A program made the position numbers and the translations under genes. This document shows positions 1 through 64,000 of a stretch of DNA of 64,000 bases, in pieces (position 1 is the first letter of the stretch; the number at the start of each line of letters is the position of its first letter). Source of the stretch: a virus (taxonomy: Duplodnaviria > Caudoviricetes); IMG/VR virus record IMGVR_UViG_3300020037_003123, positions 3,412 to 67,411 of that record; one strand, written 5' to 3'. Under the pieces are notes generated by a model. The model saw nothing but the letters and a program-made list of their open reading frames with translations, made no database searches and had not been told where the DNA came from.

Positions 1-271
1 GAATACCACCTTGAATTACTAATCCATCATAACCTTCGTCATTAGGGAATACTGTAATATTAGGTTCATCTGTAAGAGAGCCTACAATTAGATCTTTAAT
101 AAAGGCTTTTGAAACCCTTTTAGGAGTATCAATAGTTTGTTTATCTGCTGTATAATCAAATCCTAAGGCTTTTAAAAATTGCCCATAAGCCTCAGCAGCT
201 TTAACAATCATTTGTTCTGTTTCTTCTTTAGTACGAGGTAAATTACCGTTCGATTTTTTTAATAATTCCAT
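1..271 (-). CDS. folE: GTP cyclohydrolase I, N-terminal part (runs off the window start; absent from the ORF track)
   Basis: Manual translation from ATG at 271: MELLKKSNGNLPRTKEETEQMIVKAAEAYGQFLKALGFDYTADKQTIDTPKRVSKAFIKDLIVGSLTDEPNITVFPNDEGYDGLVIQGGI. Has the FolE-type L..LG.D...TPKRV..F and F.N..YD..V motifs and sits beside queE/C/D. Confidence 0.85.
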   Translation of the reverse strand, partial: MELLKKSNGNLPRTKEETEQMIVKAAEAYGQFLKALGFDYTADKQTIDTPKRVSKAFIKDLIVGSLTDEPNITVFPNDEGYDGLVIQGGI

Positions 272-272
272 T

Positions 273-740
273 TTATTTTAAATTAAAGTTTTCATTTTTT
301 AATAATATTAAATCACTAAGGTCTTTTGGTCTACCATATGATACTTTTGCTTGTATTATTTCTAATACTGAATTAACTTCATAATAATTATGACTCCATT
401 TGTATTTGAGACCACCACCATTAACAGGATTATTAGCAAGTAGAATATTGAGATATAAACCTTCTTTTTTGAATTTATAATTAACAGTACTAAAGTATTT
501 AGTATCGTCTACTCTAAAATTAGACATTGCTTTTATATAGTCTTTCTGTTTATCTGTTGGGTTGTTTATTATAACATCTAAATCATCCGATTTACGAGAA
601 AATTGTAACCCATGTAATTTTAAAATTAATGAACCACCTAATTTTATATTTGATGAACCATCTGGTGTCGTAAATGATAATTCTTTTAAATCATCAAGTA
701 TTTTATGAAATACTTCTAAATATTTGTCTAATTCTTGCAT
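273..740 (-). CDS. Putative nucleotidyltransferase-fold protein
   Basis: LGGSLILKLHG...SDDLDVII resembles the hG[GS]-x-DxD signature of the Pol-beta nucleotidyltransferase superfamily. Confidence 0.55.
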   Translation of the reverse strand: MQELDKYLEVFHKILDDLKELSFTTPDGSSNIKLGGSLILKLHGLQFSRKSDDLDVIINNPTDKQKDYIKAMSNFRVDDTKYFSTVNYKFKKEGLYLNILLANNPVNGGGLKYKWSHNYYEVNSVLEIIQAKVSYGRPKDLSDLILLKNENFNLK

Positions 741-816
741 ATTATTTATTTTATTTCTTGAAAAATTGCATAACCATTATTATCACACCCAATTATTATA
801 TATTGTTTCATAATAA

Positions 817-1707
817 TTATACATTTACCGTTTTATCCCAAGCCGCTATGTGTAGCCGTGTAAGACCGCGGAAGCGGTATTTCTTGGCTAATTCAAGACA
901 GAATTGAGTACGCTCTTCAAAATCAGCAGCATCATCTAATCCTGGCATACACACTACATTTTTAAGAGGTATATTGAATGGTACTATAAAATCACGGAAT
1001 ATTTCCTTAACATCATCTTCCGTTGAAATAACAAATTTAAATTGGTAATTTGAATGTTCCATTATACGCTCTATAGCTCCTGGAATTATACGTTGTTTTG
1101 ATGGAAGACCTGAGTTAGATAGCTTTGGTGAGCAGTTGATTTGGTCTATTATTTTAAATAAATCATCTTCAATTACTACGGTACCGTTTGTTTCAATTTC
1201 ATTATAGTTATGTCTTACAATCAAATCATTCTCCGGTAATCTCCAAGCATATTCTTTGCCAGGAAGTGTTGTTGAAGGATCTACTTGTAACAACCAATAT
1301 TTATGAAAATTAACAATAGCTTCCTGATGTCCTTTAATTGTAGGTTCACCACCAGTCCAAATGATATGGATAGTACCATTTTTAATATCATCGTAGATAC
1401 CTTGTTCTTTCCATCTGTCAATTAGATACTGAAACTCCTTATCTTCACCTCTCCATAACCATTGAGATGTACTGTCACAAGTCCAAGTTGCTTTACCTTC
1501 AGCATGTAAATCACCAACAAATATTTCACCATCTTCTAATGATTTTTCTTTCATTAGCTTATTAGCGAATAAACGGGACATACCGCAAGTTAAGTTACAA
1601 GTACCTAAACGTACGAAGTAAGATGGAACACCAGATGAAATACCTTCACCTTGAATACTGTAGAAATCACTACTGATAAGTAGTTTATTTGGATCTATTT
1701 TGCTCAT
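817..1707 (-). CDS. queE: 7-carboxy-7-deazaguanine synthase (radical SAM)
   Basis: FYSIQGEG...FVRLGTCNLTC...CDS, WTGGEP, EIETNGT, CSPKLSNSG and C-terminal RLHIAAW; que cluster context. Confidence 0.92.
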   Translation of the reverse strand: MSKIDPNKLLISSDFYSIQGEGISSGVPSYFVRLGTCNLTCGMSRLFANKLMKEKSLEDGEIFVGDLHAEGKATWTCDSTSQWLWRGEDKEFQYLIDRWKEQGIYDDIKNGTIHIIWTGGEPTIKGHQEAIVNFHKYWLLQVDPSTTLPGKEYAWRLPENDLIVRHNYNEIETNGTVVIEDDLFKIIDQINCSPKLSNSGLPSKQRIIPGAIERIMEHSNYQFKFVISTEDDVKEIFRDFIVPFNIPLKNVVCMPGLDDAADFEERTQFCLELAKKYRFRGLTRLHIAAWDKTVNV

Positions 1708-1721
1708 ATAATTGTTTTACT

Positions 1722-1760
1722 AAAAATAAAAAAATACCTCTGCCTTTTCAAGCAGAGGTA
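1722..1760 (-). terminator. Rho-independent terminator after the HTH gene
   Basis: 9-bp inverted repeat TACCTCTGC/GCAGAGGTA (1735-1760) followed on the minus strand by a long U tract. Confidence 0.75.
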
Positions 1761-1774
1761 CTAGGGTTTTGTGA

Positions 1775-2011
1775 TTAAGCAAACGCTAATTCACTGTTTT
1801 TAACTCTACGGCGAGTTAGGTTGTACATTGCGTTAGCAATAGTTTGATTGATACGACGCTCACCATTAAGGATGTAATAGATGAAACGTGATGTATAACC
1901 AGTTTCTTCGGCAAGACGTGTAACGTCACCTTTTCTTGAACGTGCTTTGTAGAAAGCTAATTTTGCTGTGCGATTTAAATAGTTCGCTCTAACGTTTGTT
2001 TGAAAACTCAT
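1775..2011 (-). CDS. Small basic helix-turn-helix DNA-binding protein
   Basis: VTRLAEETGYTSRFIYYILNGERR matches a Cro/XRE-type HTH pattern; Arg/Lys-rich. Confidence 0.6.
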   Translation of the reverse strand: MSFQTNVRANYLNRTAKLAFYKARSRKGDVTRLAEETGYTSRFIYYILNGERRINQTIANAMYNLTRRRVKNSELAFA

Positions 2012-2053
2012 AACTTAAAAATGTTTGGTTAATAATATAATAATTTAAATTTT

Positions 2054-2497
2054 TTATTTTGCCTTTTCTAGGTATTCTTCTATTGTAGTTTCTAAATAAT
2101 GAAATTCTCTATGACAGTTTGAACATAATGGAATGCACTTTTCTAATTCTGCTTTAGTTACATTTACTCCTCTTATTGATGTACCTATACTAAATTTTTT
2201 TTCAGTAGGATCTAAATGATGAGCATCTATAACATAGTGTCTTTTATCTCCACACTTAATACAGCCTTGAGACTTCCATTCATCAATAATGTTTTTGCGT
2301 TTTAATGAATGAGCTTTTGATTGTTGTCTCCATTTATCTTTATTATTCTGTCTGTAGTTTTCAGTTCTAATTGCAGTACATTGTTTACATACACTTAGAT
2401 ATCTATTTCTACTTTTATCAAATGGAAATTGTTCTGTTTGTTTTTCTTGTTTACAATCTATACATGTTTTCATAATAATATGTTTTAGGGTATTCAC
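2054..2497 (-). CDS. Free-standing HNH endonuclease with zinc fingers
   Basis: CxxC pairs, DAHHLDP and CIPLCSNCHREFH. Start is GTG at 2497 or ATG at 2473. Confidence 0.8.
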   Translation of the reverse strand: MNTLKHIIMKTCIDCKQEKQTEQFPFDKSRNRYLSVCKQCTAIRTENYRQNNKDKWRQQSKAHSLKRKNIIDEWKSQGCIKCGDKRHYVIDAHHLDPTEKKFSIGTSIRGVNVTKAELEKCIPLCSNCHREFHYLETTIEEYLEKAK

Positions 2498-2532
2498 GAT
2501 AATAAATATTATGAATACCCCAAAGACATTAA

Positions 2533-3375
2533 TTATTTTCCATGAGCTGCTAATACTTTTTTAACATGATCTGTTACTACATCCCACGATACTATACCAC
2601 CTTCATCTTCATATGTTACTGGATCTTTGCGTCCTAAATTAAGGAATGCTTCTATACGCTCAACAGATGCTGCTGATTTATAATCACTATTTCCTGATGG
2701 ATATGGTTTATAACTTGTGTTAGTGCGCTTATATACTTCATCAAAGTCAAGACCTAACTTTTCACAACATTGTAATCCATCCTGTAATATTTCTAATTTA
2801 GTTACCTCTAAATAAGGAGTATAGAAATTGACTAATTCGCTATTCCAATTACCTAACTTAAATGCTTCCATATCAGCATCTCTAAATTCTTGTCTACAAT
2901 CAGGATAAACACTGAAATCTCCAGCATGAATACCTAATGCAATATCTACTCTTTGTCCTACAGAGCAATCGTCACCAATGTTTTTAGTTGCTATTGATAA
3001 TGCAACTGCTTGAATCAATGAACTGAATATTTTGTTACGATTAGGTACTACAGTTGCTTTCATGTTTTCTTCAGCGTAGTGACCTTCAGGAACATCAGCA
3101 CCACCTGTTACAAGTGCTGAATTTAATAGTTCAACTAATCCTTCTAGTTTAATTACTTGATGTTTAACTCTTGGAAATGGTGGTAAATACAATTCAATGT
3201 TGTGTTGAGCATTAATATACTCAACTAATGCTTGTGCTCTTTCTAATTCAACACTATGTTTTTGTCCGTAATCGAACGATAGTGCTGTTACCTCGTAACC
3301 ATTTGCTAATAGGTGGAGTAATAGTGTACTTGAATCCATTCCACCGGATAGACTTAAAACTGCTTGTTTTTTCAT
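2533..3375 (-). CDS. queC: 7-cyano-7-deazaguanine (preQ0) synthase
   Basis: SLSGGMDSST PP-loop, FDYGQKH, VVPNRN, HAGD..YPDCR.EF. Confidence 0.95.
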   Translation of the reverse strand: MKKQAVLSLSGGMDSSTLLLHLLANGYEVTALSFDYGQKHSVELERAQALVEYINAQHNIELYLPPFPRVKHQVIKLEGLVELLNSALVTGGADVPEGHYAEENMKATVVPNRNKIFSSLIQAVALSIATKNIGDDCSVGQRVDIALGIHAGDFSVYPDCRQEFRDADMEAFKLGNWNSELVNFYTPYLEVTKLEILQDGLQCCEKLGLDFDEVYKRTNTSYKPYPSGNSDYKSAASVERIEAFLNLGRKDPVTYEDEGGIVSWDVVTDHVKKVLAAHGK

Positions 3376-3393
3376 TTGTTTAAATTAATTAAA

Positions 3394-3437
3394 TAAGGAG
3401 CGTATTGTTTTGTTGATCGATTAGCCCCATAACCGAT
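3394..3437 (-). promoter_or_regulatory. Candidate H-type RNA pseudoknot in the queC leader
   Basis: Sense AUCGG-UUAUGGGGCUAA-UCGAU-CAACAAAACAAUAC-GCUCCUUA. The loop pairs with the 3' segment at 7 of 8 positions; the element ends 18 nt before the queC ATG. Confidence 0.45.
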
Positions 3438-3458
3438 TTTATTAAAATGGTAATTCAT

Positions 3459-3695
3459 CTAAATCAATATTTCTGAATTCTTTCTCATCTCATCAGCATC
3501 TGGTGTTTTAAAATACCATTTTAGAAATGATTCCGGATACAACATTATCTCTCCTGTGTATTTTGCATTCGATACATGTCTTGTTTTAAATCCTACATTT
3601 AATTCAGCAGCGCGAGTTGCTACTTGTTTTCCTAATTCACTACCTGCAGCGCGTTTGAGGTAGTCGTACAATGATAAAAATTTTTCTTCTAACAT
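3459..3695 (-). CDS. Hypothetical protein; C-terminus altered by a 5-nt duplication
   Basis: Intact ORF in the operon. An alternative frame gives DEKEFRNIDLDELPF-stop at 3442 if one GATGA copy is removed. Confidence 0.65.
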   Translation of the reverse strand: MLEEKFLSLYDYLKRAAGSELGKQVATRAAELNVGFKTRHVSNAKYTGEIMLYPESFLKWYFKTPDADEMRKNSEILI

Positions 3696-3701
3696 AACTC
3701 T

Positions 3702-4487
3702 TTATTTTAAAAATTGTTTAAACTTATTTACGTTAAATATAATATCTTCTTTTTGCTCACTCAAATCTTTTTCAAAATAAAATTCAAGTTTTTCTTTTGG
3801 TTTCCAATTAATACCATTATCCCCATAACGAACACATTCAGCACCTACTAAAATTGGATTTGATGTATCACCTGATTTAATAAAGGTCCAATCTGCATGT
3901 ACCATATATTCTTGTGGTAATGAAGCACCTAAAATATGATGATAAACTGTTTTATCTAAAATACCTGTTTGTAATAGGTGTCTAATGAACTTCATTCTAC
4001 CATACATTTGAGCATTAAGTAAACTTAATTCAGGGTACATATCTTGATATGCTATACTTGAATGATTAAATGCGATGTGTTTATAACCTAAAATTAATAA
4101 ATTGTTATATGTTGAAGTAAGTTCTTCTAATGTTTTACCTTGACATACAGCCATTAATTCAACACCTTCAGGTAGATTTGGTTTATGAACGTTCATCCAA
4201 TGTTTAGCATTTCTAATAGTAGCGGCTGAATCGTTCCATTCATCAGGAACGATGAATACATTTGGTTTAAATGCATATATTTTTTCTAATAGATCTTCAG
4301 TTGTATGAGTTACACCCTCAAACAATCCATTATCCATAATAATAAAACGACCATCTTTTCTAGCTTTTAGAAAATATATTTCATATTGCATGTATTTGTC
4401 GATTAAATGCGGAAGCATATAATCATAATCATTCCACTCGTATCCGTGGTGCATTAATGATAAAGGTAATTCGTGACTTATTTTCAT
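3702..4487 (-). CDS. Divergent tRNA-guanine transglycosylase/DpdA-like TIM-barrel protein
   Basis: IMDNGLFE, VPDEW, HILGAS and SGDTSNP resemble TGT-fold motifs (DSG.F, PD, H.LG, S.DSS); lies between queD and queC. Start moved to ATG 4487, just after the queD stop. Confidence 0.65.
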   Translation of the reverse strand: MKISHELPLSLMHHGYEWNDYDYMLPHLIDKYMQYEIYFLKARKDGRFIIMDNGLFEGVTHTTEDLLEKIYAFKPNVFIVPDEWNDSAATIRNAKHWMNVHKPNLPEGVELMAVCQGKTLEELTSTYNNLLILGYKHIAFNHSSIAYQDMYPELSLLNAQMYGRMKFIRHLLQTGILDKTVYHHILGASLPQEYMVHADWTFIKSGDTSNPILVGAECVRYGDNGINWKPKEKLEFYFEKDLSEQKEDIIFNVNKFKQFLK

Positions 4488-4488
4488 A

Positions 4489-4965
4489 TTATTCTTCGTA
4501 TATTGCTGAATTTTTACCATGTTCAAAGCATTCTACTTTGATTACTTTACAACGACCTGCATCTGTTTTAGATAATACATCGTTAAACTTAGCATAAACT
4601 AATTTAGCTAGATTTTCACAACCCATTTTCTCCATTACACGTAAATGTAATAGATTCATTTGTTCCATAGACATGAATATATCTAAATATGGATCGTCTT
4701 TTTCAATTAGTGTAGTATGGTCAAACATATAATCCATCCAATCTTTCAAACCATTACCTTTTGGTGCTGATTTAAAACCACCGAAATCAACAATCCAATT
4801 CATATCGTCTAATTGATTTTCTTCTAATGGTTCAGTAGATGCAAACCATACTTTAAAATAAATTCCATAACCGTGAAGCAACTGACAGTGTGAATGTTGT
4901 GCTCTCCATTGACGAATAGCTACTGAGTAGTTGTCAAATGTTTTTGTTGAAATATAACGTCCCAT
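4489..4965 (-). CDS. queD: 6-carboxy-5,6,7,8-tetrahydropterin synthase
   Basis: HSHCQLLHGY, WIVDFG, FDH, CENLA and C-terminal VECFEH. Confidence 0.92.
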   Translation of the reverse strand: MGRYISTKTFDNYSVAIRQWRAQHSHCQLLHGYGIYFKVWFASTEPLEENQLDDMNWIVDFGGFKSAPKGNGLKDWMDYMFDHTTLIEKDDPYLDIFMSMEQMNLLHLRVMEKMGCENLAKLVYAKFNDVLSKTDAGRCKVIKVECFEHGKNSAIYEE

Positions 4966-4968
4966 TTT

Positions 4969-5172
4969 TTATTGTTTTTTTATTTCTTTAGTACTAAATA
5001 ATAAATAAGTTAATACTTGTAATCCAATTGATTGCCAAAATGTAATTGTTGGTAAATCAAATATTGTAGGCATAAGCCAATTCCACAGGAACATTACAGA
5101 ATATCCTGCAAACATAATAACTAATCCTATTACGGATATAACTAAAATAATATTATCCAGCATTTGTTTCAT
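4969..5172 (-). CDS. Small membrane protein
   Basis: Two hydrophobic segments; WNWLMP.IF.LP.I.FWQ pattern. Confidence 0.6.
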   Translation of the reverse strand: MKQMLDNIILVISVIGLVIMFAGYSVMFLWNWLMPTIFDLPTITFWQSIGLQVLTYLLFSTKEIKKQ

Positions 5173-5350
5173 CTTCTATATCTGTTTTAATTTGATCTAA
5201 TTGTAATTTAATTTCGGTCATTGCTAAATCACCAGCATCCATCATTTTGGATAATTTTTCAACTAACTGAGTTAATTGCTCAGGAGTTAAACTAGCAGCA
5301 TCTATTGATTTTAGATTTTCTGCTTCTTGTTGTAACTGTTCTAAATTCAT
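5153..5350 (-). CDS. Hypothetical acidic helical protein
   Basis: ORF overlapping both neighbours in the operon. Confidence 0.55.
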   Translation of the reverse strand: MNLEQLQQEAENLKSIDAASLTPEQLTQLVEKLSKMMDAGDLAMTEIKLQLDQIKTDIEDETNAG

Positions 5351-5541
5351 AACTTAAATTTAATAAATTCCTCTGCCAAAACCAAATTTCCTTTAGTATG
5401 CTTAGGAGAGTAAGGACAATTTTTACATCCACTCCCACAACATTTACCCTGCATGACAAGGGATAGAGCAGTAAATACTACCCTATCTCCTTCCATGTAG
5501 TAATGTATTCCTTCTTCTAATTTAGACGATCTCACAAGCAC
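5347..5541 (-). CDS. Small Cys-rich protein (DUF5522-like)
   Basis: YYME..VVFT...G.CCGSGCKNCPY motif. Confidence 0.6.
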   Translation of the reverse strand: MLVRSSKLEEGIHYYMEGDRVVFTALSLVMQGKCCGSGCKNCPYSPKHTKGNLVLAEEFIKFKL

Positions 5542-7372
5542 CTCCTGCGCACGCTGCTTGATCTGCTAAAGCCGTTTCATCGCTAAATTCAATAACTTTA
5601 GATAAATCAATGTTATGTAAATGTGTTACCATTTCATCAAATTGTTCTTTGGTAATGTCTTCAAATGGAGCTTGAGTGTATGTTCCTCCGAAGTAAGGTA
5701 GTACTGATAAGCCATTGAATGTTTCTTTATTTTCCCACATCCATTTACCTACTTCTTCCCATTCACCTTCTTTAATTGATACCGTTGCTGATACATTGTT
5801 TGTATTTGCTCCTTTACGGTGTCCTTTTTTAACCCATTTTGTGTTAAATAATTTAACACGCTCAAGCATATCCATTACATTTTCAGTTCTTACTATTGAG
5901 CCTTCAGGTGCTGATTGTGGTACTGAAATAACTGCTTGAATTGTTGGTTTGAAGAAGTCATCTTCAACTAATTCTGGATAGTTAATTGCTAAATGAGAAT
6001 ATATTGCTTCGTTTTTACCTACTCTGATACGTCTGATATAGTAGTCATTATGCCAAGCGTGAATACCACTTGATGTTCCTAATACTAATGAACTAGTACC
6101 TGATGGTTTTACAGTAGTAACACGAGCTGCTTTATTAATACCAATTAATTCAGCAACACGAGCATTTTCTTCTTTAGCTATTTCAGCTGCTTCTTTTAAA
6201 TTCATTTTTAATACAGCACCAGAACCTATACCTGTCATTCCAACGCCAAGTAAAGCATCTTTCTCAGTTGTTTTACGCCAAATATCTCTTAGGTAGTGAA
6301 AGTCAGTATATGCTGCTTGTAATGTACCTATGAATGCACCTACTTTAACTCGTTCGTTTAAATCTTCTTGTGATTCAACATTTGATACGTTTACTTCACA
6401 TAAGTTACAGAACTGGTATGGGCGAAGTGCTATTTCGCAACATGGGTTTGTTCCCCAATCTTTATCATTACTGAAGTAGATACCAGGTTCTCCTGAATTA
6501 CTCAATTCAATTTTCTTCCATAATTTAAAGAATTCTTCTTCATCTATTTTGTGACGTAATACTACAGCACTGTTGTTTGAACGTCCACGCTGTGGATTTT
6601 CTTCCCACCAATTTCCAAATTTACATGTTAGCATTGCTTCATCATCTAAATCAAATAATGAAATTAATGCTGCTCTTCTAATACCACCACTTAATACTGC
6701 ATCCGCAATATGACAAGCCATATCGTGTGCTTCTAGTGATGTTAATCTATCACCACTTTTCTTTCTATCAAGTATTTTTTGTAATTGGAATAAACATTCT
6801 TTTAATGGTTCGGGACCTGGTGCTTTACCACCTACAGTAATTAATTGAGCGCCTTTCGGTCTGATATCTCTAAAATCAAATAATGGTAATGAACCACCTG
6901 TAAAATATGCTTTGCATAGCATTCTAACTGCATCAGCCCATCCTTCAATACTGTCACCAATTAAATAACGTTTATGTTTTGTTGGTACAGTTATTTCAGG
7001 AAGTTTTTCGATGTGATGTGTTTGTACACTATAACCTACTCCTGTTCCTGATAGTAATAGGAACATAATTTCACTAAATGCTCTCCAATCATCAATTGGT
7101 AAGAATGAACAGTTAAAGATACGAGTGTTATTCAATTCAATTGGTTTACCAGCGAATTGTAATGAACGCATTGATGGTAATACTTTTTTAGCATAAACTA
7201 ATTTATAAGCATTTTCTATTTCATCATGCAATTGAGGAAATTTTGCTTGGTGCATTTCTTTGTTTCGGGTAACTAATTCTTCCCATGTTTCTCGTCTCTT
7301 TTTCTCAGGAACATACTTTGCATACTTCATATACACTGTAATGTCACTGAGGATGTTCTGTTCTACGTTCAT
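5522..7372 (-). CDS. nrdJ: Class II (adenosylcobalamin-dependent) ribonucleotide reductase, monomeric RTPR type
   Basis: LPSMRSLQF, FNCSF, GGIRRAA, NPCCE, TVKPSGT and C-terminal ACAGGACE; no beta-subunit gene nearby. Confidence 0.92.
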   Translation of the reverse strand: MNVEQNILSDITVYMKYAKYVPEKKRRETWEELVTRNKEMHQAKFPQLHDEIENAYKLVYAKKVLPSMRSLQFAGKPIELNNTRIFNCSFLPIDDWRAFSEIMFLLLSGTGVGYSVQTHHIEKLPEITVPTKHKRYLIGDSIEGWADAVRMLCKAYFTGGSLPLFDFRDIRPKGAQLITVGGKAPGPEPLKECLFQLQKILDRKKSGDRLTSLEAHDMACHIADAVLSGGIRRAALISLFDLDDEAMLTCKFGNWWEENPQRGRSNNSAVVLRHKIDEEEFFKLWKKIELSNSGEPGIYFSNDKDWGTNPCCEIALRPYQFCNLCEVNVSNVESQEDLNERVKVGAFIGTLQAAYTDFHYLRDIWRKTTEKDALLGVGMTGIGSGAVLKMNLKEAAEIAKEENARVAELIGINKAARVTTVKPSGTSSLVLGTSSGIHAWHNDYYIRRIRVGKNEAIYSHLAINYPELVEDDFFKPTIQAVISVPQSAPEGSIVRTENVMDMLERVKLFNTKWVKKGHRKGANTNNVSATVSIKEGEWEEVGKWMWENKETFNGLSVLPYFGGTYTQAPFEDITKEQFDEMVTHLHNIDLSKVIEFSDETALADQAACAGGACEIV

Positions 7373-7406
7373 TTTTTGTTGTTCTTTAAAATAGTTTTTT
7401 AATATA

Positions 7407-7667
7407 TTAAAATCTTACATCAGAACCAGGAAATACAATAATACCTGGGTCTTTTTCTCCTTGAGAGTTTACAATTTGTTCTTGTGATTTAACTTTAATT
7501 TTTACTCCTTGTATACTCATCTCTCCACCCTGTTGAAGTGTCTTTTTAAATAGTGTTTCTTGACCTACAGTCCATGTAGCACTGAAGTCTATTATTTCTT
7601 GTTTTGAGGCTAGTTTATCGTTAAAGAAGACATCAATCCCCTTTCTTATTGATTGTGGTTTTAGCAT
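7407..7667 (-). CDS. Hypothetical protein
   Basis: Clean ORF between thioredoxin and nrdJ. Confidence 0.6.
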   Translation of the reverse strand: MLKPQSIRKGIDVFFNDKLASKQEIIDFSATWTVGQETLFKKTLQQGGEMSIQGVKIKVKSQEQIVNSQGEKDPGIIVFPGSDVRF

Positions 7668-7668
7668 T

Positions 7669-7929
7669 TTATAGATATTGTTTAATAATACTGTTTACAA
7701 CTGCTTTTGGTTTTACTCCACTAAAACGATGTACTTGATGTCCATCTTTTTCAAATATAATAGTGGGTACTGATTGTACACCTGATTGTATAGCTAAATC
7801 TTTATTATCATCAACGTCTATATCTACAAAACGTACATTTGGATTTTCTTTTTTAACTTCTTCGAATACAGGGACCATTTGGCGACATGGCATACACCAC
7901 GTTGCCGAAAACTTCTTAACGGTTAACAT
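7669..7929 (-). CDS. Thioredoxin
   Basis: FSATWCMPC...VQSVPT. True start is ATG 7929, since the track's longer ORF overlaps the helicase and spans the promoter motif. Confidence 0.9.
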   Translation of the reverse strand: MLTVKKFSATWCMPCRQMVPVFEEVKKENPNVRFVDIDVDDNKDLAIQSGVQSVPTIIFEKDGHQVHRFSGVKPKAVVNSIIKQYL

Positions 7930-7966
7930 AAAGTGATTATTTTTGTGTTTATAAATATAATGTAAT

Positions 7967-9355
7967 CTACGTTCCCTCCTCATATTTTGCAAACTTACTG
8001 CGAAGAATATACTTATCTTCTTCACCAATGTCTGAGAAAGGGTTTGTCTGTTTATTGTTACCTTTTGCTTTGGTTTCGAATTCTTCATCATCCAAAGGTT
8101 GATTGAATATATCAATAAAACCATTAGCTGTGTTTATTCTTGAACCAAATGTTAATCCATCAGCACCATATCTATTTTTAATAAAGTGCCAGTTACCAGT
8201 TCCATTAACCTTATCTTTACGACCACGTGCTAAGGATATAATTATATCTCCAATCATAATTTTATCATATGATCCTGCTGCGTTTTCAGCTTGTAATATA
8301 TCTTTATCAGCACCTGTTCTATTTGCTTGTGAAGGCGATACAATCGGTATGCATAATTGTTTAGCTAATCCTTTAGCTTCAGTATATACATCATCAATTT
8401 CATCCTTACGTTCTTTTCTACCTTTGGTACGTAGTAAATCTAAATAGTCAATTATGATTAGATCTGGTTTAAATTCATTTTGATGTTCTAGTTGTTGTAA
8501 ATGGGCTTCAATTGTGTCTAGTGATGCACGTTTTGGTGCATATTCTTTAATTACAATTTTACCTTTAACCTTACTGATTGCTTCTTCAACTTCGCTACGA
8601 TGATCGTTTAATTTATCAACATCAACACCTGAGAATACTGCGTCATAACGTTTACCAACGTATCCTTCAGATAATTCTAGTGTATAGTGTACTACGTTAT
8701 AACCTAATGCTGCTGCATAAGCGCCCATTGCAATTACTCCCCATGACTTACCACCACCTGGATTACCGAATACTAATACTAAATCACCTTTACCATAACC
8801 ACCTTGTGTTAATTCGTTAAACGTTTTCCAAGGGAATGGTATAGCGTTTCTATCGTCATCTCTATAACGTGCTTCAACATCTGCTTCGTATAAGTGACCT
8901 ATATTCTTTTCTTCACCCGCTTTCATCGCCATATTAATCAATGAACGAATACCATCATAATCACCTAAGTTGAGTAGATCAACTGATGTCATAATGGCTT
9001 TCTTCATTTGTTGGTTCTTACAAAAGCTACTAAATTCTTCTTCTACCCATTCTAAATCTGATACATCAGACATTTTATACGCTTCACGTAGTGCATCTGT
9101 AAGTGAAATACGTAATACTTCATTATCAATCTTTTTAATTTCGATTGATAGTGTTTCTATAGTTGGATAAGTATGGTATTGGCCGAAATATTTTATAATA
9201 TAATCGATAACCCATTTATGTGCTTGTGATTCAAAATACTCACTGTCAAGTGAATCAGCAATGTTTAATAAGAAATCTCGTTGTGTAAGTAGTGCGCCTA
9301 ACACTTTAACCTGGAATGCGTTTCCGTATTGATTGAGGCGAGAGAGAGTAGTCAT
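7967..9355 (-). CDS. Replicative DnaB-family helicase (T4 gp41-like)
   Basis: Walker A GNPGGGKS, YTLELSE, IIIDYLDL, SQANR, IKNRYG. Confidence 0.9.
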   Translation of the reverse strand: MTTLSRLNQYGNAFQVKVLGALLTQRDFLLNIADSLDSEYFESQAHKWVIDYIIKYFGQYHTYPTIETLSIEIKKIDNEVLRISLTDALREAYKMSDVSDLEWVEEEFSSFCKNQQMKKAIMTSVDLLNLGDYDGIRSLINMAMKAGEEKNIGHLYEADVEARYRDDDRNAIPFPWKTFNELTQGGYGKGDLVLVFGNPGGGKSWGVIAMGAYAAALGYNVVHYTLELSEGYVGKRYDAVFSGVDVDKLNDHRSEVEEAISKVKGKIVIKEYAPKRASLDTIEAHLQQLEHQNEFKPDLIIIDYLDLLRTKGRKERKDEIDDVYTEAKGLAKQLCIPIVSPSQANRTGADKDILQAENAAGSYDKIMIGDIIISLARGRKDKVNGTGNWHFIKNRYGADGLTFGSRINTANGFIDIFNQPLDDEEFETKAKGNNKQTNPFSDIGEEDKYILRSKFAKYEEGT

Positions 9356-9380
9356 TCGTAACTTATTTATCTAAATTTAA

Positions 9381-10070
9381 TTAACTTTCTTTATATTTCC
9401 AAATAAATCCACCTGCTGTTTTTGCTAATCCTATTAATACATTAGGTATACCTTTTATATTAGTTATATTTTTAGCTTCAGTTATAGATTTATATTCTTT
9501 TATTATATTATTATTTTTATCTAATTGTTGTATAGGTTTAGATTTAACTTCTATACATTTATGTCTATTGTTTTTAATATTCAGACACCAATTTAAATTA
9601 TGTTTTTTGCCTGTCCTAGCTAAAGACAAATTTTGTTTATGTTCATTAGATTTAGGTTTACCATAATTGCCGTGTTCATCTCCACTTTTAATATCCCGTT
9701 TTGATCCTACTCTAGCTTGTCCACTCAATTTACCCCACTCAGGATCCCATATGCGTTTCTTTAATCCATGTTTTATATTTTGTTTTGTTTCTTCTGATAA
9801 TCCTGAGTTGCCAAACGGTTTATTTGTTTTATTGTAGAAGTTAGGATTATTTTCTACATCGTAATAATTTAACCAATATGTTTCTCGTTCTATAAGATGA
9901 TCAATACTGTTACAGTGCTCTATTATTTCTTTTTTAAAGTTATGTTTGCCGTATTCTTTAATAGCTATTTTCAAATCAGCACCTGATCCAATATAATTGG
10001 GGTTATTGTTTTTGTCTTTACCTATATACTTTATACCAGTAATAAGGTTTGTAGTTTGATATATTATCAT
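9381..10070 (-). CDS. Free-standing GIY-YIG homing endonuclease (Seg-like, NUMOD-type C-terminus)
   Basis: IIYQTTNLITGIKYIG...YIGSG...RETYW...FYN; C-terminal KPIQQLD...YKSITEA...TAGGFIWKY. Confidence 0.85.
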   Translation of the reverse strand: MIIYQTTNLITGIKYIGKDKNNNPNYIGSGADLKIAIKEYGKHNFKKEIIEHCNSIDHLIERETYWLNYYDVENNPNFYNKTNKPFGNSGLSEETKQNIKHGLKKRIWDPEWGKLSGQARVGSKRDIKSGDEHGNYGKPKSNEHKQNLSLARTGKKHNLNWCLNIKNNRHKCIEVKSKPIQQLDKNNNIIKEYKSITEAKNITNIKGIPNVLIGLAKTAGGFIWKYKES

Positions 10071-10093
10071 AATATCGTTTATAATAAATATAT
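10064..10093 (-). repeat. 30-nt direct repeat (copy 1): promoter, leader and start of the GIY-YIG gene
   Basis: Identical to 15793-15822: sense ATATATTTATTATAAACGATATTATGATAA. Confidence 0.85.
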
Positions 10094-10121
10094 GACAATA
10101 CTAGAAAAATTGAATCAGTTG

Positions 10122-10379
10122 TTATTTATTGTATGTTTTATCATATATTTTATCCCACATCTCATCATACTCCTTCTTCAAATCATCACTCATTCTACCC
10201 CATATATTTTCTTGGAAGTAACTATTCATGATATAACCAAACTTTAAGTCATTAAGATATGACTCACAATAATGACCATCAGAGGATTGTTTACAACGAA
10301 GTGGGGAACAACATCCCTCTTCACCACATCCATCACATACTGGACAGTATGGACTTTCATATTTGGTTTGTGTTGTCAT
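10122..10379 (-). CDS. Hypothetical Cys-rich protein
   Basis: CPVCDGCGEEGCC...C...C. Confidence 0.6.
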   Translation of the reverse strand: MTTQTKYESPYCPVCDGCGEEGCCSPLRCKQSSDGHYCESYLNDLKFGYIMNSYFQENIWGRMSDDLKKEYDEMWDKIYDKTYNK

Positions 10380-10386
10380 AACTTCT

Positions 10387-10644
10387 TTATATTGCTTTTT
10401 CTATATTATTTAAATTCCAAATATTTACTAATCTATTATATCGATCTTCATCAATTTTACCTTTAAGTGGAATCCAACATCCGACACAACTTGAATGAAC
10501 TATACCTTTATAAGTATCATAAACCCAATAAAAATCATCTTCACCATCAATTACATCTACCAACCTAACAACTTCAAATAAATCTAATACTAGTGTATTT
10601 TGATATGGCGTTAATTCTTGTTTTAATGATTCTAATGTTGTCAT
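10387..10644 (-). CDS. Hypothetical protein
   Basis: Clean ORF in the minus-strand operon. Confidence 0.6.
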   Translation of the reverse strand: MTTLESLKQELTPYQNTLVLDLFEVVRLVDVIDGEDDFYWVYDTYKGIVHSSCVGCWIPLKGKIDEDRYNRLVNIWNLNNIEKAI

Positions 10645-10666
10645 AACTTATTTTAAATATAATTTT

Positions 10667-11698
10667 TTATTTCTGCCCTTCAAAATTTAAAGGTCCAAAA
10701 ACTTGATTTAGCCAATTTGGAGTGTTAGGAATAGATTCACCTAACAAATCGTTTACATATAGTTGCATAAACGTATGTTTATCTAATAAGTAAACTGTTT
10801 TGAAACTGTCCTGAATTTGCTGAATATTCTCTTCTGATAGTGGAATAGTCTTTAGATTCATTAGTTTACTATTGATTTCTAGTTGATGCTTTCTCTCAAT
10901 TATTCTACCGTATAACTCATGTTCATCTATTTTTGAAGCTGCTTTATCCAGCATTTCCTCTAATGTTGTTGGAGTATCCGTCGCTAATTCAGGGAACATT
11001 TTAATCACCTTTTTAGGACCTAATCCATTAATACCAGGTAGGTTATCAGATGAGTCACCCATAAGTATCTTATAATTAACGAAATTATAACTGCTCACAT
11101 TGTAATCTTCTAATACATTAGCAGGTTTAAATATTTTCTTCTTTGTTGGTGAATATACTTTAGTTTTTTCACTTACCAACTGAAGGAAATCTTGGTCTGC
11201 TGACATTATAGTTACTTCTTTAGTTGCAGCATAATTTTCAAACTTACCTACTAAATAACCTATAACATCATCTGCTTCAATTCCATCAACGCAAATAATT
11301 GATACTGGTAGAAGTTGAAGGTACTGAATCAACCTAGCCATTTGGTTATTGATTGATTCAGTTTCTTCATCTTTAGAACTAAATATAGAATAGTTAGTCA
11401 TACGATTTTTATTCCTGTTTGCTTTATAGTCAGGATATAAATTTCGTTTACTATTGGAGCCGCCTACACCATCAAACACAATAACCACTTTAGTTGGTTC
11501 TAGCATTTTGATAGCATAACCAACTGATTTTAGGAAACCAGTCAATCCACCAATATGAGCTCCTTCCTGATTGATGTGGTTAATCATAGTAAAACTCCTT
11601 AAAAATGTATTAAGACCGTCTATTATAAGAATAGAATCAGAGACACCTCGCTGATCGTTATTAACTTTAGATAATATATCAGCATATTTATTTTTCAT
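10667..11698 (-). CDS. 5'-3' exonuclease / flap endonuclease (T4 RNase H-like)
   Basis: IIDGLNTF.R, VFDG, YKANR, EADD, SADQD, MGDSSDNLPG..G.GPK. Confidence 0.9.
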   Translation of the reverse strand: MKNKYADILSKVNNDQRGVSDSILIIDGLNTFLRSFTMINHINQEGAHIGGLTGFLKSVGYAIKMLEPTKVVIVFDGVGGSNSKRNLYPDYKANRNKNRMTNYSIFSSKDEETESINNQMARLIQYLQLLPVSIICVDGIEADDVIGYLVGKFENYAATKEVTIMSADQDFLQLVSEKTKVYSPTKKKIFKPANVLEDYNVSSYNFVNYKILMGDSSDNLPGINGLGPKKVIKMFPELATDTPTTLEEMLDKAASKIDEHELYGRIIERKHQLEINSKLMNLKTIPLSEENIQQIQDSFKTVYLLDKHTFMQLYVNDLLGESIPNTPNWLNQVFGPLNFEGQK

Positions 11699-12264
11699 AA
11701 CTTATTTGATTTAGTTCTGTTAGCTTTTTTAGTTAATGGTTGTAAATTAGTATAATGATAACATTTTTTTCTTTCATAGTCATCATACAAATTAAAAGAT
11801 GAACGAGGACGTATATGATCTATTTCCCAATATTTACCATGATTTTCCCAATTCATTTCTGGTTCAAATTGAGACTCCAGGTGTTTAATTAGTGATATAA
11901 TATCACATCCAAAGAAATCAAAACTATTTTTAATAGACCTGATATGATTTACAAAATACACATCTAATTTATTACAATGAGCAAAATAAGGATCTGTTTT
12001 TATTTTATTTTGTTTCCATTGTTTAACGTATGCTATTTTCCTATCTTTATTATTTTCATAATACTGAGTGTTATACTCAGGGTTCTTTTGTTGCCAGTTA
12101 ATAGTATGTGATTTAGCTTTATCAGGATTATTTTCAGCCCATTTTAGATTAGCTTTATGGCTACATTGTTTACATATTCTAGCTAATCCATCTTTAGATG
12201 ATTTGTTCTTATAAAAAGAACCTATAGGCAACTCTATCTCACAGTGTTTACATATTTTTGTCAT
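11695..12264 (-). CDS. Free-standing HNH endonuclease
   Basis: N-terminal CKHC...CKQC; C-terminal MNWENHG..WEIDHIRP.SSF...CYHYTNLQPL...NRTK. Confidence 0.8.
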   Translation of the reverse strand: MTKICKHCEIELPIGSFYKNKSSKDGLARICKQCSHKANLKWAENNPDKAKSHTINWQQKNPEYNTQYYENNKDRKIAYVKQWKQNKIKTDPYFAHCNKLDVYFVNHIRSIKNSFDFFGCDIISLIKHLESQFEPEMNWENHGKYWEIDHIRPRSSFNLYDDYERKKCYHYTNLQPLTKKANRTKSNKL

Positions 12265-12328
12265 AATTTATTATTTCCAATAAATATATGAATCCTGTGG
12301 GAAAACACAGAAGCCTATAGGGTTCTAT

Positions 12329-12529
12329 TTATTCTTCATTTGATTCTTTGCACACATCATTATAATTATTAAATACTTCACTAATAGTTTCTTTTGAATA
12401 CCCATCAAGTGTTAAAGCTAATTCAATAGCTTCTTTAATTGCATAAGGATAATAACAGTGTTTAGTATCAATTGTTACAATGGATGATTGTCTACTGTCT
12501 GGTGTGTTTCTATCGATAATTATTTTCAT
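12329..12529 (-). CDS. Hypothetical protein
   Basis: Short ORF directly after the recombinase gene. Confidence 0.55.
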   Translation of the reverse strand: MKIIIDRNTPDSRQSSIVTIDTKHCYYPYAIKEAIELALTLDGYSKETISEVFNNYNDVCKESNEE

Positions 12530-12531
12530 AT

Positions 12532-13608
12532 TTATTCTTCATCTAATGGTATATCAGTTAAATTTTCTTTCATTTCATCTTCTTCGACAATATCAAACGA
12601 ATCAGTACCTAAGATAGCTAACCATTCTTTGGAATGTTCTTTCTTATAAGCATCAATCGCTTTTTTATCATCATCAATAAATCCGTGAACCGTCATTGTT
12701 ACAGTACCTTTTGTTTGTACACCTGTAACGTGGTTCTTATCAACTGATATTTTAGTGCGTTTAGCAAACTCTACATCTTTACCATCTTTAGTTGCTTTAA
12801 TCTTACTAGTACCACTGTTGGTAATGTTACCAAACGTTACTACTAATGAAGCATCAAAAAACATTGTATCACCACCCTTATTTTTCATCTTTGGTTGTTC
12901 CATTGGTGAATTAGGTTTTGCAACCCATACCTTATTAACAGCAACAAATGTGTTTGTATACGGTTGGTTTTCTTTACGTGATAGAATAATTTTCTGATTA
13001 ATAAAGTTACCAAATTGTTGAGACATAGCACCTGCATTCCATTCGTTGTTGTTCTTATTTGATTCAACAGATAATCTACATGGTATAGATCCTACTGAAT
13101 CCCATAGGAATAATAAATTGAATGGTAGTTTACCTTGTGCTTGTTCGCTTAATAGATCAGCAATAAATGCTGCTACATCTTCAATTGTGTTTAGTGAACC
13201 TCTATCTACATATAGGAAAAATCCTTTGTAGTCAGTTACTTCACCTGTTGATTCGTCTACTACAGGTTCCATTTCGAAACCCATTTGAATAGCGTGATCC
13301 CAATTCCATTTCATCTCAGTAACGATAAAGACAGGTAGCACACCTATTTTTTGTGCTGCTACAGCTGCCTCTAACATTGCTGTTGTTTTACCTGTATCAC
13401 TATGGCCACGTAATAGTGTTATGTGGCCCATAGGAATACCTGGTAATGAAATGACATCTTGGAATGCTTTGGATAGATTTATCCATCTTTGTGGTTTGAA
13501 CTTAACACTTTGATCAAGAAATTTAGATTTCTTAAACGAAGATAAGTCAAACGATTTGTTGATTGAGGTACTAATTACCTCGCTCAATGAGCTTTTTCCC
13601 TTTGCCAT
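12532..13608 (-). CDS. RecA/UvsX-like recombinase
   Basis: Walker A GHSDTGKT, Walker B FLWDSVGS, VNKVW and GG..MFF. Confidence 0.88.
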   Translation of the reverse strand: MAKGKSSLSEVISTSINKSFDLSSFKKSKFLDQSVKFKPQRWINLSKAFQDVISLPGIPMGHITLLRGHSDTGKTTAMLEAAVAAQKIGVLPVFIVTEMKWNWDHAIQMGFEMEPVVDESTGEVTDYKGFFLYVDRGSLNTIEDVAAFIADLLSEQAQGKLPFNLLFLWDSVGSIPCRLSVESNKNNNEWNAGAMSQQFGNFINQKIILSRKENQPYTNTFVAVNKVWVAKPNSPMEQPKMKNKGGDTMFFDASLVVTFGNITNSGTSKIKATKDGKDVEFAKRTKISVDKNHVTGVQTKGTVTMTVHGFIDDDKKAIDAYKKEHSKEWLAILGTDSFDIVEEDEMKENLTDIPLDEE

Positions 13609-13619
13609 AACAGTTTTAA

Positions 13620-14441
13620 TTAAATAAATAAATCGTCGAATTTGTCTGCGTTAGACGTTTTTGGTTTTACATCCAGCTTATACGCTTCAGCTGGTTTGTT
13701 CATTTCCGTTAGGAAATCATCTTCCTCTTCGTCTTCGTCTTTAGAAACGATTGGTGCTTCAGTATCTTCTTCGCTATCTGGGTTCAACCACTTATCTAAT
13801 AAATCTTTCAATTCATCAAATGTGTATTGTTTGTTAATAGCAAAGATGTCTGGTTGTTCGTTCAATGCTTTTTCTACTAAAGCAGCATCTTCAGAAATTG
13901 GTGTTGTTTTAGGTTTAACACGAATGTTACATTTAACACCTTTTCTTCCAGCAACAACATCTTCTACTGCTTCGATTGTGAAGTCACGTCCATCAGTGAT
14001 GTCTGTGTAATCACCATAATCTTCATCAGCAGCGATACCTAACAATTGCTCGTAAATTAATTTACCAAATTCCCATAGACGAGCGCCTTGCTCTTCTTCA
14101 CCACGTACCAATACTGGAACGAAGTAACGTAATTTCGGTTCAATTTTTTTAGCTAATTGCCAATCTTCTTTGTCAGATGATTTGCGAAGGTTTTTTGCAA
14201 ATTCAACGATAGGATCTTTCTCGTTCCAGTTAGTCAACGCCAAAATTGGTCCCTTGGAGAAACCATAGTGGAAGTAAACTTCACGGAATGGATTTGATTT
14301 GTCGAATTTTGAGGGGAGGATACGAACTTGGTATTTACCAGGTTTCGGTTTGAAAAAGATCTTACTGTAATCTACTTTTTCACGTTTTTGTCCTTTGTTT
14401 TGAGAAGCGGACAGCTTCTGTTTGATGACGCTTAAGTCCAT
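13620..14441 (-). CDS. Single-stranded DNA-binding protein (T4 gp32-like)
   Basis: Aromatic OB-type core (VRILP...PF.E.YFHY, RYF.PVLVR, DITDGRDF) and acidic tail ending KFDDLFI; next to the recombinase. Confidence 0.8.
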   Translation of the reverse strand: MDLSVIKQKLSASQNKGQKREKVDYSKIFFKPKPGKYQVRILPSKFDKSNPFREVYFHYGFSKGPILALTNWNEKDPIVEFAKNLRKSSDKEDWQLAKKIEPKLRYFVPVLVRGEEEQGARLWEFGKLIYEQLLGIAADEDYGDYTDITDGRDFTIEAVEDVVAGRKGVKCNIRVKPKTTPISEDAALVEKALNEQPDIFAINKQYTFDELKDLLDKWLNPDSEEDTEAPIVSKDEDEEEDDFLTEMNKPAEAYKLDVKPKTSNADKFDDLFI

Positions 14442-14488
14442 AATACATGTTTTTAAATGTGAGGTGTTCTATGAACACAATAATAAAC

Positions 14489-14519
14489 TAAATATAAGAC
14501 TTCTTTTTTGGGAGACCAA
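14489..14519 (-). promoter_or_regulatory. Putative promoter TTG-N20-TATATTTA
   Basis: TTG (14519-14517), 20-nt spacer, TATATTTA (14496-14489); same layout as the Bacteroidota -33/-7 consensus TTG...TAnnTTTG. Confidence 0.6.
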
Positions 14520-14549
14520 GCTCACTTTATAAGTCTACTATAAATATTA

Positions 14550-15023
14550 TTACTTATTAAAGTCGATAATCTTGTGGATAGCTGTATCTAGCTTTCTCAA
14601 ATCAGGACCATTAGTTAGCAATATACTATTTTTATAGTCCTGCCAATTAATGATAAATCTTGTATCCAATATCCCATTGTTTAACGATCTAATAAGAATA
14701 TTCAGAGCATTAATGGTGTACAAAGAATTGGATTCTTTCTTTCTATGTAATAGAATGGTATTAGCCATAGGCGATGATGCCATATTGCCTGTATCAATAT
14801 TATAAGTACATATTAATTCATCACTTTGCGGTGATTCCAATATAAATATCTTATTGAATAATATTGAATATTTACGATTAATCGTCGCTACTGTTTCCTC
14901 TAAGTCTGCTGGTGAGGTAAATGTGCAGAATAACTTGTTTGTCATATTATAGTCTAGAAATGATGCATAATCATTATCTATAAATATGTCAGAGTCATTA
15001 ATAAATGATATTTTATTAGTCAT
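14550..15023 (-). CDS. Conserved hypothetical phage protein
   Basis: NKLFCTF...CTYNID...HRKKESNSLYTINALN; a second possible start at 14945. Confidence 0.65.
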   Translation of the reverse strand: MTNKISFINDSDIFIDNDYASFLDYNMTNKLFCTFTSPADLEETVATINRKYSILFNKIFILESPQSDELICTYNIDTGNMASSPMANTILLHRKKESNSLYTINALNILIRSLNNGILDTRFIINWQDYKNSILLTNGPDLRKLDTAIHKIIDFNK

Positions 15024-15799
15024 AACGTGTTTGATTTATCTCTATTTCCTAATTCATTATACCCAAATGACTCAGCAATAGAGGTTGTTTTAAATAATGG
15101 TTGTGTATTGGTATAATGAAAACATTGTTTTTGTTGTTCTATATCAGTTAAATTAAATGAATCACATGGTTTAATATGGTCAATTTCCCAAATTATACCA
15201 TGATTATTCCAATTCATTTCTGGTTTAAATTGTGATTCTATGTGTTGTTTATATTCTTTTATGGTACATCCTAATAATATTAGGATTGAACTTTGTTTTG
15301 TGTTTGTTTTTAATGCTTGGTTGAATCTTCCTCTTAAATTTAACAATAATTTAAAATTAGTATCATTTTTATACCGTTCTCGTTGTCTTTTATTTTTTCT
15401 ATCTTTATTATTTTCATCCCACTGTTTACTCTTTAATATACAATGCTCTTTATTTTCAATATACCATTGTTTAACATATCGTTTAATTTTATCTTTATCA
15501 GTGTGATATTTTTGTTTTTTATATTCTTTAACTTTATCAATATTATTTTCTCTATATTGTTTAGATTTTTGTTTATATTCTCCAGAATTTTGTTGATATT
15601 TTTCTTTATAATATTCTAATATATCTTGTTTATTTTGTTGATATTTTTCTTTTGATTTAATAATATATTTTTCCTTATATTGGGCGTAATGATTCTTTTT
15701 ACATTCTCTACATTGAGTTTGATATCCAGTTTTAGATGAATTGCTCTTATTAAATTCAGTTAATTCCTTATATTGCTCACATTTTTTACATTTTATCAT
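15020..15799 (-). CDS. Free-standing HNH endonuclease
   Basis: CKKC...CREC, Lys/Tyr/Gln-rich linker, WEIDHIKPC.SF...CFHYTNTQPL. Confidence 0.8.
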   Translation of the reverse strand: MIKCKKCEQYKELTEFNKSNSSKTGYQTQCRECKKNHYAQYKEKYIIKSKEKYQQNKQDILEYYKEKYQQNSGEYKQKSKQYRENNIDKVKEYKKQKYHTDKDKIKRYVKQWYIENKEHCILKSKQWDENNKDRKNKRQRERYKNDTNFKLLLNLRGRFNQALKTNTKQSSILILLGCTIKEYKQHIESQFKPEMNWNNHGIIWEIDHIKPCDSFNLTDIEQQKQCFHYTNTQPLFKTTSIAESFGYNELGNRDKSNTL

Positions 15800-15822
15800 A
15801 ATATCGTTTATAATAAATATAT
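15793..15822 (-). repeat. 30-nt direct repeat (copy 2): promoter, leader and start of the HNH gene
   Basis: Identical to 10064-10093. Confidence 0.85.
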
Positions 15823-15848
15823 AATTCTTTTGCTTTGATGCATTTTTA

Positions 15849-17141
15849 TTAGATTTTCTCTAATGCATGATAATTTTTTCCTGTTTTGATATTTACAGGA
15901 TATTTAATCATATTTTTAATATCTATTAATGTTTGGTTTCCATCCGATTTACTATAGTCTAGAAGTATACTATCATAAACATACAATACTAATTTCGTTT
16001 GTTTATCCTTTAAATAATCTAATATATTAACTAACATTTTAACATTAGTAGTTGTTTCCTTACTTTGTATAATATAATTTAGCAACTTAGATTGTGTCAT
16101 TTCCGTATCTAAATAGAATGTTCTATTCTCGGTTTCATAGTATTTACCATATTGATATGTTTCCCAAATATCATCAGTTAAAGCAACGATATTTTTAAAG
16201 AATGGTTTGTTTTGATATTCACCCCATACACCACCATATAGCTGTTTGAATGTTAATTCTTTAGCTTCCTGTGTACTAACACCTAATAATTCACCTAGCG
16301 TTTCGTATGTGTTTTTATTATTAAATTCAAATTTAATCATTTCACCTAATAAACGTGGGTGATATCCCTGTATATCAAATTCAACAAATGTATCATTTGT
16401 CGGTCTGTAACATAAACGTTCGCCATTGTTTTTATTTAATGCAGCGAAATTAATATTGTTATATGTGTTTGATGGACGACCAGTTATTGTGTATAGGTTG
16501 TACTGGCTGTATATTCTACCTTTATTAAGGTTAAATTGTGGGTATATTAAATTATCGCTGTATGAATCGATAAAGCATTGTTTATCTACCTTAATACCAT
16601 TTGATTCTATTTCATGGAACACGCGCGTAAGATTACCGTTATTAAACGCATAAACGGCGTTATTAGGGCGGTATTTGCGGATTATAGGTAGTACTACATC
16701 AAATATATTCTCGCAGTTTTCATAGTGTTTACTAATTGGAATTAATTTATTTACTATTGGGTTTGCTATGTGTTGTTTGTAGTAAAATGTATGACATGAT
16801 GTAAATACACCTGTTAAATCTGGTATTTCAATAAAATTGATATCATACAACTTATCAGCATTAGGATAATGATACATCGCTTCCTTCTTATTCAATACAA
16901 ATAATTTATCTGTATTATTTTCTATCCAATCAAACACAATGTCTTGTGTTAGTGAAAATGACTCACTATGATTGATACATAAAATGTATCCTTTATGTTG
17001 TGTGATGTCTCTAACATACACCAGACTAAGTGGACTTAGTTTTGGATGGTAGTTATCGTTTTGTTGAATGAATCGAACAAAGCAATCTCTAAATGATGGT
17101 AGTTGTTGTAGTTGTTCTTGTTTCTCTATTATGTAAAACAT
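15849..17141 (-). CDS. Compact family A DNA polymerase-like protein
   Basis: TITGRPSN, motif A EFDIQGYHPR, motif B AKELTFKQLYG, motif C YVYDSILL; only 430 aa. Confidence 0.8.
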   Translation of the reverse strand: MFYIIEKQEQLQQLPSFRDCFVRFIQQNDNYHPKLSPLSLVYVRDITQHKGYILCINHSESFSLTQDIVFDWIENNTDKLFVLNKKEAMYHYPNADKLYDINFIEIPDLTGVFTSCHTFYYKQHIANPIVNKLIPISKHYENCENIFDVVLPIIRKYRPNNAVYAFNNGNLTRVFHEIESNGIKVDKQCFIDSYSDNLIYPQFNLNKGRIYSQYNLYTITGRPSNTYNNINFAALNKNNGERLCYRPTNDTFVEFDIQGYHPRLLGEMIKFEFNNKNTYETLGELLGVSTQEAKELTFKQLYGGVWGEYQNKPFFKNIVALTDDIWETYQYGKYYETENRTFYLDTEMTQSKLLNYIIQSKETTTNVKMLVNILDYLKDKQTKLVLYVYDSILLDYSKSDGNQTLIDIKNMIKYPVNIKTGKNYHALEKI

Positions 17142-17187
17142 ACTTCATAACCTTTTACTTTTATAAATATAATAAAAGAGTTTTGCT

Positions 17188-17691
17188 TTACAAACCTAAG
17201 AAAGCTTTTATTCCAGGGAGTTGTTTTTCAGCCTCATCTATACTTTGAGTTTTTCCCTGATAAGTTCCAATAAATGTTACTTGATATAAAGAATTTGTTA
17301 TAAGAGATTTATAAGTATTTTCATCAATTTCTTTTATAATAATAGGTTGTTCATTTACTTTTTTATAATAGAACTTAGTATCTATAAATGATTGATTAGA
17401 AAATTTATTTGTAGGAATACTATTAATTGTAGGTGTTTGTAACATTTGGGATGTTATTCCTGTTATTGATGAGTATAATGCTAGTGATTTACTTTTATCA
17501 AAAAATTTGTTTTTCTTAGGTATGGGAGTTAATTTAGAAGCATTTGGATCAAATGTTTTTCCAATGAAAAAAGAATCATTTAATACACAATAATACCCTT
17601 GGTAAGGTTTATTTGTGGTTGTTTCTACAAATTCACCCCCAGATGTGTATTTACCTTCTTTTATTCTATTTTTTGGTGCTCGTAGTCCCAT
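17188..17691 (-). CDS. Hypothetical protein (baseplate operon)
   Basis: ORF coupled to the baseplate hub gene. Confidence 0.6.
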   Translation of the reverse strand: MGLRAPKNRIKEGKYTSGGEFVETTTNKPYQGYYCVLNDSFFIGKTFDPNASKLTPIPKKNKFFDKSKSLALYSSITGITSQMLQTPTINSIPTNKFSNQSFIDTKFYYKKVNEQPIIIKEIDENTYKSLITNSLYQVTFIGTYQGKTQSIDEAEKQLPGIKAFLGL

Positions 17692-17693
17692 AA

Positions 17694-20600
17694 TTATAAT
17701 ATAAAAAATATAGTTCCTCCGTGTATTACTTTTGTTTTATTCTGTTGGGCATTATATAAAAAAGATATATTAGTGCCTGGTCCTTTATAAGCTCCTATTA
17801 TATTTGATGTAAAATTTTTATATCGGGTGTCAATTTTTGATATTGATAAATATTGTATTATAGAGTTATAAATTTTTTCTTCCCCAGACGTTGTAGGACC
17901 ATTTATATAATTAGAACTAGGACCTGAATTGTATTTTCCTGTTATGGATTGAAATTGATTTTTAGCCCCCAATACATTTGTTATATTATTAGAAGTTCTT
18001 GTTCTGTTTAATATAATAGCGGCAATCCAAGCATTTTCTTGTTCATCACCTCCTGATTCAGCATTTATAGCTGCTATTAAATAATTCCAATTAGAATCAT
18101 CTATTTTTGATCCTAAATATTTTTCGGCTATTTTCTTAGCCTCATTTGATGATTTTCCTTTTGCTCTGAATTTTGTTGATTCCACATATTGTTTACCTAA
18201 TTCAGTAGTGTATTTAATATATCCAGGAATAGTAGTAGCGTTTACTATTTCTTGAACAGCAAAATTTAATTTTTGAATACTAAATAGATTGTAGTCTTTA
18301 TTATTATAATCATTTAATACTACATTAAGTGAGTCTATTTTAGTTGCCCAATCTCCATTTTGAATGGAGTGACCAATAGATGTAATCACATTTCCTAATT
18401 GTGAACCTACTCCTCCAACTCCTCTATATCCTCTAGGTAATACTGTATCAGGTAATTTAAACATATGACCTATTACTAATCCCCCAATACCATCCATTTC
18501 GGCTGAAAATTTAGTTGGAATTATGTTTCTATTGCTGCCTGAGGATTTAGTTATTGATTGAAAATACACAATTAAATCTCTTAAAGCATTTTTAGCATCT
18601 GATGCTAAAGTATTATAATCTGCGGACGTATATGTACTATTATTAGTTACACTTCCATTTAAAGCATCTAGTAATGTTATTATTTGAGATAATCCATTAA
18701 TAATTTTGTAATCTTCACTAGGATTATAAGGAGTTGAAGGGTATATGTTTCCTCCTTGTGCATCTATTTTATCTACAATAATTCTATCAATTAAATTAGT
18801 ATTAAAATCAATCATAGTATTATTTTGAATACCTAATTGACCACCTTTAGCTTGTGCTCCTATTGCTATAATAGAGCTTTGATCTGGAAATATTTGAGAT
18901 TGTAATGAATATTGTCTTATAGTTGAGTCTAAACTATGAATAGGTAATTCATATAAATTATTATATTTAGCTTTATTAGGCTCTGTGTAATTTATATCTA
19001 TAATTCGAGCAATATTATTATCTATAGGGTCAACATGTATTTCAAATGAATTAATATTTCCTATAGATACTTGGATATCTGCTATTAATCTTTTAATATA
19101 ATCATATAAATTAATTTCATCTCTATGTTTAGGGTCTTTGGATTCTAATTCACTACTTAAAGCTTGTTGATATAAGTACTTAACATTAACATAAATGTTT
19201 TTCAATATTCCTATCTCTAAATTAGGATCATCGTTGTAAAAATAATTTTTATTTAATTTAGACAATATTTCTAAGTTTTTAATAGCCTCTTTTGAATTTT
19301 CAGATATGTTATATAATGAAGTTCCTATATCTTGTGTACTTACTAAACTATCGTTGAAATTTATTTTAGTTATAAATCCAGTATATACTTTAAAAGTAGC
19401 CTTCTTACTTTCTTTATTTTTATCTCCCCCAAAACCATATTCTGGTTCTTTATTTATTATTTGTTGGTATTGTTCTTTTGTAATAGGAGTGGTTGGTACT
19501 ATTATTTTAGGATTTACGGGCCACACAGAGGTATCGACATTCGGAGTAAATTTAATACTAATATTAATTTTTTTTAATATGTCTCCTATTTGTCTAATAG
19601 TATTAACATTATCTGGAGTTTGTTTGTCTGATCCTTCTGTTTGAAATCCTACTAATTCTCCATTAAGTATTTCTTCTAATGTTGAATATTTTTTTTGAAA
19701 AACAGTATTAAAAATAGGTTTTTCTTTTAATTTCTTTTTAAAGGAAGCATATATAACCGGAGTTGTTAATAAACTTATTCCATTTATCAATTTTTGATTA
19801 TCTGTTCCTACTCTAATTACAGCATCAAATATAGTATTATATGCATTTTGTACTACACCATCTATATTACTTTTTTCTGATGTTTCTTCTACACTTTTTA
19901 TTATAGTATTCCAATTATTATTTTGTATTAAACATATACTAGGGTCTACAGATATTTGAAATGGGTGAGCTACACAATATAAAGGATCGGGAGTTGAACC
20001 AGAAATCAAATCATAAACAGAAGAAGATAAAGAAAATTCGACTAATGGTTTATTATCAGTACTTGATTTAGCTATAATATATTTATTTAATACATTAAGA
20101 GCTGCTTCTAAAGTAATATAAACTTCCGTTGTACCATATGAAAGATCTTTTTTATCATTGGTATTATTAGATGAATTAAAATTTAAACCATTAATTAAAG
20201 CATAATTATTACTAAATATGCTATCAGAAGATAAAATAACAGGATTGCTTCCTGGGTTCCCTCCTTTATTACCTGTAAATGAATTACATAGTTTATAATA
20301 TGTTTCAGCCCATACACCGGCTAAGGCATTTTTAGAATAGGAATTTTGCCAGTAAACATAACTATTTCCTTGACTGATAAATTCTTTTGATAATAAACCA
20401 TCATTAGAACCAGATGTAATATATGCTGGTAGATAGTTCACCTTTAATGATTCAATGATTTCACCTGTAGATATAACACTTACTTGACAATCATATCCAC
20501 CATCCATTCTAGCCGACCATTGGTAATTTTTTATATAACCAAACATAGCATCATAATTACCAGCATATTTTACTGATTTATCGTATAAATCTCTAAATAG

Positions 20601-21164
20601 TTTTGTTCGATCAGTTTGTTTTATATTGATTATATCATAATAATCTGTAAAATTAGGTTCGTATTTTCCACTATTATCTAAATAAGGTGTCCATCCCCAC
20701 TCAATTAATACAGTATATCCTGGGCGCATATATAGCAATTCTAAATCTTCTAATTGATTAATATCCCAACATTGAAAATTTATTGTTGCCTCCCTTAATG
20801 AACCATACGCTGATTTAGATTTAATATCTAAAGATGTTATACCAGGCATCGGACGAATACCCAAACGATAAGGGTTACCATTATAACCTGTATTACTATA
20901 TGCATTTGAGAAATCACCTATACCTGATTTTGGCGTTCCTACTACAGATTTATCTGTTATATCATTTAAAGTACCACCTTGTAAAATGTATTTTTTAGCT
21001 AATTCATTTGTACCATTAACATTAACACTTGAAGACATTCTAATCCAAGCATTACGAGAATTCAAGTAAGAAAGTTGTTCAGGAGAACGATATAACATCG
21101 CATCTCTTCTACTTTCTAATTGAGATTGTATATGTGGGGAAAATGTACTTTTAAATATTGACAT
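17694..21164 (-). CDS. Baseplate hub-like protein with C-terminal SleB/Hydrolase_2-like cell wall hydrolase
   Basis: Tail-module position. C-terminal IAAINAES...IAAIILNR...ITNVL...QFQ matches the Hydrolase_2 pattern. Confidence 0.65.
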   Translation of the reverse strand: MSIFKSTFSPHIQSQLESRRDAMLYRSPEQLSYLNSRNAWIRMSSSVNVNGTNELAKKYILQGGTLNDITDKSVVGTPKSGIGDFSNAYSNTGYNGNPYRLGIRPMPGITSLDIKSKSAYGSLREATINFQCWDINQLEDLELLYMRPGYTVLIEWGWTPYLDNSGKYEPNFTDYYDIINIKQTDRTKLFRDLYDKSVKYAGNYDAMFGYIKNYQWSARMDGGYDCQVSVISTGEIIESLKVNYLPAYITSGSNDGLLSKEFISQGNSYVYWQNSYSKNALAGVWAETYYKLCNSFTGNKGGNPGSNPVILSSDSIFSNNYALINGLNFNSSNNTNDKKDLSYGTTEVYITLEAALNVLNKYIIAKSSTDNKPLVEFSLSSSVYDLISGSTPDPLYCVAHPFQISVDPSICLIQNNNWNTIIKSVEETSEKSNIDGVVQNAYNTIFDAVIRVGTDNQKLINGISLLTTPVIYASFKKKLKEKPIFNTVFQKKYSTLEEILNGELVGFQTEGSDKQTPDNVNTIRQIGDILKKINISIKFTPNVDTSVWPVNPKIIVPTTPITKEQYQQIINKEPEYGFGGDKNKESKKATFKVYTGFITKINFNDSLVSTQDIGTSLYNISENSKEAIKNLEILSKLNKNYFYNDDPNLEIGILKNIYVNVKYLYQQALSSELESKDPKHRDEINLYDYIKRLIADIQVSIGNINSFEIHVDPIDNNIARIIDINYTEPNKAKYNNLYELPIHSLDSTIRQYSLQSQIFPDQSSIIAIGAQAKGGQLGIQNNTMIDFNTNLIDRIIVDKIDAQGGNIYPSTPYNPSEDYKIINGLSQIITLLDALNGSVTNNSTYTSADYNTLASDAKNALRDLIVYFQSITKSSGSNRNIIPTKFSAEMDGIGGLVIGHMFKLPDTVLPRGYRGVGGVGSQLGNVITSIGHSIQNGDWATKIDSLNVVLNDYNNKDYNLFSIQKLNFAVQEIVNATTIPGYIKYTTELGKQYVESTKFRAKGKSSNEAKKIAEKYLGSKIDDSNWNYLIAAINAESGGDEQENAWIAAIILNRTRTSNNITNVLGAKNQFQSITGKYNSGPSSNYINGPTTSGEEKIYNSIIQYLSISKIDTRYKNFTSNIIGAYKGPGTNISFLYNAQQNKTKVIHGGTIFFIL

Positions 21165-21168
21165 AACA

Positions 21169-21474
21169 TTATCTTGCTGTGTTGAATTGGTTAAATAAAT
21201 TTAAAACATTTGTTAAATTAGTTGGTATTCTTAATTGAGTACCAGGTATTGGAAACATTGAACCTTTAGTTGCATTATTATTTGCCGCAGCAATTACCCA
21301 CCAAAGATTAACATCACGATAATAACTATATGCTAAAAGATCAAGTCTATCACCAATAGTTGTTACAACATAAACATCATTAACTGATAAAGGTATATTA
21401 GGATACATTTTACCCTTAATATATGGTTTACCTTGTGATGTTGTTTCTATTGTTTTATTATCGTAGCGTGTCAT
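21169..21474 (-). CDS. LysM-like baseplate wedge protein (gpX/gp53-like)
   Basis: GDRLDLLAYSYY.D..LWWVIA.AN...G..LRIP. Confidence 0.8.
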   Translation of the reverse strand: MTRYDNKTIETTSQGKPYIKGKMYPNIPLSVNDVYVVTTIGDRLDLLAYSYYRDVNLWWVIAAANNNATKGSMFPIPGTQLRIPTNLTNVLNLFNQFNTAR

Positions 21475-23624
21475 GTTGAAAGAATATTTGGTTGTGATAC
21501 TAAATCAACTACACCATTATTAGTGGGTTGTGGAGTTGTTGGAGGAACAGTAGGTGAAATAGCATTAGCTTTATCTTTTTTATAAATATTATTTGCTAAC
21601 CAACTATGGTAATATTGTATAGTATTAACATCACCCCCTGTATTATTTTGTGCCAACAGCGATATATTTTTATCTTTTGCTTCTATTTTATTTTCTGTTT
21701 GAGTCTCAGCACCTATTGGTGTAAATGTCATTGATACCTCTAAAATATGAGGTAATATTAACATCTTTGTTCCACCTTCTGGTTCATCGATTGCAATTTC
21801 CCAAGGTGAGTCGTTTGGTACAGTATACGAAATAGAATTTAAAATTCCAAGCTGAGCATCTAAGTAATTTCCTACTGTCATTCTATGTAATGGACCTCTC
21901 ATTACATTATTTTTATAATCAGGCATTAATGAACTCATTAAATAATTTAATTTAGAGTACATTGGTGCCATTTCTTCTTTAGATAAAGCAGCAACTTTAA
22001 ATCCAATTTGGATTTTACGAGTAAAACCATTGTATATATAGAACGGATTACCTCTACCAGCATATTTTATATCACTCCATTGAGCATCAACATTATCACT
22101 AAATTGTGTTAAGTATGCTCTAAATATCATGAAATCACTAAGACTAGGATCATCAGTGTCTACTGATTGTATAGCAAATTTAATTAGATCTCGTATATTA
22201 TGTTTTTCACCATCTGGAGAATAAGTTTCGGTGTCATTTCCATACCAATAGTGTGTTACTCGTGAAAGTAGAGGAGTTAAATTAATTTGATCTTTTCTTT
22301 CACTACCAACTCTATTCTCACGAGATATATCAGACCATTTTTCATAATTTATCTTTATAACGTCTCCATATGAGTTTTTATATCCTATAAGAGCACCATT
22401 AGTAGCTGATTCGTATAAACCACTTTTATTGATAACACCGTTTTCGTCTCTAACCGTTTTGTATATTCCAAATTGATTAGTATTTACTCCTACTGATCCT
22501 GTTCCAGAAGAAACAAAAGCAACATTATTAAATAATTCTTGTTGACTTTTTACTTGTTTAATTAATGCACTATATTGTTTTAAATTAGAATTAGAATAAT
22601 TAACAGCATTTTTATTAATAGCTTGTTTTAAATTATTTTCTTCTATATAGCTAGTTTCATTATATGTTACTAAAGCATCGGATATTGTTTTTCCATTATC
22701 GTAATATCCGTATAAACCGTTATTTCCTCCTAATGTAGATGTATAATTAACAATAGCTTGTCCACCTTTATCATCTATTGAATATCCAGCAAGTTGTTTA
22801 CTTCTATCTAAAGCATCCTGAATTTTTTGTCCGTCTTCAGTATTACTATATCTTCTTATAACTGTTTGACCTACACCATATACTGAGTTAGGACCTCCAA
22901 TATATTGATCTATAATTTGTTGTTGAGGGGTAAATTTAAATTTAGGAATAGCAGGGCCGCCTAATGGTACACTTATAGTATTAAATATATTAGTAAATAT
23001 AGATATTACTCTATTTTCTCTATTAATTAATCTTTGAGTTGGATCAACAGGATTAATTACATTATCACCTAATTGAAGCTTACTAGTTAATTTAAGTAAT
23101 CTGTTGTCTCCAGCTTCATTATTAGAGGCAACCGCATTTTCATATTTATTTTCTTCTATTTGGTCTGTAAGTATACCATGTCTAAGAAAATGTGTTCCAA
23201 AAGCATTAACAGGAACTTGTGCTAAAGTATTTACTCCTCCATTATATATTCTAGTAGGACCTATTTGTTGATTTACTCTATTAGCAATATTTCCTATAAA
23301 ATTTAAGAATGGACCTCCACTTATATTTAATTTTCTTACTTCTAGTTTAGGATTAGATAATTGTAATCCTGCTTGTCTTGTAATAAACAAGTACCCAGGT
23401 GTACCATCATATAAAAATTTGCTAATACGAAGTCTATCAGTTTCTGATGCTTGGGTTGCTCCTACAATACCATATCTCATAAAACCACCATCGAAGGGGA
23501 TCTGAGTATCAGTTGTATTGATATCTGTTGTAATATAGGGTTGACCACTATTACCACCTCCAGGACGGTCTTGTCCGTACTTAAGCGATTTTAAGTCTGT
23601 ATGTAAAGTTAATAACCCTGGCAT
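21471..23624 (-). CDS. Baseplate / tail tube initiator-like protein
   Basis: C-terminal FRAYL..FSD...W....Y.GR....YIY.GFTR.I...F, typical of tube-fold baseplate proteins; follows the tape measure. Confidence 0.6.
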   Translation of the reverse strand: MPGLLTLHTDLKSLKYGQDRPGGGNSGQPYITTDINTTDTQIPFDGGFMRYGIVGATQASETDRLRISKFLYDGTPGYLFITRQAGLQLSNPKLEVRKLNISGGPFLNFIGNIANRVNQQIGPTRIYNGGVNTLAQVPVNAFGTHFLRHGILTDQIEENKYENAVASNNEAGDNRLLKLTSKLQLGDNVINPVDPTQRLINRENRVISIFTNIFNTISVPLGGPAIPKFKFTPQQQIIDQYIGGPNSVYGVGQTVIRRYSNTEDGQKIQDALDRSKQLAGYSIDDKGGQAIVNYTSTLGGNNGLYGYYDNGKTISDALVTYNETSYIEENNLKQAINKNAVNYSNSNLKQYSALIKQVKSQQELFNNVAFVSSGTGSVGVNTNQFGIYKTVRDENGVINKSGLYESATNGALIGYKNSYGDVIKINYEKWSDISRENRVGSERKDQINLTPLLSRVTHYWYGNDTETYSPDGEKHNIRDLIKFAIQSVDTDDPSLSDFMIFRAYLTQFSDNVDAQWSDIKYAGRGNPFYIYNGFTRKIQIGFKVAALSKEEMAPMYSKLNYLMSSLMPDYKNNVMRGPLHRMTVGNYLDAQLGILNSISYTVPNDSPWEIAIDEPEGGTKMLILPHILEVSMTFTPIGAETQTENKIEAKDKNISLLAQNNTGGDVNTIQYYHSWLANNIYKKDKANAISPTVPPTTPQPTNNGVVDLVSQPNILST

Positions 23625-23633
23625 TTATATCTA

Positions 23634-23996
23634 TTAATATCTTCCTGGTTGTGGTCCTAAGTCTTTATATTTGCGACCTTGTGCTGATTTGTATATTTGT
23701 GATACTACTCCACCCATTCCTGCTTGTGTGTTATTAGGAGCATTAGGATCTAATTCATCTAATCTTGCTGGTGGGCGAACTGTTGTAACACCACCTAAAG
23801 CAGTACGGTTAAAGTCAACAATACGTTCATTAGGATTACCATCTACAGAGTAAGTATATTGTAATTCACTTAATGCAGGATCTAATGTTCCTAATGGTGA
23901 TTGATATCCCCAAGCTGGTTGATTGTTTTGTGGGTTAAAACCATTACCTTGTAAACTTAGGTTACTGTTTGGTAATTGATCTAATACTGATGCCAT
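23634..23996 (-). CDS. Hypothetical virion-associated protein
   Basis: ORF in the tail module with its own ATATTTAT motif. Confidence 0.6.
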   Translation of the reverse strand: MASVLDQLPNSNLSLQGNGFNPQNNQPAWGYQSPLGTLDPALSELQYTYSVDGNPNERIVDFNRTALGGVTTVRPPARLDELDPNAPNNTQAGMGGVVSQIYKSAQGRKYKDLGPQPGRY

Positions 23997-24032
23997 AATT
24001 GTAATGTTTTGTTGTCAATAAATATTAATAGA

Positions 24033-26075
24033 TTAAGCTAGTTTATATGAATTTTGAGTTTGGGATGTACCCAATGCATTAACTGTTCCTAAATTACGAG
24101 CAAAGGCATCTTCACCATTAATATAAGCAATTGCTGGTCTATTTTTTAATTCATTAACAGCATTACGTACTTCATTTATTGCTGCTATCATTGGTGAAAA
24201 ATCAGTTGATCCTCCTCCTCCTTTGTTAATATTAGGTGAAACTGCTAAGCCATCACCTTTTGATGTTATTGCTGTTGCCCCATATGCATCTGTGATAGTA
24301 AATGGACCTTTATCGGAGGGTGCTATGCCGTCTTTAACTTCTTGTGGTTTAGCACTATCGAAAGCTCCTGTAGCTGCAATTATACCAGCTATCACTGCTG
24401 CTATACCTATACCTAAAGTAACGGCAGATGCTGTAGCTATAGCGCCGGCTGCTGCTAATTCTAATTCTGTGGCCATTGTTGCTAACCCCATTAATGTTTT
24501 GGTTAAAGATATAGAAGCTAACGTTATCATAGCAGATACTATTACCCCACTATGTTTAGCTAAATCAGCAAAACCATCAATAAGTTGTCCTAAAGGTCCT
24601 GCTACTAAGTTACCTATCAAATCCTGCATTTTTTCAACAGCATTATTGAATTTTTCTTGGATTGATTGTTGTTGTATTTGTTTATATAATGCGCTATCTA
24701 AAGGTTCTCCTTGTGCTTTTAATGCTTCTAATTGAGCATCAAGGGTTAGTTTGGAAGCATCTCCTAATTTATTTGCTTTTTCTTGATCAAGCAACATTTT
24801 ACTCATTTCATCTCTACTCATACCAAAAGCTTCAGCTAGTGATTTTTGAGCAATGACATTCATGTTTTGATAATCATTTAATGTACCTACCTGATTAGAT
24901 AATTCGGCCATTAATGTTGCTTGATCTCCTGTTAAAGCAGCATAGCGTGCTTTTTCTAAATTAATTTGTTTACCTGTTATTAATTCAGCTTTTAATTCAT
25001 TTTCAATTGATGATTCCCAATTTAATAATGACTCACCAACTTTATCAACTTGATCTAAAGTTAAACCTAATTTTTTAGCTTGTACTACAGCAGCACCCAA
25101 TGCTTCTGGGTTGCCTTGAAATTTAATTAATATTCCTTCACTTAAATTAGCTACATCTTTTAATATTGTTCTTTGATCAATAGCTATTCTATTAGAACGT
25201 TGAGAAGCCGCTGATCCTCTAATAATAGATTTTGTTGTAGCCTCTATTGAAGTTCCATTTACTATAGATAGTTTAGCTAATTTACCAGCTTGTTCTGCTG
25301 ATAATCCCATTAGTTTAGTTAAGCGAGAAAAATCTTCTGCTTGTTTTCCACTATATTTAACACTAATGCCTAATTGTTCTGATAATTGGGATTGGGCTTC
25401 TAATAATTTAGTAGTTGTAACAAAAGAATCATTTGCAGAAGCGGCATAATCAGAAAAATTTTGATATAATCCTCTAGCTTGATCTTTACTTATTCCTAAA
25501 GATTTAGCTAATTCTGTAGTTTGTTCGTCTGCTTTTAAAGCAAAACCTAATATAGATTTAAACAGAGCTACTATAGGTAATGCTGCTAAACCTTTGTATA
25601 TTTTTTGAGTTTTTTCTAATACTCTATTAGTTTCATGTCTCTTATCATTTTCTTCTTTTAAAAGAGTTAAATATGCTCCTTGAGCAGCATTTAATTCTAA
25701 TTGAGCACTAATTTGTTTAAGTTGTTGATTAAGAGATTCTTGTTGTTTTTTAAATTTATTTTCACCTATTTTTTGTTGACTTATACTTTTTTTATTATAA
25801 TCATCTACAAGATCATTTAATTGAGCTTGAATTGATTTTTTATCAAGAGCTAATTTAACACTTTCTTTATTTATCTTTTTTAAATTAGATTCAAGCTCCT
25901 TAGTAATATCTTTTCCTTCCTTAAAAGATTTTGTTATATCTTCAAGTTCTTCTTTAGTATCAGTTAAACTAGCATTTAATTTACCCTTAATAGATACAGC
26001 AATATCATCAATAATATTATTGAGATTTTCTAAGTCTTCAGATAATAGTTTTATTATTTTAGGATCTGTTGCCAT
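24033..26075 (-). CDS. Tape measure protein
   Basis: Long helical Ala/Leu/Lys-rich protein with hydrophobic segments, directly downstream of the tail chaperone, tube and sheath genes. Confidence 0.8.
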   Translation of the reverse strand: MATDPKIIKLLSEDLENLNNIIDDIAVSIKGKLNASLTDTKEELEDITKSFKEGKDITKELESNLKKINKESVKLALDKKSIQAQLNDLVDDYNKKSISQQKIGENKFKKQQESLNQQLKQISAQLELNAAQGAYLTLLKEENDKRHETNRVLEKTQKIYKGLAALPIVALFKSILGFALKADEQTTELAKSLGISKDQARGLYQNFSDYAASANDSFVTTTKLLEAQSQLSEQLGISVKYSGKQAEDFSRLTKLMGLSAEQAGKLAKLSIVNGTSIEATTKSIIRGSAASQRSNRIAIDQRTILKDVANLSEGILIKFQGNPEALGAAVVQAKKLGLTLDQVDKVGESLLNWESSIENELKAELITGKQINLEKARYAALTGDQATLMAELSNQVGTLNDYQNMNVIAQKSLAEAFGMSRDEMSKMLLDQEKANKLGDASKLTLDAQLEALKAQGEPLDSALYKQIQQQSIQEKFNNAVEKMQDLIGNLVAGPLGQLIDGFADLAKHSGVIVSAMITLASISLTKTLMGLATMATELELAAAGAIATASAVTLGIGIAAVIAGIIAATGAFDSAKPQEVKDGIAPSDKGPFTITDAYGATAITSKGDGLAVSPNINKGGGGSTDFSPMIAAINEVRNAVNELKNRPAIAYINGEDAFARNLGTVNALGTSQTQNSYKLA

Positions 26076-26106
26076 TTATATTGTAGTATTACATCACATA
26101 AATATT

Positions 26107-26132
26107 AAAAGCACCTATTTTTTAGGTGCTTT
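26107..26132 (-). terminator. Terminator-like hairpin
   Basis: 10-bp stem AAAGCACCTA/TAGGTGCTTT overlapping the stop of the frameshift extension; U tract is short. Confidence 0.6.
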
Positions 26133-26381
26133 CGTTGTATAAGTTGGAGGTGATATGTTAGGACGAGATACGCTTGTATCTTTTTTGTTTTTTAACATAC
26201 TTTGTTGTTTTTCATTTTCTTCATTCTGTTTATCATAATGTTCCTTCATTAAATTAAACGTAGTTCTACGTAACCACAAAGGCATATTATAAACAGTATC
26301 CCAATCATAACCACCATTCCCATGAAATACTATCTCATGAATTTGTTTGAATAGAATAGGTCTATACTCCGGCGTCAGGCC
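26115..26381 (-). CDS. Frameshift-accessed extension of the tail assembly chaperone (GT-like)
   Basis: 88-codon frame GLTPEYRPILFKQIHEIVFHGNGGYDWDTVYNMPLWLRRTTF...KAPKK starting right after a U9 run; no ATG before codon 33. Confidence 0.7.
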   Translation of the reverse strand, partial: GLTPEYRPILFKQIHEIVFHGNGGYDWDTVYNMPLWLRRTTFNLMKEHYDKQNEENEKQQSMLKNKKDTSVSRPNISPPTYTTKAPKK

Positions 26382-27120
26382 AAAAAAAAATAAGCGAAAT
26401 TGGAATCGCTATACCCTCCCCTGTATAACTATCATCTTCTGGGATGAATTTCATTTCAATATCTGGTTGTACTTTAGTATAATATTCACGTAATGCTCTA
26501 GCGTCTGGAGCTAATAAATAATTATCTACAAAATCACGAATTGATTTTTGTTCACTGTCTCCATTTACTGATGTTATCATGTGTTTGAAGCGGGTAGTAA
26601 TATCGTATGAGCCATTTGGATTAATTTTCTTTAATCCTTTAATTTCAGCATCAATTTTCTTTTCGTCTCCGTGTGTGAGTAATTTAAACGTTACTGTATT
26701 ACCTGATTTAGGTAGAGCAAATGTGAAGCTATTTGTACCTGCTTTAAATAATGATTCATCAATTTTTTTCTCTTCTAATTTAGATAAATCAACAGTTGCT
26801 TCTAATTCTTGCCCGCGTTCATTATTGTATTTAAATGAATATTCTTGACCATATCCAAGGACACGTGCTGCAATTAGAATAGCATTTTTATCACCAATTA
26901 ACAATTCATCATAATTGATTGGTGTTACAATTAATGATTGCAGTAGTTTATCAATAACTGTACCTTGACGAATGAAGTTGCTATTGGTAAGAATATCTTC
27001 TTCACGTGCTGTCATATATTTCATGGAAATTTTCCCTGCTGAAAGAGGGGAGTCTTTAGGATATAATAATCCTTTTGATGGTAATGAAACCTCTTCTGTC
27101 GGTAACTTTAGTTCTGCCAT
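26362..27120 (-). CDS. Tail/baseplate hub assembly chaperone (gp26-like)
   Basis: LPTE.V.LPSKG..Y, MTA.EEDILT, ends FFWPDAGV; lies between the tube and tape measure genes. Confidence 0.75.
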   Translation of the reverse strand: MAELKLPTEEVSLPSKGLLYPKDSPLSAGKISMKYMTAREEDILTNSNFIRQGTVIDKLLQSLIVTPINYDELLIGDKNAILIAARVLGYGQEYSFKYNNERGQELEATVDLSKLEEKKIDESLFKAGTNSFTFALPKSGNTVTFKLLTHGDEKKIDAEIKGLKKINPNGSYDITTRFKHMITSVNGDSEQKSIRDFVDNYLLAPDARALREYYTKVQPDIEMKFIPEDDSYTGEGIAIPISLIFFWPDAGV

Positions 27121-27229
27121 ATTTGTGTTGTTTTATTTGATTTAATCTGGTTTTCTAAAACGGTTAATGGTTGTGTGTTGGTGTAGTGAAAAAGGACGAA
27201 CGCTTCTTTTCAAATATGGAGGATTTGAA

Positions 27230-27715
27230 TTAGAAATTCAATACGCAATAATCCATAGCAATTGTAACAGCTAATGAAATATAAGATTCACTAGCCCAAT
27301 CGTAATCGCCGAATGTTGCTGTTTTAACATAAGCACCTTTTACTATCCATTCACCTACTACGTCACCAACAGGTCCTAATATATTTAAAGTGATGTCTTT
27401 CTTGTAAAAGTCGGAATAGCCATCTCGGCCTGTTACTGACTCGTGAGCTAAACGAGCCCATTCCATTACTGATTGAGCACCACTCGGTGTAACCGGATCA
27501 TATAATTCTAAGTTCATATCATTCCATTTTACTTTACCTTTAACTTTACGGTAAACGTTGATATGGTCTAATATGATTTCTCCAGCGTCAAAACCAGGAG
27601 CACTGGCTTTCTTAATTAAGTATGCTGGAATACCGTCTATGTACATGATAAAGCGATTCTGAACTTTTGGTTCGAATGCTGTGAACATGATTTCATTTGG
27701 GTTTAATACTGCCAT
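27230..27715 (-). CDS. gp19: Tail tube protein (T4 gp19-like)
   Basis: FEPK.QNRF..YIDGIP, W...AHESVTGRDGYSDFYKKD, L.MDY; adjacent to the sheath. Confidence 0.9.
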   Translation of the reverse strand: MAVLNPNEIMFTAFEPKVQNRFIMYIDGIPAYLIKKASAPGFDAGEIILDHINVYRKVKGKVKWNDMNLELYDPVTPSGAQSVMEWARLAHESVTGRDGYSDFYKKDITLNILGPVGDVVGEWIVKGAYVKTATFGDYDWASESYISLAVTIAMDYCVLNF

Positions 27716-27765
27716 TTTATATTGTTATTTTATTGCTATTAATAAATATTAGGAACTACAATCCC

Positions 27766-29478
27766 TTATGCAGGGAATGTAGCGCCAGTTGGTAATATGT
27801 TAAAGTTCAAGATAATAAATTCAGCAGTTTTAGTTGGTTGAATATAAATTTGACCTACTAATTGGTTTCTATCTACAACATCTGGTGTGTTGTTTGTATC
27901 GTCCATTACTACTTTATAAGCATATAAACCTTGACGTTGTACTACACTTTCTAAGTATGGATTAACTTGAGATAAAAATCTATTTCTTGTTACTGTTGTA
28001 TTTTGTTCGAATACTAATGTACGAGAAACACCACCAATGAAATCTTTTAAAGCAATTAATAAACGGCGAACGTTTACTCTATCAAGAGCTGTTGGTTTAC
28101 GTTGTAATGTTTTCTGACCCCAAACACATACTCCAGTTCCTGGGAATGTAGCTAATGGGTTAACGTTTCCATTATATAATGTATCTCTATCTGATTGTTG
28201 TAATCTGCGTTCTGCTCTAATTACTGAAGGTATTCCACCTCTGTTTAAACCTGCTGGAGCGAACCATTCAGCACCTACTTGGTCGTTGAATGCTAACACA
28301 CCACCGATTACTGTTGATGGAGGACACCATACTGCTTTACCTAAGTTTGAGTTATATAATTGAACCCAAGGAAAATATGTTGCTGCATAATTGCTTGAAG
28401 AACCACCTGCTGCAGCTACTGCATCTGTAATTGCTTTACCATAAATTGTAGCATCAGTAATTGCAATTGCATCTCCTCTTCCTTCAACACAAGCGATCAT
28501 ATTACTATTAATTCCCAAACCAGGAGCCAATAATACATTAAATTGATATTCATCTCTATTCGCTAATAAAGCAAAAGCTGTTTGGTAATCTGCAGGAGCA
28601 AATCCTTGAATATTGGAAGTTGTAATATTTTCATTCATTAATTGTGGAGAAGTTGTAGCTGGTTTTCCCCCGCTAAATGAACCACCATATGAACCACTAC
28701 CTACTGCTGGTAAACTTCCACTATATTGAGTTGCTTTATAATTTCCATTATTATCAATTGAATCTACGTTTGGAGTTGTTACAGAAGCAACACGAACATA
28801 CAATGAAGCATTTGCATAACTTCCTGTATATGCTATATATGGATTTCCACCACTATCTAATTGATAAACTGGTTTTAAATCACCAATTACACGAGCTACA
28901 TAGTTAGATTGTTGTGGATCTAAACTCATATTTGCCCATGTTTCTAAAATATTCTTTTGATTATTATTATCATCACCACGACGTACAACAAGTGTAAATG
29001 TACCACTTCCTGTGTTAACGTTTGTTACTTCCCAACGAATGTTTTGTGCTGAACCACTTGCTAGTGCACCACTTACCATACTAGAAGTATTATTCATCTG
29101 ATCACCCCATGCTAAAACTTCTAATTGAAGAGAAGTTGAAGTAGCATTCATTACTGCAGGAAGATTTGATGTAGCATAAGTTCCAACGTCTGTTGAACCG
29201 CTAATGATTCTTGTTACTAATAATGATTGCCCACCATTTGAAAAATATTCACGAGCAGCTTGTGAAGTTAAGTATTCATAATATGAACTACCACTTTTAA
29301 AAGTATCCCCAAATATAGTTACATATTGAGTATATGTGGTAACGTATGTAGGTACGAAAGGACGACCTTTCACTGTAGGACCTACAATAGCTGCGCCTAG
29401 CGCTGGTGGGGCTTGGGTATATAAACTCTGATCGGATTCGATCTGAAATACACCAGGAGAAATAATTGCTTCTGCCAT
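27766..29478 (-). CDS. gp18: Tail sheath protein (T4 gp18-like)
   Basis: ISPGVF, WFAPAG.NRG, WGQKTLQ...ALDRVNVRRL, FEQN, IQPTKTAEFI.LNF. Confidence 0.95.
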   Translation of the reverse strand: MAEAIISPGVFQIESDQSLYTQAPPALGAAIVGPTVKGRPFVPTYVTTYTQYVTIFGDTFKSGSSYYEYLTSQAAREYFSNGGQSLLVTRIISGSTDVGTYATSNLPAVMNATSTSLQLEVLAWGDQMNNTSSMVSGALASGSAQNIRWEVTNVNTGSGTFTLVVRRGDDNNNQKNILETWANMSLDPQQSNYVARVIGDLKPVYQLDSGGNPYIAYTGSYANASLYVRVASVTTPNVDSIDNNGNYKATQYSGSLPAVGSGSYGGSFSGGKPATTSPQLMNENITTSNIQGFAPADYQTAFALLANRDEYQFNVLLAPGLGINSNMIACVEGRGDAIAITDATIYGKAITDAVAAAGGSSSNYAATYFPWVQLYNSNLGKAVWCPPSTVIGGVLAFNDQVGAEWFAPAGLNRGGIPSVIRAERRLQQSDRDTLYNGNVNPLATFPGTGVCVWGQKTLQRKPTALDRVNVRRLLIALKDFIGGVSRTLVFEQNTTVTRNRFLSQVNPYLESVVQRQGLYAYKVVMDDTNNTPDVVDRNQLVGQIYIQPTKTAEFIILNFNILPTGATFPA

Positions 29479-29562
29479 TTTTTTATGTTTGTTTTAAATT
29501 ATTATTTTGGATTTACCTAATAATAAATATCTATAAAGCTACATAAAACGCAGAAATAGCAA

Positions 29563-29835
29563 TTAAAGTGGTGTTATTTCTCCGGTTTGTGGATCTATAC
29601 TTCCAACACCATATTTTGATTGAAGAGTATCAACTAATTGTTTTTCTCTTTCGCCTAATTTAGCGATATCTGATATTACATTAGCTTTTTCAGCTTTTAA
29701 ATCGGTTTCTGCTTTATAAACGTTTTGCAACTGTGCTTCAATACTGCCTAAATCAAATACATATTGGTTGTATTGTTTTTGCATCTCTTGAATTTGTTGT
29801 AATTCTTCTGGTGTTAATTGTTTTGTTTCGGACAT
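29563..29835 (-). CDS. Hypothetical coiled-coil protein
   Basis: Heptad pattern, ends KYG.GSIDP.TGEI; start moved to ATG 29835 to avoid overlap. Confidence 0.65.
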   Translation of the reverse strand: MSETKQLTPEELQQIQEMQKQYNQYVFDLGSIEAQLQNVYKAETDLKAEKANVISDIAKLGEREKQLVDTLQSKYGVGSIDPQTGEITPL

Positions 29836-29840
29836 AATCT

Positions 29841-30074
29841 TTATTTTTCCCATCGAGCTTCAGGACATGCTTCTCTACCGGGTAGTGGTGAATAAACTTT
29901 TTTAGCTAATGGACAACTACAGTTTCCACAAATATATGTTTCAACATGTTTTACATATGTTTTTTGTGGACACACATCACAAACAGAAATTCTATATTCA
30001 GCTATTTTCTGTTGTTCTGGTGTTGGATCAGCTGCTGCTATCCATGCTTTAGCTATTTCTACTAATTTAAGCAT
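29841..30074 (-). CDS. Hypothetical zinc-binding protein
   Basis: CxxC...CxxCxC...C motifs. Confidence 0.65.
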   Translation of the reverse strand: MLKLVEIAKAWIAAADPTPEQQKIAEYRISVCDVCPQKTYVKHVETYICGNCSCPLAKKVYSPLPGREACPEARWEK

Positions 30075-30333
30075 CTACTTTTTTAGTTTTTTTCTTAGCT
30101 GCTGGTTTTTTCTTTTGGGGTGCTACTACAGCTGGTGTTTCATCAGCTACAGCTGGTGTTTCAATAATTGGTTCTACATGTGAATGTAAATCTTCATGAA
30201 CATCATTTTCAGTAATAACTGGATCTTCAAGTGACTTTACTGAATTTTTTTCATCAGCTTTAATAGCTGAAATTAGAACAAATGCAGTGAATATTGCGAC
30301 AAATGTAATTCCTGCTATAATGGTTAGTGACAT
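30067..30333 (-). CDS. Membrane-anchored protein with basic C-terminal tail
   Basis: N-terminal TM segment; KKKPAAKKKTKK tail. Confidence 0.6.
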   Translation of the reverse strand: MSLTIIAGITFVAIFTAFVLISAIKADEKNSVKSLEDPVITENDVHEDLHSHVEPIIETPAVADETPAVVAPQKKKPAAKKKTKKVDA

Positions 30334-30355
30334 AATGTTTTTATTTTGTTTGATA

Positions 30356-30386
30356 TAAATATATACAAGAGAGAGGAGACAGCCAA
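30356..30386 (-). promoter_or_regulatory. Putative promoter TTG-N20-TATATTTA
   Basis: Same spacing as 14489-14519. Confidence 0.6.
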
Positions 30387-30393
30387 GTTTCTT

Positions 30394-31110
30394 TTATCTT
30401 ACTTGATTTACTGTTACTATTATAGAAGGAACAGCAGGAAAGTTACCAGTTGCTGGTTCAAAGGGGAATGTAGTTGTTGATAAATCGCTTTGCCACACTA
30501 TTTCAGCATAATCTCCAGCATTAAATGTTTTCATAAAGTTCCAAGCAGCAACCGCATAATCATTACCATTAACGTTTAATTTAGTATCGGATTCTGGAAT
30601 ATTTGTTCCATTTCTTTTAAACCAAATATGGATTGTTGCTTTACCAGCGCCTTGTCCACCTTGTGCTGAAACTTGTGCTACTTGTGCTGAAAATTGTAAA
30701 TCATATACTCCGGCATTATTAAATGTTATTCTACTTCCACTCACAATACTTACCCCATCTGCTTCATCAGTTGTATCTAATTGAAATGAATAAGATACGT
30801 TTGCAGAACCTGTTACTGTTTGATTATGTTGGAAAACACCATAATTAAATTGTTTATGACCATGAATATATAAGTCACCACTACCACTTAATATAGTTAA
30901 ATCTCCATTTATTGTTGTAGAACCGGATATACTAACACTTCCTGTGTGGTTTGTTGAAACTAATTCTTGTATAGATTCAGTGCCATCATCTTTTTTATAG
31001 TATACTTTACCATCATATGTGTTAAAAGCAACTTCAGCTAAATTAATAGATGATGTGGTGGGTTGTAAACCAGGAGTACTACTGTGTTTTATATCTATTT
31101 TTAAACTCAT
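30394..31110 (-). CDS. Putative tail fibre-associated protein with beta-sandwich (C1q/TNF-like) C-terminus
   Basis: N-terminal GE.A.N.YDG-like fibre motif; C-terminal ITF.NAGVY.LQFSAQ...WFKRNG...GDYAEIVW. Confidence 0.55.
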   Translation of the reverse strand: MSLKIDIKHSSTPGLQPTTSSINLAEVAFNTYDGKVYYKKDDGTESIQELVSTNHTGSVSISGSTTINGDLTILSGSGDLYIHGHKQFNYGVFQHNQTVTGSANVSYSFQLDTTDEADGVSIVSGSRITFNNAGVYDLQFSAQVAQVSAQGGQGAGKATIHIWFKRNGTNIPESDTKLNVNGNDYAVAAWNFMKTFNAGDYAEIVWQSDLSTTTFPFEPATGNFPAVPSIIVTVNQVR

Positions 31111-31487
31111 TTTTTAAAAATGTAAGTATAAAATATATGAAATGTTGTTGCAAATAGAATGTAACAACCTAATGCAAAAAATATAAACCAAATATTATTT
31201 GCAATTAATAAACCACTTAATATAAAAGCAATAGCAAATGATATTCTCTCTATTAATCCAAATAAATGCCAAGCATCAGTAAATAAAACAAACCATCTGG
31301 AACTACCCCAAAATTTTTCACCTTGTTTAGGATCACCGTTTTTCCATTTATTCACCCATGATTTTGATTTAACCCAATATATTTCAGGTTTAAATTTAAT
31401 TTTATCATCGGATGATAAATCACATATTGCTTTTGCAATACCTGATATTACAACAAGTAATATTGATATTATTATTTGATAGACCAT
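31107..31487 (-). CDS. Membrane protein
   Basis: Three hydrophobic segments; W.NKWKNGD...F.GS...F..FTDAWHLF. Confidence 0.65.
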   Translation of the reverse strand: MVYQIIISILLVVISGIAKAICDLSSDDKIKFKPEIYWVKSKSWVNKWKNGDPKQGEKFWGSSRWFVLFTDAWHLFGLIERISFAIAFILSGLLIANNIWFIFFALGCYILFATTFHIFYTYIFKK

Positions 31488-31627
31488 AATAAAACCGTTG
31501 CTATTATTGATATTAGTGTTACAAATACCGCTATTAATTTTTGTTTCCCTGGTAATTTTACTAAACCCGCCACGCCGCCAGCAAATATAATTGCTATAAC
31601 GATCTGAATAATAATGTTTGTTGTCAT
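31472..31627 (-). CDS. Unannotated 51-aa two-TM membrane peptide (holin-like size and topology)
   Basis: MTTNIIIQIVIAIIFAGGVAGLVKLPGKQKLIAVFVTLISIIATVLLWSIK; ATATTTAT motif 18 nt upstream. Confidence 0.6.
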   Translation of the reverse strand: MTTNIIIQIVIAIIFAGGVAGLVKLPGKQKLIAVFVTLISIIATVLLWSIK

Positions 31628-31651
31628 GGTTATTTTATTTGTTTATAAATA

Positions 31652-32137
31652 TTAAGACCACTCGGGTGTTGCTAATATAGCTTGTAGCTCATCGTATGTG
31701 TATGGTCCTTGTTGTGTTTTTATTTGGTATAATATACAATTTGGTGTTAAACCTAACCACCCAACATATGTTTTACTACCATCTTTAGAGTATACTAAAT
31801 TATCATCTGCTCCATTTCCAACTATAAAAGCGGATTGAATTGAGCTTGTTAAATTATATCGACCTTGTACATGTTGGTAATCTCCTAAAGCTATTGTTCT
31901 AAGTCCTTCAGCATGAGAATAATCACCTATAGCTATTGTAGCTCCACCTTCAGTATGGGAAGCAACACCAGATGCTGTTGTATATTGACCTTCAGCATGT
32001 GAGTATTGACCGGAGGCAAGAGTTAAAAGCCCTTCAGCATGTGAATAATCACCAGATGCCGATGTATTGGCTCCTTGAGATAGTGATCCTGAAAAAATAA
32101 AAGGTGGGCGAAGTTGTTCCGAACGAAATGTACTCAT
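31652..32137 (-). CDS. Short YadA-head-like beta-roll (SHAEG repeat) fibre/adhesin protein, apparently fused
   Basis: Five 14-aa repeats (ASGDYSHAEGLLTL type), then an unrelated C-terminal segment after GNGADDN. Confidence 0.65.
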   Translation of the reverse strand: MSTFRSEQLRPPFIFSGSLSQGANTSASGDYSHAEGLLTLASGQYSHAEGQYTTASGVASHTEGGATIAIGDYSHAEGLRTIALGDYQHVQGRYNLTSSIQSAFIVGNGADDNLVYSKDGSKTYVGWLGLTPNCILYQIKTQQGPYTYDELQAILATPEWS

Positions 32138-32151
32138 ACTATATATAAATA

Positions 32152-33405
32152 TTAGGCAAATTTACCTATAGCTATAATTTCATCCGTAGCTCCAAATGAA
32201 AATCCTAATGCTGTTGTATTAACAGTGAGTGTTGATGTACTATTCCCATTATCTACAAAACTAGTAATAGCTGAGGGTTCTATTAATTGACCATTTACAA
32301 AGAATGTAAAATTAGCTACAGAAGTTGCAGGTAAAGGTGATGGAGCTGTTAGGAACCCATTAGGGAATATAGCTGTATTTGATGTAATTGTGGTTGCTGC
32401 TACTTGTGTATTTGTATTTAAGTATGTTAGAGTTGCAGGATCTACTGTACCACCTCCACCACTACTTCCCCCTGTATTATTTAAATTATAAGAATCAGCA
32501 ACCCCCACAGCAGCACCCATTGCTGTTTTAGGAGTACCAGATGTACTTAGTGTTTCAATATTACCTGCTGTTTCCATTGTAAATACTACCTGTGATTTAG
32601 TATAAAATTTACTTCTAGCAGTAGCCATATCTTTATTTACTGTATCTGGTATCATATAACCGTTTACTTTAATAGTAAAGGTAGATTTGGCAGCTCTATC
32701 GTTTCCTGCTTCTAGCAGAGTAGTCGTTGCAAATGAATCAATCATTGATCTAAATTTGTAGCGACGTGGATCGCCCCAATATGAATCAGCAGCAAAATTA
32801 ATTGCCTCTACTAGTTTATTATTTTGTTCAACAAAATCTGTAAATATAATACAGTTATACGTTAATGTAACATAATCTGGTGTTGTTGAAATATAGTATT
32901 GTTCTGATGGAATCCTGTTATTTATAATATCAAAGCGATCATATGCATTTCTAATGTTATATTTCGATCCTACTACTTGATAATTATGTACAGTATTACC
33001 ATCTAATTTATTACCTAATGTTCTATTTTTTTCAATATTTTCACGTTTAAACATAATTAATGGAACCATTAATTTTCCATTATTATCACGATAAAAACCA
33101 TCTGTTTGAACTGATTTCCATCTTTCAGGTGAACCATATAATACAGGTACAGCTATTTGTTGTCCGTTTTGTACTACATTTGGTTTAATAACATTATTAA
33201 AGTAGTACATTATAGCATTGTCAATATCTTCTAAACCAATAGAAATATCCTTTACAGTATCATTCCTCATAGAATAATCTGTACCACGGTTTTCAGAAAA
33301 AACAGTTTGGCTAACCGGTTTACCCTGGTTAGCCAAGTAGGGAGTAATTTGATCTTGAACTACCTCTACTGGATTTTTTGGTATTGGTTTTAATCTATTT
33401 GACAT
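32152..33405 (-). CDS. Tail completion / sheath stabiliser-like protein (gp15-like)
   Basis: PV.YGSPERW...RD..GK...PLIMFKR and PDYVTLTY; follows the neck genes. Confidence 0.55.
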   Translation of the reverse strand: MSNRLKPIPKNPVEVVQDQITPYLANQGKPVSQTVFSENRGTDYSMRNDTVKDISIGLEDIDNAIMYYFNNVIKPNVVQNGQQIAVPVLYGSPERWKSVQTDGFYRDNNGKLMVPLIMFKRENIEKNRTLGNKLDGNTVHNYQVVGSKYNIRNAYDRFDIINNRIPSEQYYISTTPDYVTLTYNCIIFTDFVEQNNKLVEAINFAADSYWGDPRRYKFRSMIDSFATTTLLEAGNDRAAKSTFTIKVNGYMIPDTVNKDMATARSKFYTKSQVVFTMETAGNIETLSTSGTPKTAMGAAVGVADSYNLNNTGGSSGGGGTVDPATLTYLNTNTQVAATTITSNTAIFPNGFLTAPSPLPATSVANFTFFVNGQLIEPSAITSFVDNGNSTSTLTVNTTALGFSFGATDEIIAIGKFA

Positions 33406-33752
33406 TATTTAGATTTTCTTTCTAATTCTACCATTTTTTCTAAAGCAAAAATTAAATTTGCTGCTTTAGTTAATAGTGTATTTAAATCTTTAGCATTTTT
33501 AGCTATAGATTCATTAGAATGATATTTAAATGGTTGAAATTCTTTTCTGTTCTTTAATAAATCTCTTCTAACTTTCTCAAAAGAAGGAATATATTCTACT
33601 TTTGAAGTAACAGTTCCTGTTTCAGGATCTATTTCTGTTGGTGTAGTACGAAATCCTCTTTGGATGAATTCTTCATCATCTTCTTCTGAAGGCATTGGGA
33701 CTATAGGAGGACGAACCTCAATTTCTTCTAATAAATCAATTAATTTTATCAT
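33405..33752 (-). CDS. Hypothetical protein with N-terminal MIKL..LLxE tag
   Basis: Begins MIKLIDLLEE. Confidence 0.65.
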   Translation of the reverse strand: MIKLIDLLEEIEVRPPIVPMPSEEDDEEFIQRGFRTTPTEIDPETGTVTSKVEYIPSFEKVRRDLLKNRKEFQPFKYHSNESIAKNAKDLNTLLTKAANLIFALEKMVELERKSK

Positions 33753-33755
33753 AAT

Positions 33756-34292
33756 TTATAATCTTTCTTTTTCTATACCAAGTTTTTCTGGGCGTGTGTA
33801 GTGACATGTTAATGTTAATGACCAAGAAGATCCAAAATTATCAGTATCTGATGAATAAGAGTAAGATGGATCTTTACCTACTATTAGTTGATTATCATTT
33901 ACATTATCTACTTCAAAATATTGTCCTTGCCATAATAACACATCACCAACTTCAGGATAAATTCCATAATTAAATCCCCTTCCATCGGGCCCTAATTCAG
34001 TACATAATTCAATTCCAGCTAAATCGTCTCTTAAAAATTTACATACAATAGTACGAGTAACATCCGGTCCAAATTCATCTACTGGTGCTTCAAATCCTGA
34101 GCTGTCAATTAAACAATTTACTAATACAGGATTATAAAATGATTTAGATAAAGATTCACCATACATATTTGGTACAGTTCTATCTAAAATTACTTTATAG
34201 TATCCTACCTTTTGCTCAATAATATTATTCAGCAATTCTCTATTTAAGTGTCTAAATAGGCTTATATCTCTATTTTCACCGTATAATGACAT
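33756..34292 (-). CDS. Neck / head-closure protein (gp14-like)
   Basis: Position after the gp13-like gene; PEVGDVL.W.GQYFEV motif. Confidence 0.6.
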   Translation of the reverse strand: MSLYGENRDISLFRHLNRELLNNIIEQKVGYYKVILDRTVPNMYGESLSKSFYNPVLVNCLIDSSGFEAPVDEFGPDVTRTIVCKFLRDDLAGIELCTELGPDGRGFNYGIYPEVGDVLLWQGQYFEVDNVNDNQLIVGKDPSYSYSSDTDNFGSSWSLTLTCHYTRPEKLGIEKERL

Positions 34293-34627
34293 TAATATTC
34301 TCCTATTTTTTCAATTGTTTGAAAACGTGGAATAAATTGTAATAATCCATCTATTTTAGTAGTTACTAAAGCATCTGTTTTAATTTTTTTGATATCTTCT
34401 TCTGGAGTAGAGCTAACTAAATATTTCATTTTTAATAAAGCATAATTATGTTTTTCTGTATTTTTACTTCTTAAAAAATCACTTTGTTCTACAGTTACTA
34501 CAACAACACCTTCTAATCCTCTAATTTCATTATAAACATATACCTGATTAACATTGGCATCTGTTTTAATTAATACTTCTATTTTATAAAGTATTAAACT
34601 TTCTAATATTAAACTTGATAGTTTCAT
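34292..34627 (-). CDS. Hypothetical protein
   Basis: Begins MKLSSLILES; coupled to the neck genes. Confidence 0.6.
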   Translation of the reverse strand: MKLSSLILESLILYKIEVLIKTDANVNQVYVYNEIRGLEGVVVVTVEQSDFLRSKNTEKHNYALLKMKYLVSSTPEEDIKKIKTDALVTTKIDGLLQFIPRFQTIEKIGEY

Positions 34628-35812
34628 TTAAAATATATAAATACCTATTGGTGCGTTAATTAATGTTTTTTGTATAAAATCAGCTTCCATTGCTTGATTT
34701 TCAAGTTGTGTTTTACGAGATGTTACATCTAACATTGCTCTCAATTGTTCTAACAATGCTGCTTTTTCTGCTCTAGCATCTGTTAATAAATCATCCCCAT
34801 TTAATGTTACTTCAGCACCTGGTATAGGAATAGAAGCATATTTTTTACGAACATATCCTAATGTTTCTTTAACAACAGCTAAAGCATATTGTCTAATCCA
34901 TTGTCTACCAACAGAATTAATTTCACAATATACAGGATTAGCATATGGTACATTACTAACATTTGTAACCAAAGTACTAGTATTAGGATTGTAATCTGGT
35001 GTTGCTGATGTTACATCGTTTCTTTCATCACGTTTAATATAATGAAAGAGTAATTTATCATTTAATCCTTCTGAAAGATTTTGTGGTATAGGAAATAACC
35101 TTAAATTATTATTTACTAAATCAAACGAATATGCAGATTTTCTAATTTGGTCATTTAATTCAATTGATTGTAATTTTTGAACGTCAAAATATATAGGCAT
35201 TAACAAGAAGTTAATACCAGGAGAAAATTGACCAAACCCAAATGTTTCAAGTAATGATTGGATACCTGTACCTGTACCAGCATATGGGTCAAAGTAACGA
35301 ACAATTGCTGGTGGTTGTTCATAAAATATTTTTTTAATTTCAATACCACTACCAGATATTCCACTAGCCGATGCCCATGCTTTTAAATCATAATCTTGTA
35401 CACCATTTTGTAATTTAATAGACCCAGTGTAATATGTTGTATAACCACCTGCTCCACCTTCTGAACCGTATGTTTCAGCTATACGAATTACAGTACCAAG
35501 ATTTGGTGTAACTAATTGATTATTAAATGTTGTTGTATTATCTACTATGTTACCTTCCATTGAAAGATAACCTTCACGTATTTTATATTGGTAAACTTCG
35601 TTACCGTATGCTGTAATAGCTTCTTCAAGACAAGCATAAAAGTTTATGTCTTGTAACTCAACATTTACAATAGGATAACCTAAACGTCTAGCACCCCACG
35701 TAGCAAACAGTGGTGCTTCTTGTTGGAAATTTTGATCATTGTCATAAAATCCGTACGGGGTATTTCCCCATACTGGTCCAGGATTATTGTTCCAAATTGG
35801 TATATTGGCCAT
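34628..35812 (-). CDS. Neck / head-tail adaptor protein (gp13-like)
   Basis: RRLGYP.V.VEL, W.RQYALA..KE.LG..R.KY..IP.PG..VTLNG. Confidence 0.8.
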   Translation of the reverse strand: MANIPIWNNNPGPVWGNTPYGFYDNDQNFQQEAPLFATWGARRLGYPIVNVELQDINFYACLEEAITAYGNEVYQYKIREGYLSMEGNIVDNTTTFNNQLVTPNLGTVIRIAETYGSEGGAGGYTTYYTGSIKLQNGVQDYDLKAWASASGISGSGIEIKKIFYEQPPAIVRYFDPYAGTGTGIQSLLETFGFGQFSPGINFLLMPIYFDVQKLQSIELNDQIRKSAYSFDLVNNNLRLFPIPQNLSEGLNDKLLFHYIKRDERNDVTSATPDYNPNTSTLVTNVSNVPYANPVYCEINSVGRQWIRQYALAVVKETLGYVRKKYASIPIPGAEVTLNGDDLLTDARAEKAALLEQLRAMLDVTSRKTQLENQAMEADFIQKTLINAPIGIYIF

Positions 35813-35844
35813 TAAGTACTAGTATTTAACACGTATAAATATTG

Positions 35845-36504
35845 CTATCTCCCGTATTCGTAATCTAAAATTTTACCTACTAAATCGGAACGGTGGTTTT
35901 CTTTTAGTTTAACCCATTTAATTTCTTCGATTTTTTTAGATAATTCAATGACATATGATAAACCATTAAATTCATCTTTAATGTCTTTTTGTTCATTATC
36001 ACCATTGATTACTATACGACCATTTTTGCCTAATCGTGTTAATATAGCTAATATTTCTGATTTGGTTAGGTTTTGTGCTTCTTCAACAATTAATATATCA
36101 TCAATTGTTTTACCACGAATAAATTGTACTGGGAGCGCTATAACTTTTTTATCAGTTATTAATTGTGCTGTTTTAGCTTTGTCATAACATTTTATTAAGT
36201 TTTCCTGAAATGCTTCTAGATATGGATTGAATTTCTCATCTAAACTTCCAGGTAAAAACCCTAATGAATGTCCTACTTCAACGGCCGCTCTAGTAACATA
36301 AATTGCATCAATTTCTTTTTTGAACAGAAAATCCAACGCTGTTTGAGCTGATACTAGCGATTTACCACATCCTGCTCTACCTGTTATTATTACTATTTGA
36401 TTTTCGTGTATTAGTCGTTTAACCTCTTTTTGTTCTTCATTAAGTGTTATAGAATACTTAATTTCGTTTTTAAAAACCTTTTTTTGTTTACCACCATTAT
36501 CCAT
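35845..36504 (-). CDS. phoH: PhoH-family ATPase
   Basis: G.AGCGKS, LGFLPG, IRGKT, VEEAQN, TRLG, GD..Q.D, NHRS. Confidence 0.92.
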   Translation of the reverse strand: MDNGGKQKKVFKNEIKYSITLNEEQKEVKRLIHENQIVIITGRAGCGKSLVSAQTALDFLFKKEIDAIYVTRAAVEVGHSLGFLPGSLDEKFNPYLEAFQENLIKCYDKAKTAQLITDKKVIALPVQFIRGKTIDDILIVEEAQNLTKSEILAILTRLGKNGRIVINGDNEQKDIKDEFNGLSYVIELSKKIEEIKWVKLKENHRSDLVGKILDYEYGR

Positions 36505-36533
36505 AAACGATCGTTTATTATAAATATAAAAAA

Positions 36534-36561
36534 AGATGCCAACCTTACGGGGTTGGCATCT
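36534..36561 (-). terminator. Rho-independent terminator after the major capsid gene
   Basis: 11-bp stem AGATGCCAACC/GGTTGGCATCT followed by a U tract. Confidence 0.85.
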
Positions 36562-36598
36562 AATTATTAACCTTACGGGGTTAATATGTTATACTAGA

Positions 36599-38215
36599 TT
36601 AAAGAGTATTTAAACCAGCAACATATACTTTTCCGTAATAATCAGGTCTGATCATTTTCTTCGCGTAACGAGTCATCAATCCTTTACGTGGAGTGAAGGT
36701 AGATGGATCGTATAATAGCGGAGTCATGATTAACGGAACATACGGAGCGAATACAGCACCACATTCTAAGAACTGAGCACCTTTATAACCCATTAAGATT
36801 ACGTTTTCAGTCATATAAGGGTTTTTGTAAACTTTGTAACGGCTGTTTAATGAACCGATTTTTTGGATACCGAAGTTAAATTCCATTTTTTCACCATCAC
36901 CATCAGCTGCGAATCCTGGGATTGATTCCAAGATAGTAGCTACTGTAGGAGAAGTTACTAAGAAATTAGCACCACCTCTTAATGTTAATTGGTGAATTTT
37001 GTTAGAAACTTTTTGTAATTTTGTACCTAAAGTTTGGAACCAACCACCTTGAGTATTGTAGTAACCTAAAGATGTAGCAGCACCTGTAGCATCTAATGAT
37101 GTGTTGTTAACTGCAGACCAACGTTCAACAGTGAATGCATTTTCGATTAACATATCTAATAACTCAAGATCAATTTCCATAGAAATATATTGAGATAAGA
37201 TACCAGTTAATTCAGCTTCAGCATCAACACTGTGGTAAGCGTTAAGGTCTTGAGCGAACTCAGGAGTCCATTGTGCTTTTAATTTACGTGTTTTAGCAAC
37301 GATTGGTTCAGATTTTAATTGAACGTTGATTTCTGGAATAGCGATTGCAGATGTTCCGTTTGCGCTTGGAAAACCAGCACCAGTAGCATCTTCGAAATCA
37401 CCACGAGATGTAGCTGTAGGAGCAGCACTGTAATATAATACTACAGCAGGAGCAGCAACTGCTACTAATGAACCAGTTACAACAAAAGAAGCAGTGTTGT
37501 TAGATACAGTTGTGAATGCTTGTAAAATGTTTGCAGCACCGATTGAACCAGAAGTAATAATAAATGATCTAACTGCATTTTGGTCTGCGATTGGAGCACC
37601 AGAAGTAGCAGTGATAGGTAGAGGAACTAAGATTTTTTTATATCTACCAGCAGCAGCAGAAGCTGAATAGTCAGAATCAAAGTTCATATCAGCCCAAGTT
37701 GCAGAAGCTGTAACAGCAGCAACAGAAGAACTGAATTGGTTGATTGAATAACTAAATTGTCCAGCACCATATAAAGATGAAGAAGCAATGTCAGTTACGT
37801 TTGTAGTTGCATTAGCACCATACAAAGAACCACCAGCAGTGTAAGGAGTTACGTTAGTACCATATTTGAAATCTAGATAAAATACTAGACCTGAAGGTAA
37901 GTTCATTGGTTGAACGCTAACGAATTCTTTCGCTGCGATTTCACCAAATACTCTTCTTACTAATGGTAAAGCAACACCGTTCCAAGCTTCCTGTGCATAA
38001 GCACCACCACCTACAGTACCAGTACCAGTTGTAGAAGCTTCAGTAACTAATTGTTTAGCTTGGTTTTCAAGTAACATCGCCATTGTGTTACGTTCACCTT
38101 CGCTTTTAATGCCTTCTAAAAGGCCGGACTTAACCCATTTCTGGCTAAGTTTTTTAGCATCATCAGCAATAACTTTGTATTGGTTAGATGACTCTAAAAG
38201 TTGTTGAATGTTCAT
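36599..38215 (-). CDS. gp23: Major capsid protein (T4 gp23-like)
   Basis: VQPMNLPSGLVF, AKTRKLKA.WT.E.AQDL.A.H..DAE, EID, APYVPL, TRY. Confidence 0.97.
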   Translation of the reverse strand: MNIQQLLESSNQYKVIADDAKKLSQKWVKSGLLEGIKSEGERNTMAMLLENQAKQLVTEASTTGTGTVGGGAYAQEAWNGVALPLVRRVFGEIAAKEFVSVQPMNLPSGLVFYLDFKYGTNVTPYTAGGSLYGANATTNVTDIASSSLYGAGQFSYSINQFSSSVAAVTASATWADMNFDSDYSASAAAGRYKKILVPLPITATSGAPIADQNAVRSFIITSGSIGAANILQAFTTVSNNTASFVVTGSLVAVAAPAVVLYYSAAPTATSRGDFEDATGAGFPSANGTSAIAIPEINVQLKSEPIVAKTRKLKAQWTPEFAQDLNAYHSVDAEAELTGILSQYISMEIDLELLDMLIENAFTVERWSAVNNTSLDATGAATSLGYYNTQGGWFQTLGTKLQKVSNKIHQLTLRGGANFLVTSPTVATILESIPGFAADGDGEKMEFNFGIQKIGSLNSRYKVYKNPYMTENVILMGYKGAQFLECGAVFAPYVPLIMTPLLYDPSTFTPRKGLMTRYAKKMIRPDYYGKVYVAGLNTL

Positions 38216-38240
38216 TTTTTAAAAATTTTGTTTTGTTTTT

Positions 38241-39320
38241 TTACTTAATAATGTTTGCAAGTTTTTGCATTCTAGCAATTGCATCGTTTGATTCAACGAT
38301 TACTTTGCTTGGTGCGATTCCAGCAGCTTTAGAAGCAAATCCTAGAGATTCTTTGATTGGCTTTTTAGTTGCAGCTGTTAATGCCGTGCTAAGTGATTCA
38401 AATACGACTTTAGCTTCTCTTACGTTTGTAGCTTTGTCAAATGAAGCAATAACATGGACTTTTTGTGATTCAGTTAAGTTTTTAGACTTGAAGATTTTGT
38501 TTACGTAAAGAAGTTTAGCGTTTAACAAATTAACTTCGTTAAGTTCGTTACGAAGAGCTTGAATAGTAGCAATTGCTTCTTTCATTTCAGATTTTTCTTT
38601 CTTTTCTTTTCCAGATGCATGTTCTGCTTTTTCTTCAGCTTTAGTTTCGCCTTTTTCGTGTTTAGATTTTTTCTTAACTTCTTCTAGTTCCTCTTCATCT
38701 TTCATTTCATCAAGAGCGTCTAGTTCAGCTAATAATTCATCTAAATTGATTTCTTCTTCTTCACCAGATGGTGCTTCTTCTCCTGCTTCAGCTCCCATAT
38801 CCATCATTTCTTCACCACCACCCATTTCTTGAGCAACGATGTCTTTGATAAGATCTTTGAGTTCATCAACAGTCATGTCAGCAACTTCAACTTCTTCTTC
38901 TTTTTCTTCTCCGTCTTCTTCCTCTTCTTCTTCACCTTCTTCTTCCTCTTCTTCTTCTTTAGCTTCTTCTAATTCTTCATACTCTTCTTCTTCTTCACCT
39001 TCATCTTCTAGTTCAGCTAAAATAGCAGAAAGGTCGATTTCTTCTAGTTCTTCTTCTTTTCCCTCAAGAGCAGCACCGGTTGCGCGGTATCTATCTTGAA
39101 TAGGATCAGTTGTGGTGTCCGGATACATTCCTTCTTCCATTTCTTCTTCGTCTTTAAGACCTTCTTCTTCGTACTCCATCTCGTTTAACTTTGCAGCTAA
39201 CATAGATTGGATTTTCGGAGTCAAAGCTTCCTCAAGAGCGGCTTTTGCGTTTGCTAACGCTGCTTCGCGAACGGCTTTTGCGTCTGCGATAGCTTCTTGA
39301 AATAAGTTTTTGTTTGACAT
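38241..39320 (-). CDS. Prohead scaffold/core protein
   Basis: Highly Glu-rich coiled coil between the protease and capsid genes. Confidence 0.8.
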   Translation of the reverse strand: MSNKNLFQEAIADAKAVREAALANAKAALEEALTPKIQSMLAAKLNEMEYEEEGLKDEEEMEEGMYPDTTTDPIQDRYRATGAALEGKEEELEEIDLSAILAELEDEGEEEEEYEELEEAKEEEEEEEGEEEEEEDGEEKEEEVEVADMTVDELKDLIKDIVAQEMGGGEEMMDMGAEAGEEAPSGEEEEINLDELLAELDALDEMKDEEELEEVKKKSKHEKGETKAEEKAEHASGKEKKEKSEMKEAIATIQALRNELNEVNLLNAKLLYVNKIFKSKNLTESQKVHVIASFDKATNVREAKVVFESLSTALTAATKKPIKESLGFASKAAGIAPSKVIVESNDAIARMQKLANIIK

Positions 39321-39441
39321 AATTTGTTTCTCCTTAAATTTTTGTTTAGGAAATAAGATTATTAGGAATCTTAATAGGGGGTTTGTTAATACCGAGCTAT
39401 CATAAGGGATGGATAGCTATTGTGGGCTTAATCATAAATAT
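39321..39441 (-). promoter_or_regulatory. Promoter motif and structured leader of the scaffold-capsid operon
   Basis: ATATTTAT at 39434-39441; hairpins at 39395-39418 and 39354-39373; AAGGAG at 39330-39335. Confidence 0.55.
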
Positions 39442-39470
39442 ATGTAAGAAATGAAAACCGCGAAGAGCTG

Positions 39471-40109
39471 TTAACATAATGCACAAACTCCTGTCTGTGT
39501 ACATATAATTTCGGTGATTAATGAATTAACTTTACTGTAATCGCTAACAATATTATTATATTGTTTGCTTTCTTGCATTGCTAATTTATTAACGGGTTGC
39601 ATGTAAGCGTTTGGAGTGGATGGAACTGATACTAAATCCCAACATAATAGTTCGAAGTCGTCTTGTACCTCTACTGTTTCACCTAATTGTTTTACTGAAC
39701 CCATACCGCGAGATGAAATACCTAATGGTATTCCAGCGGATACTATTTCTTGTGCAATTTTACCTGATGGAGTATTTAATAATATTAATTCACCCATTAC
39801 ATCATTACCTTCCCACCATACTTTAGTAATAAGGTGTGATACGTTATTTAAGTTAATTACAGATGATTCTGGATGATCTAATTCGCCTGTTGCTGTTTTA
39901 GATGCTACTGGACCTTTTATATATTCGTCAACTTGTTTTTTAAGTATTTCTAATGGATATACACGACCATTACCATTTTTTACATCGGCTTCTTGTAATT
40001 TACCCTTAACGCGCATGCGTTTATCAGATGGGTTTTCTTTACTTTCAATTAATGAAAGTTTAGCTACGTGAAATGGTATATAATCTACTAGTAATTGACG
40101 TTGTTCCAT
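39471..40109 (-). CDS. gp21: Prohead core protease (T4 gp21-like)
   Basis: NGNGRVYP, GELDHP, GISSRGMGS, WDLVS.PS. Confidence 0.93.
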   Translation of the reverse strand: MEQRQLLVDYIPFHVAKLSLIESKENPSDKRMRVKGKLQEADVKNGNGRVYPLEILKKQVDEYIKGPVASKTATGELDHPESSVINLNNVSHLITKVWWEGNDVMGELILLNTPSGKIAQEIVSAGIPLGISSRGMGSVKQLGETVEVQDDFELLCWDLVSVPSTPNAYMQPVNKLAMQESKQYNNIVSDYSKVNSLITEIICTQTGVCALC

Positions 40110-40110
40110 A

Positions 40111-41508
40111 TTATTTATTTTCTCCGGTTTCGTCGTATTTGGTTCCTAACATACCATACGACATATTAGCACGACCATCGAATATTTCTTTCATTTCTTC
40201 ACGAATCATTTCTTTAAGACGTTCTTTAGCTAATGCTTTATCTACTGATTCGCGAATTGTTTTCATTTTTTCTCCAGTAGGGTCTGCTTTTTGAACACCA
40301 CGAACTGTTTTAGCAATGAATGTAAGTTCTTCAACACCTTTAACTATTTTATTGGTTTCTTTTTTAGCATCGGCGTCTTTTTTAGCTTTTTCTATGTTTT
40401 TAACGGGCTGCATACCCATTTTTTTATCAACTAAATTATCATCTTTAACAGGTTGCATTTGGCGTGCTTCAGCATTTGCTGATTTACCACCAAGATATTC
40501 TGGTTCGTATCCTTCTTTACCAGACATAAGTGCTGATGTGTAATAAATTGGGTTTTTCTTAAGATTTTTGATTACTATTTTAGCAGCTTCAACTTTAGTT
40601 AATTGGTGATTTTTTTCTATTTCATAATCAATACCAATTAATACTTCTTGACCGTTTAAATTATCAATTTCTTTGAATTGGTCGTACATTGATTTGCCGT
40701 TAGCGTTTGTCCATCTGCCTTTTTCGTCTTTAGCTTCGTTCAATTTTCCTTCCCTAGGAGCAGACATTTCATCACCCATGTTGCCTGGATATAAATCTAC
40801 GTTGTTTGCTTTTAATTTTTTATATTGTGGGAATGGATTTGCTAAATCTTTAGCGAGTTTAGCCATATGCCCTGTTAAACCAGGTTCACCAGAGTGGAAT
40901 TTTTTATATTCCGGATCTCTGTCCATATTTGCTGTTAACCAATCTGGCCAAGTATCAGGATCCATACTGGCATATTGCGCAGCATCATCTGGGTCTTTAA
41001 CATATTTTAAAAGAATATCTACTATATCATAGTTTGCTTCTTCTAATCCTATTTTATCTAATTTAGTATAATATTGTGGGTCTTCGGCTAAATGATCTAA
41101 AGCAATTTCTTCAGCTTTTACAGGATCATTTGTATGTTCTTTTTCAACAGCAATACCTTTAGCTAATTCTGCAGGATCAACATCAAGATTTTTTTCTTTT
41201 AAATTACTTTTTTCTAAATTATTAATAATATCCCAATTACTATCAGAAACATAAATAGTATCTTTAGTACCATCTTCATATTCAACGCTGTATGAAGAAT
41301 CTTCATTTTGTTTGTATGTTTTGATTGTTTTCCCTTTTATATCAGCTTCAGTCAATATACCTTTGTTTTTAAGGATTCTTACTGAATCATTGAATGAAGT
41401 TACATTAGTAATATATTGAGGCATAGTCATACGTAAATTACGCATGAAATTTTGTTGGGTCATTCTACCCTCTTTCAAATCGATGTATTGTTGTTTGATG
41501 CTTTTCAT
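40111..41508 (-). CDS. Large head-associated protein containing a DUF5661-like segment
   Basis: ELAKGIAVEKEH...EIALDHL.EDP.YY.KL; several L/I-x-E sites. Confidence 0.6.
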   Translation of the reverse strand: MKSIKQQYIDLKEGRMTQQNFMRNLRMTMPQYITNVTSFNDSVRILKNKGILTEADIKGKTIKTYKQNEDSSYSVEYEDGTKDTIYVSDSNWDIINNLEKSNLKEKNLDVDPAELAKGIAVEKEHTNDPVKAEEIALDHLAEDPQYYTKLDKIGLEEANYDIVDILLKYVKDPDDAAQYASMDPDTWPDWLTANMDRDPEYKKFHSGEPGLTGHMAKLAKDLANPFPQYKKLKANNVDLYPGNMGDEMSAPREGKLNEAKDEKGRWTNANGKSMYDQFKEIDNLNGQEVLIGIDYEIEKNHQLTKVEAAKIVIKNLKKNPIYYTSALMSGKEGYEPEYLGGKSANAEARQMQPVKDDNLVDKKMGMQPVKNIEKAKKDADAKKETNKIVKGVEELTFIAKTVRGVQKADPTGEKMKTIRESVDKALAKERLKEMIREEMKEIFDGRANMSYGMLGTKYDETGENK

Positions 41509-41520
41509 GAATATAAATAT

Positions 41521-41652
41521 TTAAACTTTGCCTTGACCACGATAATTACGTGATTTTCTGTCGTGTTTGTTAAATGATTTTTGTGCTTTGCCACTTTTTT
41601 TAGTGCCAAATGATAATTTATTACTTTCAGAAGAACTTTTAATTTTTGCCAT
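41521..41652 (-). CDS. Unannotated 43-aa basic peptide ending YRGQGKV
   Basis: MAKIKSSSESNKLSFGTKKSGKAQKSFNKHDRKSRNYRGQGKV; TAATG overlap with the upstream gene. Confidence 0.7.
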   Translation of the reverse strand: MAKIKSSSESNKLSFGTKKSGKAQKSFNKHDRKSRNYRGQGKV

Positions 41653-42350
41653 TACTGGTGAAGATTTTTAATTTTATTATTTAATTGGTTTACCATTTCA
41701 GAAATAGTTGCTATATTTTTTTCTGTATTTTTCCAATATTTTAATCCTTCTTCACCTTCGCTTAATTCTTGTTTCATACGAGAAGTGTATTCAACAATAC
41801 GATCAATTTCAGATAATTTACGTTTTACTTCACGTATTGCTTTGTGTAGTTGTTCGTTTTTAGTTCTGAATTTTACTTCGTTTTTGAATTTATTGTATGT
41901 TACTTCGTTAAGTAATTCTTCTTTAACGATATTTTCTAATGATTCTTTCATATTTTCTTTTACAGCGCTTGCATAGTACCCACCACCTTTAGAAGCAGAG
42001 CTAGGACCTGTGTAGCCACTAGGTGCTGTGTAGCCACTAGCCTCTCCTCGTTTTGATGGTCGATCGTAGTTACTAAGTTCGTTATATATTTTTACTTTTT
42101 TCTTCTTCTTACCAGTTAAAGATACATAATCTTTTACTTTAGAATCACCAGGCATTTCGGTTTCACCTTTAGTTACTTTCATTCCCTGTTTTTCTGCGGT
42201 TTTAGTAGCAGCGTTTTTCTTTTGTCCTTTAGGAGAAAAAGCATATGGTGTCATGATAGGACCAGCACCAACGCCAATAGCGCCTGTAGCTGATTCTTCA
42301 CTCATTACTTCACGAGCAAGTTGTTTAATATATTCTTTTAATTTATCCAT
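41652..42350 (-). CDS. Hypothetical head-module protein
   Basis: Coupled to neighbours; L-x-E sites (LLNEV). Confidence 0.7.
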   Translation of the reverse strand: MDKLKEYIKQLAREVMSEESATGAIGVGAGPIMTPYAFSPKGQKKNAATKTAEKQGMKVTKGETEMPGDSKVKDYVSLTGKKKKKVKIYNELSNYDRPSKRGEASGYTAPSGYTGPSSASKGGGYYASAVKENMKESLENIVKEELLNEVTYNKFKNEVKFRTKNEQLHKAIREVKRKLSEIDRIVEYTSRMKQELSEGEEGLKYWKNTEKNIATISEMVNQLNNKIKNLHQ

Positions 42351-43207
42351 TACTTGGTAGCTTTTAACTCGTCAATTAATTGGTAATATTGTAATAACGA
42401 AACAAGATTTTCGTCTTTTACGTTTTGAGTTTTTTCGATTGGTTTAACCATATTAACAACTTCATTTATCTTAATTTGAGTTGTTTTGTCGGTTACGCTT
42501 TTATTTAACTTAACTAATTCAGTTTTAATTGCAATAGAGTTTTCATTAACAAACTCACGTAATTTAACTGTATTAGAAATGTTGTTAATATATTCTTTAA
42601 GAACTAATTTTTGTTTATCGGATAGAGATGAGTATTTGCTGTTGAAGCGTTCTAACAGTTTTTTATACGTTAGTAAACGCATACCTTTATCCATTTTCAT
42701 AAACTCTTCCATTAATCTATCGCCTGCTTTTTCTTTATCTATTTCAGTACGAGAGATATGTTCAAGTAACGTTAATTTGTTTTCAATTACTTGATCAGGA
42801 TTTGTAAATTCTAATGAATTATGTGCTTCAATTAATGTACAGGCAGCCGCATATTGTTTATAATTGTTGATTTTTGCTTTAAAAAAATCTTCAATGTTAT
42901 ATGCCTCACGAATAGCCTTGATTAAATTATACTTTTCGTTACGAAGCGCTGAGCGATTTAAACGAGAAGATAATTCTAATGTAGCGTTAATTAGTGATTC
43001 TGCTTTAACCTCAGATAATGCTTTAGAATTAACCAATGCTTGATATATTTTATGTTCTTTAGCTAATTCTGTTTTATTAAAGTGTTTCTTTAAAATATCT
43101 ACAGCAGGTGAATCTTTCCCAGAAAGGGTGTCTGAAGTAATTTGACGAACCAATAATTCAAATATTAGTCCGCTGTTTTTGAATTTGTTGTGTTTTATTT
43201 TGTCCAT
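42350..43207 (-). CDS. Conserved hypothetical protein next to the portal
   Basis: KH.KFKNSGLIFELLVRQITSD. Start moved to ATG 43207 because the promoter motif lies at 43224-43231. Confidence 0.75.
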   Translation of the reverse strand: MDKIKHNKFKNSGLIFELLVRQITSDTLSGKDSPAVDILKKHFNKTELAKEHKIYQALVNSKALSEVKAESLINATLELSSRLNRSALRNEKYNLIKAIREAYNIEDFFKAKINNYKQYAAACTLIEAHNSLEFTNPDQVIENKLTLLEHISRTEIDKEKAGDRLMEEFMKMDKGMRLLTYKKLLERFNSKYSSLSDKQKLVLKEYINNISNTVKLREFVNENSIAIKTELVKLNKSVTDKTTQIKINEVVNMVKPIEKTQNVKDENLVSLLQYYQLIDELKATK

Positions 43208-43238
43208 ATAGTATGCACTATCTATAAATATATGTTTG

Positions 43239-45137
43239 TTATATGTCTCTAATATTTTCCTCATTTAATAGTGTAGGCTCATCATCACCAAACACCATAT
43301 CTTTATCTTTTCTAGGTATGGTTTTAAACATATCTTTAAGACGTAAAGATTCAGCTAATGCTAATGGAGAACCGCCTTTAGGTGTACCATTTTCTTCAGG
43401 TTTATTTGCAGTATATAATGTACCATTTTCTTCTCTACCTAATCTATCTTTACCTAGTGGGTCGTTTTGCGTACCAATCATAGATGATTTTTCTTTAGGG
43501 CGGCCAACTGGGCGATCTTCATCATATCCTGGAGGAACATCTGATTTTTTAGCTCCATTATATCTTCCAGCACCATATAATGTGGCTAAATCATGAGGTG
43601 TACCATATGATTTACCAGATTTTGCTGGATCATTACCTTCGTTTTCAATTTGACCTAATCTAAAGCTACGTTTCATATCTTCAGCAACTAAATCACGTAA
43701 TTCATCATATTGATCTTCGCTGAATTGGAATAAGAAATTATAAATCCAGTCAGAAGGAATTAATTTACTATCTTGCATATCTTTAGCTAATGCAATTTTT
43801 TCCTTCCATAGCGCTACTTTTTCTTGTTCATAAATTACTGATGGTGTAGATAAATGTAATTCAAAATTAGCTAATGATTCACCATCATATCCTTGAACAT
43901 ATAAGTGTACTAATGCTATTTTATATAATTCACTTAATACAATACGTTGAATACGTTCTACTGTACGAGCGAAACGAATATCTTCAGCAGCTAATGTAGC
44001 TTTACCAGTTAAATCTTTTTCAAATCCAAAGAATGCTTTAGGTACTTTTAATGCAGCTAACATTTCATCACGTAAGAAGTTTACGTCTTCTATTGCATTA
44101 TACTCTAAACCTTTGATTGTATCAATTTTAGTGTTTGAGTTAGCACCACGTTGAGGAATGTAAAAATCTTCCATTACATTCATCATATTATATTTCAAGT
44201 TATATTCACCTGTATTTTTATCGATGTATGGTGTTTTTTGCATTTTTTGCTTTAAACGTTCCATGTAAGCATCAACTTCAGCAGGAGGCATATTACCTAT
44301 GTCAACATAAAATACACGTTTTTCCGGGGCACGGGTGATACGATGCAAGAGCATTGCATCCTTCATCAAAATATATTGTTTATAAGTTTTACGAGCTGGT
44401 TCTATAAATGATCTGCCATAAGGAAGGTAGTTAGCATCTGTTAATAGACGGAAGTGAGCAATTTCGTAATTTTCAAATTTGATTTTACCATCTCTATCTT
44501 TAACACGGCTATTGATACCACCAGCGGCAATAACCATTGGATCAATTTTAAAACATACGTAAGATGGATTTTGAGGATCCATACCTTCTTCACGTACCAT
44601 ATCATAAACAGACATTGGTGTTACATTATATACACCAAATTTTTCAGCTATTTCAAGGTGTAAATAAAAATCACCATATTTACACATATTTCTAACCCAC
44701 ATCCATAAATTAAACTCAACATTTAATATATCATAGAATAGGTTATAAAGTATACGTTGGATATTTTCATCTGATGATTTAATCTGTACTACTTCGTTTG
44801 CTTCATTTTTTAATGTTGTTTCATCAGCTACTATATCGAGAGCAGAAGCAATAATTGATTCCGTATCCATTGCTTCATAGTCAGTATATAACTGAATACG
44901 AAGTGTTTGATAGTTCATCGTTGGGTTATATGGCATATTAGCACCATAACGATGAAGTTTTGTAAATCTATCAATTAAAGCATTGGTTTTTACGTTACCA
45001 TATGCTTGGATACGGTCTGTATCTACTACTTTTAATTGGTTTCCACCAACATTTCTGATTACTACATCTGTACTGAATAAACGGGTTAACCTACTAAATA
45101 AACCAGTGCCCGCATTATTATTTTTTTCTTCAGCCAT
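43239..45137 (-). CDS. gp20: Portal protein (T4 gp20-like)
   Basis: R.TRAPE.RVFYVD.GN.P, MEDF..P.R, EI.TI.G-like segment, ALKVP. Confidence 0.93.
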   Translation of the reverse strand: MAEEKNNNAGTGLFSRLTRLFSTDVVIRNVGGNQLKVVDTDRIQAYGNVKTNALIDRFTKLHRYGANMPYNPTMNYQTLRIQLYTDYEAMDTESIIASALDIVADETTLKNEANEVVQIKSSDENIQRILYNLFYDILNVEFNLWMWVRNMCKYGDFYLHLEIAEKFGVYNVTPMSVYDMVREEGMDPQNPSYVCFKIDPMVIAAGGINSRVKDRDGKIKFENYEIAHFRLLTDANYLPYGRSFIEPARKTYKQYILMKDAMLLHRITRAPEKRVFYVDIGNMPPAEVDAYMERLKQKMQKTPYIDKNTGEYNLKYNMMNVMEDFYIPQRGANSNTKIDTIKGLEYNAIEDVNFLRDEMLAALKVPKAFFGFEKDLTGKATLAAEDIRFARTVERIQRIVLSELYKIALVHLYVQGYDGESLANFELHLSTPSVIYEQEKVALWKEKIALAKDMQDSKLIPSDWIYNFLFQFSEDQYDELRDLVAEDMKRSFRLGQIENEGNDPAKSGKSYGTPHDLATLYGAGRYNGAKKSDVPPGYDEDRPVGRPKEKSSMIGTQNDPLGKDRLGREENGTLYTANKPEENGTPKGGSPLALAESLRLKDMFKTIPRKDKDMVFGDDEPTLLNEENIRDI

Positions 45138-45172
45138 TAATATGTTTTATTATGTCTATAAATATTTATCAA

Positions 45173-46747
45173 CTATAACATCCAACGTAGGTCTTCAACA
45201 CCATATGGTGTTTCGATCTGGTATGGGTTTTGAGCATCGTTAGGCAATAATGTAATTGGACTACTGTTATTAGAAATATTATTTAAAGCTGCTCTTTGTA
45301 AATTTACGCCTTGTTGATAAAATTTTACTCCAGTATCTCTTGTAAATAATCCAATACCTAATGCCATAACTAAATCATCATTATAACCATTTTGCGCTTG
45401 TGCTTTTCCATTTTGCCAAATAAACACTCTTAATTCTTCTAATAGTCGTTTTGATCTAAATATAAAATGTCTATCTCGAATATACGCCTCTAGTTTTGAG
45501 ATAACAAGTGGTCTTGTCTTAGCTGATGTGGTAAATCCAGGAACTGTTTGCTCACTATCCATTTTAGCCATCCATTTATCAATATTCAATTCGCCATATG
45601 CGCGAGGTGAATAATATAAATTTTGATATCCTTTTTCTATAATAGTATTTACTACATCCCATCCTACGTTAGCGTTTTCTACTACTAACAAAGCATTGTT
45701 ATACTCTGTTGCAACAGAAACTAACATATTACCAAATGTTCTTGTGTCAATTTGTGATTTATATTCTGCTACTTGCTCACATGATTCGATATCAATAACA
45801 TGAAATGCTGAGTAGTCACTGCCATCTCCTCGAGCCACATCAGCGCAAACAATATATTGTTTACTATAATCTGCATAATTCCATATCCAAAAGTCGCCAC
45901 CCATAAAGCGGCGTTCCACAGGTTCTTGTACAAAAGTTTGTTCATAAAAAGTTAAGTTATCGGGTTCAATTAATGAATTACCGGAACCTAAGAAGTCACA
46001 GTCATACTCTTGAGCAAATTCACGTGCTGACATGTTTGCTCGTTCTGTTTCTTCCCATTTACTATCTCTATCTGGGTGTAAATCCCATCTTAATTTAATT
46101 GCTTTGAAATCGTTTTTGTTAACCTCAGCTTCAGTGTACATTTTATGAAACCAGTTACCAACACCATTTGGAGAGGATAATGCTATAATACCTCCACCCG
46201 TTGCAATGGTTGGTTTAATACTTGTGTATATTTTATCAATACCTTCAATGAAAGCAGCCTCATCTATTATTAGTAAAGATACTGCGTAAGATCTACCTGC
46301 ATCTGATGCGGCTGATGTAGCTACAATTTGAGAGTTGTTAGCTAGTTTAAGTGATAATTTGTTATCTGAGATTGGTTTTTGACTTCCTTTAAGCCAATTA
46401 GGTAAGTTATTGTACATAAATTGTACTTTTTCAACCATACCTTTTGCCGTTTCTTGTTTTGTTGCTATACATAACACAGTTTTATCTTTATTAAATAGCA
46501 TTGTCCATAAAGCATAACCAGCAGATAAGGTAGAGATACCTAACTGTCGGGACTTATTTATAATAGAGAAACGATGATTCCTAAAATCGTTTAATACATC
46601 CTCTTGGAAAGGATATAAATGAAATAATACTCTACCTTTAACGGGGTGAGTAATATAACAATATTTGCGAAAGAAATGTACAGGATCCATCGCACATTTG
46701 ATATATTCCTGTTTAATTATTTCTTTTATATTGGGTTGTTCTGCCAT
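45173..46747 (-). CDS. gp17: Terminase large subunit (T4 gp17-like)
   Basis: KSRQLG.ST, IIDEAAF, SSPNG, ADVARG.G.DYS, VVE.AN.G, DDLVMA. Confidence 0.95.
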   Translation of the reverse strand: MAEQPNIKEIIKQEYIKCAMDPVHFFRKYCYITHPVKGRVLFHLYPFQEDVLNDFRNHRFSIINKSRQLGISTLSAGYALWTMLFNKDKTVLCIATKQETAKGMVEKVQFMYNNLPNWLKGSQKPISDNKLSLKLANNSQIVATSAASDAGRSYAVSLLIIDEAAFIEGIDKIYTSIKPTIATGGGIIALSSPNGVGNWFHKMYTEAEVNKNDFKAIKLRWDLHPDRDSKWEETERANMSAREFAQEYDCDFLGSGNSLIEPDNLTFYEQTFVQEPVERRFMGGDFWIWNYADYSKQYIVCADVARGDGSDYSAFHVIDIESCEQVAEYKSQIDTRTFGNMLVSVATEYNNALLVVENANVGWDVVNTIIEKGYQNLYYSPRAYGELNIDKWMAKMDSEQTVPGFTTSAKTRPLVISKLEAYIRDRHFIFRSKRLLEELRVFIWQNGKAQAQNGYNDDLVMALGIGLFTRDTGVKFYQQGVNLQRAALNNISNNSSPITLLPNDAQNPYQIETPYGVEDLRWML

Positions 46748-46786
46748 ATTATATACTGTTTATTGTATATAAATATATAAGATGAA

Positions 46787-47188
46787 TTACTTCGTAAGAA
46801 GTATATATGTTAATCCACCTACTAGACCACCAATAGTAATACCGAATATAGTATTAGTAAATATGTTTTTTATTTTTAGTCGTCTATTTTGTTTTTGTAA
46901 ATCTTTAACAAATTTACCTTGTATTTCAAATTTATCTTGTTCGTTTTTAATACGTTGTTCATACATTGTATCTTTTTGGATATAATTTGATATAATACTA
47001 TCTTTAAGTATTACTTTATATTCAGTTAATTTAAGTTGATCTTTAATCAATTCATGAATTGCTTTAACACTATCACATCCAACTAATTCCTTTGCTATTT
47101 GTTTAGCTACTGGGGTGGGTATTTTGATTGTATCTTGTGCTTTGGTTAGCGTTGATATAAATAATAATATTATTAATAGTTGTTTCAT
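46787..47188 (-). CDS. Envelope protein with signal peptide, coiled coil and C-terminal TM (spanin-like candidate)
   Basis: Hydrophobic N- and C-termini flanking a coiled coil. Confidence 0.5.
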   Translation of the reverse strand: MKQLLIILLFISTLTKAQDTIKIPTPVAKQIAKELVGCDSVKAIHELIKDQLKLTEYKVILKDSIISNYIQKDTMYEQRIKNEQDKFEIQGKFVKDLQKQNRRLKIKNIFTNTIFGITIGGLVGGLTYILLTK

Positions 47189-47538
47189 TTTTTGTGTTTT
47201 TCGTTATACCACTTTTCTATCTCTATAAATTGCTTGCCTCCTAAACTATCTAATTTTCTTTTATATACTTCTCTTTCTCGCATAATAGAATCATTTTCTG
47301 CGTTTGGTGGGTAATCATATGCATTTCCATTCATATCAACAAACCATATTGCTGGTTCAGGGCGAATTGCATTTGGGTTGGTATCTAATGCTTTGCCATA
47401 GTCAATTGCTATTTTGATATTAATTTGATATAAACTATCAACATATTTTTCGTATTCAGCTCTAGATTTAGGTGGGTGTGCATTTGTTATAACATAACCT
47501 AACATTAATAAGATAAATAATAACTTTTTCATATTCAT
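47185..47538 (-). CDS. Hypothetical secreted protein
   Basis: MKKLLFILLMLG signal-like N-terminus. Confidence 0.6.
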   Translation of the reverse strand: MNMKKLLFILLMLGYVITNAHPPKSRAEYEKYVDSLYQINIKIAIDYGKALDTNPNAIRPEPAIWFVDMNGNAYDYPPNAENDSIMREREVYKRKLDSLGGKQFIEIEKWYNEKHKK

Positions 47539-47565
47539 GTACTTTAATATCTAAATATAGTAAAG

Positions 47566-48237
47566 TTATTTTGCCAAAGCTAAATATTCTTTATCTACTT
47601 TATTATCATCTACGCCAGGAGTCATAGTTTCACCAGCTATTTTAATAACCCATTTACCTGCTTTCCATAGTTTTATTGTAGTTTCTCTATAATCTTTATG
47701 TGCTTTTTGTACCTCTTTTATATCATTTTCATCACTAACCCAAAAATCAGGATTTACTTTGTCTTTATAAAATTCTAATACTTTTTTATCAGAACCATCC
47801 TTATCCATTTTTGTATCACCTGATAGACCTTTACTTTTCATCCAATCTACAAAATCATTCCATTGTTTCATTTGATCTACTGTTAAGTCAGTTTTAATGA
47901 ATTGTTTGACTTGATCTAAACTTTGTGGTACTTTTGTTTTTGTAACAACTGATGGTACACCTTTAGTTGGAGCAGATATTTTTGTTTCTTCTCTTTCAGG
48001 AGATAAGAATTTAAATTGAGATGTTACTGAACCTATTATACCATCTATAGGTGTAGTTGTTCTTGTTGTATCTTTAACGGTTTGAGTTATTGCTGTTGGT
48101 GCTTTGGCAACTGATTTTGCTTTTGCTCCGCCTAATGTACTAGCAGCCATCATAGCTCCTAATGCTATATCTTTAGCACCTATTTCCTCAATGCGGTCTT
48201 GCTCTATTTCTTTTAAAAGATCAGTTAGTTTAATCAT
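47566..48237 (-). CDS. Hypothetical protein with MIKLTDLLKE tag followed by a hydrophobic segment
   Basis: Direct translation. Confidence 0.7.
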   Translation of the reverse strand: MIKLTDLLKEIEQDRIEEIGAKDIALGAMMAASTLGGAKAKSVAKAPTAITQTVKDTTRTTTPIDGIIGSVTSQFKFLSPEREETKISAPTKGVPSVVTKTKVPQSLDQVKQFIKTDLTVDQMKQWNDFVDWMKSKGLSGDTKMDKDGSDKKVLEFYKDKVNPDFWVSDENDIKEVQKAHKDYRETTIKLWKAGKWVIKIAGETMTPGVDDNKVDKEYLALAK

Positions 48238-48371
48238 TGTTTCTGTTTTATAAAATTAATTAAATCTTCAAAAGTGATTATATTTTCTATTTCCTCATCT
48301 TTTATTTCAATATTATATTTAGATTCAATAAGTTGTAATATTTCAATTTTATATATTAGATTTTCTTCCAT
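48234..48371 (-). CDS. Unannotated 45-aa acyl-carrier-protein-like peptide
   Basis: MEENLIYKIEILQLIESKYNIEIKDEEIENIITFEDLINFIKQKQ; aligns by eye to ACP helices II-IV; ATGA overlap with the downstream gene. Confidence 0.6.
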   Translation of the reverse strand: MEENLIYKIEILQLIESKYNIEIKDEEIENIITFEDLINFIKQKQ

Positions 48372-48811
48372 ACTTGTATAGTTTCATTACCAAACGTTTC
48401 TTGAGTTTGTTTAAAATCAGAAAAATGTTTTTTTAAATAATATTCATATAATTTATTTCTAACTTCTCCTTGAGCAGCATATTCAAATTCTTGAATATTG
48501 TATTTATCAACCCAATATCTTAAAAATCCAAAAATAGTAGCTAATATACGAGGAGTATGAGAAGCATTAATTAGTTTATCCATATTAATTTTTTCAAAAT
48601 TTTCATCTGTAATCCCAAAATTAACTGATGGTCTTTTGGGATTAAAAATTGGTAATATTCTTAAACTATAATAATTATCTTTATAGGATAAATTAACTAT
48701 ACATCTTCTAGGAGATTCTTGTACTACATCATATTGAATATCTTTGCTAGATAACTCATTAGGAAGATAAATATCTATTATTTCCTTTAAAATATCAATT
48801 AGCTTAATCAT
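48356..48811 (-). CDS. Hypothetical protein with MIKLIDILKE tag
   Basis: ATG at 48811 overlaps the upstream stop. Confidence 0.7.
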   Translation of the reverse strand: MIKLIDILKEIIDIYLPNELSSKDIQYDVVQESPRRCIVNLSYKDNYYSLRILPIFNPKRPSVNFGITDENFEKINMDKLINASHTPRILATIFGFLRYWVDKYNIQEFEYAAQGEVRNKLYEYYLKKHFSDFKQTQETFGNETIQVWKKI

Positions 48812-49164
48812 CAATAATTATATCGTGCTTTGAAAAATGAATCAACTTGTGTCGGTGTATAATTATTAGCCGCTACACTTTGCTCGTGATAATATTCTCT
48901 GATAATAGTTGTTTTTTCTTTAATATTATCTATTTGATTATCAACTTGTTTTACTTCGTTTTTATAAACTTGGATAGTACTGTCAAGTTGTTTTTGATGT
49001 TCTACTAACTCTTTATTTGCTTTTGTTAAAGCATCAATAGCATCTTTATATTCTTTAGGCATTTGTGGCTGTCGCACGGACAGCCATATAATGCTAAACA
49101 ATAATAGTATACCAACTATAACGTATAGAATATATTTTTTATATTTATCTGATAATTCCAGCAC
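48811..49164 (-). CDS. N-terminal TM plus coiled-coil protein (i-spanin-like candidate)
   Basis: Single TM then long heptad region. Confidence 0.55.
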   Translation of the reverse strand: MLELSDKYKKYILYVIVGILLLFSIIWLSVRQPQMPKEYKDAIDALTKANKELVEHQKQLDSTIQVYKNEVKQVDNQIDNIKEKTTIIREYYHEQSVAANNYTPTQVDSFFKARYNY

Positions 49165-50119
49165 GGTATTGCAATTGTCTTCTTTCGTATTCGTAGTTTT
49201 CTGCTACCACATCCTCATCTTTATCTTCTACTGGTTCAATTTCTGGTGCTTTAGCAGCAATTTTACCTGTTTGTTCTTTGGCTATCTTATCTTGTAGATA
49301 TTTTGAACTTGCTATTAATGCCGCCATTCTATCTTCTAATGATTTTTTCAAGTTAGTCAAGCGCAAGATATCTTCATCTTTTGTATTAGGTCCTATATCA
49401 ATTATGCCTTTAGAACGTTTTGTTTTATTGATATTGGTTTTAGTAGCATTTAAACGGTCTTTTAATTCGCTATATTTTATAAATGCTTGATAATCTTCAT
49501 CAGACATTCCACCTTTAGCAGTGGTTTTTTCGATTTTTTCTGGTTCGATTATTGGTTCTTCATCATCTGTTTCTTCTTCACTTGATGTTGATGGTCTATC
49601 TACACCTAAGTCTAAATAAGGTCCGATTAAAAATTCTTCACCACCACGAATTGGTTCTTCTCTTTCTGCTGGTTCTTCACCTGGAGCTGGTGGTGCTTCT
49701 ACTTCACCTCCTCTTCCTAATTTAACTAATACTCCAGCATCTAATAAGCCATTAACTAAAGCATTTGCTATTTGTGGGCGAGCGAAATTAAATTGTGCTT
49801 GTAATTGTGTTTTTTCAGCTCCTGGATTTTCGCGGAAATAATTAATTATATCTTCCATTGATACTCCACTAACACGTTTAGCAGCATATTGAGAAGCATC
49901 AAAGTTTGGATCAGCTAATCTAAATCCTTTAGCAACACGAGCCATTTCTTTTATTGTTGGATCTTCTTCAACATCTATTCCTTGTTGAGTATATTTTTTA
50001 ATACTAGCTATATCTCCTTTTTTTACTTTCACAGCTCCATGACCAGGAGTTTGCCCTATTTCATTTAATACTTCTAATAGTGCTTCACGTATAATTCCAC
50101 GTAATTGTTTTGATTTCAT
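49145..50119 (-). CDS. Hypothetical (probable internal head) protein
   Basis: Start moved to MKSKQLRGIIREALLEVLNE; ends with a QYRAGIIR motif. Confidence 0.7.
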   Translation of the reverse strand: MKSKQLRGIIREALLEVLNEIGQTPGHGAVKVKKGDIASIKKYTQQGIDVEEDPTIKEMARVAKGFRLADPNFDASQYAAKRVSGVSMEDIINYFRENPGAEKTQLQAQFNFARPQIANALVNGLLDAGVLVKLGRGGEVEAPPAPGEEPAEREEPIRGGEEFLIGPYLDLGVDRPSTSSEEETDDEEPIIEPEKIEKTTAKGGMSDEDYQAFIKYSELKDRLNATKTNINKTKRSKGIIDIGPNTKDEDILRLTNLKKSLEDRMAALIASSKYLQDKIAKEQTGKIAAKAPEIEPVEDKDEDVVAENYEYERRQLQYRAGIIR

Positions 50120-50154
50120 TGTTTTGAGTTGGTTTGACGATATGTCCATAAATA

Positions 50155-50676
50155 TTAGATTAGTTGTGAGGTAATAGTGTTTATGCGTTCTTCTGTTGAA
50201 CCTTTAATTTCAATAAGTTTCTTAGGTGGATGTGCTTTTAATAATTCACGTATAATTTCATCAATCTCTGTACGATAATCAGCATTAGTTTCACGTACAC
50301 CATTATTTTCTATATCAACACCTTCAGGTGATACATAAATAACAACATCATATTCATTACGTAAATCCAACATTAAATCGAAAAAATGACGTTTTTCAAA
50401 TTTACTAATTGATTTAGCGCTGAGTGTAAATGCTATTACATCATATATTGTTCTATCAGTGATAATATTTGGTTTCATTAACTCTAAAGCACGTTCAGCA
50501 GCGAACACTATTTGACCTTTCAATGTTGAATCAGTATTTAATGCTATACCTTGATCGCGTAGATATTTACTACGTTCAGTTGCTATTTCATATCCTTTGA
50601 ATTGTTCTAACTCTTTAAGAGCGTTTACTAGTGTCGTTTTTCCTACCGACACGGTTCCTGTTAGTCCTATTTTCAT
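50155..50676 (-). CDS. P-loop kinase/ATPase (AAA_28 / NadR-like, nucleotide kinase fold)
   Basis: TGTVSVGKTT, ITDRTIYD, YD.VIY.SP. Confidence 0.8.
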   Translation of the reverse strand: MKIGLTGTVSVGKTTLVNALKELEQFKGYEIATERSKYLRDQGIALNTDSTLKGQIVFAAERALELMKPNIITDRTIYDVIAFTLSAKSISKFEKRHFFDLMLDLRNEYDVVIYVSPEGVDIENNGVRETNADYRTEIDEIIRELLKAHPPKKLIEIKGSTEERINTITSQLI

Positions 50677-50917
50677 TTTGCTTATTTATTTTTTTCATTT
50701 GACGAGCTATCTTCTTCTGTTGTTTAGCTTCCTTAATCTCTTGTTTTATCTTTTTTTCAGCACCTGCTTTATATTTAATATCTACGCTGATAGGGCCATA
50801 TGGTGATTTATTTAAATCAAATGTCCATACCTCAGTAGTATATTCATCTTCATAAGTACGACTAAATTTAGTTGGATTTTCTTGTAGTGTAATTTCTTTT
50901 GGTGGTCTACCTCTCAT
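50615..50917 (-). CDS. Hypothetical basic protein
   Basis: MRGRP start after a terminator-like hairpin; tail overlaps the kinase gene. Confidence 0.55.
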   Translation of the reverse strand: MRGRPPKEITLQENPTKFSRTYEDEYTTEVWTFDLNKSPYGPISVDIKYKAGAEKKIKQEIKEAKQQKKIARQMKKINKQNENRTNRNRVGRKNDTSKRS

Positions 50918-50929
50918 AACTTGAATTTA

Positions 50930-50955
50930 AAATAGGGGCTTTGACACCCCTATTT
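50930..50955 (-). terminator. Terminator-like hairpin
   Basis: 9-bp stem AAATAGGGG/CCCCTATTT. Confidence 0.6.
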
Positions 50956-50960
50956 ATTTA

Positions 50961-51206
50961 TTAAACTCTAGCTCCGCTTTGTTTTCCGGCAGCTGTTTTA
51001 TACCATGGAATCCCGTTAACATCAGCTTTTCGTTCTAACCATTCGTCTTTACTCATTTTAATTCCAAATAAGTAATACTCGGCTTCTCGTTTGTTACCTT
51101 GTGGGAAATAAGCTGCACCATCCCAATTGTGCATTTTGTTTATGCCTCCACAATCCACGTAATAGGCAATTGTTCCGTCTGATGTTTTAATTCTTTGTGT
51201 TTCCAT
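50961..51206 (-). CDS. Hypothetical protein
   Basis: KMHNWDG.A..P.G...EYYLFGI pattern, as in short phage beta-hairpin proteins. Confidence 0.65.
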   Translation of the reverse strand: METQRIKTSDGTIAYYVDCGGINKMHNWDGAAYFPQGNKREAEYYLFGIKMSKDEWLERKADVNGIPWYKTAAGKQSGARV

Positions 51207-51255
51207 AACTAATTTTATTTTTTATAAAGATAATAAAAGGACTTTGACAAGCCTA

Positions 51256-52275
51256 TTAGTCTAAATCAGCTAATCCAGTATCGTCTTTTTTCAAGTCGCG
51301 TTCAATATCTTTCATTGTATTGATAGCCCATCTCTTTTGTTCTGGAGTTAATTCATCATTAACAGCATTTTCTACAAATGATAAGAACTCGTCTTCTTCT
51401 AATTTATATAATTCAGCAAAGAATAATTCACGAATACGTGCATCATCTAAATCACTTTCATTATATAATTTAGTAATAGCATCATATAAGAATTTACCGA
51501 AGCGAAAATCGTTTGGTTCATTAGATAATTTATCTACAGCATTTATAATTGCTTTATTTTTTTCTTTATCAGCACCAAATCCTTCTGTACCAACGATTTC
51601 GTATAATCCTTTTACAATTTCGTGTAACAGCATGGGAAAACATAATGCTCTTGCTTTAATAACAAATTGTTCGTTTTCTTCATCATACACCATTTCACTT
51701 GTACCACCTTCCATTTTTTGTCCTTGAGCTAGTGCTGCAAGCATCATCGCAATAGCGTTTTCATCATCGTATATTCCGAATACCGATTTTAATATTTCGT
51801 TATATTTTTCTACTAATGCCGGATTAATATCATCAAGGTATTCTCTGAATAAGTAGAAACTAAATGCTCCTCTAACTGATGCGCCCTGTGTAATACCGTT
51901 TATGATACGGCGTTTTGCTTTTAATTTTTCAGTATCATCATCAAAGCTAGGTTGTAATGGATCTTCTTCACCTGGTTCTATTTCAACATTTAAATCTTCT
52001 GGTCCTGTTATTTTAGCATCTATTTTGATGTTTGCATAGTCAATAATTGGAAAAGCATCTGTTGCCATTATAGCAGCAATCATTTCTAATTCATCACGAT
52101 ATCCTTCTTCAGCATCAATAATTTCATCTAATACTGCTTTAGATCGCATTAATGTTTGCATCAAATCTTTATTACCAAGCATTTGACGTAAAGATTCACC
52201 TGACTTACCTTTTAAAGCAGCCATAGTTTTAGGGGAGAATATTTTCTCGTATTCTACTTCTAAGAGATTTGCCAT
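51256..52275 (-). CDS. Conserved hypothetical protein
   Basis: KRRIIN.ITQG, FP.LLHE.VKG.YE; begins MANLLE. Confidence 0.75.
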   Translation of the reverse strand: MANLLEVEYEKIFSPKTMAALKGKSGESLRQMLGNKDLMQTLMRSKAVLDEIIDAEEGYRDELEMIAAIMATDAFPIIDYANIKIDAKITGPEDLNVEIEPGEEDPLQPSFDDDTEKLKAKRRIINGITQGASVRGAFSFYLFREYLDDINPALVEKYNEILKSVFGIYDDENAIAMMLAALAQGQKMEGGTSEMVYDEENEQFVIKARALCFPMLLHEIVKGLYEIVGTEGFGADKEKNKAIINAVDKLSNEPNDFRFGKFLYDAITKLYNESDLDDARIRELFFAELYKLEEDEFLSFVENAVNDELTPEQKRWAINTMKDIERDLKKDDTGLADLD

Positions 52276-52526
52276 TATTTTTTTGCTTTTCTAAAACGTT
52301 TAATAATCTTTGCTAGCATTTCAGCTTCAGTCATTGTAGCTTTTGGTTTTGGACTTACACCTGGATTTCCTAATGGGCGACGAGGTTTTGGTTTACCTGT
52401 ATCTGGTTTTCCAGGATGTATAGCAGGGCCAGGTGATGGTTTAGTTGGTGCTACTGCTGGTTGTACTTCAGCTAATTCTTTTCTAATAACAGCGCGGATT
52501 GCTTCGCGTAATTGATCTTTAGTCAT
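52275..52526 (-). CDS. Pro-rich hypothetical protein
   Basis: Begins MTKDQLREAIRAVIRKELAE. Confidence 0.7.
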   Translation of the reverse strand: MTKDQLREAIRAVIRKELAEVQPAVAPTKPSPGPAIHPGKPDTGKPKPRRPLGNPGVSPKPKATMTEAEMLAKIIKRFRKAKK

Positions 52527-52553
52527 TATTGTACGTTTGTCAATAAATATTTA

Positions 52554-53333
52554 TTATTTGTATTTCCATTTATAACCATAAGCTGTTTTTTGTTTACCGG
52601 CAGCACAATCTGCTATACTATTACCTGATTTATTTAAGTATCTACCTGCTTCTTGTGCTGATTGGTATTCATTAAGTAAGTTACCTTGAAGATCATATTG
52701 AATTATAGGTTTATGATGGCCTAAATAGTTTTTATGTTTACCTATTAATGATTTACTTATTTTATCTTTCCACTCCTGATTATACATTTTATAACCTTTT
52801 TTGGACTTATCAATATTAGGTTGTTTAATCCCAATTTTTGAATTTTTAATTTTATTTTTAGTTTCTTCTTTCATTGGTAATTTAGATTTTCCTCTATTAG
52901 ATAAACCTATTTTTTCATTATGTTCTTTGGTTCTAGGAGGTTTAGGTTTATTTTTTGTTTTTTCACTAATTTTGATTCCTAATCCTTCGTATCTTTTTTG
53001 TCCTTTATGAGCTAACCCTATTTTCTTATTTCTCTCCTCAGTATAAATTTTTGAATTATATCCAGGTTTAGTTCCTACTCCTTTTTTAGACACATTGTAA
53101 AATTCTTTGCTATTAATTGCATTATATAATTTTATATAATATTCTTCTTTTTTTCTTAACTCTTCTAAGTTTGAAACTGTTTCTAATATTTCTCTTTTAA
53201 AGTTTTTTCTACCATATTTTTTAATAGCTTTGTTAAGATATACTCCACTTCCTAAATAGTAAGGATTATTATTATTAGTACTTCCTATATATTTTTTATT
53301 ATTTATTAAATTAGTAGTCAAATAAATTATCAT
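52554..53333 (-). CDS. Free-standing GIY-YIG homing endonuclease with NUMOD3/NUMOD1-like repeats
   Basis: IIYLTTNLINNKKYIG...YLGSG...EEYYI...FYN; C-terminal KPIIQYDL.G...Y.S..EA...KTAYGYKWKY. Confidence 0.87.
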   Translation of the reverse strand: MIIYLTTNLINNKKYIGSTNNNNPYYLGSGVYLNKAIKKYGRKNFKREILETVSNLEELRKKEEYYIKLYNAINSKEFYNVSKKGVGTKPGYNSKIYTEERNKKIGLAHKGQKRYEGLGIKISEKTKNKPKPPRTKEHNEKIGLSNRGKSKLPMKEETKNKIKNSKIGIKQPNIDKSKKGYKMYNQEWKDKISKSLIGKHKNYLGHHKPIIQYDLQGNLLNEYQSAQEAGRYLNKSGNSIADCAAGKQKTAYGYKWKYK

Positions 53334-53376
53334 ATATTTTATTTATAAATATATAATAATCCCAGAAAATACATTT

Positions 53377-54720
53377 CTACTTCAACATTTTAAGAATTTT
53401 TTCTGATGCATATACACCCTGAGCTGCACTTACTGCTATTCCGCGAGCACTTAATGCATCACCAACAAAATAAATATTAGGATAATCATATAATGAAAAA
53501 TTATTTGAGGTCAAAACCTCTTCACTAAGGAATTTTACTTCAGGAATATATAATGAATAATCATTATCAAAATTAAATACTTTATTTAAATCTTCAATAT
53601 AATTAATTATATAATCAGCATATTCTTTATAAATTTCTTTAAATAAATCCAAATTACCAACACTAATAACATTCATATTATCTCCACCAGAAGTTAATGA
53701 AGGTTTTCGAGTAAAGTTAGGAGAATAATGTATTCCTTTACCATCTATTTGACATTTAGATACTACATCTTTTTGGAATTGAAATGGATTATTAATACCT
53801 TTAATTTCCATAATAATACCAAAATTAGTCATATTATTAATCATATTTTCTTGTTTATAACTATGACCATTATATGATTTCATATCATAAGTAATCTCTT
53901 CAGCAACATATGCAGCATAGTTATTGCTACAAAATGAACGTGAAGAAACTTTTTCATTATGACGTTTATATAATTTAAAATCATACGCAATATCAACTAT
54001 TGATTGCATATATTTTTGAGGTAACTCCATACGAACCCCAAGTTGAACTGATTTAGGTTCTTTTTTTAAATTATACTTATCTATAAGTTTTTGAGTTAAA
54101 TCAATTCCTGATTTACCAGTACCATAAATTAGTTTATCAAATTTTAAATCTACTAAATTTACTAATTTTGTTACTTTCTGACCATCTATATATTCTATTT
54201 TACTTCTATTTACAGTTTGATTATTAAAATCAACATCATTGACTTCAATATTCCATTCAAATTTAATACCCTTCTCAACTAACCAATCATACCATCTTTT
54301 ACCTAAATCATGAAGATAATTTGTACCTATATGGTAAGCCGGTGCCATTCTCAAATTAAAATATGGTTTAATAAATTCCGGTTCTTCTGTTGGTTTAGAG
54401 AACATAATTTTTGACGGATCTGGGTGGAAACGAAGAATATAAGACCATGCTTCTTCTAATATTTGGTTTGCTTTTTCTTCACCCGTATATTTGGCAAGTT
54501 GACCTCCCACAGCATTATGAAGATATGACCACTTACCATCAGAGAAAAGTCCTGCTCCAAATCCTCCTTTCATTACTTCCTCTGGGGATCTATTATGGGG
54601 GTCTTTTCCGGCATCTATAACAGTAATTAACTCACCTGGATAGTTATTGTTTATAAGTTTGGTTACAGCGAACATTCCTGCTACTCCGGCTCCCACCACA
54701 CATATTTTTTGTTTTTTCAT
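53377..54720 (-). CDS. FAD-dependent oxidoreductase (uncharacterised COG2509-like family)
   Basis: VVGAGVAG, GGFGAGLFSDGK, GVRMELP, RSFC, VGDA..ARGI..SAAQG. Confidence 0.85.
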   Translation of the reverse strand: MKKQKICVVGAGVAGMFAVTKLINNNYPGELITVIDAGKDPHNRSPEEVMKGGFGAGLFSDGKWSYLHNAVGGQLAKYTGEEKANQILEEAWSYILRFHPDPSKIMFSKPTEEPEFIKPYFNLRMAPAYHIGTNYLHDLGKRWYDWLVEKGIKFEWNIEVNDVDFNNQTVNRSKIEYIDGQKVTKLVNLVDLKFDKLIYGTGKSGIDLTQKLIDKYNLKKEPKSVQLGVRMELPQKYMQSIVDIAYDFKLYKRHNEKVSSRSFCSNNYAAYVAEEITYDMKSYNGHSYKQENMINNMTNFGIIMEIKGINNPFQFQKDVVSKCQIDGKGIHYSPNFTRKPSLTSGGDNMNVISVGNLDLFKEIYKEYADYIINYIEDLNKVFNFDNDYSLYIPEVKFLSEEVLTSNNFSLYDYPNIYFVGDALSARGIAVSAAQGVYASEKILKMLK

Positions 54721-54738
54721 ATATTTTATTTTATTTTA

Positions 54739-55290
54739 TTATTTATATTTATATTTAAATTTAAACCCATGACATGTTTTTTGGCGACCATTACAACAAT
54801 CTTTTATTTGTTTATCTATATTGGGGGAATGTATTGACTTTTTTTCAATAAGCCAAATTTTAGCTTCTCTTAAACAAGAAAAATCTCTAATAAAATTTTC
54901 ATTTAAATCATAACATTCTACTATTTTTCCTTTTGATTCTAAATTTGCTTTAGCCAAATTTTCTAAATGTTTTTTACTAAAATTTTTAGAAACTCCTTTT
55001 AATTTATTAGATATTTTTTCTTTAATATCATTAGTATAATATTGAGAATGGTTTCCTTCTTTTAATGATTTACTTATTTTATTTCTCCATTCATGTGTGA
55101 AACATTTGTGCCCTTTTTTAGCTAAACTTATTTTTTGTTTAGTTTCTTCTGTAAAGATATTTCCATCTTGGTCTTTAATATTAGTGAAGTACCTAAAAGC
55201 TAAAGACTTTTAGGTTTTAAAAGTTAGACAAATATAAACTTTATTGGGATCTCCATAACAATTTTTTAACAAATAAATAAAAGTCTTCAT
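54739..55290 (-). pseudogene. Degenerate GIY-YIG endonuclease gene (catalytic core lost, in-frame TAA)
   Basis: ATG 55290 gives MKTFIYLLKNCYGDPNKVYICLTFKT-stop-KSLAF..., then NUMOD3-like repeats and the NUMOD1-like ORF 54739-54957 in the same frame. Confidence 0.75.
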
Positions 55291-55353
55291 AAATATTATT
55301 TCCAATAAATATATGAAGACTTTTTAGGCTATGAATCTGTCTATATGTTATAT

Positions 55354-55854
55354 TTAAGCTGGAGTTTCTTCTTCAGCTGGTTTTTCTTCAGGCGCTTCAG
55401 CTGGTGCTTTTTCGGCTGCTGCTAAATCTTTACCTATTTCTTCTCCACTATTAGATGCTGGTTGCTCTTTACCTTCTTCAGGTGCATAATTTAATTGTAA
55501 TAAATCAGCTATTGATTGTGAAGCGCGTTCTAATTCACCTAAATTATTTGGATTATATTTTTTACCTGCTATTTTAACTGTAAAATTTCCTTTACCAACA
55601 TAGATTATAGTAAAGTCTTGTCCGTTGATTAATTTAACATCAAATGTTGTTGGTTTAGGAGCAACAATATCTACATGTTTTAAAAAACGACCAAAAACTG
55701 GAGACATTAAATCTTCCATTAATTTTTTAAGACCAGGAAAGCGATAAATTAAATATAGAGACTTTTCAGCTCGTTTTTGTTGTTCTTCTTGTTCTTTAAG
55801 TGCTTTACGAACAGCAACTTTAATATATTTTTCTAATAGAATTTGTTTATCCAT
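55354..55854 (-). CDS. Hypothetical protein
   Basis: Clean ORF with acidic tail. Confidence 0.7.
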   Translation of the reverse strand: MDKQILLEKYIKVAVRKALKEQEEQQKRAEKSLYLIYRFPGLKKLMEDLMSPVFGRFLKHVDIVAPKPTTFDVKLINGQDFTIIYVGKGNFTVKIAGKKYNPNNLGELERASQSIADLLQLNYAPEEGKEQPASNSGEEIGKDLAAAEKAPAEAPEEKPAEEETPA

Positions 55855-55865
55855 GATGATAAATA

Positions 55866-56858
55866 TTAAATTTCTTTTGCTGTTTGACGAGTATCTGTAG
55901 GATATATTCCTAATCTTGCTTGTTTAATACCTAAATCATTTCTATCTGATCTAAATGTAGCCATGAAATATGGTGTATATCCTTCTGTTGGGTATGTTCC
56001 ATTTAACATATCATGATTACTTTTTAATGTATATAAATCATCATCTATTTTGATAAGTCTTATAGGTCCTTGACAAACAATTTGTACATTATTTTTATTA
56101 AAGTCAGATGAACCATAATTTATACCGTATATAGCTTTAAGACCTAATTCTTCATCTTCAACTTTACGTTTAAATCCTCCTCCTCTAACCATTTGATCTC
56201 CACCTATTTCTTTTTTTACATCTTCTGCAAAACGTTGAACTTCAGGAACATTTTTAAAGGCACTTAATCCTCCATATTGTTGGAAATCTTTTGCTGTGCT
56301 TCCATCCTTATGAGAAATGAATATTAAAGAATTACCTCTATCATCAACTAATTCAAAATCAGATTTAGGTGTATTTGGTGTATCTTGAGCTCCAACTATA
56401 TTATAATATATTTCATTTCCTATCTTAATATCAATAGGATAACCTATATTTTTAATCTGTTCTCCTAGATCGTTCATTGCTCTTTTTTCGATAGCAGTTG
56501 TTGCTCCTTTTTCTTTTCCTCCTAATTCTGGAGTTTTTAATATTTTAGAAGCAGGGATGATTAATGATTTACCATTTATATCTCCTTCAAATGATAACTT
56601 TGAAACATTTTCTAATGCTTGTAAAGCAGGTTCTTTGTATTGAGGATTAGATGCATTAAAAGCGGTATTGTTTATTATAATATAATCTACTAGTATTTCA
56701 TTTCCATCTATTAATTTGAATGGACTTTTATTCCACACTTTATCTATTATAACTTTACGTCTATCTGGGCGAAACTGTAGTTTTTTTACTTCCAAAGATG
56801 CTTCGTTAATTGTTTCAGATGATACTATTTCTTTTAATATATTTATTAATTTAATCAT
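55866..56858 (-). CDS. Putative PD-(D/E)xK nuclease-fold protein with MIKLINILKE tag
   Basis: TPKSDFELV...IFISHKDG...FQQYGGLS. Confidence 0.6.
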   Translation of the reverse strand: MIKLINILKEIVSSETINEASLEVKKLQFRPDRRKVIIDKVWNKSPFKLIDGNEILVDYIIINNTAFNASNPQYKEPALQALENVSKLSFEGDINGKSLIIPASKILKTPELGGKEKGATTAIEKRAMNDLGEQIKNIGYPIDIKIGNEIYYNIVGAQDTPNTPKSDFELVDDRGNSLIFISHKDGSTAKDFQQYGGLSAFKNVPEVQRFAEDVKKEIGGDQMVRGGGFKRKVEDEELGLKAIYGINYGSSDFNKNNVQIVCQGPIRLIKIDDDLYTLKSNHDMLNGTYPTEGYTPYFMATFRSDRNDLGIKQARLGIYPTDTRQTAKEI

Positions 56859-56873
56859 CCTTAAATAATGAAA

Positions 56874-57095
56874 TTATTGATTATTTTCAGTCATATATCC
56901 AGTAATGATACCATATCTACCTTGATATGATTCTACTAAACCATCTACAAGACCAACAATATCATCATAATATATGTTTAATGCTGAGTGCATTGCAAAT
57001 GATCCTTCTCCGATTGTTTGGAGATGGAATATATGTGCTTGTGTGCGTGATGCAAACAGGGTAGATATAAATTGTCCTATAATAGCGTTATCCAT
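56874..57095 (-). CDS. Truncated ferritin/Dps-like protein (DUF5856-like)
   Basis: SRTQAH.FHLQT...H.AL..YY......D.LVESYQG.YGI, then an early stop. Confidence 0.6.
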   Translation of the reverse strand: MDNAIIGQFISTLFASRTQAHIFHLQTIGEGSFAMHSALNIYYDDIVGLVDGLVESYQGRYGIITGYMTENNQ

Positions 57096-57097
57096 TA

Positions 57098-57664
57098 TTA
57101 TTTCTTTTTAGGCCCCAAATCTTTTAGTTTAGCTAAATTGGCTGCTCTTCGTTTAGGATCATAAGCACCACCTTTTTGGTCATCAGATTTATTAATATAT
57201 CCTGCTGTTCCTTTAGATGTAGTTACACCTCCCATTTGGGCAGTATTATGAATACTTTCTTTTTTAATTACTTTTTTAAGAACTTTACCTGGTTTGCCTA
57301 TATCTGTACCTTTTTTAAAACGAGCTTCTTTAACTGGTTTATCCATGCCTTTCATTTGTTCTTCAAGCTCTTTTTTCTTTTCTTCAAGCTCTTTAATGCT
57401 GTCAGCTAAATCATCCATTAAATCACCAACAATTTCAGCATCAACAAAATGTTTAATATCAACAGGAATAGCACTTTTTATATCGTGTGCTGCTTTGATA
57501 TCTTCATCAATTTTAGCAATTTTAGCTTGTAAAGCTGCTTTATCACCTGCTTCATCGATCATTTTTAAACGATCACCTACAGATGTTTTAACCATTTTAC
57601 CTTTTGCTTTTTTAGCTTCAGCTATAAGTTCACGAATTAGAGTACGAATTTCAGTTGTTTTCAT
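57098..57664 (-). CDS. Hypothetical coiled-coil (probable internal head) protein
   Basis: Begins MKTTEIRTLIRELIAE. Confidence 0.65.
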   Translation of the reverse strand: MKTTEIRTLIRELIAEAKKAKGKMVKTSVGDRLKMIDEAGDKAALQAKIAKIDEDIKAAHDIKSAIPVDIKHFVDAEIVGDLMDDLADSIKELEEKKKELEEQMKGMDKPVKEARFKKGTDIGKPGKVLKKVIKKESIHNTAQMGGVTTSKGTAGYINKSDDQKGGAYDPKRRAANLAKLKDLGPKKK

Positions 57665-57694
57665 TTTTATTTTTATTTTATATATATATAAATA

Positions 57695-60352
57695 TTAGCG
57701 TTTTTTGGTTTCATTAACGTGTTGTCTTATTAAATCACGTACTTCATCTAAATGTTGTGGGTTATTAGCAAGATATTCACGTACTAGATAGTTGCGTACT
57801 TCAGCTAGATTACGACGTTGTAATACCGCCATTAATTCAGCTGGTGAATTTATTGGTTCCATTACGTTACCTTGCTCATTACCAAATAATACATAGTTTC
57901 TATTGCCTGGTTGTACGTTAATAGTTGCTATTATTTGTTGGTTTGCTAAACGAATAACATATATTTTACTAGGTCCAACATTAATAACTTGTCCTACTTG
58001 ACCTGCGGTACCTAATCTATTATTAACACGTGTTGCTCCTCTACTAGTATTTGGATTTTCACGTTGAGCATTAGTTACATTTAATCGTCTAAAATCAGAA
58101 CGTGGTAAACGTAAAAATGCTGTTTCTAATCCTAATTCTGTCATTCTTTCAGTTACATTTATGTCTCCAGCTGCTGCTGGTGCTGCCGGACGAGGGGCTC
58201 TAACATTTTGAACAACACCCGCTGGTCTACCTCTTCTTGGAGCGCCCGGCGCTGCTTGAGGTGCTACGGCTACTGGTGTAGCTTCATCTGGTGTAGCGGC
58301 TGTTAATTGGCGAGCCATTGCTGGAGGGATATTAGCTTTAACTAATTTACCTGTACTATCTGATAATTTAAAACTTTCTCTTGGATTAGCTTTATTAACC
58401 ATATAAAAAACACCATTTCCTCCTATTACGGGGGCATATTGGTCTGTTGGACTAAATGGTGGTTGTGCTCTAAACCATGCTTTTCTTGATTCTGTGTTGC
58501 CTGAACTTCTCCATATTCTCACTAATTCTTCACCAGAGTATACTTTGTTTTCATTTCTTAAATAAGCAAAATAAGCTTTCCATGATGCTTCATCCATAAC
58601 TCTTCCCGTAGTATATACTCTCCAATCTCCTCCATCTCCAAAATTAAGGGATGAAAAACTATTATACATAGCCCTATCATCTACCTGTTTTCCAACTAAA
58701 GTATATCTACTTTCACCATCAGGAGTAAAAATTATCATTAGTCTCCCATTGTAATCAGGTAATACTCTTTTATCATACGGTGTTGCATTAACAATAGATA
58801 CAAAAGCATCTTTATCTAATGAAGATGGAAGATTACTTCTATCACTAAGTGAATCTTTAATTACGTTAATTGCTCCTTGTTGGAATGATGTGTTTTCTTT
58901 TTCATCACCTAATGTTTTTTGTACTTCTTCATCATTAAATGGTATTTTAGAGATTTTACCGTCTTTTATTTTGTATGATGAAAATGAATTAGCATCAATT
59001 AATATTTCTCCGTCTTCTACTTTTTTAACTATAATAGCAGAATCTTCAGTTGATTTAGCTTTTTCTATTATTTTATCAAGTACATTTTTATCAATTACAC
59101 CATCTGTTGCTAATTTAATCATAGCATTAAATGGTAATTTATCTAATTCTGGGTATTCAAGAATATATTTTGATGTGCGTTGGTTTAATTTAACATTAGG
59201 ATAATCATCTTCTGCTTGATATAAGCCCATAGAAATAACATCTCCTAATTTTAATTTAACTATAGTAGAACCGTCTTTAGTAACATACATTCTTTCATCA
59301 GCTTTAATATTCCATTTATCTAAGACTACTAATAATTTTTTAACATCAAATGGAAGTGTTTCAGATGATAGAAGTTTAGTATCAACTTTATTTCTTAAAT
59401 TAGCTGTTATTGATTTTCTATCTTGACTACTAAATTTATCTAGGCTAGCTAATAATAAATTAGTATTTAAAATGCCCGGGGTAATAGCAATAAATTCTGC
59501 TAATTGAGGGTATTGTGGAAGATATTTTTCTACGAATTCTTTATTAGATACATCGCTAAATAATTCACTATCTTTTCTAACAACTAAATATTGTTGTTTA
59601 ATACTAAAAGGTAATTTTATCCATTCTCTAATACTAATAGAGGTATATTGGTACTTTTTTTGAAGTTGTTCTTTGCTATTTAAAGGAATATATTTTAATA
59701 CACTCCTAATATTAGGTATATCATTTAACCAAGGTATTTCAGATAGTAATGTGCTAAAAGACATTGGTCTAGATTCATATGGGTCATTTTTTCTATTAGT
59801 ATAGACGTATTTTTTATTTTCATCAGATACATCTCTAACCTGTATGGCAACAAAACTTAATTTATCTATATCTGATATATTATTATTTTTAGCTAAATAA
59901 AATGTTGGATATCCTCTATCAGATGAATAACGATAACTACCAAATGATCCTCTAGTTATACACCATTTTTCACCACTACCATAAGTAATACAATTATCTT
60001 CTTTAGAGCCATTCCATATTACAATACCATTTTCATTGTATACTACGTCTGGTGTTTGATCTTCATCATCTGATTTTGTTTCGGCACCTTTAGACGCTGT
60101 AACTAGTTTAATTAATTGAGATAAAGACCATTTATTTAAATCCTTCTCAGTAATTTTAGGTGAATTTTTTAATACATCGAAACGTTCAATATATTTTCTT
60201 AATTGATCTTCTGATATTGTAATATTTAAATCGTCTGCTTCTTCACTAAATTTTTTAATGAAGTCTTTCATAACTTTTTCGCTATAAGCTTCGTTTAATT
60301 CATTTTTCCAATTATGGACAACGTGTAGTATAAATTTATCTATTGGTCTCAT
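57695..60352 (-). CDS. Large hypothetical protein (885 aa)
   Basis: ELNEA site near the N-terminus, CI.YG.G.KWCIT motif, Ala/Pro linker near the C-terminus. Confidence 0.8.
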   Translation of the reverse strand: MRPIDKFILHVVHNWKNELNEAYSEKVMKDFIKKFSEEADDLNITISEDQLRKYIERFDVLKNSPKITEKDLNKWSLSQLIKLVTASKGAETKSDDEDQTPDVVYNENGIVIWNGSKEDNCITYGSGEKWCITRGSFGSYRYSSDRGYPTFYLAKNNNISDIDKLSFVAIQVRDVSDENKKYVYTNRKNDPYESRPMSFSTLLSEIPWLNDIPNIRSVLKYIPLNSKEQLQKKYQYTSISIREWIKLPFSIKQQYLVVRKDSELFSDVSNKEFVEKYLPQYPQLAEFIAITPGILNTNLLLASLDKFSSQDRKSITANLRNKVDTKLLSSETLPFDVKKLLVVLDKWNIKADERMYVTKDGSTIVKLKLGDVISMGLYQAEDDYPNVKLNQRTSKYILEYPELDKLPFNAMIKLATDGVIDKNVLDKIIEKAKSTEDSAIIVKKVEDGEILIDANSFSSYKIKDGKISKIPFNDEEVQKTLGDEKENTSFQQGAINVIKDSLSDRSNLPSSLDKDAFVSIVNATPYDKRVLPDYNGRLMIIFTPDGESRYTLVGKQVDDRAMYNSFSSLNFGDGGDWRVYTTGRVMDEASWKAYFAYLRNENKVYSGEELVRIWRSSGNTESRKAWFRAQPPFSPTDQYAPVIGGNGVFYMVNKANPRESFKLSDSTGKLVKANIPPAMARQLTAATPDEATPVAVAPQAAPGAPRRGRPAGVVQNVRAPRPAAPAAAGDINVTERMTELGLETAFLRLPRSDFRRLNVTNAQRENPNTSRGATRVNNRLGTAGQVGQVINVGPSKIYVIRLANQQIIATINVQPGNRNYVLFGNEQGNVMEPINSPAELMAVLQRRNLAEVRNYLVREYLANNPQHLDEVRDLIRQHVNETKKR

Positions 60353-60750
60353 TTTGTTTTACCCCATTTTTTACCTTTACCTGATTGTTTACATTGTGAT
60401 GGTGTTGGGCGGCAAGATGGGTATTTTGCTCGCTTTTCACCTTTTTGGCGGCCGCAAGGTTTACATTTTCCATCTCTGCATGTATTGCAATCTACCCAAC
60501 CACCTGTTTTACCTGGTGCTCCTTTACGAGCGAACCAAGTGCGAAGTGTTTCTTTTTTCTCATCTAATTCCTCTCCATCCTCACCTATAAAAAACGCTTC
60601 AGATTTTATATCTTTCCAAATTTTACCTTTACGACAACGTACGATAGCACCTGATTTATAGGCAGATGGTTTATTATAGCGACGGTCTGCAATGCGTTTG
60701 CAGCGGTCTTCTAATATTATTTCTCGTAATATGTCTGTTAGTTTAATCAC
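60349..60750 (-). CDS. Basic Cys-containing protein with MIKLTDILRE tag
   Basis: PSAYKSGAIVRCR and GGWVDC...CGR..GE.R..YP.CRP modules. Confidence 0.7.
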   Translation of the reverse strand: MIKLTDILREIILEDRCKRIADRRYNKPSAYKSGAIVRCRKGKIWKDIKSEAFFIGEDGEELDEKKETLRTWFARKGAPGKTGGWVDCNTCRDGKCKPCGRQKGEKRAKYPSCRPTPSQCKQSGKGKKWGKTK

Positions 60751-61204
60751 CTGTCCAAAATGGTCTTCCTTGTGATCTTGCTCTTTCTCTATCTCTTTCT
60801 ATTGCTGCTGCCATCCAATCTTCTTTTGGAATCCATTTAGGTACAGATATATTAGGTTTACCTGGGTCTGGTTTTCTAGTAATAAAAACTTCAACCTTAT
60901 CTAATACCGGTCTATATTCTGCTTTTAATTTTTCTCTTTCTTCATCATCAGCCATTTTTTGGTTAAGCTCTTCTGAGGGGACTCCTTTCTTTTTTTCTTC
61001 TTCAAATATTATTAAATTAAGTTTTCCTAATTTCCATGATTCTAAATTCTCAGCATTGTTTATTACTAGATTATATGATCCATTTGTAATAACATCTTTC
61101 TCAAATACATTTTTACCAAATTCTAAATCTCCAATAGTAGCTTTTTCAACTTCTGCTTCTTGAATGATTTCTTTAATTAATTCGATTAATTTAATTCTTT
61201 TCAT
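60743..61204 (-). CDS. Hypothetical protein with MKRIKLIELIKE tag
   Basis: Direct translation. Confidence 0.65.
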   Translation of the reverse strand: MKRIKLIELIKEIIQEAEVEKATIGDLEFGKNVFEKDVITNGSYNLVINNAENLESWKLGKLNLIIFEEEKKKGVPSEELNQKMADDEEREKLKAEYRPVLDKVEVFITRKPDPGKPNISVPKWIPKEDWMAAAIERDRERARSQGRPFWTGD

Positions 61205-61210
61205 TTTATA

Positions 61211-61459
61211 TTATTTATTTTTAGGTAAAAACCAATTTGAACACCATTTAGATGGATCTTTTATTGGATTGCCTTCGTTATCAATTAATTCGTGAGTTCC
61301 CATATATGCATGATAATGTTTACTTTTACACATATGTTTTTCACCTTCCATATAATGGAATTTACAAACATGACAACCAAATCCCAAAGGAGAATACATG
61401 TAAGGAGGAGATATGTTGCTTTCTTCTGCTTCCTTTATTATATCTGTTAGTTTAATCAC
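61211..61459 (-). CDS. Small Cys/His protein with MIKLTDIIKE tag
   Basis: CHVC...C...CSNW. Confidence 0.65.
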   Translation of the reverse strand: MIKLTDIIKEAEESNISPPYMYSPLGFGCHVCKFHYMEGEKHMCKSKHYHAYMGTHELIDNEGNPIKDPSKWCSNWFLPKNK

Positions 61460-61659
61460 GATTTATATATTTTTAAACGTAAATTACCTGTACCCTTAAT
61501 GACTCTATGCCATTGGTGACGTTCTATAAATATTGGATTATTTAATGAGGTTGGTAACTGGTTTTCAAGTTGTATTTTCCAGTCTGTATTTCCTATAATT
61601 TCTATGGTGCGATTTTCATCATCGCGATGCCACAATCTTCTACAGGATATATCAAGCAT
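61456..61659 (-). CDS. Small cupin-like protein
   Basis: WHRDDE.R...WKIQL...IERHQWHRVIKG.G.LRLKI. Confidence 0.55.
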   Translation of the reverse strand: MLDISCRRLWHRDDENRTIEIIGNTDWKIQLENQLPTSLNNPIFIERHQWHRVIKGTGNLRLKIYKS

Positions 61660-61680
61660 AATAAATATTTGTAATAAATA

Positions 61681-62262
61681 TTAGGATGCTAATGTATCTT
61701 TAATTTTTTGTATATATTCTTGAAGATCTTTAATAGCGGATTGTTTGAGAGCATCATTACCTTTCCATGTTTCTATATCACCACCTTCGGTTACAAATGA
61801 TTCTTCATTATTATTCATAAGTAATTCAAGTAATATATTTTCCATTTCTTTTAAATGGTATGTTAAACCTTGTTTATTTATGTTTAATTGATATTCTTCA
61901 AATTTACCTTCGGTTTTTAATTTAGTTTCATGTTTAATAACACAATCAAAACACATAGAATGGATTGGATACATTGTTTTATCTAACCTATTTTTCATAG
62001 GTGCCTTACATTGCGGGCAGTTTAAAGGCATTGTTACACGTTTTCTAACCGCATCTAATTTAGTAACTGTTTGTTTAATACCATTTTTAATGGTCCATTG
62101 TTTACCATTCTCTTCCCAAACATCACCTTCTTTATATTCAACATATTCTCTAGTATAACCAATTTGTGTTGATGTTTTAGCTGAATAATCTTTGGTAATG
62201 ATATTACGCATTCGCTGTACATCTTTGACATTAAATTCTTTTTTTAACATATTATCACTCAT
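61681..62262 (-). CDS. Conserved hypothetical zinc-finger protein
   Basis: EGDVWEE.GK.WTIKNG; CPQC...CFDC. Confidence 0.75.
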   Translation of the reverse strand: MSDNMLKKEFNVKDVQRMRNIITKDYSAKTSTQIGYTREYVEYKEGDVWEENGKQWTIKNGIKQTVTKLDAVRKRVTMPLNCPQCKAPMKNRLDKTMYPIHSMCFDCVIKHETKLKTEGKFEEYQLNINKQGLTYHLKEMENILLELLMNNNEESFVTEGGDIETWKGNDALKQSAIKDLQEYIQKIKDTLAS

Positions 62263-62735
62263 AGATCAAGTTTTTTAAGTTGTGAGATTGTATCTAATGC
62301 CGATGTATGGTGAATACCTATTCCGCCTTTTTCTCTCCATTCTAATATTGTTTTTTCTAAATCATCAATCAATATATGATTTTCAGCAGAAAATAACTGT
62401 TTTTCATGACGAGGATATAATAATAATCTATTAGTGCTATTAGGAAGATTTATTCTAACCCACGCTTGTTTACCTACTCTTGATGATTGACTACGAGATG
62501 GAGATGATAAAATATAAGGTTTATATTTTTTAATATAACTCCATAACGTTTTCCCATCAGGCATCCAATCTAAAGTAGCCCAAAACGCTGGTCCTTCAGC
62601 ATCAACTGGTGCCCAAAACATTTCATCACCTTTTATAAAGTTACTTCTAGTGTCTAAACCAGTTAGTTCTTCATAACCTTTAGCAAAATCGACTAATACG
62701 CCGTCTAAATCCACAAATAATGTATAACCATTCAT
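62259..62735 (-). CDS. HAD-family 5'(3')-deoxyribonucleotidase (NT5C-like)
   Basis: FVDLDGVLVDF, ILSSP, GK..W, ILIDD...W...GG.GI.H. Confidence 0.88.
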   Translation of the reverse strand: MNGYTLFVDLDGVLVDFAKGYEELTGLDTRSNFIKGDEMFWAPVDAEGPAFWATLDWMPDGKTLWSYIKKYKPYILSSPSRSQSSRVGKQAWVRINLPNSTNRLLLYPRHEKQLFSAENHILIDDLEKTILEWREKGGIGIHHTSALDTISQLKKLDL

Positions 62736-63241
62736 ATTTTATCTTTTTTACTTCTATTAAGTGATTTATAAAGAGGTTGGGTATTTTTATAGTTAAAACA
62801 TTTGTATATATTATCTTCTATAGTTAAATCAAATGAAGAACAAGGAATTATATGATCTACTTCCCATATTAATCCATGGTTATCCCAATTCATATCATTT
62901 TGAAATTGAGATTCTAAATATAATTTATATTCATTTAAAGAACAACCTAAATATTTTAATGTATTATTATTTTTATATGTTTTTTGTTTTTTTAAAATTT
63001 GATTTAATCTACATCTAAGATTACTTTTTAATTTGTGATTATGATCTATTTTATATTTTTCTTTTTCCCATTTAAGTTTATAAACTTGGTTGATTTTATA
63101 TTGGTTTATATACCAATCTTTCTTTTTAATATTTTCTTTTACACATTGTTTACAGTAATAATATAAACCATCTTTAGTATTGTTTTTTTTAGAAAAATTA
63201 TCTTTAGTTTTTTCTTTTTGGCATTTTATACAAATTTTCAT
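62732..63241 (-). CDS. Free-standing HNH endonuclease
   Basis: CIKC...CKQC; WEVDHIIPCSSFDL...CFNYKNTQPL...NRSK. Confidence 0.8.
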   Translation of the reverse strand: MKICIKCQKEKTKDNFSKKNNTKDGLYYYCKQCVKENIKKKDWYINQYKINQVYKLKWEKEKYKIDHNHKLKSNLRCRLNQILKKQKTYKNNNTLKYLGCSLNEYKLYLESQFQNDMNWDNHGLIWEVDHIIPCSSFDLTIEDNIYKCFNYKNTQPLYKSLNRSKKDKI

Positions 63242-63326
63242 ACATTATTGTTTCCAATAAATATATATTATTTATAAAAGACACCATCTGCCCTTAAAGA
63301 ATTGTATACATAACTTTATTTTATTA

Positions 63327-63998
63327 TTATTTTTCGTAAATAGTATTATTTAATTCACCAAATTTTCTTAATAATACACCTGCTTGAGCATTTGCTTCAT
63401 TTTCAATTTCGCTACCTGTTTTACCACTATTTACATCTAATCTATTATCTTCTGCTTGTTTACGATGAACTAATTCATGTGCTAATGTTCTTAAATAATC
63501 AGCTGGTGTTCTATCTTTAACATATAACCATACTTTACTATTTTCGGGATTAAAATGTCCCATTGATTTATTATTCTTAGCTTTATCAGTATCATATGAC
63601 ACTGTTATTCCTGATGGTAATTGTTTTAAACTAAGTTCTTTAGCTGCAAATTTTATAAATTCACTTATTAAACTATATGTTTTATCTTTATCATCTACAT
63701 CTTCATTCATTGGTTCAGGTAATGTTTTAGTTTGCATGTTTATAGTACCTTGCAATACTGTAGGAATTAAACCTAATGCCTTGTATAAAGATAATACAAC
63801 TTCTCCGCCTACCAAATAGTATTTATCTTGTCCATAACAAAGTACCAAAGGTAATGGTAATTCTTTTTTAGCTTTAATAAATTCTATATATTGTTTAGGG
63901 TTAATACCTAATTTTAAAGAATGTGAAATAGCGTCTTCTAGTGATTTAATTTCCCTATTGAAGATATGGTATATGCTTTTACTGCTGGTGGTACTGTA
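63327..63998 (-). CDS. Protein with C-terminal zincin metallopeptidase-like domain (5' end beyond the window)
   Basis: LRTLAHELVH...GSEIENEANA.AG; the frame stays open from 63848 to the window edge. Confidence 0.75.
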   Translation of the reverse strand, partial: YSTTSSKSIYHIFNREIKSLEDAISHSLKLGINPKQYIEFIKAKKELPLPLVLCYGQDKYYLVGGEVVLSLYKALGLIPTVLQGTINMQTKTLPEPMNEDVDDKDKTYSLISEFIKFAAKELSLKQLPSGITVSYDTDKAKNNKSMGHFNPENSKVWLYVKDRTPADYLRTLAHELVHRKQAEDNRLDVNSGKTGSEIENEANAQAGVLLRKFGELNNTIYEK

Positions 63999-64000
63999 GT

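Follow-up and report, generated by a model that had tools for sequence, protein, structure and literature searches.

The leader of queC in this phage contains a 41-nt H-type pseudoknot that, on comparative grounds, is kept in many uncultured Bacteroidota phages, and that is built like the class I preQ1 riboswitches (preQ1-I) yet stands outside that family. On balance we think it is probably a new, phage-only riboswitch of preQ1-I-like design, whose likely ligand is preQ0 or a neighbouring 7-deazaguanine and which would tune translation that starts without a Shine-Dalgarno (SD) sequence. This reading is suggested by the combination of a tiny structured RNA, an invariant junction between covarying stems, an exclusive link to one biosynthetic cluster in very different phages, and a fixed spacing to the AUG; ligand binding, the identity of the ligand and the direction of control are inferred.

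The 64,000-nt stretch analysed here (the window) has about 31% G+C and derives from a 67-kb IMG/VR virus record estimated to be 41% complete. The genes around the element lie on the minus strand and, in order of transcription, are queD, a 274-aa ORF, a 78-aa ORF, the element itself, queC, a gene for an HNH endonuclease, a small ORF and queE, with folE just beyond the start of the window; the element and its flanking ORFs are part of a 7-deazaguanine cluster. The stop codon of the 78-aa ORF is 21 nt before P1. We also observe that the 274-aa ORF overlaps the queD ORF by 38 nt, and that the HNH gene is inserted between queC and queE within the cluster. Coordinates of these features, and of those in related phages that are referred to below, are given in Table 1.

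Table 1. Positions of the pseudoknot, its parts and the genes around it, together with features noted in related phage sequences.
Feature	Sequence	Position	Strand	Remarks
queC-leader H-type pseudoknot	window	3437-3397	-	41 nt
P1 5' strand, AUCGG	window	3437-3433	-	pairs with UCGAU, 3420-3416
P1 loop, UUAUGGGGCUAA	window	3432-3421	-	12 nt
L1 dinucleotide, UU	window	3432-3431	-	invariant in 44/44 sequences
L1 variable part, AU	window	3430-3429	-	1-6 nt in relatives
P2 5' strand, GGGGC	window	3428-3424	-	inside P1 loop; pairs with 3397-3401
L2, UAA	window	3423-3421	-	invariant in 44/44 sequences
P1 3' strand, UCGAU	window	3420-3416	-	pairs with AUCGG
L3, A-rich linker, CAACAAAACAAUAC	window	3415-3402	-	14 nt; ends in AAUAC
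AAUAC box, 3' end of L3	window	3406-3402	-	invariant in V1 and V1b
P2 3' strand, GCUCC	window	3401-3397	-	last base at -22 from AUG
Spacer to start codon	window	3376-3396	-	21 nt, A/U-rich, unstructured
queC, 7-cyano-7-deazaguanine synthase	window	2533-3375	-	Pfam PF06508, 1.4e-38; PHROG 1550, QueC-like
78-aa ORF, upstream	window	3459-3695	-	no family match
274-aa ORF between queD and 78-aa ORF	window	3702-4526	-	PHROG 19058 (unknown function) only; no Pfam match
queD	window	4489-4965	-	
HNH endonuclease, homing-type	window	2054-2497	-	PHROG 2255, 1e-29
queE	window	817-1707	-	
Basic peptide gene	L114	4196-4327	+	gut phage
Basic peptide gene	L084	3553-3657		gut phage
Basic peptide gene	L100	2761-2892		gut phage
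Basic peptide gene	L102	~441-569	-	gut phage
Basic peptide gene	L139	3705-3827		gut phage
SpoVS-family gene, 94 aa	L114	3806-4090	+	PF04232, Alba-like fold
QueF-like ORF	G001:C1 (contig of L007)	102825-103454	-	QueF domain matched twice, weakly (26 and 21 bits)
tmRNA with three flanking tRNA genes	L013	3722-4341	+	tmRNA 117 bits; ~400 nt downstream of queC

The preliminary description of this DNA had drawn a P1 of AUCGG and UCGAU, a 12-nt loop, an A-rich linker and a 3' segment, and all of these are found on the minus strand exactly where it placed them. Its pairing of the 3' segment with the loop is also borne out, with GCUCCUUA (3401-3394) and UAUGGGGC (3431-3424) pairing at seven of eight positions, one of them a G.U, and with 18 nt between GCUCCUUA and the queC ATG at 3375. 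The AAUAC at the end of L3 is 26 nt from the queC AUG in this phage. Two A-U pairs outside a U.U mismatch can lengthen P2; these outer pairs are specific to this phage, and the comparative support described below extends to the five junction-proximal pairs only. Taken alone, the leader folds no better than chance (minimum free energy -7.3 kcal/mol, z of +0.53 relative to shuffled sequences). The run AACAAAACAA, which the preliminary description had matched to the 3' end of the T. tengcongensis aptamer, turns out to be a coincidence, as it is not conserved in the family; the exact run is present only in this phage and in one relative (L001), with other relatives having A(U/C)AAAAUAAUAC at this place. 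An intrinsic terminator on the plus strand was entertained, as a T-run follows the hairpin on that strand, and was rejected because there is no plus-strand gene and the G.U pairs fit a minus-strand RNA only.

A search of IMG/VR with the QueC protein gave 80 loci, of which about 20 have leaders with a clearly homologous element, and in these the loop and the 3' tail vary together. A pattern scan of IMG/VR, in which only parts of P1, L2 and L3 were fixed and both strands of P2 were left free, yielded 38 distinct matches, and in 36 of them the tail is complementary to its own loop, with the other two being chance matches. When 44 distinct sequences are aligned, 89.8% of cells are paired, compared with 75.2% for column shuffles, and none of 500 shuffles reaches the observed value; as a control, sliding the partner by 1-3 columns brings pairing down to 24-47%. 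The preliminary description had pointed to covariation among queC leaders as a check on the fold, and nine of the ten pairs do change on both sides (n = 44 distinct homologous leaders), including all five P2 pairs. Within P1, the second pair is found as UA (22), CG (11), AU (5) and GC (4), and the closing pair as G.U (41), CG (2) and GC (1). At least four contiguous P2 pairs counted from the junction, allowing a one-base offset, are present in 42 of the 44 sequences, and helices anchored at the junction average 5.36 bp, as against 2.90 bp when loops are cross-paired with the tails of other sequences; 28 distinct complementary forms of P2 occur among the homologues. Model-based re-alignment (A3) left the register of the one-base-offset P2 tails unaltered, and these pair counts are therefore conservative. 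Compensatory changes preserve both helices in homologous leaders, from which we conclude that the element is real, and that the small H-type knot originally described, with its A-rich L3 and its place directly before phage queC, is conserved in homologues. The G.U pairs confine the structure to the RNA strand in the sense of queC.

The order of parts is constant across the family, with a 5-bp P1 followed by UU, 1-6 nt, a P2 5' strand of 5-7 nt that is usually purine-rich, UAA, the P1 3' strand, an A-rich L3 of 14-16 nt that ends in AAUAC and whose 5' portion varies in both sequence and length, the P2 3' strand, an A/U-rich spacer of about 20 nt, and the AUG. The invariance of UU, UAA and AAUAC arises partly by construction, as the search patterns fixed these motifs, and only the QueC-anchored samples are unbiased in this respect. 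We therefore give weight to a second sample that was retrieved through a different QueC protein alone, in which 41 of 65 distinct leaders have the element and all 41 keep UU, UAA and AAUAC; this sample includes a subtype, V1b, with a P1 of CGC/GCG and a different L3. RNAalifold predicts pairs between the UU of L1 and the two A residues of L2. No covariation occurs there, whereas the adjacent P1 pair takes four forms, which argues that these nucleotides are constrained by more than pairing, and invariant unpaired junction nucleotides amid freely varying pairs, as seen here, are the usual signature of a binding pocket. In 41 of 43 leaders, 23-28 nt (mode 26) separate AAUAC from the AUG, a spacing that holds with unrelated spacer sequences and over two different downstream genes. 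RNAalifold on the homologues gives no conserved alternative (anti-pseudoknot) helix, and no terminator is conserved among the homologous leaders.

A covariance model (R1) built from the alignment recovers the window site with 64.3 bits (E of 6e-12), gives exactly one match per locus in 425 kb, and finds one copy in each of two complete phage genomes (181 kb and 183 kb), in both cases before queC. A second model match in the window (58363-58406, 19 bits) is inside an 885-aa ORF and is attributed to chance. Among 185,579 species genomes, the strict pattern for the form of the element described here (V1) gave a single match and no true copy; the match is without P2, is on a contig of 47% G+C beside a polyketide-synthase-like ORF, and was dismissed as chance. 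Similarly, blastn of the 58-nt element against cultured phages gave chance matches only, with no V1 in the cultured phages of GenBank, and a Listeria-phage fragment with 79.5% identity was set aside as it is without UU, UAA and P2. In these searches, the strict form of the element was found only in uncultured phage contigs.

Of the 38 distinct pattern matches, 30 immediately precede a QueC homologue (63-76% identity across the matched part where the ORF is complete), and six precede a tiny basic ORF; in these gut phages a QueC-family gene comes after that ORF, within a deazaguanine cluster. Those six are from phages of 35-49% G+C, and the carriers overall span 27-49%. The gene upstream differs among motif-bearing loci, and in many lake phages the element starts 0-7 nt past the upstream stop codon. 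In the gut phages the element is followed by a basic Ala/Gly/Arg/Lys peptide of 34-48 aa, a strong terminator-like hairpin, the QueC-family gene (Pfam, 7e-15), and then further cluster genes and folE. Four of five gut lineages have a predicted Bacteroidota promoter before the element (TTTG or TTG, 19 nt, TAHHTTTG), with -7 boxes of TACATTTG, TATATTTG or TATCTTTG, and these putative promoters identify the hosts as Bacteroidota. In F. johnsoniae the G of the -7 box is at -5 (PMC6847099), and because of this placement the predicted +1 coincides with the first base of P1 in three of the four promoter-bearing lineages and is one base upstream in the fourth; the predicted +1 would thereby mark the 5' boundary of the RNA independently of covariation. 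The nearest cultured relative, as judged by queC, is Flavobacterium phage vB_FspM_immuto.

The basic peptide of the gut phages (MARRAATPAP...ASKS) retains a C-terminal SKS in most instances and has no Pfam match; it could bind DNA or belong to an attenuation device. In the gut phages a SpoVS-family gene (placed in L114 in Table 1) immediately precedes the promoter and the pseudoknot, and its product is a possible RNA-binding partner. A related phage contig has a tmRNA together with tRNA genes downstream of its queC (Table 1).

Shorter relatives of the element are found before the same QueC family. Leaders of the V2 type have UU, UAA and AAUAC with an L3 of 8-10 nt. The V3 type is 34 nt and reads A-NNN-U, NN, GCC, UAU, A-NNN-U, NNN, AAUACC, UGGCA; a pattern scan gave 67 distinct V3 matches, 63 with a covarying 5-bp P1 and 60 with QueC downstream. 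AAUAC is present in all V2 leaders and in the six V3 leaders that are protein-anchored or from cultured phages. V3 shares with V1 its topology, the closure of L3 by AAUAC, a distance from AAUAC to AUG of about 23-30 nt, and the covariation of P1, but differs in having UAU rather than UAA as L2, an L3 of about 8-9 nt, and two variable bases rather than UU in L1. Its P2 is fixed as GCC/GGC in five pattern-free leaders, and elsewhere this was set by the search pattern. The V1 covariance model did not detect V2 or V3. All four forms (V1, V1b, V2 and V3) have the same layout of P1, L1, P2 5' strand, UA(A/U), P1 3' strand, an L3 that ends in AAUAC, and P2 3' strand, with AAUAC 23-30 nt before the AUG of a QueC-cluster gene, and the element in the window conforms to it. 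The leader in immuto is of the V3 type (ACGU UC GCC UAU ACGU UAUUAAUACC UGGCA) and is unannotated in its record; this phage grows on Flavobacterium sp. LMO8, and the two constitute a cultured phage-host pair that makes the related variant experimentally tractable.

The element had been described as preQ1-riboswitch-like, and of this the riboswitch-like H-type knot stands while membership of class I does not. The comparison with Rfam preQ1 models that had been suggested gives no match, with RF00522, RF01054 and RF02680 (Rfam 15) all negative in window positions 3300-3520 both at the gathering score and at E <=10. At its gathering score (39 bits) RF00522 matches neither the window nor any of 20 related loci, and at E <=10 it matches neither the site on the 67-kb record itself, nor a gut-phage copy (L114), nor the immuto leader; the Rfam scans otherwise returned snoRNA, miRNA and sRNA noise far below threshold. 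The preQ1-I riboswitches, with examples from B. subtilis (queC), T. tengcongensis, C. antarcticus and E. coli, are H-type knots whose specificity base, a cytosine, immediately precedes the 3' strand of P1, giving UC in type I and AC in the other two types, II and III (PMC11625349). They have U6 in L1 and an A-rich L3 of about 6-8 nt ending in A30, the last A, which reads the ligand, and type I adds a UU atop P1, while its C31 follows this A and interrupts the tail (PMC11625349, PMC8752633). Our element is like these in being very small, in lying before queC, in having a P1 of about 5 bp whose loop pairs with the 3' tail, in the UU after the P1 5' strand (as in types I and III), and in an A-rich L3 with a conserved C at the tail end, reminiscent of type I C31. 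It differs in that an A (A3421 in the window) occupies the position of the specificity C in 44 of 44 sequences and in 41 of 41 that are QueC-anchored, that L2 is fixed as UAA, that L3 runs to 14-16 nt with a fixed AAUAC at its end, that P2 is 5-7 bp rather than 3-4 bp, that no SD is present in or near P2 (which ends at -22) and no terminator is conserved downstream, and that at least one carrier genome is without QueF. The preliminary description was thus correct in its caveat that the loop ends in A instead of C and that P2 is longer, and in allowing for a variant switch or a protein operator. The preQ1-II (RF01054) and preQ1-III (RF02680) riboswitches have an HLout pseudoknot with an extra embedded hairpin, whereas the element has two helices only. 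Our literature search found no description of the element; a 2024 review of preQ1 riboswitches does not mention phages (PMC11625349), and a study of phage deazaguanines does not mention riboswitches (10.1101/2023.04.13.536721).

In the riboswitch reading that we prefer, positions 3437-3397 of the minus strand would act in cis, as the aptamer-like core of the queC leader RNA, with P1 and P2 (5 bp each) enclosing UU, UAA and AAUAC at the helix junction. The ligand would be a 7-deazaguanine intermediate of the phage DNA-modification pathway, with preQ0, the product of QueC, as first choice and its substrate, CDG, as second. A metabolite that precedes QueF is favoured over preQ1 because a complete genome carrying V1 (G003) has FolE and no QueF was found in it. 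A complete 181-kb genome with V1b (G001) has a two-domain QueF-like ORF of 317 aa next to queC, and immuto, a V3 carrier, has QueF, so that the metabolite common to these carriers would be preQ0 or an earlier intermediate. The QueF-like ORF of G001 may be a bimodular QueF.

Bacteroidota initiate translation without SD pairing, and need the stretch between about -20 and +20 to be unstructured, as well as upstream adenines, possibly read by bS1 (PMC6847099). The end of the knot at -22 would coincide with the 5' edge of the region that has to stay unstructured for initiation, and the A-rich L3 would be docked on P1 in the folded knot. A plausible consequence is that a ligand-stabilised fold leaves the 30S subunit and bS1 a smaller single-stranded, A-rich stretch to land on, and reduces queC translation as a feedback OFF switch. 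The OFF direction is a guess, to which we lean only slightly, because no competing helix is conserved, and the switching mechanism is read from the position of the knot since there is neither a conserved alternative helix nor a terminator. A narrower formulation, which is possible and which we put forward tentatively, is that this is a phage-only class sensing preQ0 or CDG and not preQ1, in which the ligand-pairing C is no longer in L2 but is the C of AAUAC that closes L3, and control without an SD operates by folding away the A-rich landing zone.

Several observations weigh against a riboswitch. The knot ends at -22, bordering the initiation region without lying inside it, so that its folding might matter little or work the other way, and pairing of UU with AA could extend P1 to 7 bp and generate a classical pseudoknot that is free of ligand. 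The specificity C of preQ1-I is absent, the next gene downstream in gut phages is the small basic peptide with its terminator hairpin and not queC, and about 40-60% of close queC homologues are without the leader element. One alternative is that the knot has no sensor function and is a constitutive structure serving to mark or insulate the region where queC translation initiates, for example by protecting the 5' end from decay, by acting as a barrier that uncouples upstream translation, or by organising a standby site for SD-less initiation. With UU and AA paired, the element is a textbook H-type knot with a 7-bp P1, a 5-7-bp P2 and a 1-nt L2, its A-rich L3 suits minor-groove triples, no alternative conformer is conserved, and it is located exactly at the predicted transcript 5' end in gut phages and just past the upstream stop codon in many lake phages. 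However, UU/AA and AAUAC neither covary nor drift, unlike other positions, and an insulator would be expected before many genes, whereas there is one copy per 180-kb genome and always at the deazaguanine cluster; we consider a purely constitutive role quite unlikely. A divergent but ordinary class I riboswitch that senses preQ1 would account for the shared topology, gene (queC) and size class, and for the type I-like UU atop P1 and C closing the A-rich tail. It is very improbable in view of the negative RF00522 searches, the replacement of the specificity cytosine of all three types by an invariant A, the length of L3, the lack of an SD in P2, and the complete carrier genome without QueF, which cannot itself make preQ1.

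A protein-bound translational operator, in which a phage or host RNA-binding protein recognises the knot and its loops and represses or activates queC translation, is an alternative that we hold to be unlikely. Its models are T4 gene 32 and E. coli rpsO, whose pseudoknot operators mediate translational autoregulation by proteins; like the element, these operators are 5'-leader pseudoknots beside an unstructured A/U-rich initiation region that control translation without a competing hairpin. They regulate the gene of their own binder, whereas here the gene encodes a metabolic enzyme and there is no co-occurring partner protein. A protein footprint would account for the invariant loops and the constant distance to the AUG as well as a ligand pocket does, the A/U-rich initiation region that follows the knot is unstructured as in T4 gene 32, and the restriction of the element to phages makes a phage-encoded partner plausible. 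Candidates are a pathway enzyme, either QueC or a DpdA-like transglycosylase, and the SpoVS/Alba-fold protein encoded directly upstream in gut phages; transglycosylases of the TGT/DpdA fold bind nucleic-acid stem-loops, but QueC is not known as an RNA binder, and the SpoVS-like gene was seen in the inspected gut phages only. Moreover, no protein gene consistently co-occurs with the element, the upstream gene varying by locus, and a 41-nt element that stays with one pathway in phages of 27-49% G+C is a classic riboswitch pattern. The remaining alternative, a pseudoknot that stimulates -1 frameshifting or readthrough of the upstream ORF, is suggested by the end of that ORF in many lake-phage loci, where an A-run (...GAUAAAAAAUAA) immediately precedes P1. 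A stimulator of this kind calls for a slippery heptamer 5-9 nt upstream, within an ORF that continues. In the window, however, the element is intergenic, beginning 21 nt after the upstream stop codon and with no slippery run, and in gut phages it begins at the predicted transcription start; these two contexts rule out frameshift stimulation as a general explanation. In addition, the -1 frame at one locus with such an arrangement (L083) ends about 15 codons past the slip site, inside the leader, and the spacing is constrained relative to the downstream AUG and not to the upstream stop, making this the least credible of the readings, with hardly any claim on belief.

Through the deazaguanine pathway phages replace up to all of their guanines and escape restriction (PMC6884629; 10.1101/2023.04.13.536721). 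If the element binds a 7-deazaguanine, it would be a riboswitch owned by viruses, and not borrowed from a host, that acts on this guanine-replacement pathway, and if the ligand is preQ0 or CDG it would be the first riboswitch dedicated to viral DNA hypermodification. It would also offer a model of how RNA switches govern translation in bacteria that do without Shine-Dalgarno pairing. The preQ1-I-like scaffold without the specificity base would amount to a natural experiment in ligand recognition, and at 41 nt the element would rank among the smallest aptamers, of value for structural work and as a sensor of preQ0-type metabolites.

Elsewhere in the window, a repeat of about 159 nt is present in three plus-strand copies (11727-11885, 15088-15246 and 62764-62922) with 67-75% identity, and there are shorter leader-like repeated blocks, such as 12269-12292, which is identical to 55294-55317. 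These repeats and blocks are probably shared promoter or leader cassettes.

Follow-up and report, generated by a model that had tools for sequence, protein, structure and literature searches.

A DpdA3-family transglycosylase and its candidate partner protein in the 7-deazaguanine locus of an uncultured immuto-like myovirus

Which protein exchanges the base in a phage that carries genes for 7-deazaguanine synthesis, and would the exchange take place on DNA or on a free nucleotide? The question is raised by an open reading frame at positions 3702 to 4487 (minus strand) of a 64,000-nucleotide stretch of viral DNA, called the window here, that comes from a 67.4-kb IMG/VR contig (41% complete; GC content, ∼31%; all genes on one strand). 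The window encodes a major head protein, a portal protein, a tail sheath, and a terminase (TerL) that is nearest to the terminase of Flavobacterium phage immuto (54%). The source is an uncultured immuto-like myovirus of fresh water and wastewater. At least six studies yielded metagenomes with near-identical DNA, and the samples were aquatic, river, wastewater, and activated sludge. The best overall explanation of the open reading frame, in which we have moderate confidence, is that it encodes the catalytic subunit of a DpdA3-type base exchange with phage DNA as the acceptor. The parts of this explanation differ in strength: family and chemistry, taken jointly, are assigned to DpdA3 with high confidence, and DNA as the acceptor is an evenly balanced call.

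The product of the reading frame, referred to as P0001, has 261 amino acids. Its gene starts with an ATG at 4487, 1 nt past the stop codon of the QueD gene, and ends with a stop codon at 3704 to 3702; the plus-strand frame at the same positions is riddled with stops. The frame can be extended upstream to a TTG at 4526. The ATG at 4487 was taken as the start because the 120 closest homologues are nearly all 259 to 264 amino acids long (exactly 261 in 84 of them), with 100% coverage of the 261-amino-acid query, and because the consensus N terminus of the family is MKISHE. Homologues of P0001 numbered 1236 at E ≤ 1e-3 among 90% clusters, with 1351 representatives of 50% clusters. These numbers, together with 10 columns that were invariant in 120 sequences (D52, E57, D82, R164, H184, L186, G187, D207, P211, and K229), argue that the reading frame did not arise by chance. 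The DpdA3 family is a very large uncultured clade, with more than 1300 clusters at 50% identity, and is common in fresh water and wastewater. Contigs from RNA libraries also cover parts of the gene, but they are no proof that it is transcribed, since such libraries may contain DNA as well.

Standard profile collections gave little direct information on P0001. No matches were found in Pfam, NCBIfam, or the PDB sequences, so that neither a PUA domain nor PF01702, the TGT family, was detected. The PF01702 profile found nothing on P0001 at E ≤ 10 and nothing in a six-frame search of the contig, although 14 of 14 controls were positive. For DpdA4 (PF20314, DUF6610), P0001 had no Pfam match at E ≤ 10, and the family member P0224 had only a faint one (E = 0.037). 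PHROG 19058, the function of which is not known, was the sole profile match of P0001 (E = 1.3e-29). A profile search of the PDB with the P0001 family hit DpdA at a nonsignificant level (E = 0.23), a megablast search with 12 kb of the window found no match among phages, and a tblastn search of phages with Escherichia coli Tgt found no DpdA. Rfam returned nothing at E ≤ 1 for positions 1 to 8000, and a preQ1 riboswitch upstream of queC, which had been considered, was thus unsupported. Isoelectric points could not discriminate DNA-binding proteins, because every protein compared was acidic, DNA binders and others alike.

The affiliation of P0001 emerged from comparison with cultured phages. Hutinet et al. 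(2023; PMC10516641) based the definition of DpdA3 on phiST CGPG_00065, on the homologues of this protein in Campylobacter phages, and on the protein of immuto. In tblastn searches of cultured phages, the best matches were DpdA3 of immuto, which is annotated as a DNA guanine transglycosylase, and proteins of the Campylobacter CP220 group (35% identity), which are annotated as hypothetical, with E values between 1e-26 and 6e-32. A family hidden Markov model scored immuto DpdA3 (gp206) at 358 bits, and this protein was 33% identical to P0001 over 99% of its length, with the same size and the same motifs. CP220 gp056 (275 bits) and phiST CGPG_00065 (98.5 bits) are also full-length homologues without a zinc motif that carry LDN[SG] and D[TS][SC], although their identity to P0001 is 24 to 35%. 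DpdA1 of phage 9g (gp03) was not a significant match to the model (E = 0.039; 2.6 bits), and neither was E. coli Tgt. In a maximum-likelihood tree of 126 sequences, with the root placed on the long branch of BSP7_057, phiST and MA9V-3 were basal, and CP220, immuto, and P0001 fell inside a clade of 123 rows (SH-aLRT, 92) in which P0001's own clade comprised 19 representatives (SH-aLRT, 98).

The first-pass annotation, which had suggested either a DpdA3-type protein or a new subgroup, was right in the former guess, since the model matched the founders from immuto, CP220, and phiST, and not DpdA1 or E. coli Tgt, and since the tree nested P0001 among those founders. The same results contradict the idea of a new subgroup. 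The motifs had also been read accurately from the translation: P0001 has D52-N53-G54 and D207-T208-S209, its only cysteines are C115 and C218, and CxCxxC and PUA are absent. What did not hold up was the description of these features as notable changes in an atypical protein. The family consensus sequences are LDN[S/G]xFE and DTSNP, phiST itself has DNG, and CxCxxC was present in 0 of 120 members; since DN[SG], DTS, and the lack of a zinc site characterize the family at large, P0001 is not atypical. By these sequence comparisons, P0001 is classed as a typical member of DpdA3, a family already known but barely studied. Two representatives of the family are fusions of DpdA3 with a formyltransferase, a DpdN-like arrangement.

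The proposal that P0001 is a TIM barrel related to TGT agreed with the structure prediction. AlphaFold2, given an alignment of P0001 with 119 representatives of 50% clusters, returned a model with a mean pLDDT of 97.9 in which strands and helices alternate to form a TIM barrel. Foldseek ranked DpdA (7ui4) at the top for this model (E = 7e-7), followed by dozens of TGTs. VIA-align matched residues 1 to 261 of the model with ArcTGT (1iq8; Z score, 17.7; 227 residues aligned; root mean square deviation, 3.0) and with the TGT of Zymomonas mobilis (Z score, 17.5; 232 residues aligned; root mean square deviation, 3.2). The model thus points to a barrel of the TGT type, and P0001 is predicted to be a minimal version of it without the zinc subdomain. 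P0001 shares the fold, and probably the double-displacement chemistry, of TGT and ArcTGT, but it is only 12 to 14% identical to them, lacks their N-terminal lid, zinc subdomain, and PUA domain, and has a proposed substrate other than tRNA. The TIM-barrel core, three active-site aspartates, and the hydrophobic sandwich are likewise shared with the bacterial DpdA (bDpdA) of Salmonella Montevideo (7UI4) and with 9g DpdA1, to which P0001 has no significant sequence match and in comparison with which it is ∼150 residues shorter.

Candidate catalytic residues could be assigned by reference to bDpdA, in which D95 is the acid/base, D130 and H181 recognize the base, D256 is the nucleophile, F99 and L236 form the sandwich, and the zinc site is CxCx2Cx22H (PMC10164549). 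This zinc site and the four insertions of bDpdA are missing from P0001, as are the N-terminal lid and the insertions of TGT. D52 and F56 of P0001 have the same D-x3-F spacing as D95 and F99, and L186 and D207 match L236 and D256. Alignment with hhalign placed D82 on D143 of Tgt (FDEC), HHxLG on RYLMG, and D207-T-S-N-P on FDCVMP, with D207 at the position of the nucleophile D264; the CDCytC segment of Tgt lay opposite a gap, and the position of the zinc histidine was occupied by N252. The match with Tgt had a low probability (44% local; 17% global), and hhalign was for that reason used for the central and C-terminal motifs only. The assignment of D52 came instead from the motif spacing and the superposition of the whole fold and not from a residue-level alignment. 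The predicted roles are acid/base for D52, base recognition for D82, and nucleophile for D207; F56 and L186 are predicted to stack against the base.

The genes around P0001 are consistent with a complete supply of the base. A QueD-like 6-carboxy-tetrahydropterin synthase with a PTPS fold (4489 to 4965, minus strand; PF01242, E = 5.5e-12; 46% identity to immuto QueD) lies on one side, and a member of the QueC (7-cyano-7-deazaguanine synthase) family (2533 to 3375, minus strand; PF06508, E = 1.4e-38; 59.5% identity to immuto QueC) lies on the other. They are accompanied by a QueE-like radical SAM 7-carboxy-7-deazaguanine synthase (817 to 1707, minus strand; phrog_2076, E = 1.4e-36; motifs SIQGEG and CNLTC) and by the 5′ part of FolE, GTP cyclohydrolase I, which exits the window (1 to 271, minus strand; PF01227, E = 8.9e-49; whole gene, L003:3047-3682, minus strand). 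In an alignment, the QueC proteins of the window and of immuto lacked the four zinc cysteines that those of CC_R7 and BSP7 retain; the variant probably retains preQ0 synthase activity, because the QueF of immuto requires preQ0. The genes occur in the order class II ribonucleotide reductase (RNR), thioredoxin, QueD, DpdA3, a 78-amino-acid open reading frame, QueC, an HNH endonuclease, QueE, a 155-amino-acid open reading frame, and FolE, and past the end of the window there are a NUMOD3 endonuclease, a phosphoribosyltransferase (PRT), and a dCTP-deaminase/dUTPase-like (DCD) gene. The order RNR-QueD-DpdA3-small open reading frame-QueC-QueE-FolE(-PRT)-DCD recurs among the longer related IMG/VR loci, where it is whole in the closer relatives, and the core of DpdA3, small open reading frame, and QueC is kept in most of the others.

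Complete genomes of relatives (168 to 173 kb) had no PF01702 TGT, no QueF above the threshold, and no formyltransferase. Because these genomes lack a PF01702 gene yet have the full base pathway, DpdA3 is the only candidate for the insertion enzyme, and because they lack QueF and a formyltransferase, preQ0 is predicted as the base, with ADG as a possible alternative. Immuto, the closest cultured relative (PRT, 52%, in addition to the TerL and QueC values given above), differs in this respect, as it encodes both QueF and DpdN, a formyltransferase, and its base is formyl-preQ1. The products of CP220 and phiST, ADG and 7-deazaguanine, are different again. The PRT was considered as an obligatory nucleotide route and rejected, because it is missing from two of four complete relatives; it could recycle the guanine that is released.

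The small open reading frame between DpdA3 and QueC (P0275; 3459 to 3695, minus strand; 78 amino acids in the window) encodes a predicted partner subunit of DpdA3. In near-identical contigs the partner has 83 amino acids and ends in DLDELPF. The window differs from two of these, L012 and L014, whose DpdA3 proteins are 99 to 100% identical to that of the window, by a 2-nt insertion, AT, within 3442 to 3470 (minus strand); the DLDELPF codons at 3465 to 3442 are out of frame as a result, and the window copy has lost the tail and ends in SEILI. The insertion may reflect strain variation or a fault in the assembly. Of the first 80 loci, tblastn detected the partner in 61, usually in the interval from DpdA3 to QueC. 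With phmmer it was detected in 92 of 134 related loci, and in 80 of the 134 it was directly the next open reading frame after DpdA3. Two 50%-cluster representatives are fusions of DpdA3 with the partner, P0127/P0277 (355 amino acids) and P0157/P0278 (338 amino acids), and the fused forms occur on several contigs of independent origin, including one contig of 119.6 kb; a search for DpdA3 fusions of 502 amino acids or more found none.

Co-folding of DpdA3 with the partner gave an ipSAE of 0.68, compared with 0.00 for the best control, and so passed a mark that 58 of 80 solved complexes attain, as against 2 of 110 mismatched pairs, and that serves as a rough guide only, own alignments having been used. 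The runs had at least 88% of contacts in common, with a partner pLDDT of at least 78. The prediction supports binding of the small partner by DpdA3. The predicted interface is on the active-site face of DpdA3 (helix 156 to 173, residues 190 to 199, and the loop 217 to 231) and involves residues 13 to 28 and 61 to 76 of the partner. The partner matched nothing in PHROG, Pfam, or Foldseek and has no known family or fold. Among cultured phages its only homologue is gp025 of immuto, and there is none within 10 kb of DpdA3 in CP220 or phiST. Because gp025 is near QueC rather than near DpdA3, which is 15 kb away, a link between the partner and QueC is possible.

Many partners end in an acidic D-x-LPF sequence (DDNLPF, QDNTLPF, and DLDELPF are examples) that resembles the C-terminal tip of bacterial SSB, DDDIPF (PMC5872125). 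The partner is unlike SSB in having no OB fold, an xPF end after acidic residues was found in only 19 of 92 copies, and the likeness comes from the tail sequence alone. A tail-bearing partner would fit tethering of DpdA3 at the replication fork and would fit equally well with a nucleotide-supply complex at the fork. What appears to be new here is a candidate partner of DpdA3 that is encoded next to it, forms a single protein with it in two lineages, and is acceptable in co-folding.

In the proposed mechanism, FolE, QueD, QueE, and QueC would convert GTP to preQ0 or halt at ADG, and DpdA3 would then swap guanine for this base by the double displacement of TGT and DpdA. D207 would attack C1′, giving a covalent sugar-enzyme intermediate, while D52 would act as the acid/base, D82 would read the edge of the base, and F56 and L186 would stack on it. 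Phage DNA would serve as the acceptor, with exchange probably taking place at the replication fork or close to it and with DpdA3 bound to the partner whose intact form has the SSB-like D-x-LPF docking tail. The outcome would be a restriction-resistant genome substituted with dPreQ0 or dADG, possibly in full as in immuto, CP220, and phiST. The analysis itself demonstrates the fold, the place in the family, the conservation of residues, the set of genes and their synteny, the adjacent and fused state of the partner, and the passing co-folding score; we infer which reaction occurs, which base is inserted, what accepts it, and how much of the guanine is replaced. The published model is likewise a postreplicative exchange on DNA, and complete (100%) replacement of guanine was found in all three phages, phiST, CP220, and immuto; activity of DpdA3 has never been demonstrated, and attempts in E. 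coli failed (PMC10516641).

The main alternative, action on free nucleotides, was already raised in the first-pass annotation. DpdA3 would exchange the base before replication, with a deoxyguanosine nucleotide such as dGMP, or a nucleoside, as its free substrate, an explanation that we regard as a good deal less probable than not. A phage pyrophosphatase would produce dGMP from dGTP, a kinase would rephosphorylate the modified product, and the polymerase would incorporate the modified deoxynucleoside triphosphate. The dCTPase, dCMP hydroxymethylase, and deoxynucleoside monophosphate kinase of phage T4 offer a parallel, and to our knowledge complete replacement of a base is otherwise achieved only through prereplicative nucleotide pathways. 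In all six cultured lineages that were looked at, a P-loop kinase adjoins DpdA3 or lies near it, and these kinases belong to three unrelated families: phrog_2107 in CP220, CC_R7, and immuto, in each of which the orthologue is next to or near DpdA3; phrog_19196 in phiST and MA9V-3; and phrog_761 in BSP7. The genes include gp055 (HD plus AAA_33) and gp057 of CP220, gp203 of immuto, two genes from DpdA3, and the adjacent CGPG_00066 of phiST. Homologues of the phrog_2107 kinase in cultured phages were restricted to Campylobacter phages, immuto, and Streptomyces phages, and the window itself encodes one, an AAA_28/NadR-type P-loop kinase (50155 to 50676, minus strand). This kinase, 46 kb from DpdA3, is a possible member of the pathway. 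Nucleoside triphosphate pyrophosphatases also occur near DpdA3, as HD in CP220, MazG in phiST, and a PRA-PH-like protein in immuto, and in the clade of P0001 the position that follows FolE/PRT is occupied either by a DCD/dUTPase-like gene or by a MazG-like one. The minimal barrel, which has no nucleic-acid-binding parts, the 100% replacement of guanine, and the finding of ADG nucleoside during infection, which PMC10516641 cites, point in the same direction. However, no enzyme of the TGT superfamily is known to use a mononucleotide, and all DpdA proteins that have been tested act on DNA (PMC10516641). In the clade of P0001, a search of the 134 related loci with kinase, HD, and MazG seeds returned only 12 MazG-like matches, and no such kinase was found within 10 kb of DpdA3. 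There was no fusion of DpdA3 with a kinase among 11 long representatives, the absence of the PRT from two of four complete relatives also argues against a nucleotide route, and genes for kinases and pyrophosphatases are also ordinary members of the nucleotide-metabolism modules of phages. A C-terminal extension of P0205 that looked MazG-like by eye had no support from HMMER and was dropped. A fuller version, in which DpdA3 and its tail-bearing partner are part of the nucleotide-supply and replication machinery, with the base swapped on a free deoxyguanosine nucleotide and a kinase feeding the polymerase, is an unlikely but consequential possibility.

Three further explanations were considered much less probable. 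A phage tRNA-guanine transglycosylase that acts on host or phage tRNA instead of DNA would account for a fold equal to that of TGT and ArcTGT, but it is very improbable for a protein that has no PF01702 match, zinc site, PUA domain, or tRNA-binding parts, in a window with zero tRNA genes, and in a family defined by phages that have the base in DNA and not in tRNA (PMC10516641). Foldseek also listed Cap10 (9ntn_A; E = 7e-6), and a QueC-family gene is close by, as would be expected of an enzyme that attaches 7-deazaguanine to protein in type IV CBASS. This function is the least credible of all, given that Pfam or PHROGs revealed no cyclase or CBASS gene among the 47 open reading frames scanned in the window and the start of the contig, that a full FolE/QueD/QueE/QueC pathway is present in a lytic-type myovirus, and that P0001 is DpdA3 by sequence. 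A catalytically dead barrel that serves as a scaffold or base-binding protein would agree with the lack of any measured activity in the DpdA3 family (PMC10516641). The invariance of D52, D82, D207, and the stacking L186 in 120 diverse sequences, as well as the absence of any other candidate for base insertion from complete genomes that encode the whole synthesis pathway, leave this explanation with very little credence.

Exchange on phage DNA by DpdA3 is thus the reading that we prefer, at the strength given at the outset. Substitution of 7-deazaguanine for guanine allows phage DNA to escape restriction, and DpdA3 is the only type of DpdA that is tied to complete replacement of guanine. The bacterial enzyme, for comparison, requires DpdB and modifies less than 0.1% of guanines (PMC10516641, PMC10164549). 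The candidate partner provides a concrete reason why DpdA3 alone may have failed in E. coli, and it defines a pair for joint expression. If exchange occurs on free nucleotides instead, DpdA3 would be the first enzyme with a TGT fold to act on a mononucleotide and would provide the first prereplicative route to a 7-deazaguanine genome, overturning the published postreplicative model. Whether exchange takes place at the level of DNA or of nucleotides bears on how fully substituted phage genomes are made and on how deazaguanine DNA might be produced with enzymes.

The gene for DpdA3, the 261-aa transglycosylase-family protein, is followed by a small ORF (window 3442-3695, minus strand; counterpart at L012:1831-2082 in a near-identical contig) that is conserved and, in two lineages, forms a single fused protein with DpdA3. 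The product of this ORF is predicted to bind DpdA3. Many copies of the small ORF end in an SSB-like D-x-LPF tail, and a 2-nt AT insertion in the window's copy puts the corresponding DLDELPF out of frame. The gp32-like SSB encoded at window 13620-14441 (minus strand) also has an acidic-hydrophobic tip at its C-terminus (...KFDDLFI), although its likeness to DLDELPF is loose.

DpdA3 is also found joined to other domains. The metagenomic proteins P0211 and P0265 are natural fusions of DpdA3 to a formyltransferase domain, that is, DpdA3-DpdN fusions, and some other metagenomic DpdA3 proteins (P0164 and P0207) are fused to homing endonucleases. Homing-endonuclease genes of the HNH, GIY-YIG, and NUMOD3 types (window 2054-2497 and 9381-10070; L003:2335-3015, in the part of the contig that precedes the window start) are dispersed throughout the deazaguanine and replication modules.

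None of the four cysteines that bind zinc in QueC of phages CC_R7 and BSP7 is present in QueC of the window (2533-3375, minus strand) or of immuto. The zinc motif SCY...CG...CxxC of CC_R7 and BSP7 is replaced by TSYKP...SDYKSAASVE in this QueC variant, which also carries two insertions. In QueE (window 817-1707, minus strand), the radical-SAM cluster motif CxxxCxxC is split because ∼35 residues are inserted between CNLTC and the following cysteine (TWTCDS).

No match to a preQ1 riboswitch or any other Rfam family was detected at an E value of ≤1 in window 1-8000, including the spacer before queC (3376-3458). A 155-aa ORF in the QueE/FolE interval (273-740, minus strand) had no homologue in the first 80 related loci, and its sole match was a faint one to a nucleotidyltransferase (AbiEii); it is probably a lineage-specific insertion. 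DNA near-identical to window 1-9000 (>90% of sampled words) was present in metagenomes of aquatic, river, wastewater, and activated-sludge origin from at least six studies (2018 to 2025).

The product of window 50155-50676 (minus strand), annotated as a thymidylate kinase, is wrongly labeled and is instead an AAA_28/NadR-type kinase (phrog_2107). Its homologues in cultured phages are confined to Campylobacter phages (in which the gene adjoins DpdA3), immuto, and Streptomyces phages.

Just beyond the window, FolE is followed by a gene for a 130-aa phosphoribosyltransferase (L003:1941-2333, minus strand), present in only two of four complete relatives. In immuto and phiST, homologues are part of the deazaguanine clusters, and a number of other phages encode one close to FolE/QueD. 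The next slot holds a dCTP-deaminase/dUTPase-like gene (L003:1251-1754, minus strand) or a MazG/PRA-PH-like pyrophosphatase, depending on the relative (related loci L048, L073, L074, and L080), an exchange that may represent non-orthologous replacement of an NTP pyrophosphatase. The phosphoribosyltransferase may recycle released guanine.
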